Both the position numbers and the translations under genes were made by a program. Below the pieces are notes generated by a model, which saw nothing but the letters and a program-made list of their open reading frames with translations, did not search any database and was not told the DNA's origin. Source: a virus (Duplodnaviria > Caudoviricetes). Taken from it: a stretch of 31,584 nt of DNA. Of this stretch, positions 1-31,584 are shown in pieces (the first letter of the stretch is position 1; the number at the start of each line of letters is the position of its first letter). The stretch spans positions 1 to 31,584 of IMG/VR virus record IMGVR_UViG_3300023252_000080; one strand, given 5' to 3'.

Positions 1-674
1 ACTATCGCCTGAATATCCTGGTAGTGAAAAGCCATGGCCAGCTTGCCCACGACCATCGCGGCCGGCTGGGCCTGGGCCTGGGTTCGGTGGTGGCCAGCAA
101 CCTGCTCGGCCGTTCGCGCCTGGCGCGCCACTTCGAGCGCATCATCCTGCACGACGGGCGGGCCGCGCCGCCGCTCGACGCGCTGACTGACTTCCCCTCA
201 CGCTACCTGCCGCTGGACCTGGCCAACCTGCGCCACGCCCTGCTCGCCTCGGGTTCGATCCCCATGGTCATGCAGGGCGTGAAAGACATCCCCGGCGCAG
301 GCGCCGGCACCTACCGCGACGGCGGCCTGCTCGACTACCACCTCGACCTGCCCTACCGCGGCGACGACCTGGTGCTGTACCCGCACTTCACCGACAAGGT
401 GGTACCGGGCTGGTTCGACAAAGCCTTGCCCTGGCGCAAGGGCGATGCCACCCGCCTGCAGAACGTGCTGCTGATGACCCCTTCGCCGCAGTACCTGGCC
501 GCCCTGCCCTACGGCAAGCTGCCCGACCGCAACGACTTCAAGCGCTTCATGGGCGATACCCCCGGCCGCAAGCGCTATTGGTACAAGGCCATCGCTGAAA
601 GCCAGCGCCTGGGCGACGAGCTGCTGGAGCTGGTCGCCACCGGGCGGCTGCATGAACGCCTGCAAGCCTTGTAA
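1..674 (+). CDS. Patatin-like phospholipase family protein, C-terminal part (host gene, 5' end outside window)
   Basis: Frame is open from position 3 (YRLNILVVK...). Contains ASGSIP and DGG patatin-type motifs. High-GC host codon usage. Confidence 0.75.
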   Translation, partial: YRLNILVVKSHGQLAHDHRGRLGLGLGSVVASNLLGRSRLARHFERIILHDGRAAPPLDALTDFPSRYLPLDLANLRHALLASGSIPMVMQGVKDIPGAGAGTYRDGGLLDYHLDLPYRGDDLVLYPHFTDKVVPGWFDKALPWRKGDATRLQNVLLMTPSPQYLAALPYGKLPDRNDFKRFMGDTPGRKRYWYKAIAESQRLGDELLELVATGRLHERLQAL

Positions 675-727
675 CGGCCATGCTGGTAGACTGCGCGCAT
701 TATTGATTCACACAGAGTTATGACAGC

Positions 728-744
728 GTGGAAATTTTCAAAGA
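728..744 (+). pseudogene. queD: 5' stub of queD (6-carboxytetrahydropterin synthase); probable attL core
   Basis: GTG GAA ATT TTC AAA GA encodes M-E-I-F-K, matching the recalled Pseudomonas QueD N-terminus (MEIFKEF...). The sequence then diverges about 170 bp before the integrase. Confidence 0.55.
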
Positions 745-863
745 TTCCACAGTGGATTCCCGCCGAAAACCGAGCGATACCACAAACAGCCATGACGCCC
801 TGAAACAGGCGTCATTGGCGTATCGCCGCGTACCACGCTGTACCTTCCCAATGACAAAAACGT

Positions 864-910
864 AGTACATCATCCAGTACATCCAACGGACAGCAAGAGG
901 CAATGTACTA
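864..910. repeat. Putative integrase arm-type binding sites
   Basis: Direct repeat AGTACATC at 864-871 and 876-883 plus an inverted copy (AATGTACTA, 902-910) between the putative att core and the int start. Confidence 0.5.
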
Positions 911-2089
911 GTGGCGCTCACGGACACCGCGGCCAGGCAGGCCAAGCCCCGGGAAAAGGGCTACACCCTGGCAGATTCGCTCGGGCTTACGCTGTACATC
1001 GCCGACACCGGCGTGAAGAGCTGGCACTTCAGGTTCACCTGGCTTGGAAAGCAGGCCAGGATTTCGCTTGGGACATACCCAGAGATCGGCTTGAAGGAGG
1101 CGCGTGCGCGGAGGGATGAGGCGCGCGAAGAAGTTGCGCAGGGAATGGACCCGCGCGAATCGAGAAAGGTGAAGAAGGCAGAGCGCCTGGGCGCACAAGA
1201 GAGGACATTCCGCCGCGTCTATGACGAGTGGCTGGAATTCAGGAAGGGAAGCCTGACCGAGACGACGATCAAGATCATTTCGAATGCAATGGAGCTGGAT
1301 GTTCTGCCGGCTTTCGGCCTTCGTCAGATCGACTCCATCAAGAGGTCTGATGTGATCACGCTTATTCGCCGCATTGAGCGCCGAGGCTCGGTGACCACCG
1401 CCGTCAAGACCAGGCAGTGGATGGGCCAGGTTTTCCGGTACGCTATCGCCACCGGGATGATCGAGAACAACCCCACGGCGGAAATGCACACTGTCACCGA
1501 GAAGATGGCACCGCATAAAAACCGGCCCTTCCTCGCCTTCTCTGAAATGCCGACCATCATCAAGGCCATTGAGGAAAGCCAGTCGGGCCTGCAGTTACAG
1601 TGCGCCACCAAGCTGCTCATCCTCACCGTCTGCCGCCCCGCCGAGGTTCGCAAGGCCGAGTGGTCGGAAATCGACCTAGATACCGCGACCTGGTCCATTC
1701 CGGCCGCCAAGATGAAGATGCGCCGCGACCATGTCGTGCCGCTGTCACGCCAGGCGGTCGAGATCCTGCACTTGATGCTGCCGATATCCGGCAACCTGAA
1801 GTACGTGTTCCCGAACCGAACTGACGCTGTCCGGCCGATTGGCATCAACTACGCGGTCAACTTGATGGATCGCTGCGGATACACTGGCCGGCAGTCGCCG
1901 CACGGATTCCGCCACCTGTTCTCTACGGAGATGAACAGCCGCGGCTACAACAAGGACTGGATCGAGCGGCAACTGGCCCACGCCGACAGCAGCGCCATCC
2001 GAGACGTGTACAACCACGCTACATATATAGAGCAGCGCCGGGACATGATGCAGACTTGGGCTGACATGGTTCTGCCAGCAAAAATCTAG
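911..2089 (+). CDS. int: Tyrosine recombinase/integrase, P4-like, with N-terminal arm-DNA-binding domain
   Basis: N-terminal LTDTAARQAKP...GLTLYI...LGTYP arm-binding signature. Catalytic R (CRPAE), HGFR, LAH and Y (VYNHA). Confidence 0.95.
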   Translation: MALTDTAARQAKPREKGYTLADSLGLTLYIADTGVKSWHFRFTWLGKQARISLGTYPEIGLKEARARRDEAREEVAQGMDPRESRKVKKAERLGAQERTFRRVYDEWLEFRKGSLTETTIKIISNAMELDVLPAFGLRQIDSIKRSDVITLIRRIERRGSVTTAVKTRQWMGQVFRYAIATGMIENNPTAEMHTVTEKMAPHKNRPFLAFSEMPTIIKAIEESQSGLQLQCATKLLILTVCRPAEVRKAEWSEIDLDTATWSIPAAKMKMRRDHVVPLSRQAVEILHLMLPISGNLKYVFPNRTDAVRPIGINYAVNLMDRCGYTGRQSPHGFRHLFSTEMNSRGYNKDWIERQLAHADSSAIRDVYNHATYIEQRRDMMQTWADMVLPAKI

Positions 2090-2111
2090 GAATCGGTCTT
2101 GCCGATCGTTA

Positions 2112-2375
2112 TCACTTGGGCGCCCCTGGATGCTCTGGCGGATAATCGCTAAACAAACCCAGCGCCCAGGCTTCCTCGTGCTCAATCAGCGCCCACATCC
2201 TGGCCGCCTCGGCAAGCTCGAGCATGTCGACCAAGGCATCATCGTCGATGTCGCGGCGCCGGCGCGCGGCGTAGGCCATTTCACTGAGCACAGCCGCTCG
2301 CCCATCAGGGTCAGTTACCAGGGCAGTATGGTCATTCAGTTCCGCCACCCAGGCCTGTGGTATTCCCGCCATCAT
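2112..2375 (-). CDS. Prophage hypothetical protein, second gene of LexA-boxed unit
   Basis: ORF overlaps the upstream stop by ATGA (translational coupling). Ends convergent with the integrase. Confidence 0.7.
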
Positions 2376-2665
2376 ACCGCCCTGCACCACCAGGACTGGG
2401 CGTACAGAATGCCGTCGACTTCCTCAAGTCCGTTGATGTTGATGCCGAGCTGGGCCATGCCGTTGACCTTGGCGTCGTGCAGGCGCGGGATGATGTCGGG
2501 CCCAGGCGTTGGGTTGAACACCCATGCCTGGGTAGATACCCGGCCCAGCGGGTCACTGTGATGGTCGCCGATGTGAATGTCGGCCCGGATGGGTGTGATC
2601 TTGCCGAGCTGATTCGTAGGGATGGCCACGCCATTCACACGGCGGCGAACGAGGAGGAAGTACAT
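2372..2665 (-). CDS. Prophage hypothetical protein (MYFLLVRRR...AQSWWC), SOS-regulated
   Basis: ATG at 2665 lies about 10 bp from a LexA box. The longer 2863 start in the ORF track overlaps another gene. Confidence 0.75.
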
Positions 2666-2675
2666 AGCGCACCAA

Positions 2676-2695
2676 TACTGTATGGATAAACAGTA
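2676..2695. promoter_or_regulatory. LexA (SOS) box
   Basis: TACTGTATGGATAAACAGTA matches CTG-N10-CAG with the consensus TA flanks. Confidence 0.9.
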
Positions 2696-2738
2696 TCGTA
2701 TAGACGGGATCGGTCGCGGGCAATTGCCGATCAGCGGA

Positions 2739-2963
2739 TCAGTGAAGAAGTGGCAAATCCTTGCCTCTGGCCTTGGCGATGACGCGGAGCTGGTAATCGG
2801 ACACCGCCTGGAACAGCGACTCGGCCAGCAGGCGCAACCGCTCGATCTCTTCCGCCGGCGCACCGCGATCTTGGGCCTGGTGGTACTCCCGCATGGCCTC
2901 GATAGCTTGCTGAATCAGCGGCTCGCCGGCCTCGACCATGCCAATGAAGGTGCGCTTATCCAT
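2739..2963 (-). CDS. Small prophage hypothetical protein (MDKRTFIGMVEAGEP...)
   Basis: 74-aa helical ORF with a purine-rich upstream region. Fills the gap between the SOS unit and the HTH cassette. Confidence 0.7.
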   Translation of the reverse strand: MDKRTFIGMVEAGEPLIQQAIEAMREYHQAQDRGAPAEEIERLRLLAESLFQAVSDYQLRVIAKARGKDLPLLH

Positions 2964-3178
2964 GTCCCCGCCCTGATCAGATGATCAGCGAATTATAGCC
3001 GTGTAGCTGAAGCGAGGCTGGCTTGGCCAGCTAGGCCTTTCCCAGGCCTTCGCGTAGCGAAGATGCGCTTCCCTAGCCCATAACCTGGCACCTCCAGAAT
3101 CCGGCCTCACCGGCGGTCACTTAGAGATCTGGGCCCACTAGCGCCCGCCCTATCCCGGTCCAGCTCATACGTGAAAGT

Positions 3179-3235
3179 AGTGATTTTTATCTTTTTACTA
3201 AATCACTTGAAACGACAGCTCTAATCGGGTTTAAT
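3179..3235 (+). promoter_or_regulatory. Sigma70-type promoter with adjacent inverted-repeat operator for the HTH-peptidase operon
   Basis: TTGAAA(3207-3212)-N17-TTTAAT(3230-3235). Inverted repeat AGTGATTT(3179-3186)/AAATCACT(3200-3207) touches the -35. Confidence 0.6.
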
Positions 3236-3271
3236 CTGGACAGGCTGTAAATCAACGACGGGGAATGCGCG

Positions 3272-3658
3272 ATGTCGCTTACAAAATTCGGGACCCAGGT
3301 TCGGGAGTACCGGCACACGCTCAATATGACCTTGACCACCATGGCTTCTGGCCTCAGTACGTCCTCATCTTTTTTGAGTTCGATGGAGACTGGGCGAACC
3401 AAAATACCAATGGAGTGGGTTGAGAAAATTGCTTCATTTTTCAACGAAAAAGGTTTGAAGGTCTCCAAGGAAATCCTCAAAGCCTTGGCGTGCGAAGACA
3501 ATGAAAGCGTTTGTCTTGAAGGGCTACCACCTCATCAAAAAATGCTGGTTGCCGGGTTTGCAAACTCGGACTTCAACCACGAGCAACTCATGAGACTTGG
3601 AAAGCTTTTGGCTGATATTCACGGGGAGAATGCCAAGAATGGCAGCGACGAACACTGA
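3272..3658 (+). CDS. XRE-family helix-turn-helix protein
   Basis: FGTQVREYR...TLTTMASGLSTSSSFLSSMETGRTKIP is a typical Cro/C1 HTH. GGGGA RBS upstream. Confidence 0.9.
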   Translation: MSLTKFGTQVREYRHTLNMTLTTMASGLSTSSSFLSSMETGRTKIPMEWVEKIASFFNEKGLKVSKEILKALACEDNESVCLEGLPPHQKMLVAGFANSDFNHEQLMRLGKLLADIHGENAKNGSDEH

Positions 3659-4139
3659 GCCCGATTTTGACTACCGCATGCGCGGACAGCGAGTGCACCC
3701 ACTAGCAGCAGAAGACATCAATTTTGTCAGCCAAAGGGTTAAGAAAATCCTGCAGCTAACCAAACGCGGATTCAGCGTTAAAAACGCAGAGCGGACGGTG
3801 GCGAGCTTCGAGCTTTACGGGATCTACATTGATGTAGTTGATGATCGACAATGGTTCGATGCTACTCGCGCCACAGTAGACCCAGCTAGCGGGATGATCT
3901 ATATGCCTCAAAAGCTATATGACCAACTATGTCGTGGAAAGGCAGAAGCCATCAGGATCTTCCTGCACGAAGTAGGTCATATCGTCTTGGGACATAGACC
4001 ACTCCTACACTTTGCTAACGCAGAGAAGAACCCTACCCACATTGAGGACTCAGAATGGCAAGCGGACACCTTTGCGGATGCCCTGCTTGACCTGCTCAAG
4101 CTACCTAAAGAGGACGCTCAGCTGGAATTAAGATTCTGA
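3639..4139 (+). CDS. ImmA/IrrE-family (DUF955/M78) Zn metallopeptidase
   Basis: HEVGH (HExxH) plus downstream EWQADTFA (ExxAxxFA). GGGGAG RBS favours ATG 3639. Overlaps the HTH gene by 20 nt. Confidence 0.9.
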   Translation: MAATNTEPDFDYRMRGQRVHPLAAEDINFVSQRVKKILQLTKRGFSVKNAERTVASFELYGIYIDVVDDRQWFDATRATVDPASGMIYMPQKLYDQLCRGKAEAIRIFLHEVGHIVLGHRPLLHFANAEKNPTHIEDSEWQADTFADALLDLLKLPKEDAQLELRF

Positions 4140-4319
4140 TTAGAAAGCTCCAATCAGAATGGTGGTTGGCTTGCCAACCAAAGAAGTTCTCCACTCGCTT
4201 CTTGCAAACTGACAAGAATTATGCTAGCGAAGCCTCCCTAGACAAGAGCAAAGCTTACGCATCTCTACGTCATTTGTCCAGCCTCGTGAGTAGTGGCCAC
4301 ACCTTTTTGGAGATTCCTT

Positions 4320-4433
4320 ATGGAATATACCGACGAAAGGGGCACCTTCATCCTGCGCTGGAGCCGACGCCTGAAAAATGGTCACGTTCAGCGGGCAGTG
4401 GGCAAGCCCTTCAAGATCTACATCTCGAAGTGA
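4320..4433 (+). CDS. Small basic 37-aa protein MEYTDERGTFILRWSRRLKNGHVQRAVGKPFKIYISK (not in ORF track)
   Basis: GGAG RBS at 4309-4312, ATG 4320, TGA 4431-4433. Same strand as the HTH/peptidase genes and followed by a GC-rich hairpin. Confidence 0.7.
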   Translation: MEYTDERGTFILRWSRRLKNGHVQRAVGKPFKIYISK

Positions 4434-4473
4434 ACCTAGGCTGAACCCATACGCCTTAACGTAGACCATGTGA

Positions 4474-4499
4474 AGCGGCAGCGCCAGGAGCCTGCCGCT
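4474..4499. terminator. Hairpin between convergent small ORF and Rz gene
   Basis: AGCGGCAG...CTGCCGCT inverted repeat; U-tract is weak. Confidence 0.45.
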
Positions 4500-4502
4500 C
4501 AT

Positions 4503-5006
4503 TCATTGTTCTTGTGGTACTAAAGAAGCATACGATGCTTCACATGCCTGCCCCGCTATTCGGGCTTGGTCATAAGCTTTCGCCAGTTCTCCCGCTCGAG
4601 CATCAGCCCGTGCGAGCAGGTCGGAGAGCACCATGGCGGCGCGGGTGGCTGCCTGGCCTCTGGCGATAGCGGCGGTATCCGTGCCGGGGCAACTGACGGT
4701 GGCAGCGAGCTGGGTGGCGTCACTGCGCAGCCGCTGACCAGCAGCATCGGCGCCAGCAGCGCCAGCATCAGCAATCGTTCTTTCTTCATGGGCTTTTACC
4801 CTCGCCTCTTGCTGCGCATCTGCGCTCCGGTGTTCTTCCTGGCGCGCCGATCGTTCGCCAATTATTTCCGCCAGTCGATCGCCGCTGTCCCGCTTCGCTG
4901 ATTGCTGGCCGGCCCGGGCAAGCTCCACTGAACGTCCGTGCTCATAGGCCGTCCAGTGGGAGACCAATAGCACCAGCACTGCAGCGCACCCAACCCAAGG
5001 GCTCAT
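4503..5006 (-). CDS. Rz-like i-spanin (DUF2514-like)
   Basis: N-terminal hydrophobic anchor, Ala-rich coiled coil and C-terminal AGQACE. Directly downstream of the endolysin. Confidence 0.85.
   Translation of the reverse strand: MSPWVGCAAVLVLLVSHWTAYEHGRSVELARAGQQSAKRDSGDRLAEIIGERSARQEEHRSADAQQEARVKAHEERTIADAGAAGADAAGQRLRSDATQLAATVSCPGTDTAAIARGQAATRAAMVLSDLLARADARAGELAKAYDQARIAGQACEASYASLVPQEQ
4556..4789 (-). CDS. Rz1-like o-spanin lipoprotein embedded in Rz
   Basis: Alternate frame inside Rz. Basic N-terminus, hydrophobic stretch, lipobox LVSG-C, Pro-rich mature part. Confidence 0.75.
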   Translation of the reverse strand: MKKERLLMLALLAPMLLVSGCAVTPPSSLPPSVAPARIPPLSPEARQPPAPPWCSPTCSHGLMLERENWRKLMTKPE

Positions 5007-5452
5007 GAAGCCAGGGCCCGCCGCACGCCCTCGTCGATCACCTCGGCCTTGTAGGGGTTGCCCCCGTTCTCGTGTACGATGATGCCCACCACAGCCTCAC
5101 GCAGCACCTGCGGCTTAGAGATGTCGATCGAATCGCGAACGCCTACGCCGAGGCGCTTCGCGATGGCCTGGGCATAAGCCAAGGTGTTGTTCTCACTGGC
5201 CGGCGCCCAGCGGCTGATGAACTCCAGCGGGGTATCGATACCAGGGCGGCCCACGCCGGGCATGCCGTCCTTGCCGCGGTAGTTGAGCAGCAGCTTCCCC
5301 AAGGCTCGAATGCCGTTCTCGGCCTGGTCAAAGCGGGCGAAACGCGGGCTGGCCACGCCGACCTCCAAGCCGAGCTGGCCCTGCCAAGCGTTACGGGGAT
5401 TGAAATCGATGTTGCCGGGATTCCGGTTGCGGACGCCGCGTGGTGTAGACAT
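5003..5452 (-). CDS. Endolysin / lytic transglycosylase-like protein
   Basis: PRGVRNRNPGNI, RWAPASENNT and HENG motifs. Precedes Rz/Rz1. Confidence 0.8.
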   Translation of the reverse strand: MSTPRGVRNRNPGNIDFNPRNAWQGQLGLEVGVASPRFARFDQAENGIRALGKLLLNYRGKDGMPGVGRPGIDTPLEFISRWAPASENNTLAYAQAIAKRLGVGVRDSIDISKPQVLREAVVGIIVHENGGNPYKAEVIDEGVRRALAS

Positions 5453-5466
5453 AGTTTCTCCAGACG

Positions 5467-5530
5467 AAAAAAAGCCCGCACATGGCGGGCTGCTTGAATT
5501 TTGGGCACAAAAAAACCGCCCACGGCGGCT
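5467..5530 (-). terminator. Two tandem intrinsic terminators upstream of the endolysin
   Basis: AGCCCGCCATGTGCGGGC-T7 and GCCGCCGTGGGCGG-T7 on the minus strand. Confidence 0.75.
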
Positions 5531-5548
5531 ACTTTGTCCAGGTCTCGC

Positions 5549-6295
5549 CTACACGATGATCCCGAGTCGGGCCATGCGCTTGCGCATTGATGCTGCAACC
5601 GCAGCTACCTCATCGTCTGTGAGCAGATCCGAATAGATCGCGACGTGGCTGATATCGGTCTCACCCAAAAAGGTGGAGGCATAGGTTCCGCCAATGCGAA
5701 GTGGCACAGTCGTAACCAGGCGAGAGGTCGCAAGGGACTGGTTTGCGAACTGGCCGGAGGTCAGGTTGGAGACTCTGCTGCCACCAGCCGAGGAGGTTCG
5801 CAGCATTCGAATCCCCCAAACTGTCGGATTATCGGCCATGTTGGCCTGCCCAGTGGTATATCCATCACCTGCCGCATTCATCCGGTTAGCATTCCCCGTC
5901 AGCGTGGTATCGGTTGTATGGTACAGAGCGATACCGCCTGGCAGCGTCGGGTTGGCCGTCGCACCTGAAAGTGTTGCGACGTATGGTGCTGCAGTAGTTG
6001 TGCTAGATCCACCGAGTGGGCCTGGTACTTTGCCTACCACCAAAATGGTCATCGACGCGGTTTCGGGAATAAGGGTTTCCAGGTAATTGACACCACCTTT
6101 GAAGCGCGCATGCGTCGCGAAAACAGTCGGCTGGCCAATCATCCTGGCATTGCCTTTTTGGGGGGCTCGGTTGTATCCAATACGCTCCAGTGCAGTATCA
6201 AAGCAAAACCAACCTTCCAACGCCCGCGTCACGGGCGGAATAGTTTTGGTATACCAAGGCGCCAGCGCGCCAGGAGAGGTGAGCTTCAGTCCCAT
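5549..6295 (-). CDS. Tail spike-associated protein, probable concanavalin/LamG-like beta-sandwich
   Basis: Beta-rich sequence ending PLRIGG...GETDISHVAIYSDLLTDDEV, a LamG-like C-terminal pattern. Follows the spike gene. Confidence 0.6.
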   Translation of the reverse strand: MGLKLTSPGALAPWYTKTIPPVTRALEGWFCFDTALERIGYNRAPQKGNARMIGQPTVFATHARFKGGVNYLETLIPETASMTILVVGKVPGPLGGSSTTTAAPYVATLSGATANPTLPGGIALYHTTDTTLTGNANRMNAAGDGYTTGQANMADNPTVWGIRMLRTSSAGGSRVSNLTSGQFANQSLATSRLVTTVPLRIGGTYASTFLGETDISHVAIYSDLLTDDEVAAVAASMRKRMARLGIIV

Positions 6296-6305
6296 TTTTT
6301 CTTCC

Positions 6306-8108
6306 TTAAATCAGATTGAGTTTTGCAGCGGCAATGTATGGAGCGATACCCTGAAAGAGCCGCGCTCGGTTCGCGCCGATTGGGTGAGTGTTATCGCTGA
6401 TCTCTGCGGTGCCGAATCCCGTCACAGGATCGAGGGTGACTGTTCCCGTCTTGTAGCCAGTCTCTGGGTTAGCGAAAGTCCACGATGGCACCAATATGTT
6501 CTTGGAGTCGCCGAGAGCGTTAAGGTTGGTCATCACAGCCCGGATCATCGGCACATAGCGATCAGTCCACTGGCTGTTCCGGGTTTTTTGGAACGGAAGA
6601 CCAGGCAGACCACGAAGGATCTTCACGTCAGGCCATGCGGCCCGGATTCGCTGCATCATCAGCTTCTCGTTATCGAGAATGTATGCACCTAGCGCCGCCG
6701 CGTTTGTCACTTGAATGAAGTCGTTCATGCCCAGCATGTAGACGATGATGTCAGGCGTAGGGAGCGAGAACCGGCTCTGATAGAAAGCGAAGTCCAGTAC
6801 ATACCCGTTCCGCACGATCGCGGGGTCATCAGAACCCGTAGCCAAGCGGATAAACGGGTTTCGATCACGCCGAGGGATCTTCGCCAACGCCAGATACTCA
6901 GCTTCCCCGCCTGGCGCGACTGGAATGGTGATGGAGCTGACATCTGCATAGGTGTAGTTGCCAGTCGTGTACCCCTCCCGGCATTCGCCCATTGGGCCAC
7001 TGGCGTCGATTGGGTTCTCTGGGTCAGTAGATCCTGGCATGGTGCCAATGAAGTTCGCCGAGAAACCGGCCGCCTCAAGAGAGCTCTTGAGAAACTGAGC
7101 ACCTTGCCGGTTTGAGATGCTGTCGCCGATAATCAGAATGTTCGGTGCCCCGCCCGGGAAAGGACCGGATGGAAGCTCGATCATGGAGAGGTCCATGATG
7201 TGGTGAGTCAGCGCATTGTTTGGGTCTCGAAGCTTGAGCCTGGCTTTAGCCCCAAACTTTCCGGCCTCAACGACCAGCTCTCGGGTGGAACTGCTTGATT
7301 CTGGCGTGGTATCACTGGCAATCGACGCTACGACCCCAACTCCATCTGCCCTAGGTGCGATCATGCTACTGACATCTAGGTGTAATGGCACGCCAGGCGC
7401 AGTTACAACTTTTTGAGCAAAGTAGGCGCCACCGCCTAGAGGATCGGACGGCGTAGGCGCGATCGCCCCTGGCTCCTCGCCTGGATCATCAAGACGCTGA
7501 AAGATGTTGTCTTCCTGATCGACTACGTACATACCAGGGAGCGTGGTGTTACCTATCATCAGCGGGCCTAGGCTGATTCCGACCGAGTCCGCATGAAGCA
7601 GCGCATCCGCCTCTTGCCCGTAGATGCCTGAACCTGGGGTGTCGATTGAAGACTCCAGCGAAGGAGAGCGGGTACGGAACGGGGTGATAAGAAGGAACTC
7701 GCCACTCTCTTCATCCGTTAGACTCAACGCAGCCTCTTCCGACGCAACCGGCATCTGAGGAACGCCCGCTATCAGTAAGTTGACCTCTTTGATAGCTTCA
7801 GCACTGGGATAGGTTTTGAGATACACCGCTGTGCCGCCGACGTTCCGGTACACATCGACGTACTCGTCTTGTGCGCTGGAAAGAACGCTGAAACTCGTGC
7901 CGTCTACCGTGCTTGCAATTCCCTGCTCCACGGTTGTGTACGGAAGAGCTCCCCCAAGCTGAGTTGCCAGGTTGGTCATCACCATTGAATTCGTTGGCCG
8001 CATTACGCCGCCGCCAACGTCAATCATCTTCACTTCGGGCGACAGCAGTAGCTCGTTCGTCGTCCCGACAATCCGGTCCAGCTCCTGAAGGGTGTCTTGG
8101 CCGCTCAT
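6306..8108 (-). CDS. Tail fibre/spike with C-terminal SGNH/GDSL hydrolase domain
   Basis: Start MSGQDTLQ at 8108 after a GAGGA RBS. Contains ILIIGDSIS (block I), LGMND (block III) and DNTHP (DxxH). Confidence 0.8.
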   Translation of the reverse strand: MSGQDTLQELDRIVGTTNELLLSPEVKMIDVGGGVMRPTNSMVMTNLATQLGGALPYTTVEQGIASTVDGTSFSVLSSAQDEYVDVYRNVGGTAVYLKTYPSAEAIKEVNLLIAGVPQMPVASEEAALSLTDEESGEFLLITPFRTRSPSLESSIDTPGSGIYGQEADALLHADSVGISLGPLMIGNTTLPGMYVVDQEDNIFQRLDDPGEEPGAIAPTPSDPLGGGAYFAQKVVTAPGVPLHLDVSSMIAPRADGVGVVASIASDTTPESSSSTRELVVEAGKFGAKARLKLRDPNNALTHHIMDLSMIELPSGPFPGGAPNILIIGDSISNRQGAQFLKSSLEAAGFSANFIGTMPGSTDPENPIDASGPMGECREGYTTGNYTYADVSSITIPVAPGGEAEYLALAKIPRRDRNPFIRLATGSDDPAIVRNGYVLDFAFYQSRFSLPTPDIIVYMLGMNDFIQVTNAAALGAYILDNEKLMMQRIRAAWPDVKILRGLPGLPFQKTRNSQWTDRYVPMIRAVMTNLNALGDSKNILVPSWTFANPETGYKTGTVTLDPVTGFGTAEISDNTHPIGANRARLFQGIAPYIAAAKLNLI

Positions 8109-8124
8109 CAAAATCTTCCTCAAT

Positions 8125-8148
8125 AAAAAGCCCGCACGGGGCGGGCTT
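8125..8148 (-). terminator. Intrinsic terminator between tail-tip gene and spike gene
   Basis: AAGCCCGCCCCGTGCGGGCTTTT on the minus strand. Confidence 0.65.
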
Positions 8149-8164
8149 GGTAACTGCTGCGGCG

Positions 8165-11100
8165 TCATGCCGGCGGGAACTGGTCGTCGTAGGTGTAAAC
8201 CCGGGCGTCGTAGGGCATGCCCTTCATCGCCGTATTGCCGTTGGCTGGGTCGGAACTGGTGACCAGAACCGGGTAGGCCCAGCGCGAGGCCGGGCCAAAC
8301 AGGATGTGCGGCGGCTCCAGCGGGCCATCCACTACCGGCGTGAAGTCGAGGGCGTCGACGCGGACCGTGTACTGATCCACCTGCGTGGCAGTCCATGGAC
8401 CGGATAGCGTGCCGTCCAGCTTGCGCACGCCGATCCGGTGTTCGCCGCCGGCGCTGAAGTCTAGCGGCTCCGATGAGGTCAGCAGCGTTCCCGGTCCCGT
8501 CACCTCGAAGTCCAGCAGGATCGCGCTCTGGCAACGCTTGGGCGCGTCATCCGCAACGGCCGCGAAACTCAGGTAGCCGCTGTTGCTGCCGTCCATCTCG
8601 GTTTCCCAGGTGTAAATGTCGGTCCGGAACTTCTGGTGGCCACGCCGGCGCATACCGATCCGCCAGGCCCTGGTCCTGTCGCTGACGCCCGGCATCTTGA
8701 TCTTCTCAACCTTGGTGCCCAGGTCACCTGGCCACCGGCACTCGACCGTCTCCCACGCCCAAGTGGTGCGCGAGAAGAACTCCACATCCACGCCGTCGAA
8801 GTCGTTGATAGACGGCATGGCGCCGCTGATCTTGAGCATCTTGGTCATGTTCTGTGGCGAGTAGGTCTGCGTTTTCGGTCCGTAGGTCACGTCGAAAGCA
8901 GCCCGGGCACTATCCCGAACCGGGCGCAGCAATCCCCGGAAGGTCACCAGTTCGCCGAACCCACACGCCAGCGCGTTGTTGATCATGTCCTTGACGGTGA
9001 TCGTCGACTCCAGCGTCTCGTCGTAGGTGTCACCCCGGGCTACGCAGATGTTGTGGAATGCCTGCCACTCCGGCAGATCCAGATCATCGTCCGTGTACCC
9101 GCGCTGCTTCAGCTGGTAGATGCACCAGGGCACGATGTCGCGGGTTGGCCCGGTACCGCCCTCCATCAACGGCAGGATGCGGGTTGCCTCCCCACTTACC
9201 TGGCTCTCCGACTGCGCGGATAACCGATCACCGCCGCGGATATTGCAGGAGATGACCGTCATCGGGTAGCTGGTGGGCGAGTTCTGCATCCGCCCGCGCA
9301 GGTCCGTCCAGGTGGCGTCATCCCGCGCTTCATCGTTGATACGGCCGGGCCGGTCCACGTACTGCTTGCGGATACGCGCCTCGGCTCGCATTGCGTATGG
9401 CAGCGTGATTCGCTCGGTGAAGCCCTGAGCATCAAGCGAGCCGCCCACGTTCATGTACTCGAGCTTTGTCCAGGCGCCGGCCACGTCCATGTCGCGGTAC
9501 TCGAACACGTAGTAGGTCGGGATCTCGTAAATCTGCCCTTCCCTACCGATACCGGCCAAGCCATTGGCGTAGGTGACAGTCCACTCCAGTTGGGTGACTT
9601 TCTCGTTTTCCGGGCAGCAGGCGAATGGCCCGCGGTAGCCGCCCTGCAGGTTCGAAGCGTCCAGCGTGATGAGGCCGTTCACGGTCTGCATGGCGTTGAA
9701 TCCGGGCCAGCCCGCGTCGGTCGACCCGGACGAGGTCAGGCGCTCAACCTCGAGCAGGCTCGTGCTGAAGGCCGTGATCCGGTACCGCAGCCCGCGTGGG
9801 CCGATAGTGGCCAGACCCTGACCCAGCGCCAGCCCCACCACAGGCGATCCACCGTCGTAGTCCAGCGTCATTTCCGCTGGCTGCTCGGGAATGGCGCTTG
9901 TCGTTGCTGTGCCGGTCGACCCGACCGGAGACGATCCCAGAATGGTGGATGCACCGGTAGCCGTGATGGCCTGGCCAGCAAACGGGGTCAGCTCAACGAA
10001 GCGCAGGCGCCCGCTGCTCTGCTGGGCCTGGAATGGCGTACCGCTCAGCTGGGCATTCAGCGCAGTCACAAGCCCGGCCAGGTCGGTTATCGCCGTGTTC
10101 AGCGTCACCGGGTAGGTCGAACTGCCGCGCGCCAGGCTAAAGCTAAGAGGCGTCACGTTGAAGTCGTACCGGCTCGGCGCCGCTGATCCGGTGAGCGTCG
10201 ATGCCGTGCCCGGGTCAGCAGGTACGGCCGGAGTGTATGGCGTGTAGCTGTGCACGACGTACAGGCCAGCGTTCGCCCCAGCCACCTCGATGAGCATGCC
10301 CACCGAAGGGTTCAGCATCTCCAGCGGGCCGCGGATGATGTCACGCCCGGCGCCACCGTCGATCACCGTGTAGGTGTACGGAGCGAGCACGCGAATGATG
10401 ATGCCGTTCGACCAGTCGGCAGAGAACTGGCCGGAGCCAGCCGGCACGCTGATGGTGTCGCCAATGAACTGGTAAGCCGAAGCCGTGATCGATCTGGTGA
10501 GGTCGGTGGCCATGGTCAGCTCCAAGCCGGCCGAGCCGCTTGAGCTTGCCCCTACCTCGGGCACGTTGAACCAGTTGATGTGGGCTGGGTCGCCAGAAAG
10601 ATCGGCACCTGGTGGGTAAATCGTGAACGTTGCATCGGATCCAAGGGAGATCAGCGGGGTTTCGCCAACCTTGACCTTCGCCAGCGGCACGTCGTACTCG
10701 CCCTCGCCTATGTAGAGCAGCATTTCAACGCGCTGGTCGCGCGGCGAGACATGCACCCGCCGTGGCTGGGCCAGGTACGACCCGTATACGCGCTGATGCC
10801 CTGCGATCTGGCGCACTGGCTCGCCCAGCTTGACCTTGTTGCCCTTGGCGCTGGCCTCGGTCAGCGGGTCGCCCTGCTGGGTACCCGCACTGGACGGCAT
10901 GCCAGGCATCTTCGGCATGATCGCTTTGAGCACGGCCTTGGCGCCCTTGAACAGGGCGAAGGTGATGGAGAATGGGTCGGTACCCTGGGGCTCGCGGTAG
11001 ATCTGGAGCAGGTCGGATGGCTTGAACTTCACCTTGTGCCACAGGTGCTGTTCGATCACCTCATCGTTCAGCACCACGCTGATTGGCGGGCTTTCGCGGC

Positions 11101-11215
11101 GCTCATACGACGGAGCCAGGGCCTTCAGCCATTCCTCGATCGACATGCGGCGGTTGGTCTTCCAAGTGCCGAGAGGAGCCGTGTCACTCAGCTTGTTCGG
11201 GTAGAACTCGATCAC
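8165..11215 (-). CDS. Central tail tip / host-specificity protein (TipJ-like)
   Basis: 1016 aa at the lambda J position after NlpC. Typical GNKVKLGEPV...G and C-terminal YDARVY. Confidence 0.85.
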   Translation of the reverse strand: MIEFYPNKLSDTAPLGTWKTNRRMSIEEWLKALAPSYERRESPPISVVLNDEVIEQHLWHKVKFKPSDLLQIYREPQGTDPFSITFALFKGAKAVLKAIMPKMPGMPSSAGTQQGDPLTEASAKGNKVKLGEPVRQIAGHQRVYGSYLAQPRRVHVSPRDQRVEMLLYIGEGEYDVPLAKVKVGETPLISLGSDATFTIYPPGADLSGDPAHINWFNVPEVGASSSGSAGLELTMATDLTRSITASAYQFIGDTISVPAGSGQFSADWSNGIIIRVLAPYTYTVIDGGAGRDIIRGPLEMLNPSVGMLIEVAGANAGLYVVHSYTPYTPAVPADPGTASTLTGSAAPSRYDFNVTPLSFSLARGSSTYPVTLNTAITDLAGLVTALNAQLSGTPFQAQQSSGRLRFVELTPFAGQAITATGASTILGSSPVGSTGTATTSAIPEQPAEMTLDYDGGSPVVGLALGQGLATIGPRGLRYRITAFSTSLLEVERLTSSGSTDAGWPGFNAMQTVNGLITLDASNLQGGYRGPFACCPENEKVTQLEWTVTYANGLAGIGREGQIYEIPTYYVFEYRDMDVAGAWTKLEYMNVGGSLDAQGFTERITLPYAMRAEARIRKQYVDRPGRINDEARDDATWTDLRGRMQNSPTSYPMTVISCNIRGGDRLSAQSESQVSGEATRILPLMEGGTGPTRDIVPWCIYQLKQRGYTDDDLDLPEWQAFHNICVARGDTYDETLESTITVKDMINNALACGFGELVTFRGLLRPVRDSARAAFDVTYGPKTQTYSPQNMTKMLKISGAMPSINDFDGVDVEFFSRTTWAWETVECRWPGDLGTKVEKIKMPGVSDRTRAWRIGMRRRGHQKFRTDIYTWETEMDGSNSGYLSFAAVADDAPKRCQSAILLDFEVTGPGTLLTSSEPLDFSAGGEHRIGVRKLDGTLSGPWTATQVDQYTVRVDALDFTPVVDGPLEPPHILFGPASRWAYPVLVTSSDPANGNTAMKGMPYDARVYTYDDQFPPA

Positions 11216-11588
11216 GGTAATAGACCACCTTGGGATGAGCGGCTTCGAACTCGCCGGTTGTCCGGAGGCAGGCGCCGCCGGGGTTTGTGTCCAGCACCTT
11301 CAGCCGGTTTTCGCTTTCCACCACCACGCCCACATGGAGGCAAAGAGCGCCCCGGAACACGGCGGCAATGGCGCCGGGCTCGGGCTGGCATTCCTCCATG
11401 CCCTGGCGCAGGTCGTGATAGGCCTCGGTGTTGGCCCTGAGCTTGTTCTTGCCCACGGCGCCGAGGCTGGGCAGCAGCGGCAGGCCGAACACCTCATGGC
11501 GCACCGCGATGCACAGCCCCCAGCAATCGAAGGCAATAGGCCCCCGTGCACCCTCGCGATACGGGGCGCGCATGAATTTTTCGATCAT
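11184..11588 (-). CDS. NlpC/P60-like tail assembly protein
   Basis: PYREGARG...FDCWGL and LHVGVV motifs. Confidence 0.85.
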   Translation of the reverse strand: MIEKFMRAPYREGARGPIAFDCWGLCIAVRHEVFGLPLLPSLGAVGKNKLRANTEAYHDLRQGMEECQPEPGAIAAVFRGALCLHVGVVVESENRLKVLDTNPGGACLRTTGEFEAAHPKVVYYRDRVLPEQAE

Positions 11589-11590
11589 GG

Positions 11591-12070
11591 TCAGATGTAC
11601 TTCAGGCCAGGTGCCAAGGTGGTGGTCAGAATGGTGCGCAGACCGTTGGTGTTGAGCAGGTCGAAGAAACCGGCGGTGAGCTTGGCCACGTCGTCTTCAT
11701 ACTCCCGGCTGAGCAGCGTCATGCGGTACCGCTCCTGCGGGAATGTCAGGTCCTCTGCCAGATAGCGTCGGAAGGTGATGATGAAGCGGTCGTCGGCAGC
11801 CTTGGCTTCCTCAACGACCTCCTGCACCTCGCCCGTGACGTTGTCCAAGCCCAGCACCAGGTTCTGGAACGCGCTGTTGTCGTTCTTCGGCAGGGCCAGA
11901 TCCATGGCCATTGCCACGAAGGTCAGCGTGCGGCCGTCCTCGGTGATGCACACCCGGTCTTCCCAGCCCGAGCAGTAGCAGTGCGAGACCGTGCCGCCCT
12001 CTTTCCGCGCCTCAATCGTATCCACCAGCTCCCCGCGCCCCGAGGCGTAGCACTCTTCTATCAGGCTCAT
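11591..12070 (-). CDS. Minor tail protein (DUF1833-like)
   Basis: Position between distal tail and NlpC genes. Start MSLIEECY overlaps the upstream stop. Confidence 0.75.
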   Translation of the reverse strand: MSLIEECYASGRGELVDTIEARKEGGTVSHCYCSGWEDRVCITEDGRTLTFVAMAMDLALPKNDNSAFQNLVLGLDNVTGEVQEVVEEAKAADDRFIITFRRYLAEDLTFPQERYRMTLLSREYEDDVAKLTAGFFDLLNTNGLRTILTTTLAPGLKYI

Positions 12071-12543
12071 CCGAAGTAATCCGTATGCCATTTCTCAAGG
12101 GTGGATTGCAGGCCGGAGTTGAACTGGTCGAGCGGCATGCCAAGGTAGGCACCGAGGTACTGGTCCTCGGTGTAGACCGGCCGTTTCTTGAACTCCAAGC
12201 GGGCAGAGAACCGCCAGCGCTTGATCTGAGCCAGTTCCCCGCCGGTGGGTATGCCCTTGAAATGGACCAAGTGCACCTGCATGCCCAGCGGGGTCTGAAG
12301 CGGCATCTCGAACCACTCGACGCCAAGGTTCAGAGCCCACGTATACCAACCCTCGAACAGCGCAGCCTCTTCCTGGCTGAAGTTGAATGTGAACTGAGCG
12401 GAGGTCGGAGGATTGCTGGTTACCCGTCGATACCGCGACCGGCCGGTGACCATCGGCGTAGCCCGCATCGGATCAACCGTGCTCAGGCCGTACCCCTCCT
12501 GCAGAGGAAGTGGCAATTCTGCCGGGTATTGAATCATTGCCAT
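12067..12543 (-). CDS. Distal tail / minor tail protein
   Basis: YPAELPLPLQEGY...G.SRYRR...WFEMPL pattern. Follows the tape measure gene. Confidence 0.75.
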   Translation of the reverse strand: MAMIQYPAELPLPLQEGYGLSTVDPMRATPMVTGRSRYRRVTSNPPTSAQFTFNFSQEEAALFEGWYTWALNLGVEWFEMPLQTPLGMQVHLVHFKGIPTGGELAQIKRWRFSARLEFKKRPVYTEDQYLGAYLGMPLDQFNSGLQSTLEKWHTDYFG

Positions 12544-12562
12544 TCCTCAGCTGAGGTTCGTT

Positions 12563-12706
12563 TTAGGTGAGCGGGCTGAGGCCCAGCGCTTCCTCGATGC
12601 GGGCAAGCCGCCGTTGCAGCAGAAGCTCTTTCTCGTCAGGCGGCGCGACAGGCTCGGGCACAGTTGAGCCCGGCCCGGTATCGGCCTCTTCCGTTTCGGT
12701 GGTCAT
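12563..12706 (-). CDS. 47-aa hypothetical protein MTTETEEADTG...RIEEALGLSPLT (not in ORF track)
   Basis: AAGGA RBS. Fills the gap between tape measure and distal tail genes. Confidence 0.65.
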   Translation of the reverse strand: MTTETEEADTGPGSTVPEPVAPPDEKELLLQRRLARIEEALGLSPLT

Positions 12707-12715
12707 GTAATTTCC

Positions 12716-15634
12716 TTACGTTGGAACGCGCTGAAGACCAAAGGCCGCCTGAAGCGCCTGAGCTCGCTCGCCGTCTCCCCAGATGTCAGCGACGAAGGCG
12801 TCGATCTCAAGCTGGCCGTTGTCGCCGGTGCGCTGGTCGACTGTGCCGGCACGGGACCGGTCTTCGATCAGGTTCACGGTGACGTTTGGCTGGGGCGAGG
12901 CGGCTACTGCTGTCTGGCTGCTGCTGGCCGGAGTTGTAGAAGCTGCGCTGGAGCCGCCAGCCACCGATACCCGCTCATTCGAGTTAATCGCTTCGAGCAG
13001 AGCCCGGTTGCGCTTGGTCGCCGCGGCGTTCACCACAAATTCGCCGTCACTGAGGCGGGCCATGATGCTGTCGGAGGTACCGGTACCAGCACCGGACACG
13101 TAGCCACCGGTGGCGAAACCAGGAATCACGGCAAGGCTGGATGCCAGGGCCGTGGTCGAAGTCAGCGCCGCCGCCGCGGGCGCGGAGTTGGCGCCCAGCG
13201 TTGCAAGGGAAGCCATCGCCGCCGCCGGCGCCCAGGCGGTGGCCGTGGCTCCAGCCAAGATCATGCTCTGACTGGCTGCAGCCGTACCTAGGGTGGCGTT
13301 GAGCGCAGCATTCAGCGCCATCTGCACGCCCATCTTCACGAAGCCCGCGAGGATGTCGCGCACGACGTCACCGGCGATGTCACCCAAGTTGCTGAACGAC
13401 AACTGCCCATCCATGATCGCGTCGGTGATGTCGGTGGAGATGTTGTTGAACGCGCTGGAGAAGATGTACTCCGTCTGCCCGGCGATATCCCGCGCCTGGT
13501 TGCCGAAGTTCTGCACCGCCGCCGTCCACCCGTTGATCGGGTTCAGCATGGCCTGGTCCATCTGAGCCCATCCGGCCTGCATCGCTGCAAGCTGCTGGGG
13601 CAGGAACTCGTTGATGGCGTCGATCTGGCCTTGGAGCGCCTGCCGCTGCTTCTCGTCCGTGGCGTTGGCCAGTTCGGTCTGCAGCTGCAGCAGGCGGTCG
13701 TTGGTCTGCATCTCCAGGTTAAGCCGCTGCTGCATGCGAGACGCCTGCAGGTCGCCCATTCCGATGCTGGCAGCATCAAGCGCGTACTGGTCGCGCTCGT
13801 TGGCCAGCTGCTTCTGCAACTGTGCGCGGTACTGTTCGACGGCGGTCAGGCCTTGGGCACCCTTCAGTGCTGCGGCGTAGTTGATCGATGCCTGGGCCAG
13901 CGCCTTGCTGTACTCCTCTTGGGTGATCTTGCCCTTGGTCAGCGCCAGGTCGAGTTGGCCCTGCTCCTTGGTGAGTGCTCGGGCTGCCTGGGCAGCTGGG
14001 TCGTACTGGCCGTACAGGCGGGCGAAGGTGTTCTCCGCCTCGGCCACGCCGCGGTTGACGTTCTTCGGCGCGTTCTTCTTCGCCTCGCGGGTTTTGATGT
14101 CCGCGATTTCCTGCTCGATGTTCTTGCGGGCAGTGGCGTACTTTGTCTCTTGTTCGGAATTGAATCCGCCGGCCGCCATCGCATCGGCGCGGGCCTTCTC
14201 GAGGTCCTCCAGCTGCTGCTGCAGCTTCTGGGTCTGGGTTTGCGCGGCAGTGAACGTCGAGTTGATCAGATCCACGCCTTTCTTGCCGGCGTCTTGAACA
14301 AATCTGTTGGTATTGCCTTCCCACGCCTTCCAGGCTTCGTCGGCAATACGGCCCTGCAGTTCAGTGGCTCGCTTTTCCAGCGCCTTGAGGCTGTCGGGGT
14401 TTACGCCCATAAGGCTGCTCGCGGCAGACCCGTACTTGCTTATTGACTTGCGTGCCTCGGCGATCTGGCTATAGACATCGGCCAGTTCCTGTTCAGGAGT
14501 GGTCTTTCTCCCAACATCAAGCATCGCATCCCAGGCTTTCTTGGCGAAGCTGCCAAGGGATTGCCAGGCGGACTCCAGGGAGCCGAGATTGCTTTCCATC
14601 TCTGCCGATCTGGAGCTCAATGCTGTAGCATACAGATCGGTCGCCGCCCTTGCGGCATCGATGGTTTTCCCCTGCTTTTCCAGAGAGATGATGTTCGCGT
14701 ACTGGCTGGCAGTGAGGAAGTTGAGCTCTGCGTCGAGCTTCTTCACTGCCTCAACTGGACCTTTAGCGATCTCGTTGAAGGACTGAACCACCTTGGTAAC
14801 GTCTTCCCCCGTCTGCTTGGACCAGGCTAGTGACGCTTTTGTGATCTGTGCATACATGGGGGTGAGAGCGTTGCCGGCCCCGGCAAGCTGCTCGAGAACC
14901 TTAGACGCTGCGCCAACAGTCGTGCCAGTGTTAGCCACCTGCTCGGCAAGGTTGGCAAGTTCGCTGTAGCTCGTACCTGCTGCGTTCCCATTCCTGATAA
15001 TCGCATCAGTCAGTCGGTCCGACTCTTCGGATCCCTTGTAGTACGCCAGAGTCAGCGTGCCAGCTGCTGCGGCCGCCACTGTGAACGGATTCACCAGGCC
15101 AAGGACGTAACCACCAAGGGCCTTGGCCGCAGGTAGAGCGCCGCCGAACATATCCTTGAGCTGACCGCCCTGCTGCAGGAACACCGTGAGCGGCGCTTGC
15201 CCGCCCTGAAGGCTAACCGCGATATCGGTAAATTGAGCAGGCACTCCACGCAATGCTGCCTGGTAAGCCTTGGCCGACATTCCAGCCTTGTTCATGGTCG
15301 TGGTGGTTTCGCCGAGAGCTTCTCGCATCGTGTTGATGCGCTGGGTGTACTCGACGAATGTGTCGCTCTCGACGACGCCAGCCTTCTTCAGCTTGGCCAG
15401 CTTTTCCTGCATGTCATCAAGACGGCCCAAGGCGGCAACCGTGGGGTTGATCTGACCCAGCAACTGGGCGAGCTCTTTGCGCTGATCATCAAGGCTACTG
15501 CTCACACCATCGGCAGATGAGGCCGCTGCATCGCCGGCCCTCTCCATGCGCTCAAGGGATGATGTTAGGTCGTCCGCATTGCGCTTCGCGCCCCGCGAGT
15601 CGATCGTTACCGCCAGGCGGGATTCCTGGGTCAT
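12716..15634 (-). CDS. Tail tape measure protein (lambda-type)
   Basis: 972-aa Ala/Gln-rich protein with QFTDI...LQQGGQLKD and GFATGG...SDGEFVV motifs. Confidence 0.95.
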   Translation of the reverse strand: MTQESRLAVTIDSRGAKRNADDLTSSLERMERAGDAAASSADGVSSSLDDQRKELAQLLGQINPTVAALGRLDDMQEKLAKLKKAGVVESDTFVEYTQRINTMREALGETTTTMNKAGMSAKAYQAALRGVPAQFTDIAVSLQGGQAPLTVFLQQGGQLKDMFGGALPAAKALGGYVLGLVNPFTVAAAAAGTLTLAYYKGSEESDRLTDAIIRNGNAAGTSYSELANLAEQVANTGTTVGAASKVLEQLAGAGNALTPMYAQITKASLAWSKQTGEDVTKVVQSFNEIAKGPVEAVKKLDAELNFLTASQYANIISLEKQGKTIDAARAATDLYATALSSRSAEMESNLGSLESAWQSLGSFAKKAWDAMLDVGRKTTPEQELADVYSQIAEARKSISKYGSAASSLMGVNPDSLKALEKRATELQGRIADEAWKAWEGNTNRFVQDAGKKGVDLINSTFTAAQTQTQKLQQQLEDLEKARADAMAAGGFNSEQETKYATARKNIEQEIADIKTREAKKNAPKNVNRGVAEAENTFARLYGQYDPAAQAARALTKEQGQLDLALTKGKITQEEYSKALAQASINYAAALKGAQGLTAVEQYRAQLQKQLANERDQYALDAASIGMGDLQASRMQQRLNLEMQTNDRLLQLQTELANATDEKQRQALQGQIDAINEFLPQQLAAMQAGWAQMDQAMLNPINGWTAAVQNFGNQARDIAGQTEYIFSSAFNNISTDITDAIMDGQLSFSNLGDIAGDVVRDILAGFVKMGVQMALNAALNATLGTAAASQSMILAGATATAWAPAAAMASLATLGANSAPAAAALTSTTALASSLAVIPGFATGGYVSGAGTGTSDSIMARLSDGEFVVNAAATKRNRALLEAINSNERVSVAGGSSAASTTPASSSQTAVAASPQPNVTVNLIEDRSRAGTVDQRTGDNGQLEIDAFVADIWGDGERAQALQAAFGLQRVPT

Positions 15635-15650
15635 ACCTTTCTCCGGGCAT

Positions 15651-15675
15651 AAAAAAACCCGCCGAAGCGGGTCTT
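15651..15675 (-). terminator. Intrinsic terminator after the superinfection-immunity moron
   Basis: ACCCGCTTCGGCGGGT-T6 on the minus strand. Confidence 0.8.
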
Positions 15676-15689
15676 GTATGTGTTTGGTG

Positions 15690-16109
15690 TTAGCTCACCA
15701 CTAGGGAGCTGCCACAGTGCTTGCACTTGATGGCTTCCACCTTGATATCTTCAGCGCAGAATGGGCAGGTTTTTGTGGCTGCGGCAGCCTGTTCCACTAC
15801 CGGCGCCTCTTTGTCCGGAGCGGCCACTGCAGGTGCCGTTTCTGGCTTTTTGAAGGCCCATACCAGCGCGACTACCCAGCCAATCAGCGACCAGCCGAGG
15901 AACAGGTTAACGAGCGCAATTGAGGCGATATTGGTATGCCCGCGCAACTTAGCTTCGATTGTGGGAAGCATGTAAAGCAGCGGCACGCTGATCAGCCCAG
16001 AAAACACGACCAGCTTGCCAAAAGCATTCAGCTCATTAGCTGGTATGGTCCCCATGCCCAAGCTGTAAGCAGCCAGAAATGCCAAAACCACGAATCTCAC
16101 TGCAAACAT
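15690..16109 (-). CDS. Superinfection immunity protein (T4 Imm-like) with C-terminal zinc ribbon
   Basis: YMLPTIEA...NLFLGWSLIGWVVALVWA signature, followed by CPFC...CKHC. Confidence 0.85.
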   Translation of the reverse strand: MFAVRFVVLAFLAAYSLGMGTIPANELNAFGKLVVFSGLISVPLLYMLPTIEAKLRGHTNIASIALVNLFLGWSLIGWVVALVWAFKKPETAPAVAAPDKEAPVVEQAAAATKTCPFCAEDIKVEAIKCKHCGSSLVVS

Positions 16110-16188
16110 AAACTCATCCCTGTATGAACGTATGGCTGGATGCTAGCACTTCATGGGTGCACGGACCAACGGATGGCCTGAGCAGCGG

Positions 16189-16548
16189 CTACTTCTTGGA
16201 CCTGACTTTTTCACCCTCTTTTTGATTCTGCTCATCCCACCGCCGGCGAAACTCGTCGTCCAGGGCGAAGATGGCGGCATCGAACTCTTCGCGACATATC
16301 ACTGAGGGGTAGCGGTCGAGGTATTCGGCGATGGCGGCCGGTGCGATCGGGGCCGGAGCGCCCATCATACCGACGTACTGCCGGGACCGGCCGATGTGGC
16401 CGTAGGCCTCAAGGATCTCGGCAACCACGTCGTCGATATCTGGCGGCTCCTGGGCCTTGAGGCCAAGGCGCTCATGCTTCCAGCGCTTCTTCTCGTTCTC
16501 CGGCCCGGCCCAGTCCCTACCCCAGCGATATGCCGCTACTGCTTTTCC
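16189..16548 (-). CDS. Tail assembly chaperone frameshift extension (gpT-like part of gpGT)
   Basis: The -1 frame relative to the upstream chaperone stays open (AVAAYRWGRDW...FALDDEF) with no own start or RBS. Confidence 0.7.
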   Translation of the reverse strand, partial: GKAVAAYRWGRDWAGPENEKKRWKHERLGLKAQEPPDIDDVVAEILEAYGHIGRSRQYVGMMGAPAPIAPAAIAEYLDRYPSVICREEFDAAIFALDDEFRRRWDEQNQKEGEKVRSKK

Positions 16549-17021
16549 GCAGTGGCTTTGGCCTGCTCCTCGATGCGCTTGGCGATGTCCAGGGCGGTGC
16601 GCAGGGCCAGGAAGTAGACGCTGGGCAGTTGCTCGATCAGCGCCTTGCACAGCTGCGGGGTGTACTTGGCTGGCTCGCCCGGGCGCTCTTCGACGTCGAT
16701 ACCCTGCCAGTCCTTGATCAGGTGCTTGGTGGCGAGGTCGATGAACAGGTCGTCGTCGGTTTCGAGTTCCACATCGGGGATGGAGTCGATGGTGAAGCCA
16801 GCGGTGCCTACGCCTGCCTGCTGATTCAGCGCGGCAAGATGTCGGCGGATCACGGCTTGGTGTGACTTGTAGATAGGGTTGGCGATGGATGCGACCAGAA
16901 TCGCCGCAGTGTCCGGCCCCTTCTCGCATTTCACGGCCAGGCCGCCCGGGCCGACCTTGAAGTGCACCCAGCGCTCGCCGTTGATGTCCAGCTCTGGCTT
17001 TCTTGCAATGGTGATGCCCAT
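16536..17021 (-). CDS. Tail assembly chaperone (gpG-like)
   Basis: Between tail tube and tape measure. GAGGA RBS. Ends G GAA AAG CAG TAG. Confidence 0.8.
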   Translation of the reverse strand: MGITIARKPELDINGERWVHFKVGPGGLAVKCEKGPDTAAILVASIANPIYKSHQAVIRRHLAALNQQAGVGTAGFTIDSIPDVELETDDDLFIDLATKHLIKDWQGIDVEERPGEPAKYTPQLCKALIEQLPSVYFLALRTALDIAKRIEEQAKATAEKQ

Positions 17022-17078
17022 GGTATTCCTCTGCGGTAAAAGGCCCGACGCACACCGCAGGGCGCGCCGGGCAAAGAG

Positions 17079-18248
17079 TTAAGCGGTGACGGTGACAGCG
17101 CAGGTATCGGTCTTGGTGCCGTCTGCGACGCTGGTGGCCGTGATGGTGGCGGTGCCGACTGCCAGAGCGGTGACCAGGCCGGTCTCGCTCACGCTGGCGA
17201 TGGTCGGGGCGGAGCTGGTCCAGGTGACCTGCTGGCTGGCACCGGCCGGGGTGACCACGACTTCGAGGTCGCCGGTATCACCTACTTCCAGGCTCAGGGT
17301 GGCCGGAGTGACATCCACAGCAGCCACAACGATCGGCGCCGGCAGACGGGTGATGGTCGGAGCAACACGGCGCGCGGTGTAGTTCAGTTCCACCTGGATG
17401 ATGTCGGTCGATCCGCCATCAGGCCAGTCAGCGGTAACTTCCATCTCGGGGATCAGGAACTTGTAGCCACCGTCAGCATTGCCGATGGTGAATTCCAAGC
17501 TGATCGCGTCGTTGCCCTTCTGGGCCTTCCACAGCTCGTAGGCCATCTTCGACCAGCTGATGGTGATCGCGCCGGATGGGGTGAAGGTGGTGGCAATGAT
17601 GTTGCCCGGGTACGGGTTGCCGTTGCCGATGCAACGCTGGGTCTGCACGTTGTTGTCGAACTGCAGGTTGAAGCTGTCGACGCAGGCGTTGTCTTCACCC
17701 ACCTGGACGCCGTTGATCTTCAGGCCGCTGATGTCCTTGAAGCTGAAGCGGCGCTGGCTGGCCTCGGGCTGAGCGTTGATGATGAACGACGTGTTGTCGC
17801 CCTTGTCGTCCCAGGAGCGCGCCGCCATGGTCATGGTGACCGTGACCTCGTTGTCGCCCGGGAAATCGAAGTTCATGTTGGCGACTTGCACGCCGCGGGC
17901 GATGGCAGAGACGCCGATGTCGGTCGCGTATGATGCGATCGAGAAGGTGATTCGGTCGTCACCCATGGTCAGAACGTTGCCCGCCCAGTCCTTACCGAAG
18001 CAGGAGGCCATGAAATCGTCCAGTGCGCCAAAGCGCCACTTGGTTTCGATATCGCCGCCCACGTCCACAGTTGTCTGGGCGGTGCCCTGCGACATGCGGG
18101 TGAAGCCGATTTCGTTGTTCTCTTCCGAGTTGAAGGTAGGCATCAGGCCGTTGCTGATTCGCGTCAGCACGTTCCAGTCGCCATCCGGCGTAAAGCCTGG
18201 GGTTACCTCTTTGATCCAGGCAAGCTGGACCTTGGCTCCGCTCGACAT
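17079..18248 (-). CDS. Major tail tube protein with C-terminal Ig-like (Big_2) domain
   Basis: MSSGAKV...E.TPG start. C-terminal VTWTSSAPTIASV...GTATITATS. Confidence 0.9.
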   Translation of the reverse strand: MSSGAKVQLAWIKEVTPGFTPDGDWNVLTRISNGLMPTFNSEENNEIGFTRMSQGTAQTTVDVGGDIETKWRFGALDDFMASCFGKDWAGNVLTMGDDRITFSIASYATDIGVSAIARGVQVANMNFDFPGDNEVTVTMTMAARSWDDKGDNTSFIINAQPEASQRRFSFKDISGLKINGVQVGEDNACVDSFNLQFDNNVQTQRCIGNGNPYPGNIIATTFTPSGAITISWSKMAYELWKAQKGNDAISLEFTIGNADGGYKFLIPEMEVTADWPDGGSTDIIQVELNYTARRVAPTITRLPAPIVVAAVDVTPATLSLEVGDTGDLEVVVTPAGASQQVTWTSSAPTIASVSETGLVTALAVGTATITATSVADGTKTDTCAVTVTA

Positions 18249-18272
18249 GCGGTTTCTCCTATCGATAGGCGT

Positions 18273-18295
18273 AAAAAAACCGCCATGTGGCGGTG
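18273..18295 (-). terminator. Intrinsic terminator upstream of tail tube gene
   Basis: ACCGCCACATGGCGG-T7 on the minus strand. Confidence 0.7.
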
Positions 18296-18307
18296 GATGT
18301 TGAGGGC

Positions 18308-18715
18308 TCAGTAGGCCCGGTATGGGATCGACACGTTGACCTGGTACCAGCCATGGCCGTCATCGCCAATCGTCGCAGCCGATGCCGCGTGGCAATCGAA
18401 TGGCCAGGTCGGGTCGCTGTAGAACTCAAAGTGCTGCACCAGGGTGTCGGCGGCCTTGGTGATGGCCAGGGTGCCCTTGTAGCTGGGGACGAACAGCTGA
18501 ATCATGATGATGCCGGTTCGTCGCACGCAGGGTGCGATGCCGGTCTCTGGCGCGCTGGATAGCCCGGGCACGTCCGCCAGCCTGGCCCAGATGGGTTTGC
18601 CGGCCGGGTTGAACGGCCCTTTCGGATTGTTCGGATAATCGACAGCGTCAGCAGGAATCCCCGCCCACTGCGTCATGCGGCCAGTGACGATGGCCCGGAT
18701 CTGTTCGAAGGTCAT
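18308..18715 (-). CDS. Tail terminator-like protein
   Basis: Position before tail tube. IQLFVP...G and GWYQVNVSIPY motifs. Confidence 0.75.
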   Translation of the reverse strand: MTFEQIRAIVTGRMTQWAGIPADAVDYPNNPKGPFNPAGKPIWARLADVPGLSSAPETGIAPCVRRTGIIMIQLFVPSYKGTLAITKAADTLVQHFEFYSDPTWPFDCHAASAATIGDDGHGWYQVNVSIPYRAY

Positions 18716-19101
18716 GTCCTGTAGGCCTCGGCAACTCCGTTGAACGACACCGCGTAGATGCCGGCGGGCGCTTGCTGGGAGTGGCCATCCTCAAGCGGCA
18801 CCGCGTATGGAAGGTTGTTCTGGATGAAAACCTGCGTATACGGCTCCAGGCCGGTCGTGACCCTGAGTCCCTGCTGAATGGTCTCTGAACCGGTCGGGTC
18901 AACATTCTCGCTGCTGGTGTACACGGGCGCGCCCACGCTAACGATGTTGTTTCCCCGGAACCTTCCGGTATCGACGGGCGACCGCAGAACGATCTCGTTG
19001 AGCATGGCCAGGGCAATGACGCGCACGCGCTGCGTCAGGGCCTCTTCGACCAGGCCGGTGAACAGGCTCGGCGGTGTGCTCCATCCCCTGCTCTTGGCCA
19101 T
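18712..19101 (-). CDS. HK97 gp10-like neck protein
   Basis: SPVDTGRFR and NNLPYA..LE.GHS.QAP.G motifs. Confidence 0.85.
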   Translation of the reverse strand: MAKSRGWSTPPSLFTGLVEEALTQRVRVIALAMLNEIVLRSPVDTGRFRGNNIVSVGAPVYTSSENVDPTGSETIQQGLRVTTGLEPYTQVFIQNNLPYAVPLEDGHSQQAPAGIYAVSFNGVAEAYRT

Positions 19102-19103
19102 GG

Positions 19104-19487
19104 CTACTTCCTCAGCTGCAGTCGGTGGGTGGCCGATGCCGGGTCGGAGCGTACCGATTTGACCAGGTAGACCACCTGCTTGTACCGGTCCATCAGGTCA
19201 GGCGCGGTGATCGTATGCCCGACATCGGGGGTATCCGTGACCTCGTTGGCCAGCGCGGTGAGGCGCAGGTCGCCCACCAGGATGTTCACGTTGTCGATCC
19301 GGCTGTCTTCGTAGCGCGACAGCACGCCACGCCCGGTGTAGGTCACCGGCTGAGAGGTGGTGGTTTCGTTGACCGGATCCCATACGCCCGGCCCCATGTA
19401 CTCGCCCGTGAAGGCAAGCACGGCGTCGGCCAGGTCCGTATTGAAGGCCTCGGCTAGGTCGGCCTGCAGTTCATCGCGAAGTCCCAT
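19104..19487 (-). CDS. Head closure / head-tail joining protein
   Basis: Position in the neck module, size and C-terminal DPA...LQLR. Confidence 0.7.
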   Translation of the reverse strand: MGLRDELQADLAEAFNTDLADAVLAFTGEYMGPGVWDPVNETTTSQPVTYTGRGVLSRYEDSRIDNVNILVGDLRLTALANEVTDTPDVGHTITAPDLMDRYKQVVYLVKSVRSDPASATHRLQLRK

Positions 19488-19488
19488 A

Positions 19489-19860
19489 TCAGCCCCTCAC
19501 GATCTTGGTCTGGCCGCTGCCGCTCATGTAATGCGCCAACAAGGCCAGAGCGAAGGACTCGCCGGCGCTGATCGCACGGGAGGATTCGGAGTAGGTTTTG
19601 CTGCTGGAAACCCCGTCAGCGTTGACCGACTTGCTCAGCACGCCGGTCTCCTTGCTGCCGTAGATGTTCCCTGCCGCAGCCTCTCGGGCAATCTCGGCGC
19701 CGGCCTGAATCACGTCATCCGGCACCGGATCAAACTCAGGCAGGCCGAGATTGGTGAGCCAGGTGTTGGCCATCAGCACCGCCCTGCCCTTCTGGTCGTC
19801 GGGCGCCCAGGTCGGCCCAAGCAGGGCATCTACCTGCTCGACGGTGATGTAGATGGTCAT
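19489..19860 (-). CDS. Head-tail adaptor protein
   Basis: N-terminal YITVEQVD pattern; first neck gene after capsid accessory. Confidence 0.7.
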   Translation of the reverse strand: MTIYITVEQVDALLGPTWAPDDQKGRAVLMANTWLTNLGLPEFDPVPDDVIQAGAEIAREAAAGNIYGSKETGVLSKSVNADGVSSSKTYSESSRAISAGESFALALLAHYMSGSGQTKIVRG

Positions 19861-20156
19861 TACGCGGCCTCGTCCAGCAGCTTCTTGAGGTCTTCCAGGC
19901 TGGCGTCAGGGCTGAATTGCACGCCCTTCTCGCTAAGGGCGGCCTGCAGCTTTGCTTTCAGCTCGGCTTCTTCGGCTGCCTTCTTCTCGGCGGCGGACTT
20001 GCCAGCCTTCGCGCCTTTGGCTTCCTTCAGCGGCTCCGGGTGTTCGTAGCCATCGGGCGCGAAGCGCGCATCAATGATTTTGTACCCCTTCTGCCGCAGT
20101 TCGGCTTTTCGCTCAGGGCTGACCGGGTGTTTCTCGTAAATCACTTTCTCGCTCAT
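19860..20156 (-). CDS. Capsid-adjacent hypothetical protein with short C-terminal helical (HeH/LEM-like) motif
   Basis: YEKHPVSPERKAEL...KIIDARF N-terminus and LQAALSEKGVQF...LKKLL. GGAG RBS. Confidence 0.65.
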   Translation of the reverse strand: MSEKVIYEKHPVSPERKAELRQKGYKIIDARFAPDGYEHPEPLKEAKGAKAGKSAAEKKAAEEAELKAKLQAALSEKGVQFSPDASLEDLKKLLDEAA

Positions 20157-20197
20157 GGCGATCTCCTGGGAAGGCGCCCCGGAGGGCGCGGTACCGG

Positions 20198-21166
20198 TTA
20201 CTTGGTGGCGTCACCAATGGTCAGCACGCCGGCCGAGGCCTTGATGCTGTTCGCCACCAGGTCCCAGTTGGTGCCGGTGGACAGCTCGGCGTTGGTCGGC
20301 GACTTGCCGCCGTTGGCGGTGTCCCAGGTGTAGCCTTTGAGGCCCAGGCCGAAGGTGTAGTCGGCCTGCATGGTGGTCTCGATACGCTCCTTGCCGTTGG
20401 AGGTCTCGATGTTGGTGATCAGGTCGGAACCATCCATCACCACCGCAGCGCCGTCAGCCAGGCTGAGCACCTTCTGCTTGTTCGGGGTGCCGGCCTCGTA
20501 CAGCGCCGGGGCGTCGGTGATGATCACGGCCTTGCCGAGGATGTCGACCACCTGCACACCGGAGAACTGGAACAGGCGCTCGGCGTTGGCGAGGTTCTGG
20601 CCGACCAACTTGTGGTACATGGCACCGGTCATGACCTGGGCCACCAGGCGCTGGGAGGCGTCGCCAAACAGGGCGTGGGCGTTGTTGATCGCGACGTAGG
20701 TCACACCAGCGGTCGCCGAAACGTCGTTGGTGGCGGTCGGCTGATTGCCGATGGCACCGGCCAGGGCCGAGATGGCGGTGTTCAGCTGGTCCGCCATGAT
20801 GGCTTCGGACAGGTTGCGGCTGATCACTTCCAGCGCTTCTTCCGGGTTTTTCTGGATCCAGGAGAGTTGGGAAGGCTCCCACAGGATCGGGCCGAAGCCA
20901 CCGGCAATCTTCACCGAGTCGTACTGCTTCTGGGCCAGCGGGGTGGACGCCTGGGCGCCGTTGGCAGCGTAGCGGTCGACACGACGCTGAGCGCCGTGCA
21001 GGCCGGCCCAGAACGATTCCTGCAGGAAGTCGCCGTCGATGCCCTGAGTGGTCAGGCGGATGGCACCTGCCGAGGATGCGTTGAATTTCTCGACATCCTG
21101 AGCCAGGGTCTCGATGGTGGTGCGCTTGAGGTATTCGTTGAATACCTTCATGTTCGAAAGGGCCAT
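20198..21166 (-). CDS. Major capsid protein
   Basis: 322 aa after the scaffold gene with a strong AAGGAGG RBS and capsid-like composition. Confidence 0.85.
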   Translation of the reverse strand: MALSNMKVFNEYLKRTTIETLAQDVEKFNASSAGAIRLTTQGIDGDFLQESFWAGLHGAQRRVDRYAANGAQASTPLAQKQYDSVKIAGGFGPILWEPSQLSWIQKNPEEALEVISRNLSEAIMADQLNTAISALAGAIGNQPTATNDVSATAGVTYVAINNAHALFGDASQRLVAQVMTGAMYHKLVGQNLANAERLFQFSGVQVVDILGKAVIITDAPALYEAGTPNKQKVLSLADGAAVVMDGSDLITNIETSNGKERIETTMQADYTFGLGLKGYTWDTANGGKSPTNAELSTGTNWDLVANSIKASAGVLTIGDATK

Positions 21167-21175
21167 TGGGCCTCC

Positions 21176-21922
21176 TTATTCGCTTGCGGTCAGGCCCTTG
21201 ATGGCTTCCAGGCGTTCAGCCTTGGTGCCACCGAAGTTGCCCTTCGTGGTTTTGTGCTGACCACCACCGTTCGGCGCGCCGCCGCCATTGGCGCCGGAGC
21301 TCTTCAGAATGTGGTCGCGATGGGGGTACTGCGAGACGAGGGTTTCGAGCGCTTCGTTGAAGTCGGCCAGTTCACCCGGGCGGGAGCGACTGAAGACCTT
21401 CTGGCCCTGGGCGTCATAAGCGACGACCTTGCCTTCCTCGATCTTGAAGTTGCTGCCGAAGGTGGCTTGGACCATGTCCGCCGGCACAGCCATCTTCTCG
21501 GCGATGAACTGGGAGCGCGCGAAGCTGCCGCCGATCTTCTCGGCATACAGCTGCTGCTCGAAGGTCTGCGCCTTGCCGTTGGCTTCGTCCAGCTGAGTTT
21601 GGAAGGCCTTGCTGATTTCGCCCTTCACCTTCTCGATCTCGCCGGCATCCACCAGCTTCTTGGCGTCGAGGTTGGCGACGATCTCCAGGGCTTTGCGGGC
21701 AGCCGCGGCGTCTTGGATACCCTCGAAGGCCTTGGCGGTCTTCTCGAAGCCATCGGCGCGCTCACGGTGCGACTTCGCCTCGGCATTCAGCCGGGTGATG
21801 GTGTTGCGAGTGCCAACGGCATCGAAGGCGACCTCTTTGCCATCGTCCTCGACGTAGACAGGCTTGCCATCCTCGATTACGGCGTACTGCTTGCCATCCA
21901 CTTCAACGGTCTTGAGTTTCAT
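21176..21922 (-). CDS. Capsid scaffolding protein (DUF6651-like)
   Basis: MKLK...DGKPVYV start, coiled coil and Gly-rich C-terminus directly before the capsid gene. Confidence 0.8.
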   Translation of the reverse strand: MKLKTVEVDGKQYAVIEDGKPVYVEDDGKEVAFDAVGTRNTITRLNAEAKSHRERADGFEKTAKAFEGIQDAAAARKALEIVANLDAKKLVDAGEIEKVKGEISKAFQTQLDEANGKAQTFEQQLYAEKIGGSFARSQFIAEKMAVPADMVQATFGSNFKIEEGKVVAYDAQGQKVFSRSRPGELADFNEALETLVSQYPHRDHILKSSGANGGGAPNGGGQHKTTKGNFGGTKAERLEAIKGLTASE

Positions 21923-22000
21923 GTCGTCTCTCTGGGCCATCCGGCCAGTTGATGAGCCATCCGGCCCCAGTTGCGCCCCGTCCATCCGAACCGCAGGCAT

Positions 22001-22026
22001 AAAAAAACCCCGGCATGCGGGGTTTG
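22001..22026. terminator. Intrinsic (possibly bidirectional) terminator after head-region moron
   Basis: A7-CCCCG GCATG CGGGG-TTT. Confidence 0.75.
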
Positions 22027-22040
22027 GTTTTACAATCCCT

Positions 22041-22616
22041 TCAGCTAGGGAAATAAGTTAAGTCAAGAGGGATCTGAGTTCCGCCTAGAGTCGTTTCGAT
22101 AAACAGCATCATATCCGCACGTTGAATCGGGGCCATGTCATTGATTTCAGCCTTTCTGACAAGGCCCTTGAGTTCAGGGGTAAATCGGAAATCGATTTTA
22201 TCTCCGAACTCCAGACGAACAGGCAGAGCGCTTGAATCGATTAAATAATTATCAAAGGCCCAGATTTTTGGCTCCCTTCTGCTTCCGAGATAGATCCCAG
22301 TAATACGGACTGGAAGACGCCCTTTAGAGGTGACCTCTAGCCCCATAGCCGACGTCCCTTGGCCAATGTTCAAAATGCCGTACGTTAGAGCCTCCAACTG
22401 CTCCTTTTGACTATGCATGTCCTCTATCCGCACCTTCAATGCCAAGACAACCGCTGCTAACGTACCAATTCCAGCAACCCAATCGGCTGCACTCCCCCAA
22501 TCCGGGACAAATTTCACTGTCGCCTGGGGATTGAGATTGATCCCTGCAGTCAGGCCTGCCAACGCAGCCAAAACACATAGAATTAGAACCCCTGCGATCC
22601 CTGCCGAAACCTTCAT
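22041..22616 (-). CDS. Moron: membrane-anchored hypothetical protein
   Basis: AT-richer than flanks. Two N-terminal hydrophobic segments (incl. WGSAADWVAGIGTLAAVVLAL). Interrupts the head operon. Confidence 0.7.
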   Translation of the reverse strand: MKVSAGIAGVLILCVLAALAGLTAGINLNPQATVKFVPDWGSAADWVAGIGTLAAVVLALKVRIEDMHSQKEQLEALTYGILNIGQGTSAMGLEVTSKGRLPVRITGIYLGSRREPKIWAFDNYLIDSSALPVRLEFGDKIDFRFTPELKGLVRKAEINDMAPIQRADMMLFIETTLGGTQIPLDLTYFPS

Positions 22617-22655
22617 GGCTACCTTCCTGACCCGAAAAAATGCCGAATTATATGG

Positions 22656-23735
22656 CTAAGAGATTCGTGCATGCAGCTCTTCCAAAGTCAGGAGTTTGCC
22701 TTTGTCGTTGTAGAAGGCGCTGAGCTTCAGTCCGCCCTGTCGCATGAGCCGGCCACGCTCCGGTCCAAGGATCTCGTCCTGCCGCGCTGCCGACTGCTTG
22801 CTGAGCCATTCGGCATAGGTGGTCTGCTGCGGCACCTGGCCATCCATGCTCGCTCGGGTCGCCGTGTCGCTGATCCCCAGTGCCAAGGCACTCTTGAGGA
22901 TCGGCAGCTTGGTCGATCGGCAGCAGAAGTGGATGCGGCCCGGGCCGGCCAGCCACGGCACCTTGTGCCCGATGGGCTGGTATGTGCCCAGCGTGTACGG
23001 CAGGCGATCACGGATTCGGCAGGTCGTAGATGTGCGGTTGTCCAGCGTACTCAGCCATTCAACATGGCTGATGATGTCGCTGTTGGCCTCGAACGCCTTG
23101 TCGCTGGCCGTTTCTGCCGTGCTGGACACCGCTGAGCGGACAACCGCCTCCACCTCCCGGCGAGACCTCTGCAGGATGCCGTCAGCGTACTTCTCCGCCT
23201 TGGTGCCCATGATCTGCCGGACGGTTTCCGGCGTCGTGCGACCTTCGAGAACCCCGGATCGAACCGCATCGCGGATCGACGCCGCCCGATCAGCCTCGAT
23301 GCCGGCCATCCACTCGCTTAGCAAGCGGCCCTGAAATGGCCTCGCCAGCGCAATAGCGCGCACCTGGCTGAACTGAGCCACGGCAACCGGGAATCGCGCC
23401 TGCACAAGCTCAGGAACAGCCGCTGTAAGCGCGCCAGCCTGAAAAGCAATCTCGTATCTGGCCACGCCATCGATCACGCCTGTGAGCGCCTGCTGCAGGC
23501 TAAAGAACGTCGATTGATTGACCCGCAGCACTGGCGCAAGGGCAGCATCAATCGCCGCAACGGACGCGCCGGCATCCAGGCTGTCGATGGCAGCAATGAG
23601 CGCTGCCCTCAGCTCAGGGTCAGAACTGTTCAGGATTCTGATGATCGCCACGACCTGGCTGTTGCTCAGCCTGGACAGGTCAACCTCATGGCCGATTAGC
23701 TCGTCCAGCAGCTTCTCGTTGGCGGTCTTCATCAC
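22656..23735 (-). CDS. Head morphogenesis / minor capsid protein (SPP1 gp7 / Mu gpF family)
   Basis: WLSTLDNRTS..CR.RD and HFCCRS motifs. Follows the portal gene. Confidence 0.85.
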   Translation of the reverse strand: MMKTANEKLLDELIGHEVDLSRLSNSQVVAIIRILNSSDPELRAALIAAIDSLDAGASVAAIDAALAPVLRVNQSTFFSLQQALTGVIDGVARYEIAFQAGALTAAVPELVQARFPVAVAQFSQVRAIALARPFQGRLLSEWMAGIEADRAASIRDAVRSGVLEGRTTPETVRQIMGTKAEKYADGILQRSRREVEAVVRSAVSSTAETASDKAFEANSDIISHVEWLSTLDNRTSTTCRIRDRLPYTLGTYQPIGHKVPWLAGPGRIHFCCRSTKLPILKSALALGISDTATRASMDGQVPQQTTYAEWLSKQSAARQDEILGPERGRLMRQGGLKLSAFYNDKGKLLTLEELHARIS

Positions 23736-25111
23736 AGCGTACCGAGTGCCGGGCCCTGGGCCTCAATCTTCGCCAGTTCCTCTTCCCAGTCGTATTCGTC
23801 GCTGATCACGCCGCGCCGCTGCATCTCGGTGAATAGCGTCTCCTTGCTGATCATCCCGGCATTGGCCATGGACACCAGCGTCGGCAGAGACACCTCAGGC
23901 ATATAGTCCACGTCGAAGTTGCCGCGCATCTCGACCGTGCCGCCATCGCCAAGGCCGCGATAATCGGCCATGTACTGGAGCAGCTGCGCCAGGCAGTCGG
24001 CGAAGTGGTGCGCCATGCGCGCCAGCGGGGACAGTTCCTGTGCCGCCTCCTCTTCCGCCTGTGTGGCGGTCTTGGTGGCCGTCTTGTCCGGTGCAAGCAG
24101 CTTGGCCCCGGCTATGCGCATCTCGTTGATCAGGTCCTGCAGCGCGGTACGGCCCGACTCGACGGCCTGCCCGGTGTGCTCGACGTACTTGAGGTCGCCG
24201 TCCTTCGGTAGGTCGGTCAGCTGGCCGGTGCCCACCTTGAACTCTGGCGGGACCACCCTCCCCTGATTGTCGTACTGGGTCTGGATGCCGATGCGTACCA
24301 GGATCGGGACGCGGATAACGTGGAGGATGTTGTCTTGGTCGCTCTGGCTCTGCCAGTGCTTCACGTTCAGGTGCGCCAGCTCGATCAGCGGCGGCTTGGC
24401 CGTCATGAAGCCGGTTCGGCCGGTGTAGAAGGTCACCCAAGGGATAGCGGTCAAGCTGCTGGTGCCCTCATCGTAAAGCTCCCAGGTGCCGCCCTTGGTA
24501 CCTGACCGGTAAGTACGCCAGACGCCAGGCTCAAGGACACGGATCTGCTCGACGCACTTGGCGCCAAACTCGCCATCCTCCTCCTCGACCAACTCGATGT
24601 AGCGGATCATGGTCAGGACGCCGCCCTTGGAGCGCCAGCCCAGCACTTGCTCGGGCCTCACCATCACCACGTAGGGACGCACGCCGGCGGCCTGCTCGTC
24701 GGCCTGGGTCTTGAGCTCAGTTGCGGGAGGGTGATCCACGAAGGCATGGCACAGGCCGTGGCTCAGGCCCTCGGTGAAGAACCCCACCGCCCAGGAATTT
24801 AGGTCGTTGCCGGCATCGTCGATGTCCTTGGTCATCTCGACGATGACTTCGGGCACATCGTCGCCCACCTGCAGCGGCTCAGCGAACACCCGGGAAGTCA
24901 TGTTGCCGACTGTTTCGGAGTACGCAGGCAGCAGGGTCGAGAGACGCAGGCGCTCCTTGTAGGCCTCGTCGTCTTCGGCTGGGTACTGCGGCAGCAGGGA
25001 CTTGCCTGCGGCGCGCATCTCCATCGTCCCGCCCATGAGCGGCGAGATCACGGCCCAGTAGGCGCGCATCGCGTCGACAGCGGGCAGCGTGATGCTCGGG
25101 TTATCGCTCAT
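23732..25111 (-). CDS. Portal protein (DUF4055-like)
   Basis: About 460 aa directly after TerL. YKERL and PPLIELAHLN..H motifs. Confidence 0.85.
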   Translation of the reverse strand: MSDNPSITLPAVDAMRAYWAVISPLMGGTMEMRAAGKSLLPQYPAEDDEAYKERLRLSTLLPAYSETVGNMTSRVFAEPLQVGDDVPEVIVEMTKDIDDAGNDLNSWAVGFFTEGLSHGLCHAFVDHPPATELKTQADEQAAGVRPYVVMVRPEQVLGWRSKGGVLTMIRYIELVEEEDGEFGAKCVEQIRVLEPGVWRTYRSGTKGGTWELYDEGTSSLTAIPWVTFYTGRTGFMTAKPPLIELAHLNVKHWQSQSDQDNILHVIRVPILVRIGIQTQYDNQGRVVPPEFKVGTGQLTDLPKDGDLKYVEHTGQAVESGRTALQDLINEMRIAGAKLLAPDKTATKTATQAEEEAAQELSPLARMAHHFADCLAQLLQYMADYRGLGDGGTVEMRGNFDVDYMPEVSLPTLVSMANAGMISKETLFTEMQRRGVISDEYDWEEELAKIEAQGPALGTL

Positions 25112-25113
25112 AG

Positions 25114-26412
25114 TCACATTCTCAGGGATTGGGTCGTGAAGACCGGTCGTTCAATTGGGTAATCGTGGTGGATGAAGTAGCCGCCCGCGTCGTTCGCGTG
25201 GTCCACGCCGGATTTCTTGTCAGGCTCGCCATTGGGCGCCCACACCTGCTGTTCCAGGCCGTCCGCATAGGTTGGGCAACGCAGCGGGTTGATCAGGTAG
25301 CGCCGCTCGCCATTCGCATTGCAGAACATCGCGTTCATGGCGTTGATGCGATCTTTCACCGGCGGGTTGGTATCAGGAGCGATCACACTGAAGCCGGCCT
25401 GACGCAGGATGGCGATGTCCGTCTCGCTGGCATTCACCGACTTTCGCGACCCGCCCGAGGCGTCGGGATAGATCCTGATTTCGCAGGTCTTCTCGTAGTC
25501 CCGGCCGTTGTGCCGCCAGTAGCGCTCCTTGATACGCCGGATCATGTCCGGGGTATCGAAGCCGTCGATCAGCTCATCCACCGCCCTAGGCTTGCCGTCT
25601 GCGCGCTTGACGTGCGTGATAGCCGCCATCTTGCCGACGTTGAAGTCCATGCCGATGAACAGAGGTTCTCCATGCTCGACGGTGTCGAAGCAGGAGTTCA
25701 GCTTCCGGTCGTAGGCGTGGTAGATCGACCCGGCGTTGAGGTTGACGAACTGGCCGTTCAGGTAGGCCAGGATCAGCTGGGCTGGGTAGGACTCCATCAG
25801 CGAAGGGATGTAGTCAGGCGGCAGGTTAAGCTCGTTGTCGAACGTGCTGGCCTGCACCAGGCCATACATGCACTGCAGTGCAGGCTTCTCGCGCAGCTGC
25901 TTCACGAACTGCTGATAGACGAACTTGAAACCCTCAGGGGTCGTGGTCACATCCACGCCGTTCTTCAGCCCAGGAACGTTGTAGCGCATCCGGGCAATGA
26001 TCTTGCGCCAGGCATGCTCAGCCTTCAGCGCGGGCAGAACATCGAGCTCATCGACCAGGGCATGCCCGATCTTGAAGCCTACGATGGTCTGCGGCTTCTC
26101 CATCGAGCGGCAGATGGTCGTGCTGCGGTATTGGCCGCCGCTGTAGAACTCGACCTCCTTGTCGCTCTCCTTCGTCTTGACCTTCAGGCCCCAGTCGAAG
26201 GCGACCTCCTCGATCGTCGGGAAGAAGATGTCGCGGATCTGCGGGTAGGTTGGCGCGAAGTAGCCGGAGTCAATCCGAGGCCATTCCCATACGTGCTTGC
26301 AAAGTGCCGCGCAGCCCACCCAGGTCTTGCCGGAGCCGAACCCGGCTACGAAGCCGCGAAACTTGTTCTCCATGCGCAGGAAGCTGGCCTGGGGTACGTT
26401 AAGTGACGGCAT
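25114..26412 (-). CDS. terL: Terminase large subunit
   Basis: Walker A AGFGSGKT, Walker B ALVDE, TTPEG, and nuclease motifs GMDFN and DH..DA..Y. Confidence 0.95.
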   Translation of the reverse strand: MPSLNVPQASFLRMENKFRGFVAGFGSGKTWVGCAALCKHVWEWPRIDSGYFAPTYPQIRDIFFPTIEEVAFDWGLKVKTKESDKEVEFYSGGQYRSTTICRSMEKPQTIVGFKIGHALVDELDVLPALKAEHAWRKIIARMRYNVPGLKNGVDVTTTPEGFKFVYQQFVKQLREKPALQCMYGLVQASTFDNELNLPPDYIPSLMESYPAQLILAYLNGQFVNLNAGSIYHAYDRKLNSCFDTVEHGEPLFIGMDFNVGKMAAITHVKRADGKPRAVDELIDGFDTPDMIRRIKERYWRHNGRDYEKTCEIRIYPDASGGSRKSVNASETDIAILRQAGFSVIAPDTNPPVKDRINAMNAMFCNANGERRYLINPLRCPTYADGLEQQVWAPNGEPDKKSGVDHANDAGGYFIHHDYPIERPVFTTQSLRM

Positions 26413-26860
26413 CAGGCTTCCTCGCATCCACCACGTCGACCTGCACCCGGGTAGGAGGCACGTTGTCGTGGGGATTCTCGTTCTTGGTCTGGCGGTTCAC
26501 GTAGACATCGCCGACCTCTTTGGCCGCTTGCTCGAGCAACTGCGCAGTCAGGGCCATGTTCTTCATGGCCTCGGCCTTCTCAGCCATCCTTCCCAGCGCA
26601 CGAAGCCGGAATGCCCGGTTAGCGATAGGGATCTCGGATCTCTCTTCACGGAATCGCTTGCGCGTGTCTTCGAACAGGGTCCGCCAGCGCTTGGCCAGAT
26701 CTCGCCCCGCGCTCTTGGTCGGGTCATGCGATTCGCACTGCTGGCGGCTCACCTCGATGCCGAATTCTTCTCGGACAGAGGTCGCCACCTGTGCGGGGGT
26801 ATCGAAACAGGCCAGGGCCTGAACGATAAAGGCTTTCACCTCGTTGCTCAGGGCCGCCAT
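26399..26860 (-). CDS. terS: Terminase small subunit (DUF2280-like)
   Basis: MAAL..EVK.FIVQALACFDTP and IPIAN.A.RLR motifs. Overlaps the TerL start. Confidence 0.8.
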   Translation of the reverse strand: MAALSNEVKAFIVQALACFDTPAQVATSVREEFGIEVSRQQCESHDPTKSAGRDLAKRWRTLFEDTRKRFREERSEIPIANRAFRLRALGRMAEKAEAMKNMALTAQLLEQAAKEVGDVYVNRQTKNENPHDNVPPTRVQVDVVDARKPDAVT

Positions 26861-26891
26861 AGGTTCAATTCCGTCTTAGGTCTGTCAAAGG

Positions 26892-27500
26892 TCAGGCAGA
26901 CTTGAGCAGACAGGTTCCGCAGGCCCTCGAAATGTTGATCTTGGCCACCTCAGGCGGCCGGCTTGCAGCGTCTATCAGCTGCTGTACGTCGTCGCTGGCA
27001 CCGTAGCGCCGAACAACACCGACGAACTCTTCTACGTCGTGACCACGCAGGTAGAGCTTGGGCAGCCCTTCCTTGGTGAACTTGGGAGCGCCATGCTCAT
27101 CGGTCGCCTGGGCTATGTGGTACAGCTCGTGTTCGACCAGGGCGCAGAACTCAGCTTCGGTGCATTGGGCGCAGTAGTCGGCAGCCAGCGTAATGAGGTA
27201 GTCGGGCTCCTCACCGAACCATTCCCGCATCTGCTGCTCTTGCCGGGCCTTCTGCCATCCACCGGCGCGGAACATCAGTTGCTCAGCTTGGCCGAGAACT
27301 ACCCTTCCCTGCTTGGCGAACCCGGACGACGCCCAGAGCACGCCGATGTTTGCACCCATCAGGTGGGCATGCTCTGGGTTATGGATGCTGCCGGTGTCGG
27401 CGAGGATCTCGCTCTGCACCCAATCCCACACACCGGTGGCCGGCCGCAGCGTGATCCACAAGGATTCGAGCAGATCAGCCGGCGGCTTTGGTCTGCTCAT
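26892..27500 (-). CDS. Putative phage metallopeptidase
   Basis: LVEHELYH (HExxH) and HDVEEF..VV.RYG motifs. Confidence 0.8.
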   Translation of the reverse strand: MSRPKPPADLLESLWITLRPATGVWDWVQSEILADTGSIHNPEHAHLMGANIGVLWASSGFAKQGRVVLGQAEQLMFRAGGWQKARQEQQMREWFGEEPDYLITLAADYCAQCTEAEFCALVEHELYHIAQATDEHGAPKFTKEGLPKLYLRGHDVEEFVGVVRRYGASDDVQQLIDAASRPPEVAKINISRACGTCLLKSA

Positions 27501-27574
27501 GCTTCACCTAGCCCTTGAAATGATGGCTCTTTGCCGATATTGGTATTCACCCTTACTCGCTCGCAAGGTGAGCC

Positions 27575-27811
27575 ATGAAACTAGACGTGACTATTGAATA
27601 CGGCGCCAATGCTATCGACATCCCAACGATGCGCGGCATAAGCACTACCGAGTACGCCTCTTACATCGATGGTGATCTGTTCTGGGTCGACCATCACGAC
27701 ATCCTCCGGGCTGTGCTCGGTGAGTATCCGATTGCCACTACATCTGCCCAGGTCGAACAGTTGATCTCGTACCTGCAAGGCGTGGCACAGCGAATGCGTG
27801 CAGTAGAGTGA
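27575..27811 (+). CDS. Moron: small hypothetical protein
   Basis: AAGGTGAG RBS. Opposite strand to the late operon. Followed by hairpin GTGCCGCA/TGCGGCAC (27819-27840). Confidence 0.6.
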   Translation: MKLDVTIEYGANAIDIPTMRGISTTEYASYIDGDLFWVDHHDILRAVLGEYPIATTSAQVEQLISYLQGVAQRMRAVE

Positions 27812-27997
27812 GTCTCCCGTGCCGCACCCTCCTGCGGCACACCTACCCTTCCCCGCTATCCAGAAACACATCAATCAACTGCTGCTCCAGCGCCAGGGCC
27901 TGGGAGCTGCGTTATCATGCCGGCCCGCTACGCGACTTTGCGCATGCGGATCGCCTGCATGAGCAGGCGCAAGCTCAAATCAACAAGGATGGGTTCC

Positions 27998-28234
27998 ATG
28001 TTCAAAAAATTCATGTGCGTCACTGTGATCGTTGCAACGACTAGCTCTCTGTCGGCATGCGCTGACGATGTGAAAGAGCCAAAGTGCTCGGATCTAAAGC
28101 GCAACGACACTGAAATGCTTAAGAAGCAGGAGGCTAAGTATCCTGAGCTGATGCGTCAGCTACGGGATAAGTGCCCCAACCAAGGCACTGGGGGCTTCGT
28201 GCCCAGCACCGCAACGAAAGGACTCATCAGGTAA
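27998..28234 (+). CDS. Small lipoprotein, entry-exclusion-like
   Basis: AAGGA RBS, MFKK signal, lipobox LSA-C, two further Cys and C-terminal CP..G..GFVPS. Confidence 0.65.
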   Translation: MFKKFMCVTVIVATTSSLSACADDVKEPKCSDLKRNDTEMLKKQEAKYPELMRQLRDKCPNQGTGGFVPSTATKGLIR

Positions 28235-28279
28235 CAGATCCATTCGGGCCTCATCAGCCTTGACAGCGCTTATGGGCCC

Positions 28280-28470
28280 TCATTCGCAGGCCATCCTGTG
28301 CGTCTCGGCATGTGCGTGCGCCTGCAGGATGGCAGCGAGCAGGCCCTGAGGGAGGCCCGCGCTCTTGGCCTCATCGATAGCCTTGGCCACTGCGACATCC
28401 AGCTCGTTGGTTGCAGCTACCACATCCCCCAGGAGCGGCAAGACGTGGCGAAGTCGGTCACGTTGCTCAT
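28280..28470 (-). pseudogene. Frameshifted small phage gene (MSNVT/RLRHVLP...AETHRMACE)
   Basis: ATG to TGA spans 191 nt. Adding one base after codon 5 gives a continuous 63-aa helical protein. Confidence 0.5.
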
Positions 28471-28495
28471 ACGGGCCTCGCTCAGGGCATAGCTA

Positions 28496-28726
28496 TCAGG
28501 CGAATGGGTCCGCGGGCTTGGCGATCGAGCGCACAAACCACATGAAGCCCTGCTGCAGGTTGGTCTTGGCCAGGGCCAGGGTGCGCTGGTCAACGCCTGC
28601 GATGTGACCAATCTGCTTGAACAGTTCGCCGACGTCGGCCTCCAGAGCCTTGATCGAGTTCATACCATCGATTTCGCTCTGGGTGAGGTCGCGGTATCCG
28701 GTGATCTTCTTGTGCTGGTTGTCCAT
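28496..28726 (-). CDS. acb2: Anti-CBASS Acb2 family cyclic-oligonucleotide sponge
   Basis: MDNQHKKITGYRDL..EID.MN.IK and R..A.AKT..Q.G.M...R.IA.P match recalled Pseudomonas phage Acb2. Y11 and K26 are in register. Confidence 0.85.
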   Translation of the reverse strand: MDNQHKKITGYRDLTQSEIDGMNSIKALEADVGELFKQIGHIAGVDQRTLALAKTNLQQGFMWFVRSIAKPADPFA

Positions 28727-28742
28727 GGGTGATCCTCTGAGA

Positions 28743-29324
28743 GTCGCGCCACGGAGTGGCCTATTTGATTTTGTGGTGCGGAAACATATGCTGGTCCGCT
28801 CGATGCGGCTGCTTGGACGCAGCTACCGCTGAAATACAAGGAACTACATGACACGGCTCACCAAGCTTCGAATCCTGCTCACACTGGGCGCCATCATTGG
28901 AATCGCACCTCTAACCTGGTCCTTTCTCGGGGCTACTCTCTTTCTCGCGGTGGCGCTCCCTAAAGCCCCAGAGTTCGTAATACCTGTATTCCTGATCTCT
29001 GTTGTAGGACTGTGGGGATGCTGGAAGGCGTACGCCGCAGCCATGGCTAGGCATCCGGCTCCCAACGACAGACGAGTAGTCATTGCAGTTGTCATTGCGC
29101 TCGTCTGGGGGCTGATCTGGTTAAGCGTTTGGGCCTTCGCCACCGAATGGGAGTGGTATTCAAATTGGCTGTTGCTTTTCCCAATGCCTGGGGTGACAGC
29201 GCTAATTATGCTTTACGTCACGCACCGGAGGACCCTTGGTTTCAGCGTGCCCGTAAGTGCGATGCCCGATTAAGCGCACATCCACGTTGCGCCACGAAAC
29301 GGGGCACCTCGATGTTGTGGCGCA
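28743..29324. repeat. Pair of ~38-bp imperfect palindromic direct repeats (28743-28780, 29286-29324)
   Basis: GTCGCGCCACG...GATTTTGTGGTGCG and GTTGCGCCACG...GATGTTGTGGCGCA flank one gene. Confidence 0.6.
28848..29273 (+). CDS. Moron: multi-pass membrane protein
   Basis: AAGGA RBS. About four hydrophobic segments. Opposite strand to the late operon. Confidence 0.75.
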   Translation: MTRLTKLRILLTLGAIIGIAPLTWSFLGATLFLAVALPKAPEFVIPVFLISVVGLWGCWKAYAAAMARHPAPNDRRVVIAVVIALVWGLIWLSVWAFATEWEWYSNWLLLFPMPGVTALIMLYVTHRRTLGFSVPVSAMPD

Positions 29325-29325
29325 C

Positions 29326-29598
29326 CTATTTGCTCTTGCTGCGCTGGATCTGCGCATCGACCTGGTCAGCGCAGGTGTCGAGCAGGTTGATGGCCCGATC
29401 CTTCAGCGCCCAGAGGTCGCCATTGAGCCGCAGGTCTTCATCATCGTCCACCCGCTCGCAGGGGACCATCTCAGGGGGTTCTAGTCTTACCGCTGTTGTC
29501 TTTACCGTCACCGGCTGAGGCTTTGCCGCGCAGGCCGTCAGGAAGAGGCTGAGCAGCCCAGTCACGAACAGGTTTGCTGTTGCGTTTGAGGTCTTCAA
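29326..29598 (-). CDS. Rz1-like (LysC-type) o-spanin lipoprotein
   Basis: Lipobox LTA-C and NGDL...C..QVD motif. Overlaps the 3' end of the LysB-like frame. Confidence 0.75.
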   Translation of the reverse strand: MKTSNATANLFVTGLLSLFLTACAAKPQPVTVKTTAVRLEPPEMVPCERVDDDEDLRLNGDLWALKDRAINLLDTCADQVDAQIQRSKSK

Positions 29599-29734
29599 AG
29601 TTATTCCTCGCTTCCCGGACCTTTGTCTCGCTGGCCTTCAGCCGCTTGTTCAGATCTGCCAGGTAATCGGCGTTGCGCATGGCTTCGGCACGCAGGGTGG
29701 TGATGGTGGCCCGGCTCTCGGCGTTCGTACCAGC
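29471..29734 (-). pseudogene. 5'-truncated Rz/LysB-type i-spanin
   Basis: C-terminal VRDWAAQPLPD motif is present. The frame is closed upstream by a stop at 29735-29737 and lacks an N-terminal TM segment. Confidence 0.7.
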
Positions 29735-29940
29735 TCACAAAGGCTGTCACGCCGAGGAAGCTCAACAAAGAAGGCCAGTGCTACAGCCTCAAGATCAACG
29801 ATTACTACCCGTCGAAAACTCTCTTCCTCGGTGCCAGGTTTGATCTCGACGCCCTACTGCTTAACCTCTACACCGGCGGCGTGAAAGTCCAGTATCAGGA
29901 AATCGACGTCTACGACTTCCACTACGGCTACGACGACTGA
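29725..29940 (+). pseudogene. Start-less 3' fragment of a phage hypothetical gene (...LNKEGQCYSLKIND...LYTGGVKV...YGYDD*)
   Basis: Frame is open 29704-29940 with coding-like codon usage but has no start codon until 29881. Confidence 0.55.
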
Positions 29941-29969
29941 CCCTCCGACGCTGTCGCCAGCCCGTAAAC

Positions 29970-29996
29970 GAAAACGCCGCCTGATGAGACGGCGCT
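29970..29996 (-). terminator. Intrinsic terminator after lipoprotein pair
   Basis: CGCCGTCTCATCAGGCGGCG-TTTTC on the minus strand. Confidence 0.65.
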
Positions 29997-30015
29997 GACT
30001 GACGAAGACCGGACG

Positions 30016-30234
30016 TTACCAGGTCTTCGGCTCTGACTTCTTGAGTGAGCCACCGGTCATGCACTTCTCGACCAGGTCTTCGCGTGCCTTGTTGTCTGGA
30101 AGCGTTTTGAGGTATTCGGGCTGACAGTGTTCGGTGGTTGGCTGGTAGGCTGCAGCGTCGGGCGCGTCTTCTTTGCAGCCGGCCAAGCCTACAGCGAGTG
30201 CAGCAGCGAGGATTGAGGCAAAGCATTGCTTCAT
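30016..30234 (-). CDS. trbK: Entry-exclusion lipoprotein TrbK-like
   Basis: Lipobox LAG-C, 72 aa, Cys pair (HCQP...KC) and C-terminal KKSEPKTW as in RP4-type TrbK. Confidence 0.7.
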   Translation of the reverse strand: MKQCFASILAAALAVGLAGCKEDAPDAAAYQPTTEHCQPEYLKTLPDNKAREDLVEKCMTGGSLKKSEPKTW

Positions 30235-30401
30235 GGCTTGAAACCCTCGTCCTGGCTTTCATCAGGCGGAGTGATGTTCCAGAGGTTCTCGCTGGCCTCC
30301 TGCTGAGCCTGCGCCTTCTTCTCTTCCTCGGACTCCCAGCATCCACTCAGCAACAGCGCTGATGCAGCTACAAGCATTGCTCCAATGACGGTGCGTTTCA
30401 T
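30231..30401 (-). CDS. Small lipoprotein (56 aa) translationally coupled to trbK-like gene
   Basis: AGGAAGGA RBS, MKR signal, lipobox LSG-C and ATGA overlap with the next gene. Confidence 0.75.
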   Translation of the reverse strand: MKRTVIGAMLVAASALLLSGCWESEEEKKAQAQQEASENLWNITPPDESQDEGFKP

Positions 30402-30489
30402 GAGGTTCCTTCCTGTGAAATGGTCGGGCGTTATACCAAGAATCGATTTGCGCCGCAAAACCTAACACCACGGGCTGCCCGCCAGCGCC

Positions 30490-30687
30490 TCAACGCTTGT
30501 CGTGAAGCTCAGGAGGCCAAGCGCTCATGAACCACATGATTCCGGGAATCAACACGTAGATCCAGTGCTTGCCAGGGTATACACAGGTGCCGACAGCCCA
30601 TATGACGAGCAACATACCGCCCGCTCGCCGCCGGCGCCTCGGCGTGAACCACTCCTGAAACGCCTTATGCCTTTCCCGCAACTTCAT
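30490..30687 (-). CDS. Small two-TM membrane protein
   Basis: AAGGAG RBS before ATG 30687. Arg-rich N-terminus followed by two hydrophobic segments. Confidence 0.65.
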   Translation of the reverse strand: MKLRERHKAFQEWFTPRRRRRAGGMLLVIWAVGTCVYPGKHWIYVLIPGIMWFMSAWPPELHDKR

Positions 30688-30964
30688 TACCAATCTCCTT
30701 GTTTGGTAAGCGGCGAAGCATATCACCTGGATGCCACATTCACCCCGACGGCGCTACCGGCCAAGTTTGGCGGCAGGCAAGAAAACTCTGAGGTCAAAAA
30801 CCGGGTAGGCCAATGACTACTCCGGGGCATAGATTGGCCAGATGATAAATGCTGCAAACAAGGTGTCGAGCACTGACTCGCGCGGACCGGTGCTGACGAT
30901 TTTGTAGAGGTGAATTGGATGAGGAAAAAGGCAAAGTCACTCGAAAATTCACTATGCCCAGAAA

Positions 30965-30990
30965 CAACAAAGCCACCCTAAGGTGGCTAA
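30965..30990 (-). terminator. Terminator downstream of tRNA-Pro
   Basis: AGCCACCTTAGGGTGGCT-TTGTTG on the minus strand. Confidence 0.7.
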
Positions 30991-31004
30991 GTCGTTGAAA
31001 TATA

Positions 31005-31081
31005 TGGTCGGGACGGAGTGATTCGAACACTCGACCCCTTGCACCCCATGCAAGTGCGCTACCGGGCTGCGCTACGCCCCG
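31005..31081 (-). tRNA. tRNA-Pro (GGG)
   Basis: CGGGGCG acceptor stem, anticodon arm CTTGC-ATGGGGT-GCAAG, TTCGAAT T-loop and encoded CCA; 77 nt. Confidence 0.97.
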
Positions 31082-31190
31082 ACTGGGCTTTGAAGCTTGT
31101 TCTCAATCTTGCCAAGAACGTTGAAGAATGTACCCTAACCTTTTGATAAATGAAAGCTTTTTTTCAAAAATTTGCACTCATCGAAAAGCC

Positions 31191-31547
31191 TTACTTCTTC
31201 AACACCACCAGCACATCCTCCAACTCGACAATCATCTGCCGAATCAACTGCTTGTACTGGCTTGACTCATCCTTCACCTCATCACTGGAGAGCCTTAACC
31301 GCGCCCCACCAATGGTGAACCCCTGATCATAAAGCAGCGCGCGAATCTGGCGGATCATCAGCACGTCTTGGCGCTGGTAATACCGCCGATTGCCCCGCCG
31401 CTTCACAGGGTTCAACTGCGGGAACTCCTGCTCCCAATACCGCAGCACGTGTGGCTTTACAGCACACAGTTCGCTGACTTCACCAATGGTGAAGTAGCGT
31501 TTGCCCGGTATGGGGGGCAGTTCGTCGTTATGGCTTGGTTCCAGCAT
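31191..31547 (-). CDS. MerR-family transcriptional regulator (host, downstream of ihfA)
   Basis: YFTIGEVSELC.VKPHVLRYWE...RRYY. Conserved ihfA-merR-tRNA-Pro arrangement. Confidence 0.95.
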   Translation of the reverse strand: MLEPSHNDELPPIPGKRYFTIGEVSELCAVKPHVLRYWEQEFPQLNPVKRRGNRRYYQRQDVLMIRQIRALLYDQGFTIGGARLRLSSDEVKDESSQYKQLIRQMIVELEDVLVVLKK

Positions 31548-31584
31548 AGGCCTCAACCCGGGCCTTCAACTTCTGCCCTGGACG
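31528..31584 (-). CDS. ihfA: Integration host factor alpha, 3' end (partial)
   Basis: RPGQKLKARVEAYAGTKP* is the IhfA C-terminus. Confidence 0.9.
   Translation of the reverse strand, partial: RPGQKLKARVEAYAGTKP

Follow-up and report, generated by a model that had tools for sequence, protein, structure and literature searches.

Here we report a four-part gene module, real, widespread and apparently undescribed, whose core is a portable unit of RNA and microprotein. It was studied in a 31.6-kb virus record (the window, that is, the whole stretch of DNA analysed), and we read it as a two-module prophage operon in which an antisense-gated microprotein would be released by cleavage of a repressor and would most likely inhibit growth through nucleic acids or the replisome, a reading to which we assign a probability of roughly 50%. 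No description of the peptide family or of the cassette was found in the openly accessible literature searched. A study of HTH-metallopeptidase operons (Burroughs and Aravind 2020), cited in the CapH/CapP paper, may bear on novelty (bioRxiv 10.1101/2022.04.27.489752).

The window carries, among others, genes for an integrase, a terminase, a tape measure protein and spanins, recognized by profile matches, and the 1.3-kb cassette lies on the plus strand between the end of the integrase gene and the convergent lysis genes (Table 1). Its GC content is 48.6% against 60.1% for the window and the spanin and lysis genes run on the other strand, in agreement with the original prediction, made from the sequence alone, of an AT-richer insert opposite the late operon. 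The overlapping HTH and HExxH peptidase genes that it proposed are likewise supported by profile matches, and they are followed by a spacer of 180 nt and the 37-aa ORF. The closing hairpin is present as well, but it has no U-run and the terminator scan made no call there; across related loci, a terminator-like hairpin lies 3' of the peptide gene in 34 of 61 clusters. The closest relatives of the cassette are found in Pseudomonas, and in phage H66 all three genes, together with a terminator, are annotated; neither in the window nor in H66 is there a same-strand gene 3' of the peptide gene. Temperate phages and prophage-like contigs carry further cassettes, with no relationship among the phage types or the positions occupied, and the divergent neighbour gene differs between loci.

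Table 1. Features of the cassette, in window coordinates
Feature	Position	Strand	Remarks
Candidate palindromic operator TTCAAST-N5-RSTTGAM	3193..3211	.	Overlaps -35 of cassette promoter; 2 mismatches in window
Probable cassette promoter TTGAAA-17-TTTAAT	3207..3235	+	Read from sequence; -10 non-consensus
XRE-family HTH protein, 128 aa	3272..3658	+	Pfam HTH_31, 31.8 bits (cut-off 27)
ImmA/IrrE-like (COG2856/M78) zinc peptidase, 166 aa	3639..4139	+	20-nt overlap with HTH ORF
Predicted antisense RNA, about 115 nt	4130..4245	-	Ends inferred from promoter and terminal hairpin
Hairpin over peptidase stop codon	4133..4160	-	Inverted repeat; candidate antisense-RNA terminator; weak U-tail in window copy
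Two conserved leader hairpins	4163..4203	+	Second loop CCACT (4191-4195) can pair with AGTGG (4292-4296)
Conserved antisense sigma70-type promoter TGGACA-17-TAAGCT	4252..4280	-	Invariant columns in relatives
Shine-Dalgarno GGAG of peptide gene	4309..4312	+	Sequence
37-aa basic microprotein, predicted effector	4320..4433	+	Unnamed family; 9 K/R, 3 D/E
Closing hairpin	4474..4499	.	Between peptide gene and convergent spanin gene; -17.2 kcal/mol; no U-run

The 37-aa ORF is coding and under purifying selection, with a pN/pS of 0.118 against 16 close relatives and with third positions accounting for 211 of the 308 differences; its GGAG and its Arg/Lys-rich composition are as originally described, and the beta-hairpin suggested for it is a prediction. 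Its description as unannotated is correct in that no functional name exists, but the sequence has already been called as a gene in public collections, where its homologues are named hypothetical proteins. The class A profile, grown from the window peptide, matches 1,609 clusters at 50% identity, with hosts among the Pseudomonadota, Bacillota and Synergistota; members reside in prophages of Pseudomonas, Enterobacteriaceae, Neisseria, Acinetobacter and others, and also inside defence operons. The peptides are 31-52 aa long with a net charge of +3 to +14, and a membrane segment, sought as 19-residue hydropathy above 1.6, was found in 0 of 106. Members that bear any name are annotated 'hypothetical', and annotation pipelines otherwise miss the microprotein. 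The window peptide has no match in Pfam, NCBIfam or PADLOC (0 of 10 small proteins tested matched PADLOC models), its hit to phrog_4533 (E 0.037) is to a family of unknown function, as are the other matching PHROGs, the best PDB sequence (E 0.48) assigns no fold, and the ESM Atlas returned unnamed clusters only.

The linkage of this peptide to the two upstream genes was assessed in 160 loci, namely 159 gathered by the peptidase alone plus the window, by running the class A profile blind to position over 26,290 short frames. In 118 loci the match falls directly after the peptidase gene, the one match elsewhere being a tandem copy. A class B peptide occupies the same slot in 26 further loci, with a second unit in 5, and a peptide of one class or the other is thus found 3' of the peptidase in 144 of 160 loci, representing 121 distinct spacers. 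Homology between the classes is unsupported (hhalign probability about 1%), and they are treated here as two classes in one slot. The HTH gene is adjacent to or fused with the peptidase gene in 158 of the 160 loci; all three genes are present in 142, and the cargo is co-directional in every one of these (142/142). One refuting condition of the original prediction, a peptide lacking conservation beside homologous pairs, is contradicted by these 142 loci, and a conserved, apparently undescribed module whose only cargo is the peptide is supported. Among the 16 loci without a peptide, 5 are cut by a contig end and 7 have a fused HTH-peptidase. In a replication with 41 new metagenome loci, the peptide was recovered in 29 of the 33 that have enough downstream DNA. 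Tandem peptide units occur in L007, L009, L092, L146 and L034.

Within the spacer, a conserved promoter lies on the strand opposite to the peptide gene. The TGTCCA columns and the A/TA columns of the -10 are invariant across 17 close spacers, and the pattern TGGACA-17-TAAGCT has a single match in the window, with 0.12 expected. When the 121 distinct spacers were scored with a promoter matrix, the best minus-strand site had a mean z of 2.26 and exceeded 1.64 in 77 of 121, whereas the best sense-strand site in the same spacers had a mean z of -0.20 and exceeded this value in 10 of 121; a sense promoter within the spacer was rejected on this basis. The remaining 44 spacers that miss z>1.64 on the minus strand include the window, in which the matrix favoured a second minus-strand site (z 1.5) over that at 4280-4252. 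In 94 of the 121 spacers, the antisense -35 precedes the peptide start by 20-49 nt, and a small control set of intergenic regions gave no antisense promoter (0 of 11).

Taken with the hairpin over the peptidase stop codon, which in 45 of 61 clusters is terminator-like when read on the minus strand and in 10 of 61 when read on the plus strand, this promoter suggests a cis-antisense RNA gene overlying the leader, a hallmark of type I loci, present here as sequence features. The predicted RNA folds with a z of -4.73, none of 200 shuffles being equally stable, and the equivalent zone in 68 leader clusters has a mean z of -3.03, compared with -2.14 on the plus strand. The significant structure of the spacer is thus its 5' part, read on the minus strand; the structured spacer of about 180 bp described originally holds for that part and for its length, but not for the whole spacer on the plus strand (fold z -0.39, no better than shuffles). 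With RNA runs that were selected and give unstranded contigs, this RNA stands as a prediction, not an observation. No Rfam match was obtained for the spacers of the window region and 34 related loci.

On the sense strand, the two leader hairpins have both-sided changes in 6 of 7 and 5 of 7 pairs among 17 close sequences, where 3 of the 5 pairs of the loop-to-leader pairing covary; the structure was drawn from the alignment on which these changes were counted, and the controls are therefore lenient. Family-wide, that pairing reached p<=0.05 in 5 of 68 clusters and passed a looser test in 16 of 62, and a family-wide pseudoknot was set aside as weak outside the window's clade. The Shine-Dalgarno sequence is slightly less often unpaired than in shuffles (0.38 vs 0.44; 42 of 68 clusters, p 0.002), a small effect, with a window value of 0.44. 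No RNA sequence is common across clades beyond the promoter words and, in 8 of 68 clusters, the GCGCCAAC loop.

Upstream of these elements, the first two genes form what resembles a protease-controlled repressor switch. The HTH protein matches the capH model (E 5.5e-4). A palindrome, defined by eye, lies upstream of the HTH gene with 0-2 mismatches in 19 of the 20 close-clade loci having enough upstream DNA, and it was not found in the spacers, where the best match has 3-6 mismatches. Its position over the -35 of the HTH gene and its absence from the spacers suggest autorepression of a single operon, and the HTH protein is probably both autorepressor and protease substrate. An XRE repressor gene adjacent to the peptidase gene, with a candidate operator over the promoter, is by sequence an ImmR/ImmA-type arrangement. 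The cassette's own promoter, another element of the original prediction, can be read beneath the conserved palindrome, but a consensus scan misses it; two of the four RNA-library runs have contigs starting at 3257 and 3260, a weak hint in its favour. An SOS-box-like site at 2678-2693 was dropped as a cassette element, being 0.6 kb upstream and beside another gene, with a match within chance.

Judging from its motifs, the second protein is an ImmA/IrrE peptidase, with an HExxH motif and a downstream zinc-binding Glu. It contains HEVGH at residues 110-114 and DSEWQAD at 137, and H110, E111, H114 and E139 are invariant across 120 peptidase sequences. It matches the phrog_87 metallo-protease (E 5e-11), scores 18.1 bits against Pfam M78, under the cut-off of 22, and the profile of its family hits CapP structure 7t5t (E 1.7e-12) over CapP residues 81-179 of 291. 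The family ranges from 152 to 202 aa in length, and a search of a plasmid collection gave no match to the peptidase.

The peptidase tail was a further point of interest. The original prediction contained neither this clamp-motif-like tail nor the antisense promoter and RNA of the spacer. The window peptidase, which has no C-terminal HTH and no GAF domain, ends in QLELRF, and its relatives end in QLSLF, QLNLF or QLSLKF, all resembling sliding-clamp-binding motifs. An HTH-like motif is found at the C-terminal end of 65 of 114 peptidases; clamp-like tails occur in 46 of the 49 peptidases without that motif and in 0 of the 65 with it. In a comparison with background, clamp-like tails were counted in 41 of 114 peptidases against 40 of 1,056 background tails; the motif patterns used for the tails were written after these had been seen. 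The 46 clamp-tailed peptidases form one branch (SH-aLRT 98, in a quick tree from an alignment that included the tails) that spans six or more families, so this clade represents one evolutionary event. The clamp-binding consensus is given as a terminal Q-phi-x-L-F or Q-phi-x-L-x-L, and QLELRF resembles the Pol III clamp motif QVELEF (bioRxiv 10.64898/2026.05.27.728225). The window tail fits this consensus, and binding to DnaN is predicted from the motif. The tail takes the place of the HTH, and the sliding clamp may therefore be where the peptidase is recruited or activated.

Like the cassette, CapH/CapP, ImmR/ImmA and DdrO/IrrE pair an XRE HTH gene with the gene of an HExxH zinc peptidase from the same family, with likely autorepression (bioRxiv 10.1101/2022.04.27.489752; bioRxiv 10.64898/2026.05.16.725639). 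The window cassette differs from all three in its cargo, an apparently antisense-gated microprotein, and in the clamp-motif-like tail. As described in its paper, CapH/CapP lies on the strand opposite to its target immune operon (bioRxiv 10.1101/2022.04.27.489752), whereas the window cargo is downstream on the same strand; CapP has an HTH in its centre and a GAF domain at its C-terminal end, both missing from the 166-aa window peptidase. To judge by its sequence, then, the switch is of the ImmR/ImmA or CapH/CapP kind, yet departs from CapP in domains and in orientation.

RosmerTA is a phage-defence toxin module with Xre and ImmA/IrrE domains. PD-lambda-2 (PMC9519451) is likewise a phage-defence toxin module of this composition. 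Their RmrA and PD-lambda-2B proteins, each a fusion of some 370-400 aa, are accompanied by a cognate toxin gene, whereas the window has two separate genes; the window proteins reach only E 0.003-0.03 against RmrA models and match no toxin model, and an identity with RosmerTA or PD-lambda-2 was ruled out for these reasons. An earlier study predicted that Xre and COG2856 protease pairs, usually fused, control a third component, a RelE or PIN toxin (PMC2701414). The passages of it considered here mention neither a microprotein nor an antisense RNA, and the window cassette, with a microprotein as third component, supplies a concrete conserved candidate for this long-predicted part.

The downstream half of the cassette invites a different comparison. 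Type I loci include hok/Sok, ldr/Rdl and symE/SymR, and most type I toxins are hydrophobic membrane proteins, with SymE and RalR as exceptions. In common with described type I loci (timP/TimR, PMC11228461; tisB/IstR1, PMC7708055; general, PMC8594479), the module combines a small ORF with a leader that is long and structured, over which lie the promoter and terminator of a predicted cis-antisense RNA; tandem copies occur, and the leader may form a pseudoknot. Control by a DNA-damage repressor that is sensitive to proteolysis, which we propose for the window cassette, is also a feature of TisB and SymE. Unlike the usual type I toxins, the window protein is basic without any membrane segment, matches no Rfam or Pfam family, and depends on the upstream operon for its promoter. 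By this analogy the output would be type I-like with a product other than a membrane toxin, toxicity being a prediction.

The peptide unit is not confined to the neighbourhood of this peptidase. In 401 Pseudomonas genomes we found 26 peptide matches, of which 3 are beside it, and in 401 Enterobacterales and 251 Moraxellaceae genomes 33 matches, 17 of them beside it (each set including its seed genome); overall 20 of 59 matches adjoin this peptidase and 39 do not have it nearby. These orphans retain the antisense promoter in 13 of 22 Pseudomonas cases, against 0 of 22 on the sense strand, and more weakly in the second set (5 of 14, mean z 1.15), after omission of 3 orphans lacking a usable start. 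In eight related Pseudomonas loci, of which 2 were scanned, and in L233, the unit is divergent from a WYL gene and precedes ThsB or beta-flower genes. Others lie ahead of DUF2188, after nrdB (three) or nrdA (three), and in one case each after an Xre-peptidase fusion like PD-lambda-2B (L236, 426 bits), between cas3 and cas8e (L232) and after an AbiLi-like ATPase; two (L175 and L256) have LexA-like boxes. Orphan L167 follows a gene for an MqsA-like antitoxin (below cut-off) and, with neither HTH nor peptidase, shares its leader with the window and has a peptide 86% identical to that of the window; this context and the several orphans that follow genes of unknown function have no DNA-damage link. 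WYL repressors and CapP have both been described as sensing single-stranded DNA (PMC13373217). The orphan contexts are suggestive of DNA-damage and anti-phage regulators, on the basis of few independent events and with no background control.

Portability is also what separates the two roles that the original prediction had left side by side. If the peptide served the peptidase alone, as its activator, inhibitor or substrate, comparable to the Gol peptide as partner of the Lit protease, its strong forward linkage (144 of 160 loci) would follow naturally, as might a weak Lit similarity (E 0.0017, far under cut-off) and the finding that among 114 loci a clamp-like motif is carried by the peptidase (41) or by the peptide (7) and never by both. 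Against this, most genome-wide matches (39 of 59) stand apart from this peptidase, L167 combines a near-identical peptide and the same leader with other genes, and peptidases that are 84% identical carry peptides of the two classes, 13% identical to each other. The last two observations make a dedicated ligand role unlikely, and the location of the peptide behind WYL genes, LexA-like boxes, nrdAB and defence genes makes an effector under double gating the most likely role; we regard the ligand reading as quite improbable. Less probable again, and in our view very doubtful, is that the cassette serves as a switch for prophage induction or superinfection immunity with the peptide as antirepressor. 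The arc-sar-ant region of P22, with its repressor, antisense RNA and small gene, has the same layout, and temperate phages and prophage-like contigs are the carriers; the phage types and positions are unrelated, however, the unit is also found in chromosomal defence and nrd operons, and the peptide matched none of the antirepressor families.

Two further readings concern the unit itself. The microprotein could be a non-toxic regulator, either a nucleic-acid-binding modulator or a translated leader, that tunes its stress or defence operon while the antisense RNA sets a threshold or an attenuation. Its basic, non-hydrophobic character and its frequent placement within or at the head of operons (cas3/cas8e; ThsB, beta-flower and DUF2188) would be explained in this way, but the lack of a following same-strand gene in the window and H66, the terminator-like hairpins after the peptide gene (34 of 61 clusters) and the tandem units would not, and we consider it unlikely while still meriting serious attention. 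Alternatively, the small RNA could be the main product, silencing the HTH-peptidase mRNA by a convergent or antisense effect or acting in trans, with the peptide as its binding partner. The antisense promoter is directed at the peptidase gene, and no other part is as structured as the RNA region; the RNA is, however, predicted to end where the peptidase gene stops (45 of 61), the promoter is found at a fixed distance from the peptide start and accompanies the peptide where there is no peptidase, and only promoter words and the GCGCCAAC loop are in common across clades, so that we judge this reading improbable.

In the antisense-gated effector reading that we prefer, the first module would comprise the XRE repressor, bound to the palindrome over its own -35, and the zinc peptidase, which, like ImmA, IrrE and CapP, would cleave that repressor when DNA damage or replication stress occurs; the peptidases of this clade would have lost the C-terminal HTH, and they end in a clamp-binding-like motif. 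The second module would be the portable unit, in which a structured leader and an antisense promoter accompany the gene of the basic microprotein. As the spacer has no sense promoter, the microprotein would be read from the mRNA of the upstream operon. A cis-antisense RNA made constitutively, about 115 nt long, would pair with the leader and keep translation off in type I style; once the repressor is cut, mRNA would exceed the antisense RNA and the microprotein would be made. It would then most likely act as a soluble growth inhibitor that binds nucleic acids or the replisome, leading to arrest or abortive defence. Double control, by analogy with tisB, timP and symE, would argue for a harmful product. 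One observation sits poorly with tight repression: the cassette forms a single deep contig, extending to 4622-4649, in each of 4 RNA runs, which were taken from 23 that contain it, were selected on that ground and consist of unstranded contigs without a DNA control, so that strand, ends and level are not readable and uncovered flanks do not count as evidence.

We further propose, as a tentative extension that is possible rather than probable, a large unrecognized type I-like class of at least 1,600 clusters across several phyla, with a soluble basic microprotein effector acting on nucleic acids or the replisome and plugged in behind XRE/ImmA, WYL, LexA, nrdAB and CRISPR operons. In the window's clade, the sensor would be a protease reading replication stress via the sliding clamp, not single-stranded DNA. 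If the microprotein is toxic, type I systems would extend beyond membrane peptides and phage defence would gain a general stress-arrest output; if the clamp motif works, it would represent a new input for ImmA/IrrE proteases. Clamp-like motifs similar to those of the peptidase tails also occur in the peptides themselves, in 12 of 128 where 0.5 would be expected, and in only 3 of 150 library representatives.

Class A, the peptide class to which the 37-aa basic peptide of the window belongs, includes a subgroup of seven loci (L015, L017, L018, L103, L104, L106 and L153) whose peptides carry four cysteines, arranged as a CxxC near the start and a CxC near the end. These cysteines likely constitute a zinc site, built around the same core as in the other class A members. 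Some peptides carry words that resemble the sliding-clamp-binding motif, either at the N-terminus (QLEMF) or at the C-terminus (QLTLF, QLSFDF); these are found at L164, L171, L173, L174, L176 and L177, and at L020, L022, L026, L036, L039, L042 and L073.

In the leaders that precede the peptide genes, a GCGCCAAC loop recurs in the first hairpin of unrelated sequences, occurring in 8 of the 68 leader clusters compared with an expectation of 0.6-0.8. Close to two related loci, RNA matches were obtained to a type II hammerhead ribozyme and to sRNA-Xcc1 (L027, 1656-1723; L188, 2235-2317).

Several related loci contain tandem peptide units, with a first unit followed by a second spacer and peptide (L007, 4470-5067; L009, L092, L146 and L034), and the second unit is either a class B peptide behind a class A peptide or a repeat of class A. 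At L022, L150 and L236, the peptide is followed by small lysine/serine-rich ORFs. DUF2188 genes are found behind the peptide in some loci with a long peptidase (L019, 2322-2540; L045, 4940-5173), that of L019 matching PDC-S16 in PADLOC. A longer peptide variant at L172, L178, L179, L181 and L183 is preceded by a conserved gene of ~290 aa, for which no Pfam or PADLOC match (three tested) and no NCBIfam match (two tested) was found. One member of the peptide family, at L232 (G503:C8), sits together with its leader inside a type I-E CRISPR operon, flanked by cas3 on one side and cas8e on the other.

Elsewhere in the window, the second low-GC gene encodes a protein without a Pfam or NCBIfam match and with no clear PHROG. 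The SOS-box-like CTGT-N8-ACAG has one match across the window, which taken alone is no more than chance. The tail-associated protein contains a GDSL/SGNH hydrolase-like region, scoring below the cut-off.

Other genes and the SOS-box-like site of the window
Feature	Position	Strand	Remark
phrog_5560, small gene	2372-2641	-	PHROG annotation: unknown function
SOS-box-like site, CTGT-N8-ACAG	2678-2693		directly upstream of the small phrog_5560 gene
phrog_9523, 74 aa	2739-2963	-	next to the SOS-box-like site
Tail-associated protein, 742 aa	6306-8534	-	
Second low-GC gene, 191 aa	22041-22616	-	inside the head/tail operon
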